From contig JAZDJN010000065.1 of the NCBI GenBank assembly GCA_043803945.1, positions 1 through 64,000 on the forward strand: DNA of 64,000 bases, written 5' to 3'. Made by a program: the position numbers and the translations under genes. Shown here one piece after another: positions 1-64,000 of the stretch. This DNA is from a bacterium (GTDB lineage Bacteria; Bacteroidota; Ignavibacteria; UBA10030). The first letter of the stretch is position 1. Each line of letters begins with the position of its first letter. The notes beneath the pieces are model-generated. The model did not search any database. It worked only from the letters and a program-made list of their open reading frames with translations, and had not been told where the DNA came from.

Positions 1-1
1 G

Positions 2-214
2 GCAAAACACCGTCACGTCCTCCGCCTAGATTTTCTCCCGCCCTATAGCCCTGAATTAAATACAGTTGAGCGGGTGTGGAAATTGACACGCACTCTCTGC
101 ACGCATAATCGATACTTCGAACATTTAGATGATCTTATCGACGCTGTTATCATGCAGTTTCAGGTGTGGAAAAAACCCAATGGTATCCTTCAGCGACTAT
201 GCGCAATCAATTAG
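2..214 (+). mobile_element. IS630-family transposase, C-terminal part (runs off window start); IS end near 225-227
   Basis: Frame from nt 2 reads ...LRLDFLPPYSPELNTVERVWKLTR...LCAIN*, the IS630/Tc1 LPxYSPxLNxxExxW motif. A TA dinucleotide follows at 224-227. Confidence 0.85.
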
Positions 215-1020
215 GACGCCGTGTATAGATTAGGTAAGCTCGGTGTAACCTGGATTCGCACAGAGGTTCCAAGCTTGCTGAATTTGATCGCATTACTCAA
301 CAGGTTCACCAGGATTCGCTCGGTCAATCCAAAGTCCGCGTGCATCTCAACAACCTGCTGGTCGAGCTCAGTGATCAACTGAATATTATTTCGTTTCGCG
401 TACACGGAGACCTGCACCAATGCTGAATCGATAAGTTCCTTCACCACGACCGGCCCTTGATAGAGTTGCATGTTCCCGCTTTCCAGGCGCGCCAAATCGA
501 GCAACGATTGGATAAGCAAGGACATCCGATTACATGAAATGAGACACATCCTTACATACTCGTCCAGATCATCGTGTTCTTTACTTTTGATAAGGTCCCG
601 AATAGCGCTTAGTCCGGAAATGGTAGTGGCAAGTGGACTACGCAAATCGTGAAAGATGAATTGTGCTAATTCTTCTTTCCTTTGTTGAGTGGCGGATAAA
701 TTAGAGAGTGTAAACGAGACGATGAGGAAGAATCCAAATCTGACAAGAGCATTCCAATAAGGAATGAGGGGGTAGCTATAGTAAACAACGCCTAGAATGT
801 CTGCCAACAACCAACTAATGCCCGCCAGCAGGGAAATCATAATGGCAGGACGTTTCCCGACAAACCACGCAACAATTGAAACCGGGGTAAGATAAAAAAT
901 TGAAAAGGAAACTTCCGTGCCTGTCAGATAATCTATTACTCCTAACAGAAGCGTCAGGACGCAGGAACTAGTAAAAAGGAAGAGATGTGATCGACTGCTT
1001 AGATAATGATATATGTTCAT
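211..1020 (-). pseudogene. Membrane sensor histidine kinase truncated in the HATPase domain by the IS630 insertion
   Basis: N-terminal TM sensor, H-box FHDLRSPL and N-box LVNLLSNAIKFS are present. The G1/F/G2 boxes are missing and the ORF ends inside the IS terminus. Confidence 0.75.
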
Positions 1021-1128
1021 GGTGTATTACTCCACGTTTGAGACGTTAGGATCGATAAGGTTCAACAAACATTTTCCAACAGTGTTTCGACGTCAACATT
1101 AAGTACTCACAACTCACAACCATCCGTA

Positions 1129-3135
1129 CTATATCGCAAGGGCTTCTGAAAGAAGCTCAGCCACATCTTTCACTTTCACCCGCTCATTCGCTCCTTTCGA
1201 TTTCAAACCATCTTCCATCATCGTCATACAGAAGGGGCATGCGGTTGCAATCACCCCGGCACCTGTTGCCAGAGCCTCCTCTGTCCGTTCCAAGTTGACA
1301 CGTTTCCCTTCATTCTCTTCCATCCACATTCGTCCGCCGCCGGCCCCGCAGCAGAATCCGCGGTTTCGGGAGCGCTTCATTTCAATCAGCGGCGACACCG
1401 AGGCCATCCTCACCAGGGCCCTCGGTTGATCATAGATCTCGTTATAACGGCCCAGGTAGCATGAGTCGTGGAAGGTGAGTGATTGTACCTGCTGTTTCGT
1501 GATTTTCAATTTCCTTCCATTGATCAATCTTACAAGGAAATCGGAATGGTGCAGTACCGTGTAGTTGCCGCCGAATTGCGGATATTCATTCTTCAACGTG
1601 TTAAAGCAATGCGGACAGGTTGTAACAATCGTTTTCACATTGTAGTTATTCAGAGTGGCGATATTTTCTTTCATCAGGATCTGGGCAAGATATTCATTCC
1701 CCAGGCGGCGAGCAGAATCGCCGGTGCATTTTTCCTCAGTACCCAGAATGGCAAACTTCACTCCGGCTTGCTGCATTAAGCGGGCAAATGATTGTGTGAC
1801 ATTCTTATACCGCGCATCGTATGATCCTGCACATCCCACCCATAACAGCACTTCAGCGTCCGGTGTTTGCGAGGCAACCGGGATATTCATTCCTTCCGCC
1901 CACTCCGCACGGGCTGAGGCCGGAAATGCCCAGGGTGAGCCGTTCGTCTCAAGGTTACGGAATACCACCTGTACTTCAGGCGGGAAATTCGATTCCATCA
2001 ATACGAGGCTTCGACGCATCTCAACAATTGCATCGACATGTTCAATGTTCACGGGACACTCCTGCATGCAGGCCATACAGGTCGTACAAGCAAAGAGCTC
2101 CTCAGGCGTAATGTAATCATGGAGAAGAGTTTTTTCTTTCGGATTCTTCTCTCCTTCTTTCACCGTCGCAACCGCTTTATCCCCATAGATCATGAGCGGT
2201 CCCTTCTCCTCCAACCGCCGGCGAATATCGACAATGATTTTTCTGGGAGAGAGCAGTTTCCCCGTCGTATTGGCAGGGCATGACGCTGTGCAGCGGCCGC
2301 ATTCGGTACAGGTGTAGCCATCCAGAAGCTGTTTCCATGTAAAATCTTCAACATCCGCTGCACCAAATTTCTCGACATTCTCTGCTTCGAGATTAATCGG
2401 ATTCAGAGCACCCCGTGCTTTGAGTCCCGAGAGAAAAACATTGGGAACTGAAGTCAACACATGCAAGTGCTTTGAGTAAGGAAGGTAGTTGAGAAATCCA
2501 AAAACGAGAACAATGTGCATCCACCAGAAGAGTTCAAACCATACTTCGACAGAACTCCGCTCCATTCCATCGAAGAGCGGTATCGCCATAGAAGATAGAA
2601 ACCGGCTGCTCTCCGGGGAATTGAGAATCATCCGTGTGGCATTCTGACCGAGCGTGCTGAGCATGATCAGCAAGATTATAAAGAGAATGGCAGCAGCATC
2701 CATCTTTCCATGGGCATCAACATCCAGACGCTTTGGTTTGATGACTGTTCGTCGAAAGAAAGCATAGAACACGGCGAGAATAACGATCCCGACAAACGAC
2801 TCCTGCAGAACAAGCAGCGGTTCATACAGCGGGCCAAGAAAACGATAGGAAAACGACCCGAAGACTCCTTCGAAAATCGACTCGATGACTGCGGTGAGGA
2901 GCACACAGAAACCCCAGAAGATTCCTGCATGCATCAATCCGGCCGAAGGTTCTCGAAGTATTTTCGATTGCGCCAGGGCGATTTTCATCATCCGCCAGAA
3001 CCGAATGCCGGGGTGATCCAGTCGTCGATCCGGTTTACCGAGCTTGAGATGCCGAATCAGATTTCTCACGCTGTATGCAAAGAATGAGCCTGCCCCGATG
3101 AGGACAAGGAGAAAGAGAATGTTCTTTGTTCCCAT
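1129..3135 (-). CDS. Membrane-anchored Fe-S oxidoreductase (FadF/HdrD-like, CCG domains)
   Basis: TM N-terminus, CTECGRC..C and CTTCMAC..C ferredoxin motifs, two CCG-type domains (CCGAGGG). Confidence 0.85.
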   Translation of the reverse strand: MGTKNILFLLVLIGAGSFFAYSVRNLIRHLKLGKPDRRLDHPGIRFWRMMKIALAQSKILREPSAGLMHAGIFWGFCVLLTAVIESIFEGVFGSFSYRFLGPLYEPLLVLQESFVGIVILAVFYAFFRRTVIKPKRLDVDAHGKMDAAAILFIILLIMLSTLGQNATRMILNSPESSRFLSSMAIPLFDGMERSSVEVWFELFWWMHIVLVFGFLNYLPYSKHLHVLTSVPNVFLSGLKARGALNPINLEAENVEKFGAADVEDFTWKQLLDGYTCTECGRCTASCPANTTGKLLSPRKIIVDIRRRLEEKGPLMIYGDKAVATVKEGEKNPKEKTLLHDYITPEELFACTTCMACMQECPVNIEHVDAIVEMRRSLVLMESNFPPEVQVVFRNLETNGSPWAFPASARAEWAEGMNIPVASQTPDAEVLLWVGCAGSYDARYKNVTQSFARLMQQAGVKFAILGTEEKCTGDSARRLGNEYLAQILMKENIATLNNYNVKTIVTTCPHCFNTLKNEYPQFGGNYTVLHHSDFLVRLINGRKLKITKQQVQSLTFHDSCYLGRYNEIYDQPRALVRMASVSPLIEMKRSRNRGFCCGAGGGRMWMEENEGKRVNLERTEEALATGAGVIATACPFCMTMMEDGLKSKGANERVKVKDVAELLSEALAI

Positions 3136-3154
3136 AGTACTCCGCTGTAGAATA

Positions 3155-4093
3155 TTAATAATGCATTACTGCATCGAAGATCGTAACCGCTTCACCTGCG
3201 ATACTCAAGTATTCAATAGTATTGCCCCGAACTTTTACTCTAATCTTAACTCTCCCCTTTCGGTCAATCTCATCTCCCTGCTCACCAATAAATTCCAACC
3301 GTCTGTCATCGCGAATTGCACAGGGGATTGAGAGCCCCTTTGTGATGGCATACGAATAGAGAATGGCACCGAGCGGCCCGTTGGCAGAACCAGTTACCGG
3401 ATCTTCCAGAATGCCAAATCCGGGAGCGAAGAAGCGCGAGTGAACAGCCGAACTCTCTTCAATCGTCTGCAAGGTGAACACACACAGCCCTTCTTTCCCT
3501 GATTTTTTCAATGATCGCTCAAGCTCCCCGTACTCTGGTTGCAGCCGCTGTACCGTCGAAAGTTTTCGGAGAGGCAGATAAAGATATGAATGAGAGAGAA
3601 AAGGAATCCGCCTATCAACATCATTCCGGCTAAGGCCGAGTGCTTTCAGTATTGGAAGCGGCACTGAAGGCAAAGCCTTGAACTTTGGAATCGGTATCTG
3701 AAATTCGATTTCAGAGCCATTCGCGTGTTTGCGAACATTGAGTGTCAGCACCCCGCTTTTCGTTTGAAGTTTGAAGGAATAATCGCCTGGATGTTTCATC
3801 CCAAACAAACTCTCTTCCGACAATGCATGAAAGCTCGCAATCGTAGCATGACCACAGAGAGCCACTTCGAGGTTTGGCGTGAACCAGCGGATTTGAAGAT
3901 TAGCCGATTTTATCGTCGGCGGCAGAATGAATGCCGTTTCAGAAAGATTCATTTCCCTCGCAATCAATTGCATTGTGTTATCCTGAAGCCCTTTGGCATC
4001 GAGCACAACTCCCGCCGGGTTTCCACTGAACCGTTCGGTGGTGAACGCATTAACCTGCTTGATCTTTAATGGTCTCATCTGTGCTTTACTCAC
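3155..4093 (-). CDS. PhzF-family isomerase
   Basis: AFT..FSGNPAGV, LSETAF, EVALCGHAT and EDPVTGSA motifs. Confidence 0.9.
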   Translation of the reverse strand: MSKAQMRPLKIKQVNAFTTERFSGNPAGVVLDAKGLQDNTMQLIAREMNLSETAFILPPTIKSANLQIRWFTPNLEVALCGHATIASFHALSEESLFGMKHPGDYSFKLQTKSGVLTLNVRKHANGSEIEFQIPIPKFKALPSVPLPILKALGLSRNDVDRRIPFLSHSYLYLPLRKLSTVQRLQPEYGELERSLKKSGKEGLCVFTLQTIEESSAVHSRFFAPGFGILEDPVTGSANGPLGAILYSYAITKGLSIPCAIRDDRRLEFIGEQGDEIDRKGRVKIRVKVRGNTIEYLSIAGEAVTIFDAVMHY

Positions 4094-4509
4094 TTTCCAA
4101 ATAGTTGAATGACTATCTTCCGTTCTCGCGGCCTCGTATCAAAATCGATCAGCACGATCTGCTGCCAGGTACCAAGCAGCAATGCTCCCCGCAAAAAAGG
4201 GATCGTCAGCGAAGGACCGAGCAATGATGCCCGGACATGGGAATGTCCATTCCCATCGTGCCAGGTTTCGTCGTGATGATAGCGGGCAGCCTGGGGTGCA
4301 ATTCGTTCCATTGCTTCCGGGATATCTCTTTTCATACCGGGTTCATATTCCGTTGTTGTAAGAGACGCCGTGGAGCCAACGACAAAGAGAAGGACGCTGC
4401 CTTCACTCAGCGAATGCTGTTTAAGGCAACGGGCTACACGATCCGTGATATCGACTATCTCCGCATTGCCGTGAGTCGAGATCGAAAGATGTTCAGTGAT
4501 TATTTCCAT
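4090..4509 (-). CDS. yjbQ: YjbQ/UPF0047 family protein
   Basis: NGHSH...LLGPS and LGTWQQI..DFD motifs. Confidence 0.85.
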   Translation of the reverse strand: MEIITEHLSISTHGNAEIVDITDRVARCLKQHSLSEGSVLLFVVGSTASLTTTEYEPGMKRDIPEAMERIAPQAARYHHDETWHDGNGHSHVRASLLGPSLTIPFLRGALLLGTWQQIVLIDFDTRPRERKIVIQLFGK

Positions 4510-5363
4510 AGTCGAAGTGCCTGAAGTTCATTGCCATTATTAATAAAGTACACGAATGATTCGTTAACAAAAAATGAATCGGGGGCCGGGTTTGGAACAT
4601 TTCTGCTGAGGACATCTTCAAAGACAATTTTTTTTCTCTCAAGATCCTGGATAATGAACCGATTCTCCAGCGAAGGAACCTGCGGCGACGATTTTGGATC
4701 CCTGGCGAAATAATTGAACAAGAGGTACCCGCGCTCCTGAATGTACTCCGGGTTTCCAGCAATGCCTTTTCCTTTTACTCTTCCTTGTATTATTGACCAT
4801 ACGGCAGGCGGACACTCTGATTCCATGGCCAGCTCCGGAAAACGATATGGGAGCAGGAGTAATTCTTCATTTGCTTTTCGTCGCGCTGCAAGTAATTCGT
4901 CGTCGCTGGATTCGAATGTTTGTTGAATCTCTCCGGTGTGAAGATTGACAGCATAGCCTATTCGCTTTTCAAACAAATCTTTATAAGCGTAGACGATATC
5001 CTGCACCCCGAACCAGTAAGTCAAATCTCTGCGAGCCCAGACTTGCCTGCCGGTCTCAACTTCAAATGCTTGAATCCCATAATGCTGAGGCAAATCTGGT
5101 TTGACGAACCCATGGACCAGGATAATATTTTTCTGCACAGCTTCCAAGCCAAGCCACCATGGCTCATCCAGTTTCAATTCTTCCCAGAGAATTTTACCCG
5201 TCTGTTCATTCAGGCAAAAAAATGAAGTCTCTTTCTGTTCCTGCTTTCGGCACTCGCCGATACATCTTCCCGATTCCGACATCAATAAACGCCAGATCAT
5301 TCCTCCAGATCGATAGATCCAGGCCGGTGAGAGTGATCTTGTAAAAAGAGAAGGGAGTTTCAT
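4500..5363 (-). CDS. Hypothetical beta-propeller-like protein (DUF4905/PQQ-like repeats)
   Basis: Repeated TGxxxW motifs; overlaps the next gene in the operon. Confidence 0.5.
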   Translation of the reverse strand: MKLPSLFTRSLSPAWIYRSGGMIWRLLMSESGRCIGECRKQEQKETSFFCLNEQTGKILWEELKLDEPWWLGLEAVQKNIILVHGFVKPDLPQHYGIQAFEVETGRQVWARRDLTYWFGVQDIVYAYKDLFEKRIGYAVNLHTGEIQQTFESSDDELLAARRKANEELLLLPYRFPELAMESECPPAVWSIIQGRVKGKGIAGNPEYIQERGYLLFNYFARDPKSSPQVPSLENRFIIQDLERKKIVFEDVLSRNVPNPAPDSFFVNESFVYFINNGNELQALRLWK

Positions 5364-5443
5364 AGTGTTAAACAAGTTCTGTTCAATAGAAATTCTCCAG
5401 GGAAGTTTCAGCAGGATGAGGGCAGCTTATCCTTCAACACGAT

Positions 5444-6550
5444 TCAACTCGCTTGTTTCAACTTCATTGCCTCGTCAATCATCGCGAGATAATTTTCGAC
5501 CGGAACATAGCTTGGCACTGAATTGCCGGATCCGATTGCATACCTCCCTCTGCTTCCACATTGTGTAATGAGAGCGGAGGTTTTCTGCCGTACTTCCATG
5601 GCTGGGGCACCGGCAAGGATGTTGAGATCCAGCCCGCCGAGCACAGTAATGGCTAACCCATAGCGTTCCTGAAAATCCTGAACGGGAATTATTTTGTCTT
5701 CGTATGAATGCTTGCCATCGATGTTAACAGTGCCAATGAGGTCATCCATGATCGCAAGGAGGTTTCCACACGAATGAAGGAAAAAGGGCAGTCCTCTTGC
5801 GTGGCTCATCGCACAATACGTCTGCACCCATGGCAGAAAGAGCGTTCTGAGATCGTCCGGGGATATGATCGTCCCGCCATAGTGGCCCATGTCATCCCCG
5901 GGAAACACTGCAATGAGACGATCGAGGCCAAGGATATGTTTATAGAACTGTTGAACCATCTCACCGATCCTGTCGATCACTGCTTTCGCCAGCGCAGGGT
6001 CTTCAACCAGGCTGTAACAGAATCCTTCGAGCGACATAATCCATGTGACGTGCTCAAACACTCCGCCGCCATGTGAACTGACCAATCCCATCCCTTCCGG
6101 CAAATTCGCATTGAGGTATTCAAACGGAAAGAAGTCAAATTCATCCACACGAGGCCAGGGATACCGTTCGAACTCCTCCCAATTTCTGATATAACCATGA
6201 TGTTCATCGGCCCATTGCCGCTGGGTTGTCGCACCGGGAGCAGTATCCAGGGTCAGAAGTTTCGGTTCGAGAAACGGCAAACTTTGTTCAAAGCGAACAA
6301 AGTCATACCCCATCCGATACCAAAACTCAATGAAGTTATCGAGATAGGCCTTTTGAGATTCCCGGTCATTGCCATAGGCAACCCACCGACGCTCGAGCAG
6401 GTTCTCATGAATCGATTTCATCACGAAGTCATCAACGATATATTCAATCAGGGGTGTGTGGCCCTGCTGTTTTCCCATCAATAAATCGATGAAGAGCTGT
6501 GAATCCGGCGTGGGATAGGTCAAGGGAATATGTGGAAAGCTGTTGTTCAT
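5444..6550 (-). CDS. Uroporphyrinogen decarboxylase-family (MtaA/CmuA-like) protein
   Basis: GDDMG, LHSCGN, GGLD and GSGNSVP motifs. Confidence 0.8.
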   Translation of the reverse strand: MNNSFPHIPLTYPTPDSQLFIDLLMGKQQGHTPLIEYIVDDFVMKSIHENLLERRWVAYGNDRESQKAYLDNFIEFWYRMGYDFVRFEQSLPFLEPKLLTLDTAPGATTQRQWADEHHGYIRNWEEFERYPWPRVDEFDFFPFEYLNANLPEGMGLVSSHGGGVFEHVTWIMSLEGFCYSLVEDPALAKAVIDRIGEMVQQFYKHILGLDRLIAVFPGDDMGHYGGTIISPDDLRTLFLPWVQTYCAMSHARGLPFFLHSCGNLLAIMDDLIGTVNIDGKHSYEDKIIPVQDFQERYGLAITVLGGLDLNILAGAPAMEVRQKTSALITQCGSRGRYAIGSGNSVPSYVPVENYLAMIDEAMKLKQAS

Positions 6551-7299
6551 GGTCTGTCGCAATATCCTATATAGAAAAAAGCTTTACCCTGAAACTCATG
6601 GTGATGATCGAAGCAATCAATTTCCCGGCATTGGTAGTGTTTGAGCCCAAAGAGTTCGATAAGCTGCTCCTCGCGTTCGAAGAATTGTGTGTGGTAATTC
6701 TCTGCATAAAGCCGGTACCGCTGTTTCGGCGTCAAGATGAGTATTTTATCTCTCGCGACGCGTTTTAACTCAGAGGCCGCTTGATTAAGATCACGCACAT
6801 GCTCCAGTGTATGGCAGCACGTAATAGAATCGAACGATCGATCCGGGAACGGTAATTTTTCTACAAAACCTTGCCGCCACTGTATGGCCAGAGACTCTTT
6901 CACCGATCGCTCTTCGGCTTGCTTTAATGCAACGGTACTAACATCGAGACCAGTGACCGAATGGCCGTGACGGGCCAGCGTCATGGCAAGCGTGCCAATA
7001 CCGCAACCCGCTTCAAGCACGGCTCCCTTCTCCTGCAGGGCTCTCAGGATGAGCTCTTCATCGGTCTCTTCGACACAATCATTGGAGTGGTGCTGCCAAG
7101 CCAGATCGTACGCTGCCTGCCACTCACTATCCGTGAGAGATTTGAATTTCTTTCTCCAATCCACATCGAACCAGGAGCCATAGTTACGCTGCAGAGTGGC
7201 GCGGGCAAAGAAACGCTGGTTAATCGCGCTGAGCCATTCTCGCAAGCTCTCGGGCAATATCGATTTACACCGGAGATATAGTGTTCTAATAACTGTCAT
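6547..7299 (-). CDS. Class I SAM-dependent methyltransferase
   Basis: VLEAGCGIG motif I; LPFPDRSFD...HTLEH. Confidence 0.85.
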   Translation of the reverse strand: MTVIRTLYLRCKSILPESLREWLSAINQRFFARATLQRNYGSWFDVDWRKKFKSLTDSEWQAAYDLAWQHHSNDCVEETDEELILRALQEKGAVLEAGCGIGTLAMTLARHGHSVTGLDVSTVALKQAEERSVKESLAIQWRQGFVEKLPFPDRSFDSITCCHTLEHVRDLNQAASELKRVARDKILILTPKQRYRLYAENYHTQFFEREEQLIELFGLKHYQCREIDCFDHHHEFQGKAFFYIGYCDRP

Positions 7300-7514
7300 G
7301 AGTAATTGTGAGAAGATACAGAAATCTCAAGGGAAGTCAAAGTTTCAAAAGAAATCACTCCAACAGGAGCGCCACTTCGCCCATACCCTCACCCATTGAT
7401 AGAAGAGGGATTCAAGGGCGAGAGAAGAAAGAACGGAGAGTATAATAATATCTAGTTGAGTATATAAGAAAAAATATTCAGTGGTTATCGGTGTGCCATC
7501 CGTGGTTAGAAAAG

Positions 7515-8666
7515 CTATTGAATCGGAGGGAAAAAGAATTCAAGTGCATCATCGATATGGGCACGCCAATTCCCCCAGCTATGGCCTTCATGAAATTCCA
7601 GGTATTTCACCTCATACCCTTTTTCCTTCACAATCGGGTAAAATGTTCGAACCATCGGAAGCAGGGCAGGGATATCATACGTACCGATATCGAGGTAGAG
7701 TTTGAGATTGAGCCTGGCACTCGTCTGGAAGCCAGAGAAGAGTGGAGGAGCCACATAGCTTGAGTATGCTGCAATGTTGCCAAACTGAGAAGCGTAGTAA
7801 TATCCAAGCCAGAGAGAAATGTTGCCGCCGTTGGAGGCCCCAAGAGTCGCACGATATTTTGGATTCCGTTTCAAACGGTATTTCTGCTCGAGCACTGGGA
7901 AGAGTTCACTGCTAATAAATTTGCAGAACTCAGTTATTTGATTCCCGGCATACTCCGGATTTCGATTGACCGGCGGGACAAATACGGCAATGAGAGGTTG
8001 AATTTTCTTCCTGGCAATCAAATAGTCGAGGACATTCTGTGTCTGCGCAAGCGAAACATATTCCAGTCCATCATGGAACAATGCGACCGGGAAGCTGTCT
8101 GCTACCGATTCATAATGCGGGGGCAAATAGATTTTCACAGTTCTGGAATTCCCCAGGATTACGCTGGTAAAGGTCGTATCTCGTACCTCGCCATGTGGAA
8201 TATCTGGATAGAAAAGAATCTCCGGCGCCGGAAGGTACCGAGGCATACGCAATTCCGAATTGGCTCCGAATCCTCCCGACATCTTATTGGGATTACGCGG
8301 ATCGAGGATCCACTCCTTTCCGCTCACCGCGAATTTGTAATCCAATCTCGCATCCGATTCGAATGACTTTGAATAGTACCAAAGATCCGTCCCCGGCACT
8401 TGAATCATTGGAAACGCATTGCCATTCCAATGGTTGGGATCACCCGGAATAGTGACACTCGTAGCCGGGCCGCGGTAAATGAAATATACGAGAGTATCGT
8501 TTTCGATGATCGGATAGGTTCGAGAAACAGTCAGATAACTTTCCACCAACGCAGGACGTTCACTCTCGTTGACGGCAGTCAGCTTACTTAGAAAAGTTGG
8601 AAACGATTGAGCCGATACAAGCGCGGTCGATGTGACGAGATATAGGAGTATTTTTTTGAGCATCAA
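7515..8666 (-). CDS. Secreted esterase (enterochelin-esterase-like alpha/beta hydrolase with N-terminal Ig/CBM-like domain)
   Basis: Signal peptide, nucleophile motif GASNGG, C-terminal GHSW. Confidence 0.8.
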   Translation of the reverse strand: MMLKKILLYLVTSTALVSAQSFPTFLSKLTAVNESERPALVESYLTVSRTYPIIENDTLVYFIYRGPATSVTIPGDPNHWNGNAFPMIQVPGTDLWYYSKSFESDARLDYKFAVSGKEWILDPRNPNKMSGGFGANSELRMPRYLPAPEILFYPDIPHGEVRDTTFTSVILGNSRTVKIYLPPHYESVADSFPVALFHDGLEYVSLAQTQNVLDYLIARKKIQPLIAVFVPPVNRNPEYAGNQITEFCKFISSELFPVLEQKYRLKRNPKYRATLGASNGGNISLWLGYYYASQFGNIAAYSSYVAPPLFSGFQTSARLNLKLYLDIGTYDIPALLPMVRTFYPIVKEKGYEVKYLEFHEGHSWGNWRAHIDDALEFFFPPIQ

Positions 8667-8798
8667 GGTACCTCATTCTCTGTATCAATAATTCTGCCCC
8701 CATGCATTCTCTCTTCACAGAGCGGCAGTGAAAACGTAAAGAGAATCGGTGAGTGATGCAAGTAATTCATGGCTCGAGATCGATAAGCCCTTACCCCT

Positions 8799-9139
8799 GC
8801 TACTTCACCAGCGAAATCTTTTTCTATCGACAAATGATCCGAGTGCAATTGGTAGATATAGGATCCGGAAGAGAGATTCTGAGTAGCCTTGAATTGTACC
8901 TGATGATGTCCAGCCGCTTGTCATTCATCTACTTAGTAGTCAGGCTTTTCGTTGGAATCGACAATTCTGTCAACTGTCTTTATATTTTCGATAGATCGCT
9001 TCCAAATCCTTGTATTGAGGAGTGTAACCACATTTTGAAGCCACATTGACGACGGAGTGTTTTTACCACTTGATTGGGAAAAAGCGGAAACGGTCATAGG
9101 AATGGAAAAAATTCCAATGATAAGAATGAATCGTACCAT
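8799..9139 (-). pseudogene. Decayed T9SS-secreted protein (signal peptide + degenerate C-terminal sorting domain)
   Basis: After the 68-aa ORF the frame continues VDE*QAAGHHQVQFKATQNLSSGSYIYQL and, after a shift, EKISLVK*, a type A CTD-like tail. Confidence 0.55.
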
Positions 9140-9217
9140 AGCAGCCCTCGACGAGTGATGATGAGATGGATAGTTCGGTTTCCCGTTACAACACTCGTGA
9201 GGGCAGAAATAGTTTCC

Positions 9218-9442
9218 TTAAGGCTGGGGTGTTGATTGTTGGGTTTGTGGATAGCGACTTCCTTCTGGAATAATGAACCAGGCAATCACGTATCCAATGA
9301 ACACTGGAAAGAACCAGGTTACCAGCCACAGTATCACCGTCAAGAGACGGATGACAGTCGGGTCGACATCCAGATACTCGCCAATCCCGCCACAAATTCC
9401 CGCAATTTTCTTATCTGTTACAGATCGATAGAGACGCTTCAT
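9218..9442 (-). CDS. pspC: PspC-domain protein
   Basis: MKRLYRS..DKKIAGICGGIGEYLDVDPT.IR motif; GGAGG RBS upstream. Confidence 0.85.
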   Translation of the reverse strand: MKRLYRSVTDKKIAGICGGIGEYLDVDPTVIRLLTVILWLVTWFFPVFIGYVIAWFIIPEGSRYPQTQQSTPQP

Positions 9443-9485
9443 AGAGTTGCCTCCTTTGAGTAAGTCGTTGTTTTCTGTCTCATCG

Positions 9486-10289
9486 TTAATAGCTCTCCAG
9501 GCGGATTGTTCCCCGATAGCTTTTAAGCAAAACTTCCGGACCTCCTCCGTTAATTTTCTCTGAGTAATGGTAGCCTTTGGAACGTTTGGAAGCTGATCGT
9601 TTTTCCAAAGTAAAGTCCGAACTAAATTCTCCATTTTTTTCGATATCCAAATTAACCTCGAATCCCGAACCTCTTGGAATCTTCACTCCAATCTCTCCCT
9701 TGTACGTATCAAATGAGCAACGATTCCGAACAGCGGCGAGTTTTACGGTTGCCTCACCCTTATAAGTATTCAGGCTCACCGATCCTTCAAGGTTTTCCAG
9801 TCTCACCGTCCCTTTGTAGGTGTTGATATCTACGTCGGATCGTAAACCGACAATTGTATTTTCCGACTTGTAGTCCTTCACCACCAGCTTGGCAGTTCGA
9901 GGCATTGAAATTTTATAATGGACGAATGGCATCGTTCCATCATCGCTTGAGAATAGTCCAAAAAAAGAGCCATGCCTGTTGGTGCGGCGATAATCCGATT
10001 TAATACGCACTGTTGAAGACGATTCATCGATCCGAATCTCTGTGTCTTCAACTCTCTCCCTTGAATACCGATTGTGTCCATCTGCTTCGATTGTCGCGGT
10101 AATGTTAACTTCGTTCTTATCCCACCCGACAACATCGACACTTCCTTTGTATGTATCGATGACAACCTTGCCATCAGGTTTTAACTGAATAGTCTTACTA
10201 ACCTTCCGTGTATCCTGTGCAATAATGATCATTACACTGCCAATAAGCAGAAGGAGCACACACATAAGCCGTACCATAGCACGCATCAA
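9486..10289 (-). CDS. DUF4097-like beta-strand repeat protein
   Basis: Signal peptide; repeated TYKG(T/E) motifs; adjacent to pspC. Confidence 0.7.
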   Translation of the reverse strand: MMRAMVRLMCVLLLLIGSVMIIIAQDTRKVSKTIQLKPDGKVVIDTYKGSVDVVGWDKNEVNITATIEADGHNRYSRERVEDTEIRIDESSSTVRIKSDYRRTNRHGSFFGLFSSDDGTMPFVHYKISMPRTAKLVVKDYKSENTIVGLRSDVDINTYKGTVRLENLEGSVSLNTYKGEATVKLAAVRNRCSFDTYKGEIGVKIPRGSGFEVNLDIEKNGEFSSDFTLEKRSASKRSKGYHYSEKINGGGPEVLLKSYRGTIRLESY

Positions 10290-10407
10290 GCAATCCTCCT
10301 ATTTTTTTTCTTCTCCATCTTTGCCTACGTGAACAATTGATGTGAAGTTTCAGAGAATACGTTTGGAAATCTTATGGTCCGATGTATTCAACTCCGGGAT
10401 GCATCTG

Positions 10408-10836
10408 TTAAAGCTCACTGTGCCTCTTTCGGCTGCTTTTCTTTTCGCTCCTCAATTTCTTGCTTTTCAGTCTGACTTCATTAGAGGCTCGGGTTCGCGA
10501 TGTTTTTAACCTCTTTTTCCTTGGTTTTAGTGCAAGTTGAATCAGTTTGATAAATTTACCGATCACTTCCTGCTTATTCTTCCATTGGCTTCTTGATTCC
10601 GAAGCTGAAAGATGCAGCACCCCATCCTGGTCTATGCGTCCACCGAGACGCAGCATTAGGAGCAGTTGTTGTTCGGGTGATAAACTAGGGGAGAATTGGA
10701 TATCAAAAAGAAGCTCTACTTTTGTTTCGAGCTTGTTGACATTCTGGCCGCCGGGACCGCTGCTGCGCGATGAGCGGAACTTCAACTCCCCAATGGGAAT
10801 TGTGAGGCTGTCGGTGATTTTTAGATACAATTCCAT
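10408..10836 (-). CDS. arfB: Alternative ribosome-rescue peptidyl-tRNA hydrolase
   Basis: RSSGPGGQNVNK, RSQ..N and a basic C-terminal tail. Confidence 0.92.
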   Translation of the reverse strand: MELYLKITDSLTIPIGELKFRSSRSSGPGGQNVNKLETKVELLFDIQFSPSLSPEQQLLLMLRLGGRIDQDGVLHLSASESRSQWKNKQEVIGKFIKLIQLALKPRKKRLKTSRTRASNEVRLKSKKLRSEKKSSRKRHSEL

Positions 10837-10862
10837 AATCGATGAATTGTTATCCACCCTGA

Positions 10863-10913
10863 AAATGACCGTCATCTCTCATCGATTTTTCTGAAGAAAG
10901 ATGACGGTCATTT
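10863..10913. repeat. Inverted pair of short palindromes (AAATGACCGTCATCT / AGATGACGGTCATTT)
   Basis: Perfect 15-bp inverted repeat; each arm is itself palindromic around a 1-nt centre (REP-doublet architecture). Confidence 0.6.
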
Positions 10914-10949
10914 ACTCGCTTGTCTTTTTAGAAGGAAAGGAATAGTGGC

Positions 10950-11028
10950 ACCTTCTGAAGGTTTTGCGTTTCCTCTGAGACCTTCGGAAGGTCGGAGAGA
11001 ATAGAGTCGCAATACCTTCCGATGGTAT
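10950..11028. repeat. Three dispersed REP copies (ACCTTCnGAAGGT family)
   Basis: ACCTTCTGAAGGT, GACCTTCGGAAGGTC and ATACCTTCCGATGGTAT match the REPs flanking the RAYT at 27 kb. Confidence 0.75.
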
Positions 11029-11033
11029 CGATG

Positions 11034-11996
11034 TCAAATCAACAGAGTACCTTTCTCCATCACCTTTCGGCCATCGAACCATACGGTCGGTTCTTTGATG
11101 AGGCCATCAAGATGGCTTGCAACTCGTACACTTCCCCCCATCGACTTATTATCACCAAAAGCAATGTGAATCGTACCCATCACTTTTTCATCTTCGATGA
11201 TAAGACCGGTAAGAATAGCCTTATCATTTGTCCCAATGCCAAATTCCGCAACGGTGCGAGCATCTTGCCCATGCGGCTCCCAAAGCTCCAACAACTTCTT
11301 TGCCTCAGCTCCTCCGGTAACCTCAGTGGCATATCCATCCTTCACAAGAATCTTTAATGGCACTCTCACCATTCCGACACCTGCCATTGATCCATCGACA
11401 ACTACTACTCCCTGCGATTCTCCTTCAACAGGCGCAAGATAAGATTCTCCTGTAGGAAGATTTCCCCACAGTCCTTTTTCTCTAAAGAGCCCGGAGCTTG
11501 CATGGGCTTTTCGCCCTTTTATGGGCATAGTGATATCAGTGCCTCCGGGGGCTTTCACGGTAATAACTGATGTCTTTTCCATCTCGGCGCAAATGCGAAA
11601 TGTCCTATCAGCGATCTGATTGTAGTCGGCGTTCATGCAACGCACCATTATTTCTTCAGTGACACCAGGCAATGTCGCCACGCGTGCACCTGCTGCACTA
11701 GCCGCCCGGCGCGCATCGGTATGCGTCAATGATTTCGTCGTTGGGCAGAGAACCACATCGACCATCTTCATCAGCTCTGCAATTTCTTTAGGAGGTTCTT
11801 CTCCGTTGGTTTTCCGAGGGAGCATTTCAATGAGTATTACTTCCGCACCGAGATCTTTGCCGGCTTGCCAGAGAGAGTATCCCAGTAACCGCATCGGCTC
11901 GTCTGTGACGATGAGAACTTTTTCATGGTGTTGAACGCCCATGCAATCGCGTAATGCAATCATTGAGGCAGAAAGAAGTTCAGGCGAGAGAGTCAT
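11034..11996 (-). CDS. M29-like aminopeptidase (aminopeptidase T/leucyl aminopeptidase-like)
   Basis: NLPTGE, AEFGIGTN, EDEK..GTIHIAFGDN and HLDG motifs. Confidence 0.85.
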   Translation of the reverse strand: MTLSPELLSASMIALRDCMGVQHHEKVLIVTDEPMRLLGYSLWQAGKDLGAEVILIEMLPRKTNGEEPPKEIAELMKMVDVVLCPTTKSLTHTDARRAASAAGARVATLPGVTEEIMVRCMNADYNQIADRTFRICAEMEKTSVITVKAPGGTDITMPIKGRKAHASSGLFREKGLWGNLPTGESYLAPVEGESQGVVVVDGSMAGVGMVRVPLKILVKDGYATEVTGGAEAKKLLELWEPHGQDARTVAEFGIGTNDKAILTGLIIEDEKVMGTIHIAFGDNKSMGGSVRVASHLDGLIKEPTVWFDGRKVMEKGTLLI

Positions 11997-12005
11997 AATA
12001 TTTTT

Positions 12006-12040
12006 GTAAAAAGTTAGATGTGAAAAGTTAGATGTTAGAC
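12006..12040. repeat. Five tandem degenerate heptamers GT(T/G)AGAN
   Basis: GTAAAAA GTTAGAT GTGAAAA GTTAGAT GTTAGAC. Confidence 0.65.
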
Positions 12041-12052
12041 AATAAATCCAGA

Positions 12053-12418
12053 TTAGGAATTTGCGTTCCTTTTAAATCGTATCAATCCACTTAAAAGTGA
12101 ATCGACCTTATCCATCTGAGTTTCAATTTCCAGGAAGTGTTCCTCAGTAATGAAATGTATTTTTTTACAAATCTCAATCTGAGTATCCAACTCACTGAGT
12201 GAGCTCCGAGCAATAATGTAAAACTGTATTGAGTCTTTATTCCCTTGATGAGAAGCGCCTTCTGCAATATTCGATGGAATCGAGACAGCGGCTCTTTTCA
12301 TTTGTTGAGCCAATCCAAACTTCTCATCTTGGGGAAGCTTAGCCGTAATTGTATAAATTCTTTCATGAAGTTCGATTGCTTCTTGCCATGCCTTCAATTT
12401 CTTGTGGGCTTTTTGCAT
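12053..12418 (-). CDS. Four-helix bundle protein (23S rRNA IVP family)
   Basis: L.AWQ.A, EKFGL..Q..RAAVSIPSNIAEG and ARSSLSELDTQ motifs; GGAGG RBS before MQKAHK. Confidence 0.9.
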   Translation of the reverse strand: MQKAHKKLKAWQEAIELHERIYTITAKLPQDEKFGLAQQMKRAAVSIPSNIAEGASHQGNKDSIQFYIIARSSLSELDTQIEICKKIHFITEEHFLEIETQMDKVDSLLSGLIRFKRNANS

Positions 12419-12440
12419 AACATCACCTCCTGATAAGATT

Positions 12441-12489
12441 CTCTTTCCTCTTTCCTCTTTCATCTCACCTCTCACTTCTCACTTCTAAC
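12441..12489. repeat. Seven tandem heptamers, inverted relative to 12006-12040
   Basis: CTCTTTC x3, ATCTCAC, CTCTCAC, TTCTCAC, TTCTAAC. Confidence 0.75.
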
Positions 12490-12494
12490 GTCCC

Positions 12495-13787
12495 TTACTG
12501 CTTTCCCGCTCGAATCGTCTCCAATCCATGGGCATTCGGTCCTGTTTCATTACGGCGCAGCCAGCAGGCAAAAAAGAGTCCGAAAAAACCAAGAGATGAG
12601 AAGATCCACATACCGAGTGTATACCCTCCAGGATTCATACCACTTGCTGCAGAGTAATCATTAGCCCAACCGATGAGGAAATTGAAACCGGCAAGCCCGA
12701 TATTCTGAATCAGCGTCATCAAACCATAGGCGGTGCCGAGTTTGGATTGATCGACAAGATAGCTCACCGATGGCCACATAATCCCGGGTATCAATGAAAA
12801 GGCAACTCCCATCAGCGCCATCGGGATGTAGAGAGAAAGTGATGTATAGGCCATGATAAGATACACGGGCATGATTAAGACACATCCAATCAGCATAAGC
12901 GATGCACGTTTACCAATTTTATCGGCTAACAAGCCAAATAGAGGAGTCGCTATCATCGCAAAGAGTGTAAGCATGCTGGAGAGAAATCCTCCCAGTTCAC
13001 GCGAAGCACCATGAGCATCCATGAAGAATTTCACAGCGAATGTCTGGAACGGGAAAATGCCGGAATAAAAAGTGACACAGAGCGCGACAATGAGCCAGTA
13101 AGACTTACCGAATTTGAAGATATCCTGCCACACGACCTTATCGGTTTCACCTGCATCACCGATCTGGTATTTTTTCGCGGCGCTGCTTTCCAAAATCCAA
13201 TAGATGGCGGCACCGAGAACGCAAATGAATCCAAAGACAACCGCGATCAATAATGGCCCCCGCCATTCTTGATAATACGCTGCAGCCCATGATGGAGAAT
13301 TCAATGCGGCAAATGAACCGAGCCGTGCGATGGTCAGGTTGATACCAAATGCAAAGCTGAGCTCTTTTCCTTTGAACCATTTCGCAATTGCAGTCGTTAC
13401 TGCGACGATAAGCGATTCAGCACCAAGTCCAAAGATCAGCCGACCGGCTGCCATAAAGAATAATTGACTGCTGATTGCAGTGATCATCGCCCCCAGCAGA
13501 CAGAGGACAGCAAAGATCATCGTCGACTTCTTCGTCCCCAACCGATCGATTATAAATCCACCGATGAGAACCATGAAGATATTCGGGACACTATAAATGC
13601 CTTGCAAAAGACCAATATCCGAGTCGGTAAAGTGAAGCTGCTTGACCAGCACATCGGCAAGAGGGCTGATACAATCATAGATATAGTAATTCCCAAACAT
13701 CGCCAGACTGATAAGCACAAGGACGAGCCAGCGGAAGGCGCGGGGAGGCTGCATTTTTACGGCAGAATTTATGTCAGTTATTGTCAT
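12495..13787 (-). CDS. MFS transporter, MFSD1-like
   Basis: About 12 TM segments; GNYYIYD..SPL, YSVPN..M..IGG..ID and GRLIFGLGAES motifs. Confidence 0.8.
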   Translation of the reverse strand: MTITDINSAVKMQPPRAFRWLVLVLISLAMFGNYYIYDCISPLADVLVKQLHFTDSDIGLLQGIYSVPNIFMVLIGGFIIDRLGTKKSTMIFAVLCLLGAMITAISSQLFFMAAGRLIFGLGAESLIVAVTTAIAKWFKGKELSFAFGINLTIARLGSFAALNSPSWAAAYYQEWRGPLLIAVVFGFICVLGAAIYWILESSAAKKYQIGDAGETDKVVWQDIFKFGKSYWLIVALCVTFYSGIFPFQTFAVKFFMDAHGASRELGGFLSSMLTLFAMIATPLFGLLADKIGKRASLMLIGCVLIMPVYLIMAYTSLSLYIPMALMGVAFSLIPGIMWPSVSYLVDQSKLGTAYGLMTLIQNIGLAGFNFLIGWANDYSAASGMNPGGYTLGMWIFSSLGFFGLFFACWLRRNETGPNAHGLETIRAGKQ

Positions 13788-13850
13788 CTAAGCTCCATTG
13801 ACAAATCTCCGGCAGACGTAGATAAAAGAAGACAGACAAGGTTGTATTAG

Positions 13851-14213
13851 CTATAAAAGTGATTTCCGAAATCGTATCAATCCATTGAGCAATGATTCAA
13901 CCGCATCCAACTTTTTACTTACTATAGAACCAAGCTCATCATTAAGAATGTTAAGAATCCTGCAGATTTCAATTTGTGTATCTAACTCATTCAGTGAAGA
14001 ACGGGCCATGACAAAATATTGGATTGAGTCCTTAATTGCTTGGCGCGCAGCGCCTTCTGCAATATTGGAAGGGATTGAGATTGAGGCTCTTCTCATTTGG
14101 GAAATTAATCCATATTTTTCTTCCGTTGGAAAACCAGCAGTGACCTCATAGACCAGTTTTACTAATTCGATACCTTCCTGCCAAACGCGCAATTGTTTGA
14201 ATCCCTTTTCCAT
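13851..14213 (-). CDS. Four-helix bundle protein (second paralogue)
   Basis: LRVWQ, FP.EEKYGL.SQMRRAS.SIPSNIAEG motifs. Confidence 0.9.
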   Translation of the reverse strand: MEKGFKQLRVWQEGIELVKLVYEVTAGFPTEEKYGLISQMRRASISIPSNIAEGAARQAIKDSIQYFVMARSSLNELDTQIEICRILNILNDELGSIVSKKLDAVESLLNGLIRFRKSLL

Positions 14214-14273
14214 CTCTAACCTCCCTGGTTATAGATTGTTTTGGGTTTACCGATTAACGTTTTCTATTTAGCA

Positions 14274-15731
14274 TTATTTTACATTCTTTAATATTCCCAT
14301 TAAGAAATTCCAATATTTCTCTACTGTATCGATATAGATTTTTTCATCGGGCGAATGGACACCTTCAAGTGTGGGCCCCATGGAGACCATATCCATACCG
14401 GGATATTTCTCGCCGATGATTCCGCACTCGAGTCCGGCATGAATGGCTTTGACAAGCGGTTCTTTGCCGTAAAGAGCCTTATAGGTTTCTTTGGCATTCT
14501 TCAGAATTGGAGAGTCGAGGTTCGGTTTCCATCCTGGATACCCTTCCGTGTGTTCGACTTTGGCACTGCCCAGTGAGAGCACCGAGTAGACCATTTGTAA
14601 CGCTTCCGCTATTTCACTTGCCACCGAGCTGCGCTGACTGGTAATGACCGTAAGAACATTCTTTTCGATTTTGACAATCGCTAGGTTGGTGGATGTTTCA
14701 ACGAGACAGGGTATATCGGCGCTCATCTTTAACACTCCGTGGGGAATCGCGGCAAGCGTCTTCAGTATCTGCTCCAGTTGAGCCTTCTTAATGACCTTCT
14801 CTTTGTTCTTCAACTGGATTTGCTCCAGAAGGACAGTGAGATCTGGTTCGACGGTAGCGAGTTCAGCTTTTACCGTTGCATTCCAGGTTGCGACAAGCTT
14901 CTGAATCTTTTTAAGCTCCTTCTTGGGGATAAATACGACAGACTCTGCTTCACGAGGAATGGCGTTGCTCTTGTTCCCGCCGTTAATGCAGCATATTCTT
15001 ATGCCGGCATTGTGGAGAGCGTAAAGAACCCGAGTAAGAATTTTAAGTGAGTTGCCGCGGCCCTTGTCGATCTCTAGTCCGGAGTGTCCTCCCTTAAGGC
15101 CTTTGACAACCAGCTTCATGGCAACCGTGGCGCCCGGGACATTATCATATTTTAATTTCCATGAACCTATCGTGTTCCTGCCGCCGGAACAGCCGACGTA
15201 AAGCGCTCCCTCTTCTTCCGAATCGAGGTTCATGAGAGTTTTGCTTTGCACAAATCCCACCTTCAAGCCGTTGGCACCATTCAAGCCCATCTCTTCATCG
15301 ATGGTAAAGAGAAATTCAAGTGGTCCATGTTCAAGTGTTCGGTCCTCCATAATCGCCAGATTGGTTGCCACGGCGATTCCATTATCCGCACCGAGCGTAG
15401 TTCCATTCGCTCTCAGAACATTTCCATCACGAACCAACTCGATCGGATCTTTTTCAAAATCATGGATCTTGTCTTTGTTCTTTTCGCAAACCATATCGAG
15501 GTGACCCTGCAGGCAGATCATCGGGACACTCTCACGTCCGGCTGAGGCGGGTTTGCGGACGACCACATTGAGCAGTTTGTCTTGTTTCACTTCTATTCCA
15601 AGCTTTTTCGCAGTCTCAACCACATAGTTCGAGACCTTCTTTTCATTCTTCGAACCGCGGGGAATCTTGCTGATCTCGGCAAAGTATTTCCACACGAGTT
15701 CGGGTTTCAATCCATCAATTGCATTCGACAT
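14274..15731 (-). CDS. pepD: Aminoacyl-histidine dipeptidase (M20C)
   Basis: LQGHLDMV, TTLGADNG, DEEMG, NLDSEE and IHAGLECG motifs. Confidence 0.92.
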   Translation of the reverse strand: MSNAIDGLKPELVWKYFAEISKIPRGSKNEKKVSNYVVETAKKLGIEVKQDKLLNVVVRKPASAGRESVPMICLQGHLDMVCEKNKDKIHDFEKDPIELVRDGNVLRANGTTLGADNGIAVATNLAIMEDRTLEHGPLEFLFTIDEEMGLNGANGLKVGFVQSKTLMNLDSEEEGALYVGCSGGRNTIGSWKLKYDNVPGATVAMKLVVKGLKGGHSGLEIDKGRGNSLKILTRVLYALHNAGIRICCINGGNKSNAIPREAESVVFIPKKELKKIQKLVATWNATVKAELATVEPDLTVLLEQIQLKNKEKVIKKAQLEQILKTLAAIPHGVLKMSADIPCLVETSTNLAIVKIEKNVLTVITSQRSSVASEIAEALQMVYSVLSLGSAKVEHTEGYPGWKPNLDSPILKNAKETYKALYGKEPLVKAIHAGLECGIIGEKYPGMDMVSMGPTLEGVHSPDEKIYIDTVEKYWNFLMGILKNVK

Positions 15732-15784
15732 GATTTTATTCTCCTACATAAGACCTTGTAAAGTGAACATTCTCTGGTTCTTAG

Positions 15785-16129
15785 CTAATAGTTTATCATG
15801 ATGAGATGGCCATCCTCCAGTTTTCTAATAAACGCACCAATCCGTTCCTCTGCAGGTTCAGCAGAGGCCCCGTGCACCCGTCGTAGACTTGCGGCAATAT
15901 CTGCAACAGTGTTGTTACCATCGCATTGATTCCAGACAAAACTTCCGAAGTCGTCGAGCTTCACCCGGAAGTTGGGCCTCTTCAATTTGGGTGTCACATA
16001 CTTTGCCAGCATGCCATTCTTGAATTTTGGTATTAACAGAACAGCATTTCCGTTATCGCCAACTTCCCACTTAACGTTTTGAATTGGTTTTAAATCCAAC
16101 AGATTTACTTCTGTTTTCTTCTTTTTCAT
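15785..16129 (-). CDS. PqqD-family (RRE-fold) protein
   Basis: LDDFGSFVW.QCDG..TV.DIA..L pattern typical of PqqD/RRE domains. Confidence 0.75.
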   Translation of the reverse strand: MKKKKTEVNLLDLKPIQNVKWEVGDNGNAVLLIPKFKNGMLAKYVTPKLKRPNFRVKLDDFGSFVWNQCDGNNTVADIAASLRRVHGASAEPAEERIGAFIRKLEDGHLIMINY

Positions 16130-16146
16130 TTCGTCTTGCGTTTTGT

Positions 16147-16189
16147 GAAAAAAGGAGCGGAGTAACTACGATTTCAATTACTCCGCTCG
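16147..16189 (-). terminator. Intrinsic terminator-like hairpin after the OPT gene
   Basis: GAGCGGAGTAA/TTACTCCGCTC stem followed by a T-run on the minus strand. Confidence 0.6.
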
Positions 16190-16212
16190 ATCAGATACTT
16201 TACCGGATCCGC

Positions 16213-18261
16213 TTAGAACGCTGCACTGGGTGGTGCAGGATCGTCGGGTTTACCGGCGTTCTTTAAGGGAATCTGGACAAGAATATAAGCGATGACTGCA
16301 AACACAATCCAGCTTACATGGAAGTTGAACGGAAGGAAGCTTAAGAGATTCGTGAACCACGTGTCATAAGAGACTTCCAGGATTGCAAGGATCGCAAAGA
16401 TAAATCCAACCATAGCCTCTCCTGCGATAAGACCGGCAGCGAGAAGCACACCATTGTTTTCAATGCGGGCTTTTTGAGCGTCATTCATTTGTCTTTTTGC
16501 CGCAAACTTCTCGACGATGCCTTTGATCAATCCTCCAACAAAAATGGCAAATGTTGTTGCAAGTGAAAGATACATACCGACACAGACTAGCATCGGGCTG
16601 CGTACCTGCATTAAAATGAATCCTAATCCCATCACCATTCCGACGATGATAAGTGGCCATGCCATCTCTCCGGCAACGATGCCCTGTGAAAGCATCGCCA
16701 TGAGGCTCGCCTGAGGCGCTGAATAGGTAGCTCCCCCAAGCCCGGTTCCACCTTTACTGATATCACCATAGTGGAGAATCAATAACGGTCCGAACATCGC
16801 GAACGCAGACAACGTTACTCCGAGTAAATCGCCGATCTGCATTTTCCAAGGAGTTCCACCCAGGATATGGCCAACCTTCAAATCCTGGAGCATTTCGCCT
16901 GCCACAGCGGCTGCAACGCAAACCACGCCGGCTACGCCGAGGACTGCAGCAACGCCTGGCGTGCCTTTCATGCCAAGAGCGACCATCAGTAGTGCTGCAA
17001 CGAGCAGCGTCGAGAGTGTCAGTCCGCTTATTGGATTGTTGCTGGAGCCAATGATACCGACCAGATACCCTGAGACTGCGGCAAAAAAGAATCCGGCGAT
17101 AATCATGACGACGGTCGCCACGAGTGCGGCTGCAACATCCTGTGCGAAATAGTTATAGATAAAGAATGTCGCAATACTGGCGAGAAGGATTCCAATCATC
17201 ACCGTCTTAAAGCTGAGGTCCTGGTCCAACCGATTCGTTGTAACCTGTTCACCCGAGGCCGCTTTTTTCACATCGCTGATTGAACGCTTGAGTCCCCCCA
17301 GCAAACTCTTTCTCATACGAAAGAGTGTAAACGCAGCGCTCATCAACATACCGCCAACCGCGATAGGCCGGACAATATTTCTCCAGACCATTGCAGAGAG
17401 CGTCATCCAATCTGCTTCTGTTGGACTCGAACCAGTCTGGAAAATTGTTGGGCCAATGAAATAGCTGATGATTGGCACAAACAATCCCCATGCGAGGAGA
17501 CCACCACTAAAGTTCAGTGAGGCAAGCTTCGGACCGATAATATAACCGACACCGATGTAGGCAGGGCTGACGGCTGGGGGTGTTATAACAATGCCGCTCT
17601 GAGCAGTTGCCGAGCCGCTGCCGCCGAGTTTGATAATGGATTGAGAGAACGAGATAAACCATTGTTTTGCCGAGACAAAGATATTCAGTTGGATTAGTGT
17701 CTGGATAAACGCTCCGATTCCCATCGCACTGAACAGGAATTTCGCCCCTGATCCACCGGCCTGTCCTGCCTTATGAATTTCCGCTGCTGCAACAGATTCT
17801 GGAAAAGGCAATTCGACATCTTCGACCATTACACGCCGCAACAATGCTACGAACAGGACACCGATGATGCCGCCGACGAGCATGATAAAACTCGCCACAA
17901 AATAATTTTCCCATGTACCAAATTCTGCCCAGATTCCTGCGATAAAAAATGCCGGAAGGGTGAAAATGGCACCTGCGGCAACCGATTCTCCTATCGAACC
18001 GACTGTTCGGGCGAAGTTTTCTTCAAGGATGGATCCTTTCATCACGCGAAGTAAGCCCATGCCAATTACCGCTGCAGGGTACGTTGCAGCAATCGTCATA
18101 CCGGCTTTCAAACCAAGATAGGCATTTGCCGCGCCAAGAAAGACCGACATGACCAGGCCTATGATTAATGCTTTGGCCGTAAACTCTCTCATATCGGTTT
18201 CTGCAGGCACATAGGGCTTGTAGCGAACGCCTCCACCACCTGTGCTTTGTGCTTCAGCCAT
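16213..18261 (-). CDS. OPT-family oligopeptide transporter
   Basis: AANAYLGLKAG, LPFPE..AAAE, SNNPISG, LQDLK.G and APQA motifs. Confidence 0.92.
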   Translation of the reverse strand: MAEAQSTGGGGVRYKPYVPAETDMREFTAKALIIGLVMSVFLGAANAYLGLKAGMTIAATYPAAVIGMGLLRVMKGSILEENFARTVGSIGESVAAGAIFTLPAFFIAGIWAEFGTWENYFVASFIMLVGGIIGVLFVALLRRVMVEDVELPFPESVAAAEIHKAGQAGGSGAKFLFSAMGIGAFIQTLIQLNIFVSAKQWFISFSQSIIKLGGSGSATAQSGIVITPPAVSPAYIGVGYIIGPKLASLNFSGGLLAWGLFVPIISYFIGPTIFQTGSSPTEADWMTLSAMVWRNIVRPIAVGGMLMSAAFTLFRMRKSLLGGLKRSISDVKKAASGEQVTTNRLDQDLSFKTVMIGILLASIATFFIYNYFAQDVAAALVATVVMIIAGFFFAAVSGYLVGIIGSSNNPISGLTLSTLLVAALLMVALGMKGTPGVAAVLGVAGVVCVAAAVAGEMLQDLKVGHILGGTPWKMQIGDLLGVTLSAFAMFGPLLILHYGDISKGGTGLGGATYSAPQASLMAMLSQGIVAGEMAWPLIIVGMVMGLGFILMQVRSPMLVCVGMYLSLATTFAIFVGGLIKGIVEKFAAKRQMNDAQKARIENNGVLLAAGLIAGEAMVGFIFAILAILEVSYDTWFTNLLSFLPFNFHVSWIVFAVIAYILVQIPLKNAGKPDDPAPPSAAF

Positions 18262-18298
18262 AAGTCACTCTCCTTCAGTAATTGTGAGACGGAATGAA

Positions 18299-19198
18299 TT
18301 ATCGAATAAAAATTGCTTTAGTAATATACCATGCCATATGCGGGTTTTCCTTCAGCCGGCGGGTCGAATACGCATACCACTGCTCGCCGTACGGAACATA
18401 CACACGTAGTTTATGCCCGGCTGCCACGATCTGGTCGCGAAGCGATTCACGGACACCGAGCAGCATCTGAAACTCATACTTGTCTTTCGACAAACCAAGT
18501 TTTTTGATCATCGCCATGGCGCCATCGATGAGATAGTCATCATGGGTTGCTATGCCGACGTAGGAACCGCTTTCCAGGATAATTTGCAGGAGTTTGAGAA
18601 AGTTTTCACGGATTTGCTGTCGGTCTTTGAACGCGATGGAGGGCGATTCATTATAGATTCCTTTACAGAGCCTGAATGTCGCACCTTCCTTCACCAGTGT
18701 TTGCACATCGCTCTCACTCCGGTGGAGGTAAGATTGAATGACAACTCCGGTGTTCGTATATCCCTCTTTGTGGAAACGGCGCCAGAGGTTCAGAGTCTGA
18801 TCGGTCGTCGTTGCATCCTCCATGTCAATGCGGACGAAATTATTCAGTTTCCGTGCCTCGTCGAGAATTGTCTTGATATTGTTGTATGCCAATTCACGGT
18901 CAATGGTGAGCCCGAGTTGAGTCGGTTTGATCGACATATTCGAATCGAGCTTGTGCTCATCAATCGCTTTGAGAATGGGAAGAATATTTGCAAGAACATC
19001 TTTTGCCTCAGAGGCATCCTTTACAAATTCACCCAGCAAATCCATCGTACAGACCATTCCCTTGTTGTTCAGTTCTTTTACTTTTTTTACTGCATCGGGC
19101 AGAGTAATCCCTGCGATATAACGCTTCGCCACCGCACCCACGATAATCTTCGGGATGTACGGCATTGATGCGACAATGAATTTATTTATAATAGACAT
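18299..19198 (-). CDS. Monofunctional proline dehydrogenase
   Basis: RIDMED, RLCKG.Y, IATHD, EFQML.G and YVPYG..WY.Y..RRL.E motifs. Confidence 0.92.
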   Translation of the reverse strand: MSIINKFIVASMPYIPKIIVGAVAKRYIAGITLPDAVKKVKELNNKGMVCTMDLLGEFVKDASEAKDVLANILPILKAIDEHKLDSNMSIKPTQLGLTIDRELAYNNIKTILDEARKLNNFVRIDMEDATTTDQTLNLWRRFHKEGYTNTGVVIQSYLHRSESDVQTLVKEGATFRLCKGIYNESPSIAFKDRQQIRENFLKLLQIILESGSYVGIATHDDYLIDGAMAMIKKLGLSKDKYEFQMLLGVRESLRDQIVAAGHKLRVYVPYGEQWYAYSTRRLKENPHMAWYITKAIFIR

Positions 19199-19373
19199 GA
19201 TGGTCTCATATTCTGTGTGACATCGTTGGTATGACTGGGAGTGTAACAGCTTGAAAGGAAAGCACTCCGCAGGCCTTCAGCGGCTCGAAAAGATAGCCAC
19301 ACAAGCCTACAAATGCAATATTAAATCCATATTCTCTCTGTAAGGAAGAGCCGGGAATAAGACAACAGAGCTT

Positions 19374-20714
19374 CTAAAATGAGACGACCAATCCGATCTT
19401 TGGCTCGATGCGCCTTTGCGCTTTGTACCCGAGAACTTTTCCGGTGTCGTCCTTTTCCTCCGCAAAGGTCCATTCATAAAGCATCGATACAACAAGATAG
19501 GGCATTGGTTTGTAGCCCACGAGAGCGTAGAGAATTGAGTTATTGTCAACTTTGAAAACAGGACCGATATTCGATTTGTCATACCCCGCCAGTACTACAA
19601 TACCGGGGATTGCCTCGCCGGCATCCAATTCTGCGTGTAATGTTCCAGCATTTTTCATTCCAACAGGCGAATGATATCCCCCCAGTATGTTAAAGCTGTT
19701 GAGGATACTAATCATGAACTCACCATAATATCCCTCATAGGAAGGTGCGGTTTTAAGACGTTGCACTTTGGTCATGAAGTGTGCCGTGTCCGGAGTGGTA
19801 TAGCGCTCCTTTTCATACAGCGCGCCAAAATAGGTTGGCAGAAATTGTTCCCCGACAAACCTTCGTTCATACTTTGCATTAAGAGTAACAAGGCTTAAAC
19901 CGGAGAAATTCAGGTCAATGCCGACAGATGTGCCGCTGCCATAGTTGGCAATCTTTACATAGTCAGAATAAAATGTTGTGCTGAAACTGCTCGATTTAAT
20001 GAGTGGAAATCCCAGATCGAATCCAAACAGCGCCAGAGTACCATCATCAACCGCGCGAGTAAGCAGCCCGGTCGCATCACCCCATGTCTTATTTGCATTG
20101 CTATGGAAGTCGGAGGCGTAGGAAACACCAACTTCAAGATTACCAAGCACAGGAGCGGCGGCGGCTTCTGTGAATTGCAATGGCCTCACGTACCCGCGCA
20201 CACCGAATACACCTGCGTTGAAGAGATCGCCAAGCACTGTTTCAAAACCGAAGTTCTCCAGATCGGCATCAAGCTCTATCCCCACTCTTCGCATATCATA
20301 GCTGGCAGTATTCCGATAGAGATAGATGATCGAACCGTGACCCAAACGTGCTGCATCCATATTACCAGCCCGAATGTAAAGAGGATCTGTTTTCTGCCCA
20401 TAGCGGATATAGCGAATGATGCGCAGGTAATCATACGTTTCATTAAAATCTTCTTTCCGAACCTTGCCATCTTCTCCGATTCGAAGGTTGAGGTCAAGGC
20501 CTACACCAAGTTTGCCGAAAGAGAGTTCGGGCCGAAGATGTACAAGATAATAAGGCTTGCCGTCAATGATCGTTGCTCCAAATCCACCGGTAATTGTTTG
20601 TTGATTACGCGATTGGATAAGCGGGAATCTCTCCTGAATCGTTGTCTGTCCCATAGCAGAAGAAAGAGCTATGAACACAAGAAGTGAAAAATAAGTCTGG
20701 TTAGACGTTTTCAT
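19374..20714 (-). CDS. Hypothetical outer-membrane beta-barrel protein
   Basis: Signal peptide, alternating beta-strand pattern, C-terminal Phe. Confidence 0.55.
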   Translation of the reverse strand: MKTSNQTYFSLLVFIALSSAMGQTTIQERFPLIQSRNQQTITGGFGATIIDGKPYYLVHLRPELSFGKLGVGLDLNLRIGEDGKVRKEDFNETYDYLRIIRYIRYGQKTDPLYIRAGNMDAARLGHGSIIYLYRNTASYDMRRVGIELDADLENFGFETVLGDLFNAGVFGVRGYVRPLQFTEAAAAPVLGNLEVGVSYASDFHSNANKTWGDATGLLTRAVDDGTLALFGFDLGFPLIKSSSFSTTFYSDYVKIANYGSGTSVGIDLNFSGLSLVTLNAKYERRFVGEQFLPTYFGALYEKERYTTPDTAHFMTKVQRLKTAPSYEGYYGEFMISILNSFNILGGYHSPVGMKNAGTLHAELDAGEAIPGIVVLAGYDKSNIGPVFKVDNNSILYALVGYKPMPYLVVSMLYEWTFAEEKDDTGKVLGYKAQRRIEPKIGLVVSF

Positions 20715-20716
20715 TG

Positions 20717-21265
20717 TTAGCCCCCAAAGAGAATACGGCAAATTAATACTGCACCGAGCATTCCGAAAACATCGGCGATTAATCCGGCAGGAACGGCATG
20801 GCGGGTGTTCTTTATCTGGACTGATCCAAAATAGACAGCCAGGACATAGAATGTTGTTTCGGAGCTTCCATACATTGTTGAAGCCAGAACTCCGATAAAC
20901 GAATCAGCACCATGCACTTTCATTAGCTCTGTCATAATACCGAGGGAGCCGCTCCCCGACAATGGGCGCATCAATGCCATCGGCAGAGTCTCCGGAGGCA
21001 TGCCGATGAGATTCGTCAGAGGTGCGAGCAGCGATGTTAAGAGTTCCATTGCACCACTCGCCCTAAAAATTCCAATAGCACACAGCATCGCCACGAGATA
21101 GGGAATAATTCTCACTGCTGTGTTGAAGCCATCCTTCGCCCCTTCAACAAACACTTCATACACTTTTACTTTTTTCACAATTCCCCAGCCGAGAAATGCA
21201 AAGAGAAGCAAGGGGATGGCGAGAATTGAAATAAGATTGATAACTACCCGGAAGAGCTCAGCCAT
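20717..21265 (-). CDS. spmB: SpmB-like nucleoside-recognition (Gate) membrane protein
   Basis: YEVFVEGAKDG, MRPLSGSG and GSSETTFYVLAVYFG motifs. Confidence 0.85.
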   Translation of the reverse strand: MAELFRVVINLISILAIPLLLFAFLGWGIVKKVKVYEVFVEGAKDGFNTAVRIIPYLVAMLCAIGIFRASGAMELLTSLLAPLTNLIGMPPETLPMALMRPLSGSGSLGIMTELMKVHGADSFIGVLASTMYGSSETTFYVLAVYFGSVQIKNTRHAVPAGLIADVFGMLGAVLICRILFGG

Positions 21266-22265
21266 TGGACACCTCCTTCTTCTCGATCGGTTCAATCTCC
21301 ATTTCTTTGCGATACCTCGGTAAGCGTTGGAGTAATTTCGCCGCAGTCACACCCGCCACCGTTGCGCAGAGAGCGCCAAAGATGGATGTGCCAATGATGA
21401 TGCCTGGGTTTGCCGAACCTGAAGATGCCCGAACAGCAATCGCAGTCGCCGGTATAAGGATCATTCCGCCGGTGTTGATTGCGAGAAACGTTATCATGGC
21501 ATTCGTTGCGGTTCCGACTTTTGGATTGAGTTTATTGAGTTCCTCCATCGCCTTCAATCCCATCGGCGTTGCAGCGTTGCTCAGTCCGAGCATGTTCGCT
21601 GCGATATTCATGATCATTGCTGCAACTGCCGGATGATCAGAAGGAATATCCGGGAAAAGCCGTCTCGTGATGGGTGTGAGCATTCGGGTGACGATCTTGA
21701 GAAGACCAGCTTCATCGGCAACCTTCATTACTCCAAGCCACAGAGCCATAATACCAATGAGGCCGAGAGCGATATTGACAGCCGTGGTTGCATAGTCGAG
21801 TGCCGCCTGAGTCACTGCTTTGATCTTCACGAATCGAATCGGCTCGATCACGCATTCGATCATTGCAGTTCGATGATCTTCCGCAAGCTGGAAGGAGGTT
21901 ACAACCGCTGAGAGCTTTTCCTTGCTCATACCGCTTTTGGCCATCTCTTTCCATCGCTCCGGGGTCGATTGATCAATTGAGAGTATTGCAGACGCCTCAC
22001 CCTGTTGTGATACCGCAATCGTAATCGGTTGATTGATGTCTTCTTGAGCAGAGCGAGGTCCATAGAAGTCTGCAAATGCTTTTGCAGAGAGTGTCAGCAC
22101 ACCTTCGTATGTAGACCGCATCTCCGATGGAGTTTTGGTGATTTGAACGTTAGCCTTCAGTGGTACGCCATTACGATAGGTGTTATTGACTTCATCTCGA
22201 ATATCGTTTCCGGCTGCCACCAAGATTCCGATGATGATGAGCGAAATCCAGATATAGTTTAGCAT
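21258..22265 (-). CDS. spmA: SpmA-like membrane protein with a large soluble insertion
   Basis: MLNYIW N-terminus; LWLG.M, NIAANMLGL.NAATP.GLKAM motifs. Confidence 0.8.
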   Translation of the reverse strand: MLNYIWISLIIIGILVAAGNDIRDEVNNTYRNGVPLKANVQITKTPSEMRSTYEGVLTLSAKAFADFYGPRSAQEDINQPITIAVSQQGEASAILSIDQSTPERWKEMAKSGMSKEKLSAVVTSFQLAEDHRTAMIECVIEPIRFVKIKAVTQAALDYATTAVNIALGLIGIMALWLGVMKVADEAGLLKIVTRMLTPITRRLFPDIPSDHPAVAAMIMNIAANMLGLSNAATPMGLKAMEELNKLNPKVGTATNAMITFLAINTGGMILIPATAIAVRASSGSANPGIIIGTSIFGALCATVAGVTAAKLLQRLPRYRKEMEIEPIEKKEVSNG

Positions 22266-22529
22266 AGAGTGTCAGTACTTCTGGTAGTTGGAATTATTTG
22301 TGACGATGGTGTTAAAGTATAGCTTTTCATCCAAAAAGCAAGCGCCACTCCCTCCTCAAACACATAATTCGCAAAGGCCTTCGTCTCCCTCTGCTTTGCA
22401 AGGGAGTTCTCAAATCGCTATCTTTGTAAGTCTAACTTGCACATCAGATAACAAATCATGCAACTTACACCACAAATTGAAATTTCTGTACTAATCCCTT
22501 ACGTCAAATCGCTTTCTTCTTCCAAGTCG

Positions 22530-23525
22530 ATGCCTTCACTTCGCAGGAAGGTAGATGAATTAAGAGAGTACCTTTCACAGGTATCAAAGAGATCGACAAT
22601 CATGTCAAGCGGGGGCACACTCAGACTCGATTTTCTCCTGGGGGAACTCGACCAAATTGTCTCGTCTCAAACAATCGAACGAGCCAGGTATTATGTGAAG
22701 AGATTGGAAAAATCGCTCACTGCTGCCAAAACTTCCAAACTGAACGACCTGAACCTGAACCGGTGGAAAGAATATACCTCCATCATCACCGATAGTTTAT
22801 GGATTCTTGACAAGCGCGATGCTTCCGGAGAACATGCAGCCTGGTACTGGGGGAATTTTATTCCACAGATCCCACACCAATTGATGCTTCGGTATACCAA
22901 ACAGAATGAATGGGTTCTCGATCCATTTGCCGGAAGCGGTACTACCCTCATCGAGGCACAACGACTGGGAAGAAACTGCCTCGGTGTGGAGTTGCAGCCA
23001 GCTATTGCCAGAAAGGCACACAGATTACTGAAGAAAGAAAAGATCCTCCACCCGGAGATCACAACGGCAATTGAGGTTGGCGATAGCCGGACCGTCAATT
23101 TCCAGAAACTGCTCAAACCATATGGAATCCGATCGGCGCAGTTAGCAATCCTCCATCCTCCTTACCATGATATTATCCGGTTCAGTTCGAAACGTAATGA
23201 TCTCTCAAACCTCAAATCCGTTGAGCGTTTCGCGGGCGCATTTGGAGAAGTGGTTGAAAACGTGAGTGAAGTTCTTGACCCGGGAAGATATCTCGCTCTG
23301 GTCATAGGCGACAAATACGAGAAAGGGATCTGGATTCCGCTTGGATTTCTCCTGATGCAACGGGTCTTAGAGCTTGGATTTTCCCTGAAAAGCATTGTAA
23401 TTAAGAATTTTGAGGAGACTTTAGGCAAACGCAACCAGAAGAAACTCTGGCGATACCGGGCCCTTGCCGGTGGTTTTTATGTCTTCAAACACGAGTATAT
23501 TTTCATCTTCCAGAAGAATAAATGA
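22530..23525 (+). CDS. DNA amino-methyltransferase (N4-C/N6-A)
   Basis: DPFAGSGTT (motif I) followed by HPPY (motif IV); start codon uncertain. Confidence 0.85.
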   Translation: MPSLRRKVDELREYLSQVSKRSTIMSSGGTLRLDFLLGELDQIVSSQTIERARYYVKRLEKSLTAAKTSKLNDLNLNRWKEYTSIITDSLWILDKRDASGEHAAWYWGNFIPQIPHQLMLRYTKQNEWVLDPFAGSGTTLIEAQRLGRNCLGVELQPAIARKAHRLLKKEKILHPEITTAIEVGDSRTVNFQKLLKPYGIRSAQLAILHPPYHDIIRFSSKRNDLSNLKSVERFAGAFGEVVENVSEVLDPGRYLALVIGDKYEKGIWIPLGFLLMQRVLELGFSLKSIVIKNFEETLGKRNQKKLWRYRALAGGFYVFKHEYIFIFQKNK

Positions 23526-23533
23526 ATTCGCTC

Positions 23534-23562
23534 TTGAAAGAATAGATTAGAGATAGTATTAT
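23534..23562 (+). promoter_or_regulatory. Sigma70-like promoter
   Basis: TTGAAA-17 nt-TATTAT upstream of 23622. Confidence 0.45.
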
Positions 23563-23621
23563 TCAATCAATCCTTTATCAGAATCACCATTATAGTCACT
23601 GGTCTCTAGAACGAGGATCGT

Positions 23622-24260
23622 ATGCATTTCACTCTGGATATCCGGGAACAGGAGCTAAAGAAACGGTTCGCTCATCCGTACGAGTGGGGGCAAAAGCAGA
23701 ATGATGCATGGGATGAACAGACTGATTTCATTTATCACATTTTCAGCTTCGAAGCGCTGGTGAAAGAAGTTGAAACCCGATTTCACACAATGCTGAACTA
23801 TAAAGAGTTCTACAACTACACATTGAATCGATGGTATAATTTCTGGTCGGCAAAAGCTATCGAACAAATATTCTGTTCTCATCCAATCGTGAAAGGAGCC
23901 ACGGATAACAGAGACCGTCTTCGCGATTTCAAAGTCAACAACATCAACTTCGATCACAAGACTTCAACCTATCCGCGAGGTTTCAACCATGACCTCACCT
24001 ATGGTCAAAAGCACCCGAAAGAACTAGTCGAATGGTTTTACCGGCACCAGAGTCAGCAGCGGCGAAAGCATCATGAGAATCGGATCTTCATCATTCTCTA
24101 TTCATCCGATGGCGAGCATTGGAAACTGAAGGCGGAACTCGGCTGGATTGAGAAGCTGATCAAAGGGTATCTCGATGGATTCGATGAGACAAAACTCTTC
24201 AGGTTTACGTTTGACCAGAAGCACGAAATTGTCGCCGATGTGATCTGGGCAATAAATTAA
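23622..24260 (+). CDS. Hypothetical protein, putative type II restriction endonuclease
   Basis: Directly downstream of the MTase; D...FDHKTS resembles a PD-(D/E)XK active site. Confidence 0.5.
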   Translation: MHFTLDIREQELKKRFAHPYEWGQKQNDAWDEQTDFIYHIFSFEALVKEVETRFHTMLNYKEFYNYTLNRWYNFWSAKAIEQIFCSHPIVKGATDNRDRLRDFKVNNINFDHKTSTYPRGFNHDLTYGQKHPKELVEWFYRHQSQQRRKHHENRIFIILYSSDGEHWKLKAELGWIEKLIKGYLDGFDETKLFRFTFDQKHEIVADVIWAIN

Positions 24261-24341
24261 GTGTAACCTTCCGAAGGTTACACAGAGACCTCATAGAGCC
24301 TTCGGAAGGTTACGCAGATTTGTTCGAACCTTCCGAAGGTT
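24261..24341. repeat. REP/BIME array, left part
   Basis: GTGTAACCTTCCGAAGGTTACAC palindrome plus two more CCTTC(C/G)GAAGG cores with conserved linkers. Confidence 0.85.
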
Positions 24342-24467
24342 GAACTAAGCCGCTTTGCGGCAGCGCAGACTTGTTCTTTGACAATAAGGATATTGCCCGA
24401 GGAGACTACATGAGGTACATTTGAGCGGGAGTTCACGGATTACTCACACCACTCAAAGGAGATACTC

Positions 24468-25321
24468 ATGGGCGAGATACGAGATCAAATGGTGATGGCG
24501 ATGCGGCTGAGGAATTTTAGTCCAAAGACCATCAAGTGCTACCTTTCGATTGCAAGAGGATTTGTACGGATGTTTGGTAAGTCCCCCGCAGAGATGGGAG
24601 AAGAAGAAGTACAGCGATATCTTCAAAGTCTTATGGAACGAAAGGCCAGTTGGGCAACCATTCGTCAGGCAAGCAGTGGGTTAAAATTTCTCTATCAAGA
24701 CACGTTGAAGCGGGAATGGCAGGTAGAGAACCTTCCGCATCCGAAACGGGAGAAGCGCCTTCCGATAGTATTATCGACGGAAGAGGTCAAGCGGCTTCTT
24801 GATGCAATGAATACCCTGAAGCACCGGATGGTGTTGATGGCATGCTATTCCGCAGGGTTGCGGGTGGGCGAAGCGGTTCGTCTGAAGGTAACAGACATCG
24901 ACAGCCAGCGGATGCAGATCCGTGTTGAACAAGGCAAAGGGAAGAAAGATCGCTACACGCTGCTCTCCATAACATTGCTTGAGCAGCTTCGGATGTACTG
25001 GAAACTCTATCGCCCGCAGCAGTGGCTTTTTGCTGGCAGAATACCTGGAAGAGCGCTGACAGAAAGCAGCGTGCAACGCGCCTTCACACGGGCAAAAAAA
25101 AAGCCGGTATCACCAAGCATGTGACAGTTCATTCCCTACGCCACAGCTTTGCGACCCACCTTCTGGAGTCGGGTACCGATATTTTTGTTATCCAACAGTT
25201 GCTCGGACACTCCAACCTGAAGTCCACAAGCATCTACCTCCATCTGCGGCGAGCAAGCATCGACAAAATTGTAAATCCGCTTGATCGTTTGATGGCTCCT
25301 CTGACGGAGATGCAATCATGA
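24468..25321 (+). CDS. Tyrosine recombinase (SAM-like N-domain + catalytic domain) split by a -1 frameshift at A9 (25094-25102)
   Basis: YSAGLRVGE and GKGKKDRY in frame 1; [13 protein letters not shown] and LLGH...T.IY in the -1 frame. Confidence 0.85.
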
Positions 25322-26520
25322 CGACACGCACGTTGGAGGTGGCAGATGTGATACGAGCATACGGCAGCGAATATAGAAAGACTCACAAACTTCCGGTGCG
25401 ACATTTACGGGCACTCCATAGCATCACCTCATGCCGAACAGCGGCTCTGGGTGGACATGTAGATCGGTGTGATGCCTGTGGCTATCAGCGTATATCCTAT
25501 AACTCATGCCGGAATAGGCATTGTCCAAAGTGTGGTTCATTGGCAAAAGAGAAGTGGTTACGAGCACGAAAAGAGGAGCTTCTTCCTGTTCCCTACTTTC
25601 ACATCGTCTTCACACTTCCGGATGATCTCAATGCACTAACACTTATCAATCAGCGTGTGATGTATGCGATGCTGTTTCAAGCTGCAGCCGAGACACTCTT
25701 GCATCTTGGACGTGATCAAAAGCATCTGGGTGCTGAAGTGGGACTGATTGCAGTCTTGCATACGTGGGGACAGAACTTGATGGATCATCCTCACGTGCAT
25801 TGTATTGTTCCTGGAGGTGGACTTTCACAGGACGGGATGAGATGGATTGCGTCGCGGAAAAACTTTTTCATACCAGTCCACGTGCTCTCCCAGGTTTTTC
25901 GAGGCAAGTTTCTGGAACAGTTGAAGAAGGCATATCTAAGCCAAAGGCTTATGAGCCCCCGGCTCAGTGTGCGACAAATAAGGTGTATTGGTAAGGCATC
26001 GTCACTTGATTGCAGAGAGACATTTCAGACGTTGCTTGACCGGCTTTACAGCAAAGGATGGATTGTGTATGCAAAGCAGCCGTTTGGCGGACCAGAACAG
26101 GTGCTTGCGTATCTTGGCCGATACACCCATCGGGTAGCAATTTCAAATCATCGATTGGTGGAGATGACCGAAGGCAAGGTCAGCTTCCAATGGCGAGATT
26201 ATCGAGATAAAGACAAAGAAAAGATTATGTCGGTGGAAGCGAGTGAGTTTCTTCGCCGGTTCTTGTTACACATCCTCCCTGATGGAATGTGTAAGATTCG
26301 CTATTACGGTTTACTCAGCAATAGAAAACGAACGGATCGTTTGGACAAGTGCAGAACGCTTCTCGATGCACCACTACAAGACGTCGAGCCAGAGACTGTG
26401 ACGTGGCAGGAGTTGTTGTTAGAACTTACAGGCATCGATGTTCTGGTATGTCCAAGTTGTCATAAAGGAAAGATGTTGAATGAACGAATGCTTCAACCTA
26501 ATCAGCATGCGCCACCATAG
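25318..26520 (+). CDS. IS91-family (Y2 HUH) transposase
   Basis: Zn-binding [13 protein letters not shown] motif HPHVH, YLGRY and IRYYGLL motifs. Confidence 0.92.
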
Positions 26521-26759
26521 GAACGAGTATAACAAAGAAAGAGAATACTCAAAACAAGCGGCAAGGAATAACTATGCCCTTGACAAAAAGATGGCACAAC
26601 CTATGATGATTCCATTAGATTGTCTCAGCACAGATGATCTGAAATCTGTGTTCCTTACTCTGAGAAGTGGATGGCAGGGATCGATCTTCCAGATAACGCC
26701 TATGATTGAATACCCATATAGGAAAGGTTTTGCGGCTTCCCTGCCTGCCGGCAGGCAGG

Positions 26760-26849
26760 GTTCAACCGAATTTTATCCGCACTTGAGTCTAAGGACTCTT
26801 CAAAACGAATATTTTTTTTGTCTCAAGCACGGATAAAATCCTAAACGTT
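26760..26849. other. attC-like hairpin at the element right end
   Basis: GTTCAAC (RYYYAAC), then an 18-bp imperfect stem ATTTTATCCGCACTTGAG / CTCAAGCACGGATAAAAT, then GTT. Confidence 0.6.
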
Positions 26850-26941
26850 ATACCGAGACCTCATAGAGCCTTCGGAAGGTTTCGCGGATTTATTCGAACC
26901 TTCCGAAGGTTATACCGAGACCTCAGAGGGCCTTCCGAAGG
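26848..26941. repeat. REP/BIME array, middle part
   Basis: Three CCTTC(C/G)GAAGG cores with linkers ATACCGAGACCTCA.AG.G and TTCGCGGATTT.TTCG. Confidence 0.85.
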
Positions 26942-26955
26942 ATCCAGGGTAAGTT

Positions 26956-27516
26956 ATGAAATACATCGACAATCAGTATTATCACATCTATAACCGCGGT
27001 GCACATAAAGCACTTATCTTCTTCAATTCGGAAAATTACAGATACTGTTTAGATGTACTCAAGAATAATGCTTCACGCCATAACGTTCTCATCGCAGCAT
27101 ATTGTCTGATGCCGAATCATTACCATTTGGTGATGAAGCAATTAGATAGTGGTTCAATCTCGAGATGTATCCAAACAACATTCAACACATATACCCAAGC
27201 GATCAATGTTAGAAGGAATCATTCCGGAACCATGTTTCAAGGAAAAGCTAAGGCAAAACTAGTCAATAGTGATTCCTATGTTTTTCAACTCATCCGTTAT
27301 GTTCACTTGAATCCTGTAGAAGCTCAACTTGTAACTCGACCTGAAGACTGGATTTTTTCTGACTATGCTGATTGGGCAGGAATTCGAGAGAGAAAAACTT
27401 TCAATAGTAGCTTAAGAGATATGTTCTTTAAAAATGGAGAGGAGTATAAAGAGTTCGTCCAACAACATAGGCGGGAAGAGATTAAAAAGAACATCGGAAG
27501 ATATCTAATGGACTGA
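26956..27516 (+). CDS. REP-associated tyrosine transposase (RAYT, IS200-like Y1 HUH)
   Basis: YHIYNRG, YCLMPNHYHL, YVHLNPV and W.FS.Y motifs; REPs on both sides. Confidence 0.9.
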   Translation: MKYIDNQYYHIYNRGAHKALIFFNSENYRYCLDVLKNNASRHNVLIAAYCLMPNHYHLVMKQLDSGSISRCIQTTFNTYTQAINVRRNHSGTMFQGKAKAKLVNSDSYVFQLIRYVHLNPVEAQLVTRPEDWIFSDYADWAGIRERKTFNSSLRDMFFKNGEEYKEFVQQHRREEIKKNIGRYLMD

Positions 27517-27522
27517 GGTTTG

Positions 27523-27640
27523 AACCTTCGGAAGGTTACACAGAGACCTCAGAGGGCCTTCGGAAGGATTCGCGGATTTGTTCGAACCTTCCGAAGGTTA
27601 TATCGAGACCTCTTAGAGCCTTCGGAAGGTTTCGCGGATA
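27523..27640. repeat. REP/BIME array, right part
   Basis: Four further cores in about 62-bp composite units. Confidence 0.85.
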
Positions 27641-27643
27641 CAA

Positions 27644-28669
27644 TTACGAGTGAGAATAATCGGCCGCTCGTTCGCCGGTCGTACAGGTGATGATAACGAG
27701 ATCCAAAACGAGGTGCGGGTCGCGTGAGGTAGTTTTAAGGATCGTGTCGGCATCGAGCAAGGCAGAGAAGCTATGCTCAATCTCTTCGGAAGAATACTTG
27801 GTGCGGAACAGGAGATACTGCTTCAGAATCGAGGGAGGTAGATTGAATTCTTTTTCCAATTCATACTCCGAGAGCCTCCGCATGGCGGGATCGTAAAGTT
27901 TCCAGAGTTGGGTAAAAAATTTCGTGAGCATGATAATAATATATTGGGGCGATTGACCCATTTCCAGCATACGTTCCAGAATTCTCACTGCCTCCCTGGT
28001 GTCTTTTCTCCCTATTGCGTTTTGTAATTCGAAAATTGTAAATCCCTTGGTTGCTCCAACAACGCTCGCCACATCTTCGGGAGTAATTTCTTTCCTCTCG
28101 CCTATAAAGATGAACAGTTTATCAATCTCATTTTGAAGTGCCCTGAGAGAATTTCCCACATACGCATGCAAGAGTTGGCATGCTTCAGGCGTAATCTGCC
28201 GTCCGGCAATTCTGATCCGCTCGCGGATCCAGGGTGGGACCTGATTATCGAAAAAAGGCTTGCATTCGATCAGGACAGCTTTTTTCTTCAACTCATTAAA
28301 GGGTTTCTTCCTGAAATCCTTCTCAGCCGTGACAAGCACGAAACAAGTCGATAGCAGCGGATTATTGATGTAGGCGGAGATGATTTCCCTGTCCGTATCA
28401 CCAATCAATAACTTCTCAAATTCCTTCACTACCACCACCCTGCGTTCACTCATCATCGGGAAAGATGTTGCATGGGCAATGACTTCTTTCGCGTCAACTT
28501 TATTTCCGTAAACAACATCCAGGTTGAATCCCTTCATTTCAGGGGTTACCGCCAGTTCGATGATCGCGTGTATCCCCTCATCGATAAAAAAATCCTCTGT
28601 TCCATAAAAAAGATAGAGTGGAGCGAGAGCGGACGCTGAGAGTGATTGTTTGAACTCTGAGAAGGTCAT
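27644..28669 (-). CDS. holA: DNA polymerase III delta subunit
   Basis: YLFYG.EDF, FPMMSERRVVVV, NEIDKL and IFEL..AI motifs. Confidence 0.88.
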   Translation of the reverse strand: MTFSEFKQSLSASALAPLYLFYGTEDFFIDEGIHAIIELAVTPEMKGFNLDVVYGNKVDAKEVIAHATSFPMMSERRVVVVKEFEKLLIGDTDREIISAYINNPLLSTCFVLVTAEKDFRKKPFNELKKKAVLIECKPFFDNQVPPWIRERIRIAGRQITPEACQLLHAYVGNSLRALQNEIDKLFIFIGERKEITPEDVASVVGATKGFTIFELQNAIGRKDTREAVRILERMLEMGQSPQYIIIMLTKFFTQLWKLYDPAMRRLSEYELEKEFNLPPSILKQYLLFRTKYSSEEIEHSFSALLDADTILKTTSRDPHLVLDLVIITCTTGERAADYSHS

Positions 28670-28726
28670 AGAGTAATTGAGTTATTGAATCATTTGCGCA
28701 TGCGCCTCTGGCGCGGGATCATTGAA

Positions 28727-29287
28727 TCACTCATTCTTAATAATCTTTACCTTTACCATGACTATATCTTCCACTGGTTGATCGCTTCGATCCGTTTTTG
28801 CATTGCCCATGGCTTGAACGACTTCCATTCCCTTCACAACTTTTCCAAACACTGTATGTTTGCCATCGAGCCACGGCGTCGCGGCAAGAGTGATAAAAAA
28901 CTGGCTTCCATTGGATTTGGGCATCCCGGTATTTGCCATTGAGAGGATTCCAGGACCTGTATGCTTTAACGAAGGTACAATTTCATCTTCAAATCCCGCA
29001 CCGTAAATACTCTGGCCGCCCATCCCGGTACCTGTTGGATCGCCGCCCTGGATCATGAAATTCGCAATGACCCGATGGAACTTCACCCCGTCATAATATC
29101 CCTTCTCCGCTAATCCTACGAAGTTATTCACTGTCTTGGGGGTTTCTTTCTGGAACAATTCCACTTCAATGACTCCTTTGCTTGTCTCAATTTGTGCAAT
29201 CACAGGCTGCTCCTTTGATTTGATCATGAATAGTATGACTGCACCGACAAGAGCAATCCCGATAATTCCGATCAGTATTCGTTTCAT
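28727..29287 (-). CDS. Cyclophilin-type peptidyl-prolyl isomerase
   Basis: [21 protein letters not shown] and NGSQFFIT motifs. Confidence 0.93.
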
Positions 29288-29311
29288 CCTTAGTACTCTC
29301 GTTGGTGACTG

Positions 29312-30127
29312 TTATAAGAATACGATTCCAATGATACCGACGATCAAACAATAATAGGCGAACAAACTGAATTTCCCTTTCTCCACAATCTTCAAGAGAA
29401 ACTTGATGGCAACATATCCGGTGATAAATGCAACGATGGTCCCAGCACAGATTTCAATCAGGACATCGCTCGATAAACCGATTGCAATCATCTCTCTCGA
29501 CTTCATAATTGTCGCACCGGCAACGGCAGGCAGGGAGAGCAGGAAGGAAAATCGTGCTGCCTTCACCGGAGAGACCTTCAGAAACAGTGCTGCGCTGATG
29601 GTGGATCCGGAGCGGGAAAAACCCGGCAAAATGGCGAATGCCTGGGCCACACCTATTAAAACACTCGATAACGGTGAGACAGATTTACCTTCAACGGGCT
29701 TTGCAAATCTCGTGAGAAACAGAATTAGCCCGGTGACCACCAACATTACAGCAACGAGTTTTGGATCGGTGAATGCAGCTTCAATCTGCTCCTTGAAACC
29801 AATACCGATGACAGCGGCAGGAATCGAACCGAGCAAAATTAAGAGCCCCAGCCGAAAATGTTCAGATGCATCATAATACTCTTTCGAGAATTTCATCCCG
29901 GTGAAAGCTTTCACGGTCGAATCGGTAATACCAACGATATCCTTCCAGAAGACCAACGTCACACTTAATAAGGTTCCAAAGTGAACGAACACTTCAAAAG
30001 TAATATCATTCGTTTTCGCTACATGAAGCAGATTGCTGGCGAGAACAAGATGACCCGAACTGCTAACCGGCAGGAATTCAGTCAAACCCTGAATGAATCC
30101 AAGTACAATCGCCTGAAGAAGTGTCAC
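29312..30127 (-). CDS. uppP: Undecaprenyl-diphosphate phosphatase
   Basis: QGLTEFLPVSSSGHL and PGFSRSG.T motifs. Confidence 0.93.
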   Translation of the reverse strand: MTLLQAIVLGFIQGLTEFLPVSSSGHLVLASNLLHVAKTNDITFEVFVHFGTLLSVTLVFWKDIVGITDSTVKAFTGMKFSKEYYDASEHFRLGLLILLGSIPAAVIGIGFKEQIEAAFTDPKLVAVMLVVTGLILFLTRFAKPVEGKSVSPLSSVLIGVAQAFAILPGFSRSGSTISAALFLKVSPVKAARFSFLLSLPAVAGATIMKSREMIAIGLSSDVLIEICAGTIVAFITGYVAIKFLLKIVEKGKFSLFAYYCLIVGIIGIVFL

Positions 30128-30151
30128 AGTAATCCTTTCGAACCATACTCA

Positions 30152-30850
30152 TTAGAACGGTACAGTCACTCCCAATTTCAAACCAAACGAGTAAAAATTC
30201 ATTGTTGGCTGCAGTGTACCGTTCGCAGCCGCTAGCTGTGAGCCATCTTGCCTGGAGAAACGGCCAAGAAATTCCCATCGTATATCTAGGCCGATCCTTC
30301 CATAAAAATTTTTATCAATCCGAGTATTTCCAACCGCTTCCAGTTTAAATCCCAGTCCTGTTGCGGTGGCACGATCCTCAAAACCAAAGGCCGTCATGGT
30401 CTGTGTCAATTGAGCGACATGATAACCCACACCTCCCCCAAATTCAAAAAAGTATCCCTCGCCGGGAGTCCAATACCGGACGATGAGACTTGGCATGTGG
30501 ATGCGATAGGTAATATCGCTTCTGGAATATCCATTGCGATCATCGATGAGGTACGATTTGAATCCATGGCTGTACTCGATTGCAAGAATCCACTCCTCGC
30601 TGATCTGCAATTCGGGAGCGATAAAGAGTTCCAACAGCGATGCAAATTCCTGGATCTTTTGTTCAACACGGGGTTGTGCAACCGTATTCAGATAATCTGT
30701 CAGCGATGGAGCGGTGTGCAAGCCAATTCCCATTCCCGCTGCTATCCCCATGAGGCGATTCGAATTCTGCTGAGCATTCACCTGGTGAACACCGCTCTGC
30801 AGCAACAGGGAAGTCCCTACGATGAAGCAATACCATTTGGTTCGAAGCAT
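30152..30850 (-). CDS. Hypothetical small outer-membrane beta-barrel protein
   Basis: Signal peptide, amphipathic strands, terminal Phe. Confidence 0.55.
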   Translation of the reverse strand: MLRTKWYCFIVGTSLLLQSGVHQVNAQQNSNRLMGIAAGMGIGLHTAPSLTDYLNTVAQPRVEQKIQEFASLLELFIAPELQISEEWILAIEYSHGFKSYLIDDRNGYSRSDITYRIHMPSLIVRYWTPGEGYFFEFGGGVGYHVAQLTQTMTAFGFEDRATATGLGFKLEAVGNTRIDKNFYGRIGLDIRWEFLGRFSRQDGSQLAAANGTLQPTMNFYSFGLKLGVTVPF

Positions 30851-30852
30851 CC

Positions 30853-33045
30853 TTACGCCAGCGTAACTGGCACTCCACTCTGCAGCGATTCGATGACTTT
30901 GAAGGTGCTCAGGGTCGTCCTGAATAGGCTCTCCATTGAAATTGGAGATGGAGCACCATTCTCGATGGCCTGGAGAAATGCAAATATTTCATCCCGATGC
31001 CCTTTATCGATAGTCTTCAATTTGAAGTCGCGCCTCTTCCCCTTTTGAAAGAGGCTCAGCACCTGAAAATTTTCGATGATCGCTGAACGGCCGGTCGAAG
31101 AAATTTCGATTCTTTCCTTGGGGAGAGAGGAATCTCCATTCGCCATGTAGCTAATGGTGCCAATGGAGCCATCGGCAAACTTCAGCGTGATTAGAACTGA
31201 GTCATCATCAAGTACTCCTCCCTTTTCCGGAAGAAGGGCTTCTGCAAAAATCTTTATCGGGTATGCCCCGGTGAAAAATTGCATGAGATCAATAAAATGA
31301 CAAACCTCGCCGATAATACGCCCGCCGCCTTCGACAGGATCGCGCGTCCAATGGGTTGAAGGAATGAATCCGGCATTAATTCTATACTGAATCACATAGG
31401 GTCCAACAATATGCTCAAAGAATCGTTTCACCTGGCGCACATGCGGTGCGAACCGTCGATTGAAGCCGACCATGACCAACGGAGCTTGTGGTGTTTGGGA
31501 TGATGAGAGATAAGCATCTTGAATGTGCTTCAACTCCTGCTCATTGAGTGCCAGTGGTTTTTCCACAAAGACATGCTTACCCGCCTTGAGAGCATCGATG
31601 GTATACCGGGCATGGAGGTTATGGCGTGTTGCAATAAACACCGCCTTCACATTCTCATCTTCAATTACAGTTTTCGGATCAGTCGTTGCATACCGGAACC
31701 CGCAGCCCTGTGCCACATTCGTGGCTGTCAGGCCATTCGCGTTGCAAACTCCAATAAGAGATACGCGGGATTTATGCCGGAGATGAGGCAGCAGAGAGGC
31801 CTGCGCGAAGTTTCCTGCTCCAATGAAGCCAATCTTTGTCGCTACCGGAAGACGCTGCATTTGTTCCGGCGGCATCTCGACCTTGTACGATAATTTCTCC
31901 ATCTCGTCGAGAGAAAAATCACCATAATCCAGGATGATACCGACAAAGCGTTCTTTCCTCAACTTGCCCGAAAGAAGTTCATACGCAGATTTTACTTTGG
32001 CTATTTCAAACCGATGCGTTGTTAATTTTTTGAGATCGATCCGGCCGGCAGCAAGGAGGCGCAGGAACTCTTGTAAATTGCGATTCTCCGTCCACCGTAC
32101 ATACCCAATTGGATAGTCATTTCCCATTTCTTCATACGTCGCATCGTACCTCCCGGGACCAATGGAGCGCGAGAGTTTAAATTCCAATTCTTTTAAAAAG
32201 TATGGTGTGCGAGGAATTTCGATAGTGACATCGCCGACGAGCACGACGCGTCCACGGTCGCGGCATAATTCCCCGGCCAACTCCACAGGATCGTTGCTCC
32301 GTGATGCAGCAGTGATTACCACGGCATCCGCTCCGAAGCCTTTTGTGAAGGCTCTCACAATTCCCTTTACATCGTCATTCTTTCGATGGAGGGCAAGATC
32401 AGCACCGCTGGATTTCGCAAGTGAAATCGCATCCTGGTCGAGATCGATGCCGATGACCTGGCAACCGCTTGCTTTGAGAATCTGAACCGTTATCTGCCCC
32501 AGCAATCCAAGGCCAATAACCACGATGCTTTCACCCAATGTCGGGGCGGCCTGACGAACACCCTGGAGCGCAATCGCTCCGAGCGTGGAGTACGCGGCAT
32601 CGTCAAGTGCAACTTCATCGGGGACCTTTGCACACAATTTTCTCGGTACGACAAGAAACTCAGCATGGCTGGCATACCCTGCTCCCGCACAGGCTACATT
32701 ATCGCCGGGGACCAGATCCGATACACCGGGGCCGGCAGCGAGCACAATGCCCGAGACACTATACCCAAGGGCGGAGTAACTCTCCAGCTTCGACTGAACT
32801 CTTTGAACCGTTTTCAGCAATCCGTATTGTTTCACCTGTTCCAGCACTTTCAAGACAAGGTCTGGATTTGCCCTCGCCTTGGACATCAATGAGGATTTTC
32901 GTTTTGTCACCGACGCCTTTTCTGTTCCTGTACTGATAACGGAAAACCGGGTGCGGACGAGAACATGGCCGGATTTTAATGCCGGGATTGGAACATCAAG
33001 CAACTGTATTTCGCCTGATTTATTGTGCTGCGCAACCTGTTTCAT
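30853..33045 (-). CDS. Bi-domain oxidoreductase (Zn-ADH-like + Gfo/Idh/MocA)
   Basis: ISTGTE, LGYS, GLGLLG; then GFIGAGNF, HVFVEKP and GFNRRF. Confidence 0.88.
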   Translation of the reverse strand: MKQVAQHNKSGEIQLLDVPIPALKSGHVLVRTRFSVISTGTEKASVTKRKSSLMSKARANPDLVLKVLEQVKQYGLLKTVQRVQSKLESYSALGYSVSGIVLAAGPGVSDLVPGDNVACAGAGYASHAEFLVVPRKLCAKVPDEVALDDAAYSTLGAIALQGVRQAAPTLGESIVVIGLGLLGQITVQILKASGCQVIGIDLDQDAISLAKSSGADLALHRKNDDVKGIVRAFTKGFGADAVVITAASRSNDPVELAGELCRDRGRVVLVGDVTIEIPRTPYFLKELEFKLSRSIGPGRYDATYEEMGNDYPIGYVRWTENRNLQEFLRLLAAGRIDLKKLTTHRFEIAKVKSAYELLSGKLRKERFVGIILDYGDFSLDEMEKLSYKVEMPPEQMQRLPVATKIGFIGAGNFAQASLLPHLRHKSRVSLIGVCNANGLTATNVAQGCGFRYATTDPKTVIEDENVKAVFIATRHNLHARYTIDALKAGKHVFVEKPLALNEQELKHIQDAYLSSSQTPQAPLVMVGFNRRFAPHVRQVKRFFEHIVGPYVIQYRINAGFIPSTHWTRDPVEGGGRIIGEVCHFIDLMQFFTGAYPIKIFAEALLPEKGGVLDDDSVLITLKFADGSIGTISYMANGDSSLPKERIEISSTGRSAIIENFQVLSLFQKGKRRDFKLKTIDKGHRDEIFAFLQAIENGAPSPISMESLFRTTLSTFKVIESLQSGVPVTLA

Positions 33046-33048
33046 AGT

Positions 33049-34113
33049 TCAAGCTTTCTTATCGTCGTTGGATTCGAAGTTCACTTCTGAAATTTTTAAA
33101 TGGTCTTTGAAGAAATAGTACAATCCGACTGCAGTGGTAACAAGAATTCCGGCTTCGTGGGTGATAATAGAATAACTGATGGCAGTCACATCATTCACCT
33201 GGTACATCTTTACTAAGGCGACCGTGAGAAATGAATGATAGGTACCGAATGCCCCTGGTGAGGGTAGAACCCAGGCGATGGTGGTGATCGTGAGAAGGAT
33301 CACCGATGCCCCAAAGTCTGATTGAAGCCCCGTCAGGGATTCAAATGCGTAGAATGGGACGAATAAACCGAGAGCGTAGAAAATCCATATCAACAAGCTC
33401 AGGAAACTAATTGCAGCGAAATGTTTTCGCAACCGTGCGACGCTGAAACCTGAAAGGAACTTCTCCACAAGTGACTGATACAGTGTTTCGTAGCGCCGGG
33501 GAACGATCATCTTCAGGTGCGTCAACAATTGAAAGAGGGATTCACTTTTGATAAACAGGATGAGAAATAATGCCAGCGCTCCAAATGCGCCGATCAGAAA
33601 GAAGGGGCGCATCGATTCGACATCGGGGAACAGAGATTGGAGGGTGTCGCTGCTCTCGATGAGGAAATTGAGCGTCTGGGGATAGAGAAAAAGTACCACA
33701 CAGAGGCTGAAGAAGAATGTCATCATATCAAGGATCCGCTCGACGATGATTGTCGCGAACGCGGCACTCCTGGAAATCCCCTCCGATTTCCCGATTGCAT
33801 ACGCGCGCACGACCTCGCCTGCCCGGACAAAAATATTATTGACCAGGTACCCGATCATCACCGCGGAGAAGAGGTTCCTTGTTGAAAGTTTCTCTTTCAC
33901 CGGGGAGAGTAAATAGGCCCATCGTACAGCACGCAGCCAGTGACTAATCAGGGTGATCGGCATGAGGAGAATTACCCAGAAATAATTCACCTCAAGCAGC
34001 GATTTTAGCAGATCATCAAATTTCACTCCCCGGAATGCCAGATAGAGGAAGGTGCCTGCGAATGCAAAGCTCAGCGTGGTCTGAAGGATTTTCTTATGTT
34101 GGCTCTTCATCAA
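33049..34113 (-). CDS. Lysylphosphatidylglycerol-synthase-TM / flippase-like protein
   Basis: LRAVRW..LL, RAGEVVR, ERILD and PG.FG.YH motifs. Confidence 0.8.
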   Translation of the reverse strand: MMKSQHKKILQTTLSFAFAGTFLYLAFRGVKFDDLLKSLLEVNYFWVILLMPITLISHWLRAVRWAYLLSPVKEKLSTRNLFSAVMIGYLVNNIFVRAGEVVRAYAIGKSEGISRSAAFATIIVERILDMMTFFFSLCVVLFLYPQTLNFLIESSDTLQSLFPDVESMRPFFLIGAFGALALFLILFIKSESLFQLLTHLKMIVPRRYETLYQSLVEKFLSGFSVARLRKHFAAISFLSLLIWIFYALGLFVPFYAFESLTGLQSDFGASVILLTITTIAWVLPSPGAFGTYHSFLTVALVKMYQVNDVTAISYSIITHEAGILVTTAVGLYYFFKDHLKISEVNFESNDDKKA

Positions 34114-34126
34114 TAAGATCTGTCTG

Positions 34127-34768
34127 CTATCGTAAATCCACCACTTCGGTACCTTGAGGGGGTTTGAAAGAAAATGTACTGGCGCTCAAACCGATGTTTT
34201 GTTTAAGGTCAGCGACCGTGTATGTGGTCTCTGTATCATTTACATCGAGGACAATCACCTTCCGCACCGTCCAGACACCATCCTCCACCCATACCTTCAG
34301 CGATTTGATGAAGGACCGATCGTCCTTGGGGACGAGTTTCAGGGTATACACTTTCTCACGGTTGATCGCCTCAGCACCAAGTAACGTTGCATAAAAATTA
34401 GAGGGAAGATTGAGAAGAAAATTTTCAGGAGAGAGGGAATTCTGATTCTCTTTGTACGTGTCAATCAGCACCTGTTTATTCACCGGGGAATACGACCAGA
34501 CCGTTTTGCCGTCTGTCACGATGGTTTGATGCTCGGACTCGACACGATAGTTATTCGGACGCTTCATCATAAGGACGCCCGAGAAATCCTGTTCAATGTT
34601 CGAGAATCCGAATTTGACATGTTGCTGGAACTTTGCCGTAGCATCCTGCAGAGCATCGTATCGTTTCTGCATACGCTCTGTAATCTGTTTCACTGTTAAA
34701 TCCTTTTCCTGTGCCACGGCCAGAGAAAAGAACAACCATATAAAAAGGAGTCGTTGCATGTTCATCAT
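34127..34768 (-). CDS. lolA: Outer-membrane lipoprotein carrier
   Basis: KRPNNYR, IVTDGKTVW.Y and F.F.PP.G motifs; immediately downstream of ftsK. Confidence 0.85.
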   Translation of the reverse strand: MMNMQRLLFIWLFFSLAVAQEKDLTVKQITERMQKRYDALQDATAKFQQHVKFGFSNIEQDFSGVLMMKRPNNYRVESEHQTIVTDGKTVWSYSPVNKQVLIDTYKENQNSLSPENFLLNLPSNFYATLLGAEAINREKVYTLKLVPKDDRSFIKSLKVWVEDGVWTVRKVIVLDVNDTETTYTVADLKQNIGLSASTFSFKPPQGTEVVDLR

Positions 34769-37209
34769 TCGAGACTAGTCAAGATATCATCCAATTCTGC
34801 TTCCGTTTCAACAAGCACTTCCCTCGCCCTGCTTCCGTCGAAGGGGCCGACGATTCCAACCGCTTCCAATTCATCGACCAGCCGAGCTGCACGGGAGTAA
34901 CCAACCTTCAATCTCCGCTGCAAGAGTGAGACCGATCCTTGTTGATGCCGTACGATAATTTTGGCAGCCTCTGCAAACAGATCATCACGCGACCCTCCAG
35001 AGGCGGCCCCAGCAGCTTTCTTCTTTTCAAAAGCGGAAGGAAGCGTGAAAGGATTTGAATATCCCTGTTGCTTGGCAATATGGTTTGTGATGCGTTCAAC
35101 TTCATCAGAAGAGATGAAGGCATTCTGCATGCGGATCGGTTTGGGCGTACCCGATGGCAGGTAAAGCAGATCGCCGTTGCCAAGAAGTTGATCCGCGCCA
35201 TTCATATCGAGGATTGTGCGTGAGTCAATTTTCGATGAGACCTGATAGGCGATCCGTGCAGAGAAATTCGCTTTAATCAGGCCGGTAATAACATCGACCG
35301 ATGGTCGCTGTGTTGCGAGAACCAGATGGATGCCGACCGCGCGTGCCAATTGGGCCAGGCGTGCAATCGGTTCCTCGACTTCGCGTGCAGCGGTAATCAT
35401 TAAGTCGGCAAGCTCATCGATCACGACAACCAGATAGGGAAGTTTTCTATGCTTGATAGTCTCGGTATCGTGCAGGCGTCCGCTTTTCACGCGCTCATTG
35501 TAGTCGGCAATATTGCGTACACCAGCCGCTGCCAGACGATCATAGCGCTTCTCCATCTCAATCTCGACACTCTTAAGAACAAGAACAGCATTATTCGGTG
35601 TCGTGATAATCTCTTCATCGATATCCGGTGAAACGGCGAGGTAATGTTTACGCAGTTTCCCATAGAGCGAGAGTTCAATCTTTTTCGGATCGATGATTAT
35701 AAATTTTACTTCACTGGGATGAAGACGATAGATCAGGCTTGTAATAATTGTATTGATGCCGACACTCTTTCCCGATCCTGTTGCACCGGCAATCAGGAGA
35801 TGCGGCATTTTCGCGAGATCGTCGATGTACACTTCGCCGGAGATGGTTTTCCCAAGTGCCAGCGGAAGGGTACCCTTGAAGTCCCGGTACTTCGATGAAT
35901 TAATCACACTCCGAAACGTCACGATGGCAGGATTATGATTGGGAATTTCGACACCCACCGTGCCTTTTCCCGGTATCGGCGCGATGATCCGTATCCCTTT
36001 CGCTTTTAAAGCGAGAGCGATATCATCCTGAAGACTTTCAATCCGGCTGATTTTAACCCCCGTTGCCGGTACAATTTCATAGAGAGTCACAACGGGACCC
36101 GGTGTCACCGAAACGCTTTCGATGTCAACACCGAAATCGGCAAGCTTTGAACGGAGCAGCTCGGCGTTCGATTTCAATTCCTCCTCATCCACCTCTTCAC
36201 TGGCGCGGGCAGGATCGAGAAGTTCGACTGAGGGAAACACATAATCGATCTCCTCCTCAACATCAGCAGAAACCTGTTTCTTGGTTAGCCGATCTGATTC
36301 ATCAAAATCCACTTCCTCTTCAACGACAGGTGCATTGATATCGAGTGGAATTTCGCCTGTAAAATCCTTCTTTGCCTGTCCGGATAGCATCTCGCTGGGG
36401 GGAGAAATTTTTTCTTCTTCCACGGCTGGTACGGTGCGCTGGATCGGTTTCCGGGCTGTCATGGTGGGTGGCGGCATATCTGTATCCGGATTTTTTATCT
36501 CAACAGGCCGGGGTGATTTCGCTCGTTGAGCAACGGGTTTCTCCTCTTCCGAACGCTGGCTCTTTATCCACTCGATCAGTGCTTTAAACCAGTCTTGCAG
36601 CCGATCTGCTGTTTGCTGAATATCGAGATCCACGAGTAAGGTGAGTATCGCTCCGAGAAATCCAAAGACAAGAAGAAAACTTCCGGTGAGGCCGATCAAT
36701 TTGGTCAGAGATTGCGCCGCAAATTCACCGACAACTCCACTCCACTCATCCGAGAGAACCGGTGTATCACCAAGCCGCATGATACATCCCATCAGTGCTG
36801 AAAACAGGAGAGCCAGAGCGACGATGTAGTTTGTCGCCAGGATAAGTTTATGGAGTTCTTTCTTCCGCAAAATATACCAACACCAGGCACCGATCAGGAA
36901 CGGAAGAATGATCACCGAATAACCGATCGTGGAATTAATAAACCAGTTGGAGAGTACTGCACCAAGGAGGCCGAGGAGATTTTCTGTTCGATCCGCTTTC
37001 GCTTGAATGGCATCATCGGCGGTAAAGACCTTCCACAGATCAGAAAATCGCACCTGTCCGTTTTCCTGATCTGCGGGAGTATAGGACACAAGGCTCAGGA
37101 ACAACATTAAGGAGAAAAGAATCCCCAGGAAGCAAGCAATCTGCCGATTCCGATCCGGATTCGTCTTCGATTTCTCTTTTTGCTTTTGTTCTTTTTTTAC
37201 TTCAGCCAT
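34765..37209 (-). CDS. ftsK: DNA translocase FtsK
   Basis: 4TM N-domain, PHLLIAGATGSGKS, DELADLM, ATQRPSVDV and a C-terminal gamma domain. Confidence 0.95.
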   Translation of the reverse strand: MAEVKKEQKQKEKSKTNPDRNRQIACFLGILFSLMLFLSLVSYTPADQENGQVRFSDLWKVFTADDAIQAKADRTENLLGLLGAVLSNWFINSTIGYSVIILPFLIGAWCWYILRKKELHKLILATNYIVALALLFSALMGCIMRLGDTPVLSDEWSGVVGEFAAQSLTKLIGLTGSFLLVFGFLGAILTLLVDLDIQQTADRLQDWFKALIEWIKSQRSEEEKPVAQRAKSPRPVEIKNPDTDMPPPTMTARKPIQRTVPAVEEEKISPPSEMLSGQAKKDFTGEIPLDINAPVVEEEVDFDESDRLTKKQVSADVEEEIDYVFPSVELLDPARASEEVDEEELKSNAELLRSKLADFGVDIESVSVTPGPVVTLYEIVPATGVKISRIESLQDDIALALKAKGIRIIAPIPGKGTVGVEIPNHNPAIVTFRSVINSSKYRDFKGTLPLALGKTISGEVYIDDLAKMPHLLIAGATGSGKSVGINTIITSLIYRLHPSEVKFIIIDPKKIELSLYGKLRKHYLAVSPDIDEEIITTPNNAVLVLKSVEIEMEKRYDRLAAAGVRNIADYNERVKSGRLHDTETIKHRKLPYLVVVIDELADLMITAAREVEEPIARLAQLARAVGIHLVLATQRPSVDVITGLIKANFSARIAYQVSSKIDSRTILDMNGADQLLGNGDLLYLPSGTPKPIRMQNAFISSDEVERITNHIAKQQGYSNPFTLPSAFEKKKAAGAASGGSRDDLFAEAAKIIVRHQQGSVSLLQRRLKVGYSRAARLVDELEAVGIVGPFDGSRAREVLVETEAELDDILTSLE

Positions 37210-37210
37210 A

Positions 37211-37975
37211 TCATTGATTGTCTTTGACTGTCTCTTTTGAATCCGGACGCAACTTGATAACATTGCCGACCTGCATGGGGACAACTGGAACGCTATCCAC
37301 TGTCCCACACACCTTTATGTCGTCGGCAAAACCAATTTCTGCCAGATAGTGTCCATGTTCCGTGTTCCTCATCATCTTCAATATTGACCGTTTATAGGTC
37401 TTAAATAAGGCATGGGCTGCAAGCGCAGCATCTGACAGCTCGAGTTCGAGCGAGACGTCATCGAGCAGCGAGTGAATCAACATTCCTGCACATACTGCAT
37501 CTTCGAGACTGAAATTACTAAACGTATTCGCCCGGCCCGCAGCAACAATTATAAAATCGGAACGAACTTCCTTCATATACTCAATCACTTTCGTTGCATT
37601 GACGAACGAGGCGATCACAAGGCCCCGCGCGAACCGGCCGCGATACATTGCTACGGAACCGTTCGTGGTGCAGAAGATGATCGACTTTCCCTTGACCATC
37701 GTCTCAGAATACTCTTGCGGCGAGTTGCCGAGATTAAATCCCTGAATTATCTTGCCGTTCCGTTCGCCGCCGCGCAGTGTCACATCGCCGAAAAGACTTC
37801 CCGATATCTTCACGGCATTCTCAATGCTTTCTACCGGAATAATCTCCCGTGCACCATTCTGCAGGGCTACAGCGATTGTAGTACTCGACCTTAGAACATC
37901 GATGACGATGACATTCTTGTCACGGAGCTGCAGCTCGTCCAGCCCAGCCGTAGAAAAGCATAAATCAATTTTCAT
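37211..37975 (-). CDS. comB: 2-phosphosulfolactate phosphatase family
   Basis: IDVLRSSTTI, GER.G, LGNSP and TTNGS motifs. Confidence 0.88.
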   Translation of the reverse strand: MKIDLCFSTAGLDELQLRDKNVIVIDVLRSSTTIAVALQNGAREIIPVESIENAVKISGSLFGDVTLRGGERNGKIIQGFNLGNSPQEYSETMVKGKSIIFCTTNGSVAMYRGRFARGLVIASFVNATKVIEYMKEVRSDFIIVAAGRANTFSNFSLEDAVCAGMLIHSLLDDVSLELELSDAALAAHALFKTYKRSILKMMRNTEHGHYLAEIGFADDIKVCGTVDSVPVVPMQVGNVIKLRPDSKETVKDNQ

Positions 37976-38043
37976 GATCCCCCCGAATTGCCTGTTATCC
38001 TTTATATAACTCCTACTCAGTTAAAAAAAACTAAATCAACATT

Positions 38044-38177
38044 CACCACTGATGGCACACTGATAATCACTGAAAAAAGGAAGTAGTATGAAAGCTTGTA
38101 TTAAGAAATTACAAATATAATTATCCTCCATGTTCACCCCGTTGCACGGGGTAAATCGGTGTGTCATCCGTGGAGAA
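38044..38177. repeat. Inverted pair of CCAC(G/T)GATGGCACAC-type repeats
   Basis: CCACTGATGGCACACTGAT ... ATCGGTGTGTCATCCGTGG; related arms at 7478-7509 and 40020-40133. Confidence 0.7.
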
Positions 38178-38189
38178 CATTCTGAGCAA

Positions 38190-39275
38190 CTACCCCTTTT
38201 TTAGGAATGGCAATTTGATAATAGTTGCCGGAATTTCTTTTCCCCTTACGGCCACGTTGATGATCGATCCCTCCGCGGCACAGTCAATGCGTACGTATCC
38301 CATCCCGATTCCTTTTTCAAGCGATGGAGAGAATGTACCGCTGGTCACCACGCCAATCTCCTGGCCTTGTAGTGTAATTGGATAACCATGACGAGCAATT
38401 ACTTTGTCCGGCAGTGTGAATCCCACAAGCTTCCGCTTGATCCCTTCGGATTTTACTCGTTGCAGCACGTCGCTGCCAAAAAATGTTCCTTTGTTCAATT
38501 TTGTTATCCAACCCAATCCTGCTTCGAGAGGATGTGTTGTCTTATCGATATCATTTCCATAGAGGCACATCCCCATCTCGAGGCGAAGCGTATCGCGGGC
38601 TCCAAGCCCGATAGGTGCAATACCAAATTCCTTACCGGCAGCAAAAACTGCATCCCACACTTTTTTCCCGTTAGCCAGATCAGCATCGAAATACAGCTCA
38701 AAGCCGAGCTCACCGGTATAACCCGTACGGGAAATGATCATTTCGATTCCTTCTATGACTCCATGTGTGAAATGGTAATATTTGATCTTCGAGAGATCGA
38801 CGTTGGTCAACTTTTGAAGAGTTGCCAAAGATTTTGGCCCTTGAATCGCGAGCAAAGCGATCGTGTCGCTGATGTTCCGCAACTCCACATCGCCTTCAAT
38901 GTGGGATTGGAGCCAGTCAAAATCCTTCTGGCAATTCGAAGCGTTGACCACCATCATATACTGATCGCCGCGATGGTAGACGAGCAGATCGTCAACGATA
39001 CCTGCGTCAGCGTAGCAGAGAGCAGAATACTGCACCCGTCCTTCTGTGAGTTTGGAAGCATCGTTGATCGTCATCTTCTGGATAAAAGCAAGAGCATCCT
39101 TACCCCGAATTTCGAATTCACCCATGTGGGTCACATCAAAAACACCAACGCTCGTTCGGACTTTTAAATGCTCAGCAATAATTCCGGAGTACTGAACCGG
39201 CATCTCAAATCCGGCAAACTCCACAATCTTTGCGCCAAGTGATCGATGAATCTCAGTAAAAGGTGTTTGTTTCAT
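38190..39275 (-). CDS. gcvT: Glycine cleavage system T protein
   Basis: FDVTHMG, SRTGYTGE.GFE and GLGARDTLRLE motifs. Confidence 0.95.
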   Translation of the reverse strand: MKQTPFTEIHRSLGAKIVEFAGFEMPVQYSGIIAEHLKVRTSVGVFDVTHMGEFEIRGKDALAFIQKMTINDASKLTEGRVQYSALCYADAGIVDDLLVYHRGDQYMMVVNASNCQKDFDWLQSHIEGDVELRNISDTIALLAIQGPKSLATLQKLTNVDLSKIKYYHFTHGVIEGIEMIISRTGYTGELGFELYFDADLANGKKVWDAVFAAGKEFGIAPIGLGARDTLRLEMGMCLYGNDIDKTTHPLEAGLGWITKLNKGTFFGSDVLQRVKSEGIKRKLVGFTLPDKVIARHGYPITLQGQEIGVVTSGTFSPSLEKGIGMGYVRIDCAAEGSIINVAVRGKEIPATIIKLPFLKKG

Positions 39276-39325
39276 AGTAGGTTCCGCAGTTTTAAGTTCA
39301 CATCAATGCCGGCATCGAGCGTCTC

Positions 39326-39973
39326 TTAATTCCCCTGCATCTTCTTCCAATCCGCCAGAAACCGCTCCAGGCCGGCGTCCGTTAATGGATGTTTACTCAA
39401 TTGTTCTATGACCTTGAAAGGAATTGTACAGACATCCGCACCGATCATCGCCGCTTCCACCACATGCATTGGGTGGCGAATGCTGGCTACCAACACCTCG
39501 GTCTTGAATTGATAATTCCGATAGATGGTGACAATTTGCCGGATCAGATCCATTCCATTCTGACCGATATCATCCAACCGGCCGATGAAGGGGCTAATGA
39601 ACGTCGCTCCCGCTTTTGCAGCGAGGAGAGCCTGCGCTGGTGAGAAGCAGAGCGTGACATTCGTATGGATTCCTTCCTGAGTCAATGCCTTCACCGCTTT
39701 TAATCCCTCTTTGATCAACGGTACTTTGATCACAATATTTTTATGGATTGCTGTCAGGTCATGGGCTTCGTTCATGATACCGGCGAACTCCATTGAAATC
39801 ACTTCGGCGCTGATCGGCCCATCGACAATCGAACAAATCTCTTCCAGCAATGCCCGGAACTCTTTTCCCTCTTTAGCAACGAGGCTCGGATTTGTGGTAA
39901 CGCCATCGAGTATTCCCATGCTCGCCGCCTCGCGAATTTCACTGATGTTAGCACTGTCGATGAAGAATTTCAT
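39326..39973 (-). CDS. tal: Transaldolase (TalC/FSA family)
   Basis: GVTTNPS; SAEV Glu and FISPF Phe are transaldolase-type residues. Confidence 0.85.
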
Positions 39974-40019
39974 GCTTCACTTCCTTTTGAAAAAGATTGG
40001 ATGCCATTGCTCAAAAAAC

Positions 40020-40133
40020 TCCACGGATGGTACACCGAGGGACACTGAAAAATATTTTCTCTATTATTTTTCCAAGTAAACATACACACGATTTACTTTT
40101 ATCAGTGAATATCTGTATGCCATCAGTGGTTAA
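40020..40133. repeat. Inverted pair of CCACGGATGGTACAC-type repeats
   Basis: CTCCACGGATGGTACACCGAGGGACACTGA ... TCAGTGAATATCTGTATGCCATCAGTGG. Confidence 0.7.
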
Positions 40134-40150
40134 AGAATAACGAGTCGATA

Positions 40151-41788
40151 TTAAATATTGTATTGATCAGTAACATCCTTGTTTTGCTTGACCGAGAAGA
40201 CCTTGAATTCATCCATTGGCATTGCAGGATCAGAGATGAGTTTAATATCAATCAAGAAAAATGTCATCATCTTAATTCGCCGGCTGAAGAACCCTTGCGT
40301 AAGATAGGCAGCCGTCGCCGGGTTAACTTGGAGATGGATTCTCCCCTCCTTTGTTTCAGTCTTGAACCGTCGGATCCAGCGCTCGATCTGGTTCAGCGTG
40401 GTCGTGCGAGACTGAACCATACCCGTGCCTGCGCAATTCGGACACGCATCGCTGAAGCTCATTTGTATATTCTGGCGGATACGTTGACGGGTGATTTGCA
40501 TCAGGCCAAATTCCGTCATAGGAAGCACTGTCGCTTTGGCCCTATCCTTCTTCAGCTCCTTCTTCATTTCGTCGTAGACCTTTTTCCTATTTTTCTCGTC
40601 TTCAAGATCGATAAAGTCTATGACGATAATGCCGCCGATATCCCGGAGACGCAACTGTCGGGAAATCTCACGGGCTGCCTCAAGATCCGTTTTGAGTGAG
40701 TTTTGCTCCTGTTCTTTCTTTGCAGCGTACCGTCCGGAGTTCACATCGATGACTGTCATTGCTTCAGTCTTCTCGATGAAGATATATCCGCCGCTCTTGA
40801 GCCACACCTTACGGCTCATCAGATTCTGAATGTCTCTTTCAACGCCGTACTTATCGAAAACCGGTTCTTTTCCCTTGTAAAATTCTACACGATCCAGCAT
40901 ATCCGGCGACATCCACTGCACATAGGCTTTAATCTCGCGGAAGAGCTTTTTTTCGTCGACGACGACATGTTCAACCTTATCGCCAAATAAATCACGGATG
41001 ACACTGGATGTCGTTGTCATATCTTTGTAAACGAGTGCAGGCGGTTTTTCATTTTTAACTGCTTTTTCAATATTCCGCCAAACCTTAACCAGTTCCTCCA
41101 AATCCTGCTTGATCAAGGCTTCATCCTTGCCATCGGCAACGGTGCGAATGATAGCACCAAAGCCCTCTGGAATCATTGACCGAACAATCCGGCGCAAGCG
41201 TCGTTTTTCCTTGAAATCACTCATCTTCTTCGAAACACCGATCTTGCCATCAAATGGAAGCAAGACAAGAAAGCGACCCGGCAGAGAGATTTCTGAAGTG
41301 ACCCTAACTCCTTTTTTACCCACCGGCTCTTTTGTGATTTGGACCAGGATTTCATTACCCTTTTGCAGATTGATTTCGGGCCTGTACTGTTCCTCCCTCA
41401 TGGAATCGCGTCTGGCGGATCGTTGAGAAGTGTCTGTCTCATTATTGGAGGAATGGGCCCCTCTGCGGCCGGTTTCTTCGCGAAGTGCCGGTGTGCGAGG
41501 TGTTTCCTCACTCTCCTCATCATCATCCTCGTCATCGAACATTGCATTGTATTCAGAGAGAGAGGAACCGATATCTGAAAAATGGAGAAAGGCGTCTTGT
41601 TGAAGGCCTACATCGATAAATGCCGCGCGAATACCGGGCATGACCTTGGCTACTCTGCCAAGATAAATGTCACCAACCATCCGCTCCTTGCCTGGTGTTT
41701 CGACGAATAACTCCGCGAGTTTATCGTCCTCGAGAATGGCGATCCGGTGCTCGTTCGCCGTCGAATTGATAATGATATCTTTTTTCAT
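40151..41788 (-). CDS. Rne/Rng-family endoribonuclease
   Basis: S1 domain, IDVNSG, RLRDIGGIIVIDFID and CP.C.G.G motifs. Confidence 0.93.
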   Translation of the reverse strand: MKKDIIINSTANEHRIAILEDDKLAELFVETPGKERMVGDIYLGRVAKVMPGIRAAFIDVGLQQDAFLHFSDIGSSLSEYNAMFDDEDDDEESEETPRTPALREETGRRGAHSSNNETDTSQRSARRDSMREEQYRPEINLQKGNEILVQITKEPVGKKGVRVTSEISLPGRFLVLLPFDGKIGVSKKMSDFKEKRRLRRIVRSMIPEGFGAIIRTVADGKDEALIKQDLEELVKVWRNIEKAVKNEKPPALVYKDMTTTSSVIRDLFGDKVEHVVVDEKKLFREIKAYVQWMSPDMLDRVEFYKGKEPVFDKYGVERDIQNLMSRKVWLKSGGYIFIEKTEAMTVIDVNSGRYAAKKEQEQNSLKTDLEAAREISRQLRLRDIGGIIVIDFIDLEDEKNRKKVYDEMKKELKKDRAKATVLPMTEFGLMQITRQRIRQNIQMSFSDACPNCAGTGMVQSRTTTLNQIERWIRRFKTETKEGRIHLQVNPATAAYLTQGFFSRRIKMMTFFLIDIKLISDPAMPMDEFKVFSVKQNKDVTDQYNI

Positions 41789-42139
41789 AGGGTAATTTCA
41801 TCCACCTCACCCACTGCTTTGCATCGAAGATGTCGTTTGCATCGGACGGAAGTGGACAGTTCCCAGATATGAACGGCAACACGCCGGAGGGAGACACTCG
41901 TGTGAAGAGATATCCAGATCGACCAATGCTTTGTGCAGCAAGAGCGCTATGATTATCATGGGGAACGGAGCGCAACTGCACCAAACCAGTGGAAAAGAAG
42001 AATCTAATAAGTTGGAAAATGGAGAACATTTATTATGGTGTGCGTTTATCCTCTCGATTCATCGAGATGGAAAGCCAGCACGCTGGGCTAAGAGTGAGAT
42101 TCCGAGGTCAGCCTTTTATTGGCTGACTAAAAAAAAATA

Positions 42140-42241
42140 GAGGTCAAGCGACCCTGTGTCACACAAAACTCTTTGCCGACCGTTGCTTCCTTCCGGACCT
42201 GGCGGGGTTGAGCAACGCCTTGTTGCACAGGACTTGACCTC
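42140..42241 (-). ncRNA. ffs: Small bacterial SRP RNA (4.5S)
   Basis: Minus strand has CCAGGTCCGGAAGGAAGCAACGG (helix 8) enclosed by a GAGGTCAAG/CTTGACCTC stem and followed by a T-run. Confidence 0.92.
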
Positions 42242-42415
42242 ATTGAAAAAAGGAAACCAATTGAAAAATTTGATAGATGTAAACAAAATTCTAGTGTTTC
42301 TCTCTTAATTTATTACAATTTCTCCAAGAGATTCGAGTTTTTTTACTCAAAACTCTGAATTATTCACTGTGCGATATTGATGAATACTTGCCGCACATGG
42401 ATAAACCAACTTTTG

Positions 42416-42534
42416 TGGAGCTGATCGGGATCCCCGCCTGCCTGACTGCGTCAGCAGTCGGGCAGGTCCGCCAGAGGCGAATGCGCCTTCCGCCAAAAAG
42501 ACGGTGGACAAGTCGGCGCAGAACCGATGACATC
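42416..42534 (-). pseudogene. 3' half of a second tRNA-Ala interrupted in the T-loop by an 88-bp GC-rich insert
   Basis: Removing 42433-42520 gives GTCATCGGTTCGATCCCGATCAGCTCCA: a perfect T-arm plus the Ala acceptor strand. Confidence 0.7.
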
Positions 42535-42541
42535 CTTCAAG

Positions 42542-42614
42542 TGGAGCTGAGGAGGCTCGAACTCCCGACCTCTTCGTTGCGAACGAAGCGCTCTCCCAAC
42601 TGAGCTACAGCCCC
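42542..42614 (-). tRNA. tRNA-Ala(CGC)
   Basis: GGGGCTG/CAGCTCC acceptor stem with G3:U70, anticodon arm CTTCG-TTCGCAA-CGAAG, TTCGA T-loop. Confidence 0.95.
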
Positions 42615-43128
42615 TAAAAGAACCGTACATCATCAACCACAACGACACAAAGAGAAATGGTAAGGGTTTTTAAAATCAATCCCTTACATATTTGTAATTT
42701 TTGTGTCTTCGTGGTGAATTTTCCTGCAATAAGATACGAAACATTGACTTACGAGGCAATACGAATTTGCTACAAGGGCAACCAGCAAATCCAAAGAGAC
42801 TTCGGATATACCGAATCCAGAAACAATCAGAATGGAGATGATCTAAGGAACAATCTCCGACTTTATAGCTCCCCGCTTTCCAGTGTCCACGGTGAACCGT
42901 TTACCGTGAACCGAACCTCCCCATTGCTTTTCCCCCCGCATTCATCTACACTTCTACCGAATTGCTGAACAGAGGAGAGTGAAACCAGCAACAATAAATC
43001 CGTGGGGCGTGAAATCAGCGTACGTCAAACGGGTTTTTTGCTATTCACAATAGATAAATTTTTGCATTCTGGATTAGACGAGATTAGAGCTTATTTAAGA
43101 AAACTGGGACATTGGCGATGGTTAGAAG

Positions 43129-43837
43129 ATGACCGAATATCACGCGAAATACTTTGCCTACGAACTTACCCGCCGAATTGCATCGGATTCAATAGAAAAA
43201 CTTGCGCGATCTCTTTCCGATACCCAGGTTGATCACAACCCTCATCAAGTTGAAGCAGCACTGTTTGCATTCAGGTCGCCTTTATCAAAAGGTGCTCTAT
43301 TGGCAGATGAAGGTGGACTCGGCAAAACAATTGAAGCTGGTATTGTACTCTCTCAAAAGTGGGCTGAACGAAAGAGAAAAATTCTTATAATTGTTCCTGC
43401 TAACCTTCGAAAACAGTGGAATCAATAATTTCTCGATAAATTCTTTCTTCCATCGATTATTCTTGAGACTAAATCATTATACGCGTCTCGCCAATGAGGA
43501 GGATTTCAAATCATTAAAGGAGCGATTGAAACCAATCTGCCAGCGAACACTCCGCAAAAAGGTTCGTGAATATATCAAGTTCACAAATCGTATACCGATT
43601 ACACAGGAGTTTTATCCTACCCAGGAAGAGCAACGTCTGTACGATATGGTAAGTGGATATTTACAGCGTGAAATAAAAGAAATGGAAAAAAAGAGGACAA
43701 TATTACGGCACGACCTCTTTCGTGCGCAGGATGAAGTTGATATGAAGAAAGAAGAGTTGATCAGCAAGATTGAGATTCAATTAAAACAAAAGGTTGAAAT
43801 AAACGATCTATTTACAATTAGATGGCAAATGCACTAA
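43129..43837 (+). pseudogene. SNF2-family helicase remnant (nonsense mutation and two large internal deletions)
   Basis: [15 protein letters not shown] and VPANL..QW, then TAA; a short central fragment joined to the C-terminal LFTIRW tail. Confidence 0.8.
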
Positions 43838-43966
43838 CGTTCGATGGCGGATACTTTATGGCAGAAGCAGCAATTATTCATCCGAAATGTAGAAGCTTGA
43901 TTACGCTTCTATAAGCCCCCACCCGCATTATTTGGATTTGAGGATTCTATTTAATTATTAAAATCG

Positions 43967-43983
43967 TTTACATTTATTGTAAA
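43967..43983. promoter_or_regulatory. Putative TA operator palindrome TTTACA-N5-TGTAAA
   Basis: Perfect 6-bp inverted repeat just upstream of the toxin start codon. Confidence 0.4.
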
Positions 43984-43997
43984 TAGTTTTATATTAT

Positions 43998-44330
43998 ATG
44001 GAAATCGTCTACAAATCTCGAAAACTCGAAAAATCTCTCACCAGTCCGAAAGAGATGAATAAAACCTACGGAATTCGAGCGAAGAAAGTAAGCCAAAGAT
44101 TGAAAGAACTTAAAGCGGGGTCAACTCTTGCTGTCATGAAAACCATTCCGGCTGCAAATTGCCATCCATTGAGTGCTGATCGAGAAGATCAGTTTGCGGT
44201 GGATGTCTCCGCAAATTTCAGGATGATTATTGAACCGTATCATGATCCGCTTCCCCGAAAAGAAGATGGAAGCCTGGATTGCGATAACGTCACTTCGATA
44301 AAAATTCTTGAAGTAACAGATTATCATTGA
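43998..44330 (+). CDS. higB: HigB/RelE-like toxin (killer-suppression type)
   Basis: K.YG...AKK...RL..L, CHPL..DR..QFAVD....FR and I.EV.DYH C-terminus; toxin-first gene order. Confidence 0.75.
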   Translation: MEIVYKSRKLEKSLTSPKEMNKTYGIRAKKVSQRLKELKAGSTLAVMKTIPAANCHPLSADREDQFAVDVSANFRMIIEPYHDPLPRKEDGSLDCDNVTSIKILEVTDYH

Positions 44331-44338
44331 GGAAGACT

Positions 44339-45430
44339 ATGACTGGTACAACCATATTAAAGCGAAAACTTCTTTCTCCCCCAGGCGATACTATCCAGGA
44401 AACGATTGATACCATTGGTATGAGTCAATATGAACTCGCTGAGAGAATGGGAAAGAATAAGAAGAACATCAATCAGATTATCAAAGGAAAAGAACCGATA
44501 ACACAAAACACCTCTATTCAATTGGAGCGTGTTCTTGGTATTCCGGCAAGTTTTTGGATTGAACGGGAAAAAGAGTATCGAAGAGAACTGACTCAGATTG
44601 AATCAGAAGAAACTCTTGTCAACGATATGCACTGGCTTGATGAATTTCCACTGGCTGCCATGAAAAAACTTCAATGGATCACTCCAACAAAAAACAAAGT
44701 CTCGTTATTGAAAGAAATGTTGATGTTCTTCGGTATCGCCTCTCCACGCCAATGGAAAGAAATCTATATTGATCGATCGTTAACCGTATCGTTCCGAGTG
44801 TCACTTGCTCACACGAACAACCCCGGGGCCATGTCTGCATGGTTGCGAAAAGGAGAATTACAGGCGCAGGAGCTGAAACCGAAAGAGTATGAGAGAAAAC
44901 GTTTTGTGAATGTTCTGAAAGAATTAAAGACGCTTATCCAGACTCCACCAGAAGAATTTAAAGAAAAATTGCAAGCAGCATGCAGTGAGGCGGGTGTAGC
45001 AGTAGTCTTCACTCCATGTTTGCCTAAAGCTCCCATTAGTGGAGCATCACGATGGATTATGAATTCAACAGTACCTCTTATCCAATTGTCGTGCAGATAC
45101 AAGACAAATGATATCTTTTGGTTCACGTTTTTCCATGAGGCGGGACATATTCTTAAACATGGAAAGAAGGAAGTATTTTTGGAGAAAGTGGAAGGGACGA
45201 AGACCGATAAGAAAAAAGAAAAAGCTGCGGATAGATTTGCGTCTGAAGCATTGTTTCCTGCCAAAGCGTATAAGAAGCTCAAATTGGAATCCTCAATCAC
45301 CGACCGAGTCATTCGTTCATATGCTGAAGAATATGACACTCACCCGGCTATCATCGCTGGCAGGTTGGAGCATGACGGACTCGTACCGCGATCATTATTT
45401 CATCATCTGAAGGTTTCTGTTTCAATCTGA
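44339..45430 (+). CDS. higA: HigA-type HTH antitoxin fused to an ImmA/IrrE metallopeptidase
   Basis: PPG..I.E, MSQ.ELA.R.G HTH; FWFTFFHEAGH (HExxH). Confidence 0.85.
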   Translation: MTGTTILKRKLLSPPGDTIQETIDTIGMSQYELAERMGKNKKNINQIIKGKEPITQNTSIQLERVLGIPASFWIEREKEYRRELTQIESEETLVNDMHWLDEFPLAAMKKLQWITPTKNKVSLLKEMLMFFGIASPRQWKEIYIDRSLTVSFRVSLAHTNNPGAMSAWLRKGELQAQELKPKEYERKRFVNVLKELKTLIQTPPEEFKEKLQAACSEAGVAVVFTPCLPKAPISGASRWIMNSTVPLIQLSCRYKTNDIFWFTFFHEAGHILKHGKKEVFLEKVEGTKTDKKKEKAADRFASEALFPAKAYKKLKLESSITDRVIRSYAEEYDTHPAIIAGRLEHDGLVPRSLFHHLKVSVSI

Positions 45431-45471
45431 AGTATTTTGCTGCAATTCGCCTAACAACTACAGAGGCAAGT

Positions 45472-46746
45472 ATGGCAGAACCCACCATCATCTGTCCAAA
45501 ATGTAAAACTCAAATCAAGCTTACAGAATCACTCGCAGCTCCCCTTCTCGAAGCAACTCGAAAGGACTTTGAACAGCTATTGGCCGATAAGGATGAATCC
45601 ATCGCCAAAAAAGAAAAGTCACTTCACAGACGAGAAGAAGCTCTCATAAAAGAACGGGAAACTCTCGAGACAACCGTAGAGGATAGGCTGAAATCCGAGC
45701 AAGCTCGAATTGCCAAAGAAGAGGCAAGAAAAGCAAAGCTGGCGTTGGCAACCGACCTTGAGGAGAAAGACAAGAAAGTATCTGAGTTAGAACAAACTTT
45801 AAAGAAAAGAGATGAAAAACTCGCTGAAGCACAAAAGGCACAAGCAGACTTATTGAAGATGCAGCGAGAATTCGAAGACGCAAAACGTGAAATTGACCTG
45901 ACTATCGAGAAACGTGTTCAGGAAAGTATTGGTGCGGCACGCGACCAAGCCCTTAAACAGGCAGAAGAGCAGCTAAAGTTCAAAGTGATGGAGAAGGAGC
46001 AGACCATTGCCGCTATGCAGAAACAGATTGAGGAATTGAAACGGAGGGGAGAGCAGGGTTCGCAGCAACTGCAGGGCGAGGTTCAAGAATTGGAATTGGA
46101 AAACATATTACGATCAAAATTCCCACACGATATCATTGAACCGGTTCCAAAAGGTGAGTACGGCGGAGATGTATTGCAAAGAGTTGTGAATCCATTGGGA
46201 CAACGATGCGGAACGATTATATGGGAGTCGAAGCGCACAAAAGCCTGGAGCGATACCTGGTTGCCCAAACTTCGGGAGGATCAGCGAAGCGCAAAAGCTG
46301 AAACCGCGGTAATTGTTTCCCAGGTGTTGCCAAAAGATATAGATCCATTTGGTTTGGTTGACGGTGTATGGGTAACCAACCCGAAATCTGCGATACCGGT
46401 TGCCGTTCTTCTCCGCCAGGCAATGTTTGAGGTCACTGCTGCACATGTTGCCTCTGAAGGGCAGCAAACCAAGATGGAAATGGTCTATCAATATTTGACA
46501 GGGCCAAGATTTCGCCAACGAGTACAAGCCATTGTTGAATCCTTTTCTTCAATGCAGGAAGACCTCGACAAAGAAAAGAAAGCGATACTCAAACAATGGG
46601 CAAAACGGGAAGAGCAGATCGACCGGGTAATGCAGTCAACCATTGGTATGTATGGAGACATGCAGGGTATCGCCGGTAAATCTCTTCAAGAAATTGAGGG
46701 CTTGGAACTTCATGCCTTAGAAGCTCCTGCGAAATCTGATGAATAA
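45472..46746 (+). CDS. DUF2130-family coiled-coil protein with nuclease-like C-domain
   Basis: I.CP.C, long coiled coil, GSQQLQGEVQE, GGD and IIWESKRTK motifs. Confidence 0.8.
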   Translation: MAEPTIICPKCKTQIKLTESLAAPLLEATRKDFEQLLADKDESIAKKEKSLHRREEALIKERETLETTVEDRLKSEQARIAKEEARKAKLALATDLEEKDKKVSELEQTLKKRDEKLAEAQKAQADLLKMQREFEDAKREIDLTIEKRVQESIGAARDQALKQAEEQLKFKVMEKEQTIAAMQKQIEELKRRGEQGSQQLQGEVQELELENILRSKFPHDIIEPVPKGEYGGDVLQRVVNPLGQRCGTIIWESKRTKAWSDTWLPKLREDQRSAKAETAVIVSQVLPKDIDPFGLVDGVWVTNPKSAIPVAVLLRQAMFEVTAAHVASEGQQTKMEMVYQYLTGPRFRQRVQAIVESFSSMQEDLDKEKKAILKQWAKREEQIDRVMQSTIGMYGDMQGIAGKSLQEIEGLELHALEAPAKSDE

Positions 46747-46866
46747 TAGATCCTGAATCTATTAAAGCTGCCGTGGAGAATCTCAGACGACAAAGCCGAT
46801 TAACGAAGCCTAAAGGATGAACACCCACAAACCTAAACCAATATATTTTTTTAACTGGAAGCTTGT

Positions 46867-47574
46867 ATGAGACAAGAGTTTAATATCTACTGCGATGAAA
46901 GCTGCCATCTTGAGCATGACCACCAGAAGTCGATGGTGCTGGGAGCGCTTTGGTGCCCGAAGGCGAAATCTCAGGAAGCTTTTGAGCGTATTCGTGAAAT
47001 TAAAGAAAAATATCGTTTACCGCGCACATTTGAAATCAAATGGAATAAGGTTTCGCCTGCCCAGGTGGCATTCTATTCGGAGCTGATTGATTTTTTCTTT
47101 GACGATGATCACCTGCATTTCCGTGCATTGGTTGTGCCCGATAAATCAATTCTAGATCACAGTAGCCATGGACAATCGCACGACGAATTCTACTATAAAA
47201 TGTACTTCGATTTGTTGAAGGTCATCTTTGATCCGCGTGATGGGTACAACATTTATTTGGATATGAAAGACACACGAAGTCAGGATAAAATTAAAAAGCT
47301 TCACAAAATACTAGAAGTAAGTAATTATGATTTCTCACGACAGATTATACGGAAAATCCAGCATGTTCTCTCACACGAAGTAGAGCTTCTTCAAATTGTA
47401 GATTTATTATCCGGTGCAGTTTCATATGTCCATCGAGGATTGCAGACAAGCGAGGCAAAGGCCCAATTGATCGAAAAGATTCGGCATCGTTCGAGGTATT
47501 CTCTGCTTAATACAACACTGTACCGAGAATCGAAAATGAATATTTTTGTTTGGAAACCAAGAGCATCGAAATAG
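46867..47574 (+). CDS. DUF3800-domain protein
   Basis: N-terminal YCDES, E(I)KW and C-terminal LQIVDLL.GA motifs. Confidence 0.8.
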   Translation: MRQEFNIYCDESCHLEHDHQKSMVLGALWCPKAKSQEAFERIREIKEKYRLPRTFEIKWNKVSPAQVAFYSELIDFFFDDDHLHFRALVVPDKSILDHSSHGQSHDEFYYKMYFDLLKVIFDPRDGYNIYLDMKDTRSQDKIKKLHKILEVSNYDFSRQIIRKIQHVLSHEVELLQIVDLLSGAVSYVHRGLQTSEAKAQLIEKIRHRSRYSLLNTTLYRESKMNIFVWKPRASK

Positions 47575-47576
47575 GG

Positions 47577-48101
47577 ATGAATGAAATGCCAGTAACACTC
47601 CCGGAGTTGATACGGTTAGATGAATATGGTGGTGATGGGGCTGCGTTTATCGAAGCGGTCTATCAAGTATTTCGTAATGATTTTGTCTTGTCAAAACCAT
47701 CATTTCGGCGGCGCAATATCGGACTGAAGAGGCTCCCGATTGTTGATGGAAAGATATGCACTTTTTATCATATTACGCATGAAGGAGAAGATGAACAGAA
47801 TCGCACACCGGACATCCGCCGTTGTGAGCGCATACGATGGCTAAAGTCGGTAATCGAAAGATGCGATGAGTGGGGCCTGAAAGTGTGGGAACAGATACGG
47901 AAGAGTGAAGCTCGAATTTGCATTTGGCTGGAACGGGATGAAGAACCGGATTATGTCGTCATCCTTGCAGATCGAAAAACCTATGTGCTGTTATGGACAA
48001 CATTTGTGTTAACTCGGGATCATGAAAAGAATAAAAAACAGAAAGAATATGATGCCTATAAAAAGGCTGAAGCCGCCAAGCAAGGCTTAACGGCTTCGTA
48101 A
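47577..48101 (+). CDS. Hypothetical protein coupled to the DUF3800 gene
   Basis: Starts 2 nt after the DUF3800 stop; F.H...EG, RCERI.W and YVVIL..R..Y.LL.T.F. Confidence 0.65.
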   Translation: MNEMPVTLPELIRLDEYGGDGAAFIEAVYQVFRNDFVLSKPSFRRRNIGLKRLPIVDGKICTFYHITHEGEDEQNRTPDIRRCERIRWLKSVIERCDEWGLKVWEQIRKSEARICIWLERDEEPDYVVILADRKTYVLLWTTFVLTRDHEKNKKQKEYDAYKKAEAAKQGLTAS

Positions 48102-48128
48102 CTCCTTCAACACATGGTTGATGAGCTT
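48061..48128 (+). ncRNA. Candidate structured RNA/ssDNA motif (DUF3800-associated type)
   Basis: Hairpins GAAGCCG/CGGCTTC and TCAAC/GTTGA enclosed by AGGCT/AGCTT; overlaps the partner gene stop. Confidence 0.5.
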
Positions 48129-48196
48129 AAATTCTTTGTTTGGATTGGTATATAAGTAAGCAAGTTTCTTATGAATGTCAATAGGAGTAGAAAAGC

Positions 48197-48499
48197 GAAC
48201 ACAGATGACACAGAAAAAACGAGATTTTCACAGATAAATAAATCTGTGTAGATCAGTACAATCAGTGTCATCAGTGTTCCAATATTAAAGCGAACGCAGA
48301 TAACACTGAAAAGCACGAGATAATCACGGATTATTATCGGTGTAAATCTGTTCAATCAGTGTAATCAGTGTTCCAATATTAAAGCGAACACAGATAACAC
48401 AGAAAAACACGAGATAATCACTGATCTGTCTAAATCAGTTCGATCAGCCTGCCCGACTTGCCTGCGGCAAGCAGGCGCAGGCGGGTGTCATCAGTGTTC
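48197..48499. repeat. Three tandem ~94-bp hairpin units GAACACAGATGACAC...GTGTCATCAGTGTTC
   Basis: Units start at 48197, 48292 and 48386; the third carries a 38-bp GC-rich insert. Confidence 0.85.
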
Positions 48500-48514
48500 C
48501 ATTAAAAGGAAATT

Positions 48515-50160
48515 ATGAACAATAAGCAAAAATTAGAGTTGACCTGGATTGGCAAAGGCGATCAGCCCAAGCTTGAGCCGCGCATTCTCATAGAAGATCC
48601 AACAAAAAGCTACGGCGATAAGAATGCTGAGAATATGCTCATTTACGGCGACAACCTTCTTGCTCTAAAAGCTCTTGAGCAGGATTTCGCCGGTAAGCTC
48701 AAGTGTATCTATATCGATCCACCATATAATACAGGAAATGCCTTTGATCATTATGACGATAGTTTAGAACATTCAATTTGGTTAAATCTAATGAAGCCGC
48801 GTATCAAGTTGCTTCATTCCCTTTTAAGAAAAGATGGTTCGATTTGGATTTCTATTGATGATGATGAATGCCATTACCTGAAAGTTCTTTGTGATGAGGT
48901 ATTTAGCAGAAAAAATTTTGTAGCAAATGTAGTTTGGCAGAAACGCACATCACCCGATATGAGAGCAACTCTTGGCGCGGGACACGATCACATTTTAGTG
49001 TATGCAAAGGATCTCCCAACATTTAAAGATACAATAAAGTCACTCGAAAAAAATGAGAAACAAAAGGCTGCATATAAAAATCCCGATAATGATCCTCGGG
49101 GGCCTTGGGTTTCATCAGATTTTTCAGCCCAAGGCTATCGACCAAATCAAATGTATAAGATTACTACGCCAGGCGGAAAGATATACTCCCCCCTGAAGGT
49201 AGGTGTTGGAAAAACGTAGAATCTGTTTATAAAAAGCTTGTTCATGATGGAAGAATGTGGTTCGGCACTGATGGTAATGGTGTTCCACGAAGAAAGACTT
49301 ATCTAAACACATCTGAAGGTCAAACAGCTTGGACATGGTGGACGAATGCAGAGGTAGGTCATAATCAAGAGGCTAAGAAGGAAATTATTGCTTTGTTTGG
49401 TACGGGTAATATATTTGACACCCCAAAACCTGAGAGATTGATTAAGCGCATTATCGATCTCACTAGCGACGAAGAAGAATGGGTTCTTGACTCTTTTTTA
49501 GGATCCGGCACAAGTACAGCCGTAGCCCACAAGATGAACCGCAAATGGATAGGTATTGAGCTTGGAGATCATTGTCACACTCATAGTATCCCACGCCTGC
49601 AAAAAGTGCGCAATGGAACAGATCAAGGTGGTATTAGCGAAACGCATAACTGGAAAGGTGGTGGAGGTTTTAAGTATTACTATCTGGCACCGTCGCTTCT
49701 TAAGCAAGACAACCGCGGCAACTGGATTATCAGCAAAGAATACAACGCCGCGCAGCTTGCCGCCGCAATGGCAAAACACGAGGGCTTCCGCTTCATGCCG
49801 GATGAAACGTATTATTGGAAGCAGGGCAAGTCCACAGAAAAAGATTTTATCTTCACGACCACCAACTTTGTTTCAGTGGAGTTTATCGACACGATCCACG
49901 GCGAGATGAAAAGCGATGAGAGTCTTCTTATCTGCTGCACCTCCTTCAGTAAAGCTGCCGACAAATATCCGAACATCACCATAAAGAAAATTCCCAAAAT
50001 GCTTCTTGGCAGGTGCGAATTCGGGAAGGAAGATTACAGTCTCAATATTGTCAACCTGCCGCGTGAGAACGATGAACCGGATTTTATCCCAACCGGTCCA
50101 ATTGCCTCCAACAAATCGAAAGAGAAGAAGAAATATAATAATCAGCAAAAGCTATTTTGA
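48515..50160 (+). pseudogene. mod: Type III R-M methyltransferase subunit, frameshifted at C6 (49188-49193)
   Basis: IYIDPPY in the first part, FDTPKPE and DSFLGSGT in the second. One extra C restores ...YSPPEGRCWKNVES...GRMWFG. Confidence 0.85.
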
Positions 50161-50169
50161 AAAGAAATC

Positions 50170-50344
50170 GAACACAGATCACACAGAAAAAAGTGATCTT
50201 CACAGATAAATAAATCTGTGTAGATCAGTACAATCAGTGTCATCAGTGTTCCGATGGATAGAACACAGATGACACAGAAAGACACAAGATGGTCGCTGAT
50301 AATGTAATCAGTGTAAATCTGTTTCTTCAGTGTACTCTGTGTTC
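50170..50344. repeat. Two more hairpin units of the GAACACAGAT family
   Basis: Units at 50170-50251 and 50261-50344. Confidence 0.85.
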
Positions 50345-50361
50345 CAATAGAAGAGGTAAGT

Positions 50362-50757
50362 ATGGAATATTTACATCAAGATTTGACTGAATGTATTATC
50401 AAATGCTTTTATGAAGTCTATAACCAGCTTGGATATGGATTTCTTGAAAAAGTCTATGAACATGCACTTATGATCGAACTGGCAAAGAACGGATTGCCGG
50501 CAAAGAACCAGCAACCTGTAAAAGTATACTACAAAAGCGAATTAGTCGGTGATTATTATGCTGACATCATTATCGATGAAAAGGTTATCCTTGAATTAAA
50601 AGCTGCCGAGGCAGTAATTGAAGAGCATGAATGTCAGTTGATAAATTATTTGAAAGCGACAAACATCGAGATAGGGCTCTTGTTGAATTTTGGTAAGAAA
50701 CCTGAAATCAGAAGAAAAATATTTACAAATGACAGAAAGGAAATAGAACACAGATAA
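50362..50757 (+). CDS. GxxExxY protein (PD-(D/E)XK-like)
   Basis: LGYGFLEKVYE, ADII, ILELKA, QLINYL and GLLLNFG motifs. Confidence 0.92.
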   Translation: MEYLHQDLTECIIKCFYEVYNQLGYGFLEKVYEHALMIELAKNGLPAKNQQPVKVYYKSELVGDYYADIIIDEKVILELKAAEAVIEEHECQLINYLKATNIEIGLLLNFGKKPEIRRKIFTNDRKEIEHR

Positions 50758-50828
50758 TACAGAAAGAACAAGATGATCACAGATAAATATATCTGTGAAT
50801 ATCTGTCCAATCAGTGTCATCAGTGTTC
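50746..50828. repeat. Sixth hairpin unit, overlapping the GxxExxY stop codon
   Basis: GAACACAGATAATAC...GTGTCATCAGTGTTC. Confidence 0.85.
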
Positions 50829-50973
50829 CATAAAAATGAAACCGTGACGTACTGTCACGCTTTGAAGATGTGTCGATGCCAAATATAAATTAAAAGGTTG
50901 GGTACAATTTGTATCTACCCTTGCTGTCGATATATCAGGCATTAGGTAGAATATGAGAAAGAATAATTAGTCT

Positions 50974-53655
50974 ATGAACAGAATCGCTAATCAGATCAAG
51001 AATCGTCTCAGCTTGCGTCCACCGCAATCCGATAGCCTCGATATCCTTTCAATCCTTTCAGACAAGCTTGAATTGAAAAATGGAGCCGAGCAAACAGCAG
51101 AACTTGCCAAAGTGAAAGCCCTTCATTCAACCTGCTCAGACTTTGAGCGCAATTTTCCATCAATGTGCTTTGCACTGGCAACCGGTGTCGGTAAAACACG
51201 GCTGATGGGAGCATTTGTGGCTTATCTGTATCTCGAAAAGGGGATAAAAAACTTCTTTGTCCTGGCTCCAAATCTTACCATATACAGAAAACTCATCGAG
51301 GACTTCGAAAACGCATCGAATCCAAAATATGTATTTCAGGGAATCGGCGAATTTGTCCATGCTCGTCCACGAATCGTCACCGGCGATACCTACGATGCGA
51401 TCTCACAAACCGCGCTGTTTGAATCGGATATCCATATCAATGTCTTCAATATTTCCAAAATCAACTCCGAGACACGCGGCGGAAAGCTTCCACGCATCAA
51501 GCGGCTTGTGGAATATCTTGGCGAGTCGTATTTCAATTACCTTGCAAACCTAAACGACCTGGTGTTGCTCATGGATGAATCGCACCATTATCGGGCAGAA
51601 CGAGGGATGGATGTCATCAACGAATTGAATCCAATTCTCGGATTGGAATTGACGGCAACTCCTCAGATAGAACGAAGCGGTGGAACCACAAAATTTAAGA
51701 ATGTTGTGTATGAGTATTCACTTGCCAAAGCGATACGAGACGGATTTGTAAAAGAACCTGCTGTGGCAACACGAAAAGATTTTGACCCTACACAGTATAA
51801 AGCAGAGGAATTAGACAGAATAAAACTTGAAGATGGAATCCGTATTCACGAGGACACAAAAGTTGCTCTGGATATCTATTCCCGCGATAACAAAACGGAG
51901 AAGGTAAAACCGTTCGTTCTTGTCGTAGCGCAACATACTGAACATGCCGGTAAGTTAATCGAACTTATAAAGTCCTCCTCATTCTTCGAAGGCTATTATG
52001 CAGACAAAGTAATGGAGATTCACTCGAATCAATCGGGAGAAGAAAAAGACGATAATATTGAAAAGCTTGTATCGTTAGAGCATCCAGAGAATAAAATAGA
52101 AATCGTCATCCATGTCAATATGCTCAAAGAGGGCTGGGATGTCACTAACCTCTATACAATCATTCCCCTTCGTACGGCAGCTTCGGTGACATTGAGAGAG
52201 CAGACAATCGGTCGTGGTCTTCGGTTACCATACAGAAAACGAACCGGAGTCGATAAGGTTGATAAACTTACCATCGTTGCTCATGATAAGTTCCAACAGA
52301 TTATCGATGAGGCGAATAAGCCTGATTCGATCATCAAGAAGGAAAATATCATTGTCATAGATACAGAAGAACTTGAACAATCGAAGGAGGTGGTGGTAAG
52401 CGTCTCTCCAATTGAACAAAAAGCTCAGGAGGAACAGAAGCGGATAGAAACCATTGCAGACCCAAAGCAGAAACAAAAAGCTCAAACGGAATTACAGGCC
52501 AGGAACATTATCATCTCCATTCTCCCCGAATTAAACATTGCAGCAAAAAATGTATCTGAACTCACAAAGAGAGAAGTCGTAGAAATAGCATACAAGAAGA
52601 TTGAAGAACGAATTTCATCTGATCCTCAAACAAATATGTTTACTGCTGAGCTTATAGCCGAGGTGAAGCAGCAATATGAAGCAGCGGTTTCTGAGTTTAC
52701 CACGCATATTATTGAAATCCCACGCATCACGATTCAACAATCCACTGAAGTTAAGTCTGGCTTTAGACTATTCGATCTTGATGTAAAGAATTTAAATTAT
52801 CAGCCTGTTTCCGAGGAGATCCTTATCAAGAAATTGAGGGAACAGGAAAACAGCATGGTTACTATAATCGGTAAGGGACGGATTATTCCCGATAAACCGG
52901 ACAATATCATTGTCAACGAACTTATTAATCATCCAGAAGTAGATTATGACAGACAAGCAGACCTGCTCTTCTCATTAGCAGTTCAAGCAATAGCGAAATT
53001 CAAATCATATCTTAAAGATGAAAATGAGCTCATGAATGTCGTTCACTATCACAAGAGAGAAATCAGCGCCTATATCTATGCGCAATTAATGGAGCACTTC
53101 CTTTTCGAGGCTCCATCTTTCGAGCAATCCATCGTAATGCCATTCACAAAGATCGAAGAACAAAACTATTCGAAAAACATAAAAGATGCACTCATTCATT
53201 ATCGCGAAACCGTTACCCCGACAAGTGCAATTCCAACTAAAGTCTTCACCGGATTCCTCAAGGCTTGCCACACGATATATAAATTCGATTCCAAGACGGA
53301 GAAGGATTTTTCAATTATCCTTGAGGACAACAAAGAAGTGTTGAAGTGGCTGAGACCTGCAGGCAATCAATTCCGTATTTACTGGCAGCACAACTCACGG
53401 CATTATCACCCCGACTTTATAGTAGAAACTTCTGATACTATCTATATGGTCGAAACGAAAAAAGAAGGGGATATAGAATCATTTGAGGTTCAGGATAAAG
53501 CGAGAGCTGCGTTAGAGTACTGCAAACATGCTACTGACTACACGGCCAAGAATCTTGGCAAGCCCTGGCAGTATATCCTTATTCCACACGGGGCAGTGCA
53601 GATAAATATGAGCTTCATCTTCTTGGTGAAACAGTATGAGGTGAAATCCAGTTGA
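50974..53655 (+). CDS. res: Type III R-M restriction subunit (DEAD-like helicase + nuclease)
   Basis: ATGVGKT, MDESHH, LTATP, LKEGWD, QTIGRGLR and YHPDF..(13)..VETK motifs. Confidence 0.9.
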   Translation: MNRIANQIKNRLSLRPPQSDSLDILSILSDKLELKNGAEQTAELAKVKALHSTCSDFERNFPSMCFALATGVGKTRLMGAFVAYLYLEKGIKNFFVLAPNLTIYRKLIEDFENASNPKYVFQGIGEFVHARPRIVTGDTYDAISQTALFESDIHINVFNISKINSETRGGKLPRIKRLVEYLGESYFNYLANLNDLVLLMDESHHYRAERGMDVINELNPILGLELTATPQIERSGGTTKFKNVVYEYSLAKAIRDGFVKEPAVATRKDFDPTQYKAEELDRIKLEDGIRIHEDTKVALDIYSRDNKTEKVKPFVLVVAQHTEHAGKLIELIKSSSFFEGYYADKVMEIHSNQSGEEKDDNIEKLVSLEHPENKIEIVIHVNMLKEGWDVTNLYTIIPLRTAASVTLREQTIGRGLRLPYRKRTGVDKVDKLTIVAHDKFQQIIDEANKPDSIIKKENIIVIDTEELEQSKEVVVSVSPIEQKAQEEQKRIETIADPKQKQKAQTELQARNIIISILPELNIAAKNVSELTKREVVEIAYKKIEERISSDPQTNMFTAELIAEVKQQYEAAVSEFTTHIIEIPRITIQQSTEVKSGFRLFDLDVKNLNYQPVSEEILIKKLREQENSMVTIIGKGRIIPDKPDNIIVNELINHPEVDYDRQADLLFSLAVQAIAKFKSYLKDENELMNVVHYHKREISAYIYAQLMEHFLFEAPSFEQSIVMPFTKIEEQNYSKNIKDALIHYRETVTPTSAIPTKVFTGFLKACHTIYKFDSKTEKDFSIILEDNKEVLKWLRPAGNQFRIYWQHNSRHYHPDFIVETSDTIYMVETKKEGDIESFEVQDKARAALEYCKHATDYTAKNLGKPWQYILIPHGAVQINMSFIFLVKQYEVKSS

Positions 53656-53735
53656 GTGATAAGGAATGCACTCTCTATTTCCTTTGGGCTTCGATGCCAT
53701 TCAATACGGTGCAATTTATTCTCAATTTGCAAGGA

Positions 53736-53764
53736 TTGACTCTCCATCGACTTTTCTTTATGAT
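53736..53764 (+). promoter_or_regulatory. Sigma70-like promoter of mazG
   Basis: TTGACT-17 nt-TATGAT. Confidence 0.55.
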
Positions 53765-53788
53765 ACTCTAAGCAAAAAGGAGAACCGT

Positions 53789-54637
53789 GTGAAGAAGAAA
53801 TCGATAGCGAAGTTGTTTGGCGATTATGTCGCTATAGTTCAGAGACTGCGAAAGGAGTGCCCCTGGGATAGTGCCCAAACCCACAAATCGATCCGGCACA
53901 GCCTGATTGAAGAAGCTTACGAAGTAGTCGAGTCGATTGACCATGATGATCTCGAATCTCTCAAACATGAATTGGGAGACCTGCTGCTCCATGTGGTACT
54001 TCACTCCATTATGGCTCAGGAGACTTCTTCGTTTTCCATCGACGACGTCATGAGCGATTCGATGAAGAAACTCATCCGACGGCACCCCCATGTATTTGGA
54101 GAAAAGAAAGTGCACTCGGCGGAAGAAGTCAGGGTGAATTGGGAAAAAATTAAAATGACCGAGGGGAGAACATCGATCCTCCAGGGAGTTCCGCAGAAGC
54201 TCCCTGCTCTGCTCCGTGCTCAACGATTACAGGAAAAAGCCGCAAAGGTGGGATTCGATTGGAAAAAGAAAGAGCAAGTTTGGAAGAAAGTGAGAGAGGA
54301 GATTCGGGAACTCCATCATGCCGACCGCACCACGCACCATGATCATATCGAAGAAGAAATGGGCGACCTCTTGTTCGCTCTCGTCAACTACTCCCGGTTC
54401 CTCCACGTTAATGCCGAGATTGCACTCCGGAAGTCGATCAAGAAATTCCAACATCGTTTTGCCGCTATAGAACAGGAATTGGAGACGCGGGGGAAAAAGC
54501 TCCACGACTCAAGCCTGGAAGAGATGGATTCGATTTGGAATCATCACAAACGGTTGGAAAAAGAGCAATCCAAAAGAATAATGAGAAAGCCGAAGAAGAG
54601 GCTGAGGCTTTCGAAAGCCCCTGGGGCTGTCCAATAA
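53789..54637 (+). CDS. mazG: Nucleoside triphosphate pyrophosphohydrolase (tandem MazG)
   Basis: CPWD..QT, EEAYE, ELGDLL, RRHPHVF and EEEMGDLLF motifs; GTG start with AGGAG RBS. Confidence 0.92.
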   Translation: MKKKSIAKLFGDYVAIVQRLRKECPWDSAQTHKSIRHSLIEEAYEVVESIDHDDLESLKHELGDLLLHVVLHSIMAQETSSFSIDDVMSDSMKKLIRRHPHVFGEKKVHSAEEVRVNWEKIKMTEGRTSILQGVPQKLPALLRAQRLQEKAAKVGFDWKKKEQVWKKVREEIRELHHADRTTHHDHIEEEMGDLLFALVNYSRFLHVNAEIALRKSIKKFQHRFAAIEQELETRGKKLHDSSLEEMDSIWNHHKRLEKEQSKRIMRKPKKRLRLSKAPGAVQ

Positions 54638-54765
54638 GTTTTTATCGGATGTATTTCAAGCTTCGAATTCACGCATTACGATAAATTTTCGCAAACTCAA
54701 TGTGGACGAGTTGGCAACTTGTCCTACATTTTGGACAGCCCCAGAATTACCCAATCACCCCACGA

Positions 54766-55749
54766 TCATTTTTTGGCGTTATCGCCCGTCGCTTCGAACT
54801 TTTCGTAAGCGGCTATAATTTCTCTCACCAGCGGGTGCCGGACAACATCGCGCTGATCGAGATACGCAAATCCTACTCCCCTGATCTTTTGAAGAATTTT
54901 CTGGATCTGGACGAGTCCGGAGACAGTTTTCTGCGGCAGGTCAATTTGTGTGATATCTCCTGTAATAATCGCGCGTGAATGGGACCCAAGACGAGTCAAA
55001 AACATTTTCATCTGCATTGCCGTCGCATTTTGTGCTTCATCGAGAATAACAAATGCATTATGGAGTGTTCGACCGCGCATATACGCCAGGGGGACAATTT
55101 CGATGATCCGTTTCTCCATGTAACTCTTGAGCTTCTCAGCGGAGAGCATATCATCGAGAGCATCATACAGCGGCCGGAGATAGGGATCTACCTTCTCCCG
55201 TAAATCTCCAGGGAGGAAGCCAAGGCTTTCTCCCGCTTCTACAGCAGGACGGCAGAGGACGATCTTGGTGACATCACGATTCTTCAATGCAGCTACCGCC
55301 ACAGCGACGGCAAGGTAGGTCTTTCCTGTGCCTGCCGGACCGATCGAAAAAACGATATCATTTTTACTGATTTGCTGAATGTAGGAACGCTGACCGGGTG
55401 TGCGCGCTTTGATGATTCCGATTTTGGTATAGAGAATGGCGTAATCTCCATCATCTCCCTGCTGGTCTCTTGGAATTTCCGGAGAGGAGCCATTCACAGA
55501 AACAAGATCGATGACGGTTTCCACATCATTGGGGGTCAGGTTGCCATTCTTGTTCAGAATGTAGATGAGTTCTTTGAAAATCTTTTCGATTCGAGATGTC
55601 TCGTCATCCGAACCCCGGATGGTTATGAGATCACCTCGCACGGTAATTGTCGAATCGAATCGTTCCTCGATGAGAAGAAGATGTGCATCATTAAAACCCA
55701 GCAGTTGAACTGTATCAACTCCTGCGAGTTGCACCTTCCGTTCACTCAA
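54766..55749 (-). CDS. PhoH-family protein (YbeZ-like)
   Basis: GPAGTGKT, RPAVEAGE.LGFLPG, YMRGRT and DEAQN motifs. Confidence 0.92.
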   Translation of the reverse strand: MSERKVQLAGVDTVQLLGFNDAHLLLIEERFDSTITVRGDLITIRGSDDETSRIEKIFKELIYILNKNGNLTPNDVETVIDLVSVNGSSPEIPRDQQGDDGDYAILYTKIGIIKARTPGQRSYIQQISKNDIVFSIGPAGTGKTYLAVAVAVAALKNRDVTKIVLCRPAVEAGESLGFLPGDLREKVDPYLRPLYDALDDMLSAEKLKSYMEKRIIEIVPLAYMRGRTLHNAFVILDEAQNATAMQMKMFLTRLGSHSRAIITGDITQIDLPQKTVSGLVQIQKILQKIRGVGFAYLDQRDVVRHPLVREIIAAYEKFEATGDNAKK

Positions 55750-55789
55750 TGCCCGGTACCTCCTTTCTGAACTGGTGATAAAAAGACAA

Positions 55790-55824
55790 CGCCCTCACAA
55801 ACGCACAGAAGTGCAGTGAGGGCG
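55790..55824 (-). terminator. Terminator-like hairpin after the LysM gene
   Basis: CGCCCTCAC/GTGAGGGCG stem followed by TTGTCTTTTT on the minus strand. Confidence 0.55.
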
Positions 55825-55877
55825 AGTGGATACTACAACCAATGTAACCAAGTTTGAACCGTTTGAGAAAATCCTCG

Positions 55878-56654
55878 CTACTTTTTGACAGCCGGCGGAG
55901 CAGATGGTGCTGCGGCAGCTTGTTTCTTGTTCCAATAACTCCGTGCAGCCGATTTCTCTTCTTTGGTCAATTCTGCTTTGACAGGGATCTTTAAGACCTG
56001 CCCCTTTTTAATGACATCAGGATTCTTAATCTTGTCTCTGTTTCCGACCCAAATCTTGGGCCAGAGGAATGCGTTGTCATAAATCTTCGGCTTTTTTGCA
56101 ATGTTCCAGAGGCAATCTCGGTCTTTCGCCCATGTGCCGACGGTATAGGTAACTTCTGGGTTGAATCCCTCGAGTGATTTCTTCAGCGCATCGAGCCGGT
56201 TTTGCTGTTCTTTAACACGGTCGAAGTATTTCGGTAGTGCGGCAAGTTTATTCTTTTTCGCTTCATCAAGCATCTTTTGAACATCGTCTAATTCAGCTTT
56301 GCGAGCCCAGAGATCCTGGTTCGCTAAACGTGAGAGTTCATTGATTTTTGAATCAATTTGATCCAACATCGACTGGAATGCGCGCTCGGTTTCGGAAGTT
56401 TGGCCAACCATGGAAGACAAATCATCCAGGCATTTCTTCAATACACTGGCCTTTTCGGTATCTTCCTTCTTCAAGAGGTCAATTTCTTTCAATAACGCGT
56501 CGAGCTGGTTTTTAAGATCGTTTCGTTTTACTGTCAATTCGGTGATCTGCTTTTGCCACTCCTCTTTCGTCATTTCCTGAGCTGCGGCGCCAGCGATGAA
56601 CACCGCAACCAGCAATACAATTGCTGCATATCGGCATACTGATTTCATGTTCAT
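55878..56654 (-). CDS. Secreted coiled-coil LysM peptidoglycan-binding protein
   Basis: Signal peptide, long coiled coil, YTV......DCLWNIA...W.KIW..N...I.NPD.I..GQ.L.IP. Confidence 0.85.
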   Translation of the reverse strand: MNMKSVCRYAAIVLLVAVFIAGAAAQEMTKEEWQKQITELTVKRNDLKNQLDALLKEIDLLKKEDTEKASVLKKCLDDLSSMVGQTSETERAFQSMLDQIDSKINELSRLANQDLWARKAELDDVQKMLDEAKKNKLAALPKYFDRVKEQQNRLDALKKSLEGFNPEVTYTVGTWAKDRDCLWNIAKKPKIYDNAFLWPKIWVGNRDKIKNPDVIKKGQVLKIPVKAELTKEEKSAARSYWNKKQAAAAPSAPPAVKK

Positions 56655-56679
56655 ATCTCCTTTTTCCTTGGTCTGCAGA

Positions 56680-56940
56680 CTACATGCCTTTGAGGCGCTC
56701 ACCAACGAGCGCTTTTTCTTTTTCACATTGAGCGAGCTTTGTATTCTTTTCTGCAATCGCCCGCTGCAATGCCGCTTTCTCAGACTGTTTTGCACCTATT
56801 TCGCGTTCTAGTGATGATACTTCGGCTTTTAGGCTTTCTAATTGCTTCAGCTCCTCAGCATTTGGTCTGCTCGTGCAGCCGGCAATTACGGAAGCCATAA
56901 TTGCTCCTGCCACAAAAAGACCAATAGTTGATTTCTTCAT
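56680..56940 (-). CDS. Small coiled-coil lipoprotein
   Basis: Lipobox IAGC followed by about 60 aa of heptad repeats. Confidence 0.7.
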   Translation of the reverse strand: MKKSTIGLFVAGAIMASVIAGCTSRPNAEELKQLESLKAEVSSLEREIGAKQSEKAALQRAIAEKNTKLAQCEKEKALVGERLKGM

Positions 56941-56996
56941 GAGAGCTTCTCCTTTTTGGTCAAGTCAATGCAATGGTTTGTCTACTATTCTGCGCT

Positions 56997-57025
56997 ATGA
57001 TAAGCATTAGAGGTTTGAAAGTCAA
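56997..57025 (-). promoter_or_regulatory. Sigma70-like promoter of the lipoprotein-LysM operon
   Basis: TTGACT-17 nt-TATCAT on the minus strand. Confidence 0.5.
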
Positions 57026-57086
57026 GAGAGTTAAAACTTTTTTAACAAACCTTGTTATAGAAATTAGTGAAAGCCGTTTCACCTAT

Positions 57087-58745
57087 TCAACCCAGGAACT
57101 CCAAGCTGCCTAATCGTTTGGCGACACGCCGCTGGAGAAATATTTCCATTAACATAACGATCAAAGAAAGGAAAAGTACTGTTCCAGAATAGGCAGGGAG
57201 ATTTTCATAGGCGAAAAACGCAATTATCATAAGTCCGACCAGGAGAAAAACGGGGACAATGATCATAAGGCTTACCAGGATCGATGTTCGCTCACCCAGT
57301 TGTCGTGGCACGGAAAACGGTATTTGCGGTTTAAGCATGAAAAAAAGCTGGAGAAAGATCTGACTGAAGAGAAGGAGGACGATGGAATGCATCAGCACCT
57401 GAAGCATCGTATCGAAGAAGAAGCTGAACACAATGGATAAGAAGAGAATGTAAGGGACAATAAATAATCCAAAGAGCAATCGCTTGATCGACAGCACGAG
57501 ACGTACTTTGTCCGACGGCGTTGCAAAGAAAATCCATGATGCAAGATACGATTCCGAACGCGTAACGGCTTCCTTCAACATCATGGGAAACAGGACGATC
57601 ACCATATAGAGGAGTGCAGAATTACCCAGAGATTTCCAATCCGGGTGAAAAGGATTGAACATCGTGTTCGATCCGCGAAGCCCCATAAAAATATAGAGGA
57701 TGGTGATAGGGATAACTGCCAGTATCGCCAGGCGGAATCGCGTATCATGCTTAAATTGATTGATGAGTAAGGATGCGATTGCTCGATCCTCAAAACGTTT
57801 AAAGAAGATGTTGTATTGCTGGGAGCTTTCTCTCTTCACTGATCGCTGCTTCTCTTCCGGCACTGTCAATGCTTCTGAAAGGTTCTCAGCGTACGTGAGT
57901 GAAATACGGGACGCCGCTAATGGGATAAACCCAAAAAAGACAACTAACCCTACGATGCCAACGGCGAGATAGGATCCATGAAAATTACCCTCAGCAAGAG
58001 AAAGCAGTGAACTGTACCAGCTTATCGGAACCAAGAAAATCCACCACGGTTTTTGATGAGGAAGAATTTCGCCGATTCGCTGAATGAGTGATGGAAGCAA
58101 CGAATAGCTCCCGTAAATTGCGAACGACATGACCAACTGCAAATACGAAAGTGCATTTTTAAGTTTACGGTAGTGAACATGCCGCAGGACAAGCGTATAC
58201 ATGAGAATAATGCTCATGGCAGCGCTCACGGCCACTGTCAGTAGACCTGCCATCGCAGCTAGACCCATGACCGGATCCGCGATCAAACTTCCAAATCGAG
58301 CGGCATGCAATGAGAAGGTGACCACGGCAGGCAATCCCATTGCCGCGGTGTAGAGAAGAATATAAAGAATCGCGAAGGATGCCTTTGAGGCAAAGTATGT
58401 CTTGGAAGAGATGGGCTGATAACTAAGAATGGTATAATCTTCCGGTGCCACGATGATCGAACCAAACTCGATGAAGATCAACGAGGCTATCATCACGGCA
58501 ACAATTGAAAAAACGATAAACGATGACCAGAAAAGATCTGGTATCTGTATCACAACGGCCACCTGCATCAATCCCAGGACAAAGTACATCAGCAAGGAAA
58601 AAATGATCGCATGGTTCATATTTTTCCCGCGTGAACCCATACCCCCAACAGCATTCATGCGATTCGCCAAACGAAACGCGGTACGGGTCAGCGATCTCCA
58701 TTGATCATAATCAATACCATAGGCGTTGCAGAGTCGCTGAAGCAT
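57087..58745 (-). CDS. Putative ABC exporter permease
   Basis: About 12-14 TM segments; abuts an ABC ATPase. Confidence 0.65.
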   Translation of the reverse strand: MLQRLCNAYGIDYDQWRSLTRTAFRLANRMNAVGGMGSRGKNMNHAIIFSLLMYFVLGLMQVAVVIQIPDLFWSSFIVFSIVAVMIASLIFIEFGSIIVAPEDYTILSYQPISSKTYFASKASFAILYILLYTAAMGLPAVVTFSLHAARFGSLIADPVMGLAAMAGLLTVAVSAAMSIILMYTLVLRHVHYRKLKNALSYLQLVMSFAIYGSYSLLPSLIQRIGEILPHQKPWWIFLVPISWYSSLLSLAEGNFHGSYLAVGIVGLVVFFGFIPLAASRISLTYAENLSEALTVPEEKQRSVKRESSQQYNIFFKRFEDRAIASLLINQFKHDTRFRLAILAVIPITILYIFMGLRGSNTMFNPFHPDWKSLGNSALLYMVIVLFPMMLKEAVTRSESYLASWIFFATPSDKVRLVLSIKRLLFGLFIVPYILFLSIVFSFFFDTMLQVLMHSIVLLLFSQIFLQLFFMLKPQIPFSVPRQLGERTSILVSLMIIVPVFLLVGLMIIAFFAYENLPAYSGTVLFLSLIVMLMEIFLQRRVAKRLGSLEFLG

Positions 58746-59509
58746 TATGAACCTAACGCCTCCATAAAGTCCTGTGCAGATTCTCGGGCATCCCGTACTC
58801 CGGTTAATTTACTGAATGATTCCTCAAGGGTCGTCTGCCCCGTGGATTGAGCGATCGACGCGGCAGTCCCTTCGATAATGATCGAACCCTGATTGATAAT
58901 GGCAATGCGGGTACATATTTTTTCCACAACATCGAGGATATGTGAGGTGAAGAAGATGGTCTTTTGTTGTTGCGACAGTTTTTTCAGAAGCTCCTTGAAG
59001 ACAAGGGCAGCGTTGGCATCGAGGCCATTCAATGGTTCATCAAGAAATAAGACCAGCGGATTGTGAATGAGTGCCGCTGAGATCAGAATTTTTTGTTTCA
59101 TTCCTTTCGAATACGACTGGATGCGGGCAGAACGATCATCCCAAAGGCCGAACAATGTTAAGAACTCCTCAATCCGCTTCTCAGCCATCTGTCTCTCAAG
59201 ATGATGAAGATCGGCGATAAGCCGGAGGTATTCCCACCCCGTCAATGCTTCAAAGAGTGCACCGGATTCGGGTACATAACCAAATCGTCGTTTCACTTCA
59301 AGCGGATCCTTTACGATATCGAAGCCGGCAACCTTTGCAGATCCACCGGTGGGAAAAATCATTCCGGTTAACATTTTTACTGTCGTCGTTTTCCCGGCTC
59401 CATTAGGACCGAGGAATCCAAAAATTTCTCCCTCCCCTACTGTCATCGACAAATCCCTCACAGCGACCTTGCCATCATAATTCTTTGATAAACGGAGAGT
59501 TTCAATCAT
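58745..59509 (-). CDS. ABC transporter ATP-binding protein
   Basis: GPNGAGKT, YSKGMKQK and LDEP motifs. Confidence 0.92.
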   Translation of the reverse strand: MIETLRLSKNYDGKVAVRDLSMTVGEGEIFGFLGPNGAGKTTTVKMLTGMIFPTGGSAKVAGFDIVKDPLEVKRRFGYVPESGALFEALTGWEYLRLIADLHHLERQMAEKRIEEFLTLFGLWDDRSARIQSYSKGMKQKILISAALIHNPLVLFLDEPLNGLDANAALVFKELLKKLSQQQKTIFFTSHILDVVEKICTRIAIINQGSIIIEGTAASIAQSTGQTTLEESFSKLTGVRDARESAQDFMEALGS

Positions 59510-60225
59510 TACAATAATCCTCGTTCTGCGAAACTTGAATAATGCGCGTCGGCAATGATGATATGATCATGGACCGGTATGCCGAGTATCTTGCCTGCCT
59601 CGACCAGTTGCCGTGTGAGTGAAATATCTTCCCCGCTCGGTTCGGGATTTCCGCTGGGATGATTATGAAAGAAGATCACGCCTGCCGCCTTCTCCTTAAT
59701 GGCATCCACAAAGCATTCACGCGGATGAGCCAGTGAGGAATTGAGTATACCGGTTGTGATACGGATTTCACGGATCAATTGATTCGACGAAGTGAGAAGG
59801 ATAGACCAGAATTCCTCGTGGTGTAAATCGCGCAACCTCGGCCCATAGACCGTAACAACATCCTGAGGCGATCGAAAGACCGGTTTCGAGTCAAGATCGC
59901 TTGAGGGTACTCTCCGCATGAGCTCAAATGCGGCAACGAGTGCGGCAGCCCTCGACTCACCAATATCGTGCACCTTAAAATCTACCACGGACATTTTCGC
60001 CAGATCCCTCAATGTTCGCCCTTCCGAGAGCAATCGCTTTGCAAGATCCACCGCTGTTGTTCCTGCAATACCTGTTCGGATGAGGATAGCCAGCAATTCT
60101 GCCTCTGTTAATGCCGCCGGTCCCTGACTGTAGAGTTTCTCACGGGGCCGGTCTGCCAGCGGCCATTGTTTGATTGTTGAGGAGGCTGCCTTCCTCCGCT
60201 GTTCATTCCCTGGTCGCGATTTCAC
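59509..60225 (-). CDS. radC: RadC-family JAB-domain protein
   Basis: RPREKL, ELLAIL, HPRE, HNHPSG and DHIII motifs. Confidence 0.92.
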   Translation of the reverse strand: MKSRPGNEQRRKAASSTIKQWPLADRPREKLYSQGPAALTEAELLAILIRTGIAGTTAVDLAKRLLSEGRTLRDLAKMSVVDFKVHDIGESRAAALVAAFELMRRVPSSDLDSKPVFRSPQDVVTVYGPRLRDLHHEEFWSILLTSSNQLIREIRITTGILNSSLAHPRECFVDAIKEKAAGVIFFHNHPSGNPEPSGEDISLTRQLVEAGKILGIPVHDHIIIADAHYSSFAERGLL

Positions 60226-62231
60226 GGTTCGTTTTCATCCATGATCAGTTCACGCTTCGAGGTGTCGATCTCTCCCAACCTCACAAGCGTACGGTTTTTG
60301 TATTGAAGTATGGTGAGAATAGGATTCACTCTTGAGCTATCGAATACTATTCTTGAATGTAATCCTTTAAACATCTGTCCGGAAGCAAGGGTTGCCGCGA
60401 TTACAGCCTTGTTCCATGGATTCTTCTTCATGGCAGTCAAGGCGAGTTTCATGATATCATACCCAAACAGGGAATTTCGCGTCGGCCGTTTGTCGAACTC
60501 TTCCCGATACTCGCGGATAAATTCCTGATAATCAGGATCAGTTTCATTCCAATGGGCATCTGTCGCAAAGATCACACCGTTGGTTGCCAGGCGATGCAGG
60601 TCGAGTTCACCCAGGTCATACCACATGCCGCTTCCCAATAACTGTGGTCTGACATTGTAGAATTTAAGTTGTGAGGTAATGACCCCCATCTCGTTCGGAG
60701 AAGAGAGAGGGAGAAAGAGAGCATCGATGCCGCGTGCAGGTTCTTCCATATTGTCGCGCGGTGGCCGGATTTCTTCAGTTGGGATTCCGAGTGAATCGGC
60801 AATCCGCTTTCCATTCTTCCCGAACAATACTTCGACGTCAAGGATTCGCTTCTTCTGTCGCAGTGTATCGAGAGTCACCCGGGAAATTCCCCACGCCAAT
60901 AATTTTCGGACATCGGCTGATCGCAATCCGCTTCCAAAATTCATTACGGTGAGCTGCAATTGCTGCCAAGCCTGTTTTCGGAGAGCGAGAATTGGTTCAC
61001 GGAGATCCGTTTCATCAGGTTTGTAGTGTTCAACTGCCACGATGCGTGCCCCTAGGCGCCGGGCCTCATCGATAAACGCTTCCGTCAGAAGGCTGCTGGC
61101 AGAATCAACAGCAGCGAGAACCGCCAGATCACTCATTCCCAGAATGAGTTTCGCATATTGTGCCATCGCCCGGCCGCGAACTTCATAATCCGGATTCGCC
61201 TGAAACAGTGTCGATCCGAGATTAGTCAGGCCGTTCGATGTTGCCGTCGGCGTTATCAGCGGAACTCCGGCCTGCGCTGCAATGGGAGCGGCGGTTGCCA
61301 CCTCATCACTATAAACGGGCCCAAGGATTGCTGAAACATTTTTTTGCGCAGTGAATTCCTTAATCTGCGCAGCAACGAGCATGGTATCGTGCCTGGAATC
61401 ACGCAGTTCTATAGCAATTTTTGTATCGGATTCTTCATTATGCTGGACCAGGGCAAGCCGCATCCCCTCAAGCATTTCAATTCCCACATTGTTTGTCGGG
61501 CGATCTCCGTTCTGCTGCATTAAGGGAAGCACAACACCAATCTTGGCAACTCCCCCCTCCTCGATTTTACTGAGCAGTTCGCTCGCCTGCTTGATTGCTC
61601 CTTCGTTTTCTGCCGGCGAAGAAACAGATCGCAGAAGCCCTGCCGCTCCACCTGCGTCTCCCATATTGAGAAGGCGCTCGGCAAGCACCGAAGCAAAAAT
61701 TGCACGGACTTCATCACTTCCGGCCCGATCGATGAGTCCTCGAATTTCCTTCGTTGTCAGGCGGATTGCAATCAGCGAATTTAAAATCTGCCTCGATTTT
61801 TTCTTCAACTGCTGATCAGCCGCTTTGTTTTCAAGCAGCAGCAACTCGGTTGCGGCGTTCAGATACTCTTTTTGACTGTAGTAATTCAAGGCGAGTGTGT
61901 AGTACGCATCGGCAGTAAACCGGGAGTCGGCATACCGTGCAATCAGTTGCTCGAGGTGTTTCACAGAATTCCGATAATCTCCCGTGAAGTAGTACGCCTT
62001 TGCGGCCATCAGGAATGATGCCGTAGTCCGTTGATGGGCTGGAAATTGTAGGACGATTCGGGAAAATACCGATGCTGCTGTCGTGTACCTGCCTGCCCGG
62101 TACTGGTTGAGGCCATCCTGGAAAAGTGTTTCAACATCGGCACGGAAATTAACGGAATCGCGTAATGATTGTTGAAATCCAAAGAGTGAACTGGCGATGA
62201 AAATCAGAGGGAGCAACAGTTTTATGGTCAT
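60222..62231 (-). CDS. TPR + periplasmic-binding-fold protein (LpoA/LppC-like)
   Basis: N-terminal TPR-like helices; KIGVVLPL, AILGP..S and GYD motifs. Confidence 0.7.
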   Translation of the reverse strand: MTIKLLLPLIFIASSLFGFQQSLRDSVNFRADVETLFQDGLNQYRAGRYTTAASVFSRIVLQFPAHQRTTASFLMAAKAYYFTGDYRNSVKHLEQLIARYADSRFTADAYYTLALNYYSQKEYLNAATELLLLENKAADQQLKKKSRQILNSLIAIRLTTKEIRGLIDRAGSDEVRAIFASVLAERLLNMGDAGGAAGLLRSVSSPAENEGAIKQASELLSKIEEGGVAKIGVVLPLMQQNGDRPTNNVGIEMLEGMRLALVQHNEESDTKIAIELRDSRHDTMLVAAQIKEFTAQKNVSAILGPVYSDEVATAAPIAAQAGVPLITPTATSNGLTNLGSTLFQANPDYEVRGRAMAQYAKLILGMSDLAVLAAVDSASSLLTEAFIDEARRLGARIVAVEHYKPDETDLREPILALRKQAWQQLQLTVMNFGSGLRSADVRKLLAWGISRVTLDTLRQKKRILDVEVLFGKNGKRIADSLGIPTEEIRPPRDNMEEPARGIDALFLPLSSPNEMGVITSQLKFYNVRPQLLGSGMWYDLGELDLHRLATNGVIFATDAHWNETDPDYQEFIREYREEFDKRPTRNSLFGYDIMKLALTAMKKNPWNKAVIAATLASGQMFKGLHSRIVFDSSRVNPILTILQYKNRTLVRLGEIDTSKRELIMDENEP

Positions 62232-62255
62232 AGTGACGGTGCAGTAAAAAACACT

Positions 62256-63158
62256 TTACGAAGTTGATAATTGTTTCAATTCACGAGCAGCTTTCATAGC
62301 CTTTGCATTTTTCGGTTCAAGAAGCAAAGCCTGTTCAAAGCAATCACGGGCCCGTTGGAGATCACCACGCTTTAAAAAGAGATAGCCGACATCTACAACG
62401 GCATCGGTGAGCATCGGATTAAGTTCAAGAGCCCGATGGAGGTATCGTTCTGCCTCATCCAGCCTCTGAATCGACAAGAGTACTTCACCGCACATTTGCC
62501 ATGCACGGGGTTCATTCGGATCGATTTCGATCGCAATAGCAAATTCATCGTATGATGCTTTCCACAGTTGCAATTTTGCGTAGGCAACACCGAGGAGATA
62601 GTGGCAAATCCAGCTTTTAGGATCAGCCTCGAGCGCTTGTGTCAAAAAGGTGATTGCTTCCTGAAACGCTCCGCGCCGAATGAGCAACTCACCCAGGGAT
62701 TCGTTGATCCTCGGAAAATCCGGATTCGCTCTGCGGGCTCTGCGAAAGTGTTGCTCCGCAAGTTTACCATTATGTAACGAGTAATAGGCGAGCCCCATAT
62801 TGAAATTCAGGTGCGACCGTAATTCCTTCCGGAGGGAGCGTTCTCCAATCTGGAGTTTTTTATAGTAGACAAGCGCTTTGTTATAATATCCGCGCTTAAG
62901 GTACATATTTCCGGCAAGGAAATAGATATCATTCGGCGATGAAGTCACAGCCAAAGCCCTCAGTACCGATTTCTCTGCTGCCTCATATTGCTTCAATTCA
63001 AACTGGGCATATCCCAATTCCACCCAGGGAAGATCCAACTCCGGTACCTCTGTTGTAATCTTATAATAGAGCTGGATGGCATGGAGGAATTTTTTTTCAT
63101 TAAGGAGATCTCTTGCCTGTTGAAGCCATCCTGATATGATCGGATCATCTGCGTTCAT
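62256..63158 (-). CDS. Tetratricopeptide repeat protein
   Basis: Multiple TPR consensus repeats. Confidence 0.85.
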   Translation of the reverse strand: MNADDPIISGWLQQARDLLNEKKFLHAIQLYYKITTEVPELDLPWVELGYAQFELKQYEAAEKSVLRALAVTSSPNDIYFLAGNMYLKRGYYNKALVYYKKLQIGERSLRKELRSHLNFNMGLAYYSLHNGKLAEQHFRRARRANPDFPRINESLGELLIRRGAFQEAITFLTQALEADPKSWICHYLLGVAYAKLQLWKASYDEFAIAIEIDPNEPRAWQMCGEVLLSIQRLDEAERYLHRALELNPMLTDAVVDVGYLFLKRGDLQRARDCFEQALLLEPKNAKAMKAARELKQLSTS

Positions 63159-63175
63159 CGGTATCCGTCTCTTTA

Positions 63176-64000
63176 TTAGAAATCCCGTTGGAGTGAGCGC
63201 AACCCTACAACAAATGAAAATCCCGTCAGTGCGGCGGAGATAACGGCAAAGACCGTTCCCGGAATGACAATGGATCGAAAATCAAACTGCCGGAAGATAA
63301 ACAACGACGCGAAGTAATTAACAATCGGAAGATAGAAAATCACAATAAGGCTGACCAGATACACCAGCGAAACGAGAAATGTCAGTGTTGCTCCCTGGGA
63401 GGATGCGATCCGGATCGGATTCTTCTCCTGAAAATTCGAGAAGTAAGTCCCAAAACCCAGATTCAGTGAAACGAATGTGAGTGATGCAAAAAAGGTGCTG
63501 AAATAGCCGAAGTACATGAGCAACGGTAATCGACCGCTGAATCGTGAGAATGGCAAATGATAGAAAAAGGAGACTACCATGCCCAGCACCATGACGATCC
63601 CAAGGCCGAGGCCAAATTTGATGAAGTAAAGCGTTCGAAGATTTACAGGAGCGCCAAGGATCGACCAGAATGATTTTCCTTCGAGACTTAATAGAGGGAA
63701 GACAAATCGCAACGCCAACGAACCCGATAAAAATCCGGCAAATGTATAGAGTACCAGATAGGTCATCGTTTGAACTTCCGTCACACGCACCCGGAGATTT
63801 AAGCTCCCGACGCTCAGAACAAAAATTCCAATAAGAATCAGCATGACAATCAAATGAATCCACTGGCTGGTTTCCCGAAAGAACTGGAAGTACTCTTTCT
63901 TCAGCAGAACTTCAAACTGACTCGGCAGCCACGTTTTTTTTCGAAAGTCGAATATCTTCATCCGGCGGCCGGATTCAATGGAATTGGACATTGCCTGGAA
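63176..64000 (-). CDS. Putative ABC transporter permease, C-terminal part (runs off window end)
   Basis: KE...FFR, RFVFP..S.EG..FW....AP motif and multiple TM segments. Confidence 0.65.
   Translation of the reverse strand, partial: FQAMSNSIESGRRMKIFDFRKKTWLPSQFEVLLKKEYFQFFRETSQWIHLIVMLILIGIFVLSVGSLNLRVRVTEVQTMTYLVLYTFAGFLSGSLALRFVFPLLSLEGKSFWSILGAPVNLRTLYFIKFGLGLGIVMVLGMVVSFFYHLPFSRFSGRLPLLMYFGYFSTFFASLTFVSLNLGFGTYFSNFQEKNPIRIASSQGATLTFLVSLVYLVSLIVIFYLPIVNYFASLFIFRQFDFRSIVIPGTVFAVISAALTGFSFVVGLRSLQRDF

Follow-up and report, generated by a model that had tools for sequence, protein, structure and literature searches.

An integrase-carrying IS91-family element in a REP repeat of an Ignavibacteria genome has ends that, once joined, would resemble an integron attC site

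The window analyzed here is a 64,000-nt stretch of DNA (contig JAZDJN010000065.1 of assembly GCA_043803945.1, positions 1 to 64,000) from a bacterium of the Ignavibacteria lineage UBA10030, and it carries, between REP repeats, a self-contained two-gene element that pairs a tyrosine recombinase with an IS91-family transposase (Table 1). The mobile unit measures 2,508 bp (24340-26847) and interrupts a REP repeat, without target duplication, between G and TT of one GTT at the base of a REP stem, with flanks that read ...CCGAAG GTT|GAAC... on the left and ...CCTAAAC GTT|ATACCGAG on the right. The initial annotation had the element entering a REP at one shared GTT, and a whole-genome REP census agrees with this in that CTTCCGAAGGTT has 40 copies, which continue with ATA in 16 cases (ATACCGAG in 11) and in none with a second GTT. 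The combination of CTTCCGAAGGTT with GAACTAAG occurs once in the genome, which is this element. Given that the REP consensus has one GTT, the insertion shows the absence of target duplication that is typical of the IS91 family. The stem of the target REP reads AAC...GTT, as had also been noted. The window's genome, which is scored 100% complete, has a single full copy of the element and two solo right-end remnants on other contigs; several small matches in the same genome (L003-L007) were considered as IS91 genes and rejected, given that they are not. The RAYT gene downstream is flanked by REPs and lies outside the element; its match to NCBIfam REP_Tyr_transpos reached 67.2 bits, below the cut-off of 80.

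Table 1. Features of the Int-IS91 element and its REP surroundings, in coordinates of the window
Feature	Position	Strand	Remarks
Left part of the interrupted REP array	24262..24339	.	Last stem AACCTTCCGAAGG
G, target-derived base 1 of the left trinucleotide	24339		Varies among identical copies elsewhere
Left end: TT, then GAAC-TAA-GCCGC-TTT-GCGGC	24340..24361	+
Tyrosine recombinase Int, IntI/Xer-like	24468..25321	+	A -1 shift at A9 links the two frames
IS91-family Y2 HUH transposase, 400 aa, intact	25318..26520	+	Pfam Zn_Tnp_IS91, Y2_Tnp
Internal inverted copy of the left end, GCGGCTTC...GTTCAAC	26732..26766	+	Split by a 20-bp palindrome
Subterminal hairpin, oriIS-like, counterpart of the inner part of attC	26770..26839	+	Bottom strand more stable
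7-nt tail CCTAAAC, then G, the last base of the mobile unit	26840..26847	+
Target TT, then the remaining REP array (ATACCGAG...)	26848..26940	.
REP-associated tyrosine transposase (RAYT) gene	26956..27516	+	Pfam Y1_Tnp; REP-flanked, outside the element

The coding sequence of the recombinase is split between two frames (24468-25124 and 25022-25321) that meet at a run of nine A residues (A9, 25094-25102), a feature absent from the initial annotation, and one extra A yields 284 aa without a stop. The A9 break also occurs in Ignavibacteriota relatives that are present in several copies (three loci, 97.4-99.96% alike) and recurs in further distinct elements, which argues that it is a feature instead of decay; as a conserved slippage site, it could throttle the output of Int. 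Pfam Phage_int_SAM_4 and Phage_integrase match both Int pieces, and the Int of an intact relative scored 188.8 bits with the NCBIfam XerA model (cut-off 220) and 158.7 bits with the integron integrase model (cut-off 265). Among PDB entries, Int matched the XerC-like 4a8e at 7e-29 and IntI4 (2a3v) at 4e-27, the latter in two stretches. The matches to TIGR02249 and 2a3v both skip the IntI-specific region, so that Int lacks the additional domain of IntI, as the initial annotation had suggested. Such an Int, placed in the IntI/Xer group and without the IntI insertion, is already published in 10.1101/542381. In 60 related loci, or 61 with the read-through of the window's copy, the transposase gene is preceded by an Int reading frame of 270 aa or more; these represent 47 unique Int sequences, of which 44-45 retain the catalytic R, HxxR, H and Y.

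The transposase matches Pfam PF14319 and PF04986, has an N-terminal zinc-binding domain, and scores 470.7 bits with NCBIfam transpos_IS91 (NF033538; cut-off 125), which places it in the IS91 family. HUH, YxxxY and five of the six zinc cysteines are invariant in 63/63 unique relatives, and the sixth cysteine is kept in 62 of these. The retention of catalytic residues in both enzymes across relatives was counted in support of a model in which Int takes part in movement. The element shares the Y2 HUH transposase family with IS91, IS801 and IS1294, as well as the absence of target duplication, and its transposase is approximately 25-27% identical to the IS91 types of E. coli plasmids. Int lies immediately upstream of the transposase gene, inside the element's ends, and its stop overlaps the transposase start (ATGA); IS91 has the same overlap, although the upstream gene is orf121 there and a tyrosine recombinase with intact catalytic residues here. 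Collectively, these features place the element in the integrase-carrying subgroup of the IS91 family, which is widespread but has received little study.

The ends of the element also resemble those of IS91. Read on the bottom strand, the left end is a palindrome followed by TTA, GTTC and AA, which is the terIS layout, and its top-strand sequence (Table 1) can be aligned part by part with CGAG-TAG-GCAGCC-TGGC-GGCTGC of IS91. The right end, with a subterminal hairpin and a short tail, resembles oriIS. Canonical IS91 ends already have subterminal palindromes, according to PMC13181058. The initial annotation further described the left end as the inverted repeat of a motif inside the right end, which holds at 14 of 15 positions: GTTGAACTAAGCCGC (24339-24353) is complementary to GCGGCTTC (26732-26739) joined to GTTCAAC (26760-26766), and the last three bases (AAC) of this internal repeat complement the left trinucleotide. 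The 20 nt that separate the two parts, CCTGCCTGCCGGCAGGCAGG (26740-26759), are a palindrome in their own right with 10 exact copies in the genome, and the internal repeat is uninterrupted (GCGGCTTCGTTCAAC) in the relatives L014 and L016; the "insert" is thus a separate 20-bp mobile palindrome that arrived as a secondary insertion. Folding as DNA confirmed the terminal 18-bp hairpin with two bottom-strand G-T pairs that had been claimed: 26762-26849 folds at -14.1 kcal/mol on the top strand (z -4.3) and -16.7 kcal/mol on the bottom strand (z -5.0), where it has 18 contiguous pairs including the two G-T, and 0 of 200 shuffles were as stable on either strand. We rejected a transcription terminator or a known RNA as the identity of this hairpin, given that Rfam gave 0 matches at E values up to 1 over 23500-27700 and that the loop contains the T run. 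The hairpin arms are similar to the repeat motif in one clade only, and this similarity was dropped.

We confirmed 202 relatives in genome contigs and kept 80 loci, from Ignavibacteriota, Nitrospirota, Bacillota, deltaproteobacteria, WOR-3, Bathyarchaeota and others. The anatomy of the ends is conserved in 27/27 distinct tabulated relatives from many phyla and comprises a left end of GRACTAARCCGC followed by a small palindrome, the inverted left-end motif inside the right end, the hairpin, and a 7-nt tail with the family consensus CTTAWYC. A scan of 81 loci detected the motif G[GA]ACTAA[AG]CCGC ahead of Int in 55. The alignment of homologues that the initial annotation had called for showed the terminal hairpin in all 27 tabulated elements, with a stem that varies in sequence and is constant in shape. 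Among partial matches, truncated copies keep the right end in 8 cases and the left end in 1, and the two right-end remnants in the window's genome add to the 8. Such a polarity would be predicted if rolling-circle transfer begins at oriIS.

The position of the crossover could be read from near-identical copies in other genomes, which place it between base 1 and base 2 of G/A-T-T (or G-N-A). An internal "guide" triplet, located immediately inside the hairpin of the right end, is complementary to the target trinucleotide. The guide covaries with the left trinucleotide (AAC with GTT, TTC with GNA and, in L064, AAT with ATT). Seven full copies in genome G041, at least 99.96% alike, have GTT (six) or ATT (one) on the left and ATT on the right in 7/7, and the five copies in G045 have ATT (four) or GTT (one) on the left and ATT (three) or ATA (two) on the right. 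On the right, base 1 of the trinucleotide is therefore constant for a given element (A in 7/7 and 5/5). Ignavibacteriota copies have GTT on the left in 3/3, and GTT, GTT and GCC on the right, and uninterrupted homologous sites in G052 read ...ACTT GTT. Together, copy variation and uninterrupted sites place the crossover between G and TT, as in integrons, so that the mobile unit reads 5'-TT-GAAC...tail-G/A-3'. A 3-bp target duplication was rejected on the grounds that many young copies, although nearly identical, have a left trinucleotide that differs from the right one, for example 6/7 in G041. The assignment of the left trinucleotide to the element and of the right one to the target was also rejected, as it would require a mutation at precisely this base in L111/L057 and in L110, copies that are otherwise approximately 100% alike, and a right end without an element-borne base is contradicted by the REP consensus. 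A search of G045 for the empty-site pattern of L110 gave 0 matches. Three G041 copies share a left flank, with approximately 70 identical bases followed by approximately 70% identity, for which terIS read-through is one possible origin.

Across 45 independent insertions, base 1 of the target was G in 39 and A in 6 and nothing else; these are C or T on the bottom strand, both of which can pair with the G of the guide. The consensus target in the window's subfamily is G|TT-A-K-R-Y. Ends at G|TT, as the initial annotation had expected throughout, are the rule in this subfamily, but a second subfamily with guide TTC crosses at G|NA, and L028 departs from the crossover rule with GAA as its left trinucleotide. 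Beside the right end, the bottom-strand flank of the second subfamily is NTNC, like the target tetranucleotides of IS91, and that of the window's subfamily is TAAC or TAAT, not GTTC or CTTG; the target is G|TTA in the latter and GTTC or CTTG in IS91. The expectation of hairpin targets was upheld in part, in that 8 of the 26 empty sites reconstructed in the window's subfamily were strongly structured but many others were not. Hairpin targets are frequent but not general.

The repeats of the family carry a strand-specific signature. Over 390 positions, 35 mismatches become G-T pairs on the bottom strand and 1 does so on the top strand, and the bottom-strand hairpin is the better one in 18 of 27 elements, equal in 3 and worse in 6. 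The mismatches favor bottom-strand folding, in agreement with the bottom-strand circle of IS91 that is described in PMC13181058. When the ends are joined, the left end and trinucleotide pair with the internal repeat in a long stem, followed by an asymmetric loop (the 7-nt tail) and the inner hairpin; GTTCAAC pairs with GTTGAAC around the variable hairpin, in a stem much longer than that of attC, and TTC with GNA takes this role in the sister subfamily. Two head-to-tail metagenome contigs (L143 and L138) have such a junction, in the order internal repeat-AAC-hairpin-tail-[A/G]TT-GAAC with exactly one trinucleotide, and fold as predicted (bottom-strand z -7.1 and -4.4), which fits the claim that the circularized ends form one long hairpin. 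These contigs may be tandem copies instead of circles. Seven of the 10 metagenome matches were chance matches; one scan of viral contigs gave 0 matches and another 28 chance matches, none with element ends. The read search proposed for the junction turned out negative for the window's element in RNA run X1, the sole run with any of the stretch: no circle junction was seen in its contigs, in which 8% of sampled words were present. Two X1 contigs match the element at 100%, one of them spanning the left junction. A 232-nt X1 contig, 90-95% alike and a paralogous REP, joins 24338 to 26847 with 3 shared letters, in agreement with insertion at one shared GTT.

Several known systems share parts of this architecture. 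As in integron cassettes, the element has a recombinase of the IntI/Xer group, crosses over at G|TT (bottom-strand AA^C) and folds better on the bottom strand; the pairing of RYYYAAC (GTTCAAC) with GTTRRRY (GTTGAAC) around an imperfect variable hairpin, which the joined ends would form, recalls attC in part. The integron core consensus is GTTRRRY, which the target consensus of the window's subfamily resembles. Unlike integron cassettes, the element carries its own enzymes, its outer stem has approximately 15-20 bp compared to 7 in attC, no extrahelical bases were identified in its folded site, and its sister subfamily uses G|NA with a TTC guide; neither an attI/Pc platform nor a cassette array was noticed in the window. 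In CTX phage-type elements, an HUH rolling-circle enzyme makes single-stranded circles, and XerCD integrates a folded hairpin by exchange of one strand. The pathway proposed below would parallel this, except that the element brings its own recombinase and enters short GTT sites rather than dif. In IS200/IS605 elements, which have a Y1 HUH enzyme and move as single strands without target duplication, a guide beside the subterminal hairpin pairs with the cut site at the end and with the target, and thereby accounts for how targets are chosen. The guide triplet of the element resembles this guide, although the transposase class differs and the cut falls inside the trinucleotide instead of after a recognized tetranucleotide. 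The same order of Int upstream of an IS91 transposase is found in ISWz1, ISShvi3, ISSod25 and ISAzo26, which we take to be the integrase-carrying IS91 entries of ISfinder and which we liken to the element by gene pair. PMC9229058 places the IS91-like ISShvi3 beside attC in an integron, and PMC11194056 and PMC11322121 place IS91-XerD pairs next to tet(X)/catB clusters in Weeksellaceae. No mechanism for the movement of integrase-carrying IS91 elements was found in the main-text literature passages that the search covered.

We hypothesize that the HUH transposase supplies bottom-strand DNA and that Int exchanges a single strand at G|TT, a reading built on sequence comparison to which we assign a probability of about 0.45. 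Nicking by the Y2 transposase at the oriIS-like right end would supply the bottom strand, and the active form would be a bottom-strand single-stranded circle, by analogy with IS91 itself. The IntI/Xer-like recombinase would bind the folded junction and exchange one strand at AA^C (top-strand G|TT) with a GTT-containing target, and the product would be resolved by replication. As the comparison of relatives shows, G-T wobble between the trinucleotide and the guide triplet is allowed on the bottom strand only. The end architecture, the crossover and the folding of the junctions all speak for the HUH-circle and recombinase model of the initial annotation, but these DNA features fit a pathway with the transposase alone as well, because the ends share the terIS/oriIS layout and, according to PMC13181058, IS91 moves as a bottom-strand circle that TnpA alone inserts. 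We consider it possible, if short of probable, that TnpA is the enzyme of the G|TT exchange, cutting both ends and making and inserting the circle while the triplet guides both the terIS cut and the target choice. Int would then be an accessory protein, either a regulator like orf121, whose position it occupies, or an enzyme that resolves multimers or rescues double-stranded circles from a dead end. The sufficiency of IS91 TnpA and the insertion of bottom-strand circles only (PMC13181058) argue for this pathway, as do the homologous end layouts, the invariance of HUH and YxxxY in 63/63, the NTNC-like flanks of the G|NA subfamily, the retention of the right end in truncated copies and the unduplicated target. 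It is less easily reconciled with the catalytic residues kept in 44-45 of 47 Int sequences, which a purely regulatory role would not need, or with a cut inside a base-paired trinucleotide, one base from its end. To our knowledge, the HUH enzymes studied so far cut after the recognition motif. In addition, cuts aligned with those of canonical IS91 predict a junction free of the trinucleotide, whereas the observed junctions have exactly one. Unlike IS91, the element has 2+1 extra bases in the mobile unit and an extra inverted terIS motif inside the hairpin, and by eye this copy in the right end has no counterpart in one IS91 copy.

Classical double-stranded recombination, in which Int excises and integrates a circle whose junction (tail-trinucleotide-left end) is an attP-like core and TnpA is the replicator of the circle or a passenger, seems to us very improbable. 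In its favor, the trinucleotide is flanked by the tail and left end as imperfect inverted repeats, some DNA contigs contain head-to-tail junctions, and Int would be a competent tyrosine recombinase as judged by its residues. However, the arms are separated by 3 nt without the signature of a 6-8 bp overlap, copy variation is confined to the trinucleotide and splits it 1+2, and targets share GTT plus approximately four bases with the element and little more. A strand-asymmetric wobble would be meaningless in duplex DNA, and the hairpin is conserved in shape and not in sequence. A separate question is whether the window's copy is a dead relic, immobile whatever the rest of the family does, for which we see somewhat less than even odds. 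The single full copy in a genome scored as complete and the Int gene in two frames point in this direction, as does the 20-bp palindrome that splits the internal repeat and may have disabled this copy. Conversely, the A9 break is common to multicopy Ignavibacteriota relatives, the transposase is intact, and a side hairpin need not block pairing; the two RNA-run contigs identical to the element hint weakly at the same.

IS91-type elements and integrons each provide a major route for gene capture, and both operate via single-stranded DNA; an IS91 transposase working with an IntI-like recombinase on joined ends that mimic attC would be an undescribed hybrid transposition pathway. The rules derived here define precise substrates for bench work, in that they specify where the unit begins and ends, the N|NN crossover, the triplet that serves as guide and the preference for the bottom strand. 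We further considered, as a rather unlikely extension, that Int-IS91 elements are free-living, self-mobilizing counterparts of integron cassettes, with Int exchanging a strand at short GTT sites that would include REP stems, resident right ends and attC sites. If this is true, the widespread Int-IS91 family could be the ancestor type for the attC/IntI recombination of integrons, and the movement of IS91-XerD pairs beside resistance clusters would be explained. The mechanism by which Int-IS91 elements move bears on how tet(X)/catB clusters move in Weeksellaceae; a hybrid pathway would offer a testable lead on the origin of attC/IntI recombination and would give a function to a gene pair that has so far only been catalogued.

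The region at 24339-26849 contains two genes flanked on both sides by REP repeats, one for an IntI/Xer-like tyrosine recombinase (Int) and one for an IS91-family Y2 transposase (TnpA; 470.7 bits to the NCBIfam model transpos_IS91, cut-off 125), and the start of tnp is overlapped by the Int stop. The genome has 40 copies of the REP core CTTCCGAAGGTT; ATA comes next in 16 of these (ATACCGAG in 11), and GAACTAAG in one, at the insertion of the element. A second GTT after the core is found in none of the 40 copies genome-wide, and the element is therefore 2,508 bp added at one GTT with no duplication, as the initial annotation had proposed. The same annotation had described a target REP stem of the form AAC...GTT, which the sequence confirmed, and an inverted repeat between the left end and a copy inside the right end, which we found to be complementary at 14 of 15 positions (GTTGAACTAAGCCGC versus GCGGCTTC plus GTTCAAC). 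The 20 nt between the halves of this internal repeat form an independent palindrome, CCTGCCTGCCGGCAGGCAGG, and in relatives the repeat is unbroken (GCGGCTTCGTTCAAC). The terminal hairpin with two bottom-strand G-T pairs was likewise recovered; the folding energy of the last 88 nt is -14.1 kcal/mol for the top strand and -16.7 for the bottom, a stability equaled by 0 of 200 shuffles, and on the bottom strand the right end has 18 pairs in an unbroken run, including two G-T. The RAYT-like gene downstream scored 67.2 bits against the NCBIfam model REP_Tyr_transpos, below its cut-off of 80, and the 212-aa open reading frame upstream may be the restriction partner of the methylase.

Features of the element, its surroundings and its relatives (G000, the genome of the window; C, contig; L, locus with a relative)
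Feature	Position	Remarks
N6/N4 DNA methylase gene	22458-23525	Upstream of element
212-aa ORF	23622-24260	After methylase gene; zero Pfam or NCBIfam matches
REP array	24262-24338 and 26850-26940	Stem AACCTTCCGAAGGTT; 40 core copies across genome
Int, gene 1	24468-25124 and 25022-25321	Two overlapping frames; Pfam Phage_int_SAM_4 and Phage_integrase
IS91-family Y2 transposase, gene 2	25318-26520	Intact; Pfam Zn_Tnp_IS91 and Y2_Tnp
RAYT-like Y1 transposase gene	26956-27516	Downstream of element, same REPs around; ordinary REP/RAYT locus, insertion target
CCTGCCTGCCGGCAGGCAGG copies	Window 26740-26759; G000 C13, C26, C58, C83, C87 (twice), C98, C104, C111	
Solo right-end remnant, whole hairpin	G000 C108:10135-10221	92% identity; ends AAACGTT|A
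Solo right-end remnant, 3' half	G000 C19:20015-20051	Ends AAACGTT|A
Solo 17-mer of repeat, GCGGCTTAGTTCAACC	G000 C26:32152-32168	
G|NA subfamily loci	L021-L028, L045, L046, L059-L061, L069-L088	

Scanning one genome per species confirmed 202 transposase relatives and retained 80 loci, at 50-80% protein identity, from Ignavibacteriota, Nitrospirota, Bacillota, deltaproteobacteria, WOR-3, Bathyarchaeota, anammox bacteria, and others. Many near-identical copies in several genomes allowed the element ends to be fixed, and all 27 distinct elements compared have a common layout. The left end reads trinucleotide, GRACTAARCCGC, a loop of 3-6 nt, and GCGGY; the right end runs from an inverted copy of the motif through a guide triplet, 2-3 nt, and a hairpin to a 7-nt tail (CTTAWYC) and a trinucleotide. 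Stems of the hairpin pair in every case, with a sequence that varies from clade to clade, and the guide triplet is complementary to the left trinucleotide (AAC/GTT in the subfamily of the window, TTC/GNA in a second subfamily, AAT/ATT in L064). Homologues had been expected to share both the terminal hairpin and G|TT ends; the hairpin was present in 27/27 elements, but the crossover is at G|TT in the subfamily of the window and at G|NA in the second. Partial copies in three genomes (G041, G044, and G045) kept the right end in eight cases and the left end alone in one. At L130 (G045 C11, about 9729-9771), a symmetrical solo right end forms a perfect palindrome, AAT-GTTTAGG-stem...stem-CCTAAAC-ATT, in which tail and trinucleotide extend the hairpin in both directions.

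Copies about 100% alike differ only in their trinucleotides, in a split pattern. Among seven copies in G041, the left trinucleotide is GTT in six and ATT in one, and the right is ATT in all seven; among five in G045, the left is ATT (four) or GTT (one) and the right ATT (three) or ATA (two). Ignavibacteriota copies have GTT on the left (3/3) and GTT, GTT, and GCC on the right, and Nitrospiraceae copies have GTA on the left (six; the exception, L028, has GAA) and GTA (four), GAA (two), or GCA (one) on the right. In another genome (G052), the homologue of one G041 target is seen unbroken at two sites, which read ...ACTT GTT. Together with the REP census, these data establish that the target supplies left base 1 and right bases 2-3, so that the unit is 5'-TT-GAAC...tail-G/A-3' and enters at N|NN. 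A 3-bp target duplication, and models that assign the whole trinucleotide to one side, were ruled out by the split pattern and the census.

Target base 1 is G in 39 and A in 6 of 45 independent insertions, equivalent to C or T on the bottom strand, either of which can pair with the guide G. The target preference is G|TT-A-K-R-Y in the subfamily of the window; in the second it is G|NA together with a motif in the left flank, ATTAC at -10 to -6 in most of the 19 independent insertions and T at -8 in all 19. A longer likeness, TTCACCTAC...ATTGAGGATTAC, unites several left flanks of the second subfamily in different genomes; its translation is ...IEDYW..., and it may be a conserved small gene serving as a target. 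Targets are often REP-like palindromes, in line with the proposal that they are hairpins, as in the window, for about four of the five G045 copies, and for the left-end fragment L121, but the proposal failed as a general rule: strong structure was seen at only 8 of the 26 sites reconstructed for the subfamily of the window. Three full G041 copies (L106, L109, and L117) have about 70 identical left-flank bases and are only about 70% alike beyond, which could reflect gene conversion, sequence carried over beyond the left end, or one target family reused; some 130 nt upstream of L109 stands an older solo right end.

The ends also carry a bottom-strand bias. Between internal repeat and left end, there are 35 C-A/A-C mismatches, which become G-T on the bottom strand, versus a single mismatch of the reverse type, over 390 positions in 26 elements, a count whose independence is overstated by clustering at three alignment positions and by the relatedness of the elements. 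Of 27 elements, 18 have a hairpin that folds more stably on the bottom than the top strand; in 3 the strands are equal, and in 6 the bottom strand is the less stable. Natural head-to-tail junctions with exactly one trinucleotide each occur on two metagenome contigs, L143 (2,673 nt) and L138 (2,614 nt), which may be circles or tandem copies. Each junction gives the fold that had been predicted for joined ends, in which a long stem leads through an asymmetric loop to an inner hairpin (bottom-strand z, -7.1 and -4.4). In a third contig, L137, a solo right end carries a full left end inserted at its GTT. We infer that the active form is a bottom-strand circle.

The two Int frames meet at an A9 run (25094-25102) that requires a -1 shift, and one extra A would yield a 284-aa Int with no stop. 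A9 lies at the identical place, again requiring -1, in L010-L015 and L058; L016 has A8 there and requires +1, in L066 the run is A8 and the ORF stops just beyond it, and the remaining lineages have Int in one open frame. From its recurrence across loci, the break looks like programmed slippage, transcriptional or ribosomal, that would throttle Int, rather than decay. A differently placed A9 lies about 30 nt ahead of the tnp start, at the Int/Tnp boundary, in L035 and L064. The best profile for an intact Int relative was XerA, below cut-off (188.8 bits versus 220); the integron-integrase model gave 158.7 (cut-off 265) in two stretches, and the best solved relatives were XerC-like 4a8e (7e-29) and IntI4 2a3v (4e-27, two stretches). 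The two-stretch matches therefore indicate that Int is without the IntI-specific insertion, as annotated. According to 10.1101/542381, the recombinases that IS91 and IS3 elements carry fall into an "integron-like" subgroup, the closest IntI homologues, also without the insertion.

The element of the window is the only full copy in its genome, and it may be inactive, because the 20-bp palindrome interrupts its internal repeat. Ten exact copies of this perfect palindrome stand in varied contexts, three within a larger repeat family and one placed precisely inside the internal repeat with nothing lost; it appears to be a small mobile palindrome. The solo right ends and the solo 17-mer show past activity in this genome. 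Matches to the integron-integrase model also occur on fragments at or near contig ends (G000 C41:1569-2315, C45:13792-14076, and C70:58758-59042), one of which (model positions 164-267, 131.9 bits) spans the region specific to IntI, and a true integron integrase, broken over several contigs, may be present in the host.

The element belongs to a catalogued kind, and in layout its left end matches, and its right end resembles, that of canonical IS91 from an E. coli plasmid (left, CGAG-TAG-palindrome; right, palindrome-TATCGAT, then a CAAG target). As described in PMC13181058, IS91-family elements make no target duplication, have one or two subterminal palindromes at oriIS (the right end) and one at terIS (the left end) adjoining the cut site, and insert only as bottom-strand single-stranded circles, with TnpA alone sufficing; in IS91, orf121, upstream of and overlapping tnpA, modulates the reaction. 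Every DNA feature of the element could therefore be a transposase signal, and a pathway driven by TnpA alone is possible, if somewhat doubtful. The homology of the ends to those of a self-sufficient element, the NTNC-like flanks of the G|NA subfamily, and the retention of the right end in truncated copies all favor it. The subgroup differs from IS91 in an extra inverted terIS copy inside the hairpin, in a unit that carries 2+1 bases, and in a recombinase as the upstream gene.

We tentatively prefer, at a probability of roughly 0.45, a two-enzyme pathway in which TnpA would supply the strand and Int would exchange one strand at AA^C. This is favored because the cut falls inside the base-paired recognition triplet, because the junction mimics an integron attC site in part order, because the target consensus resembles GTTRRRY, and because Int is catalytically conserved and of a kind known to act on folded strands. 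Our literature search, with ISfinder and supplementary files outside its scope, found no published account of the conserved junction anatomy, the split-trinucleotide crossover, the guide triplet, or the slippage site, and we offer the hybrid mechanism as a hypothesis. The residues R, HxxR, H, and Y are retained in 44-45 of 47 unique Ints, and HUH and YxxxY in 63/63 transposases, so both enzymes are under selection for catalysis.
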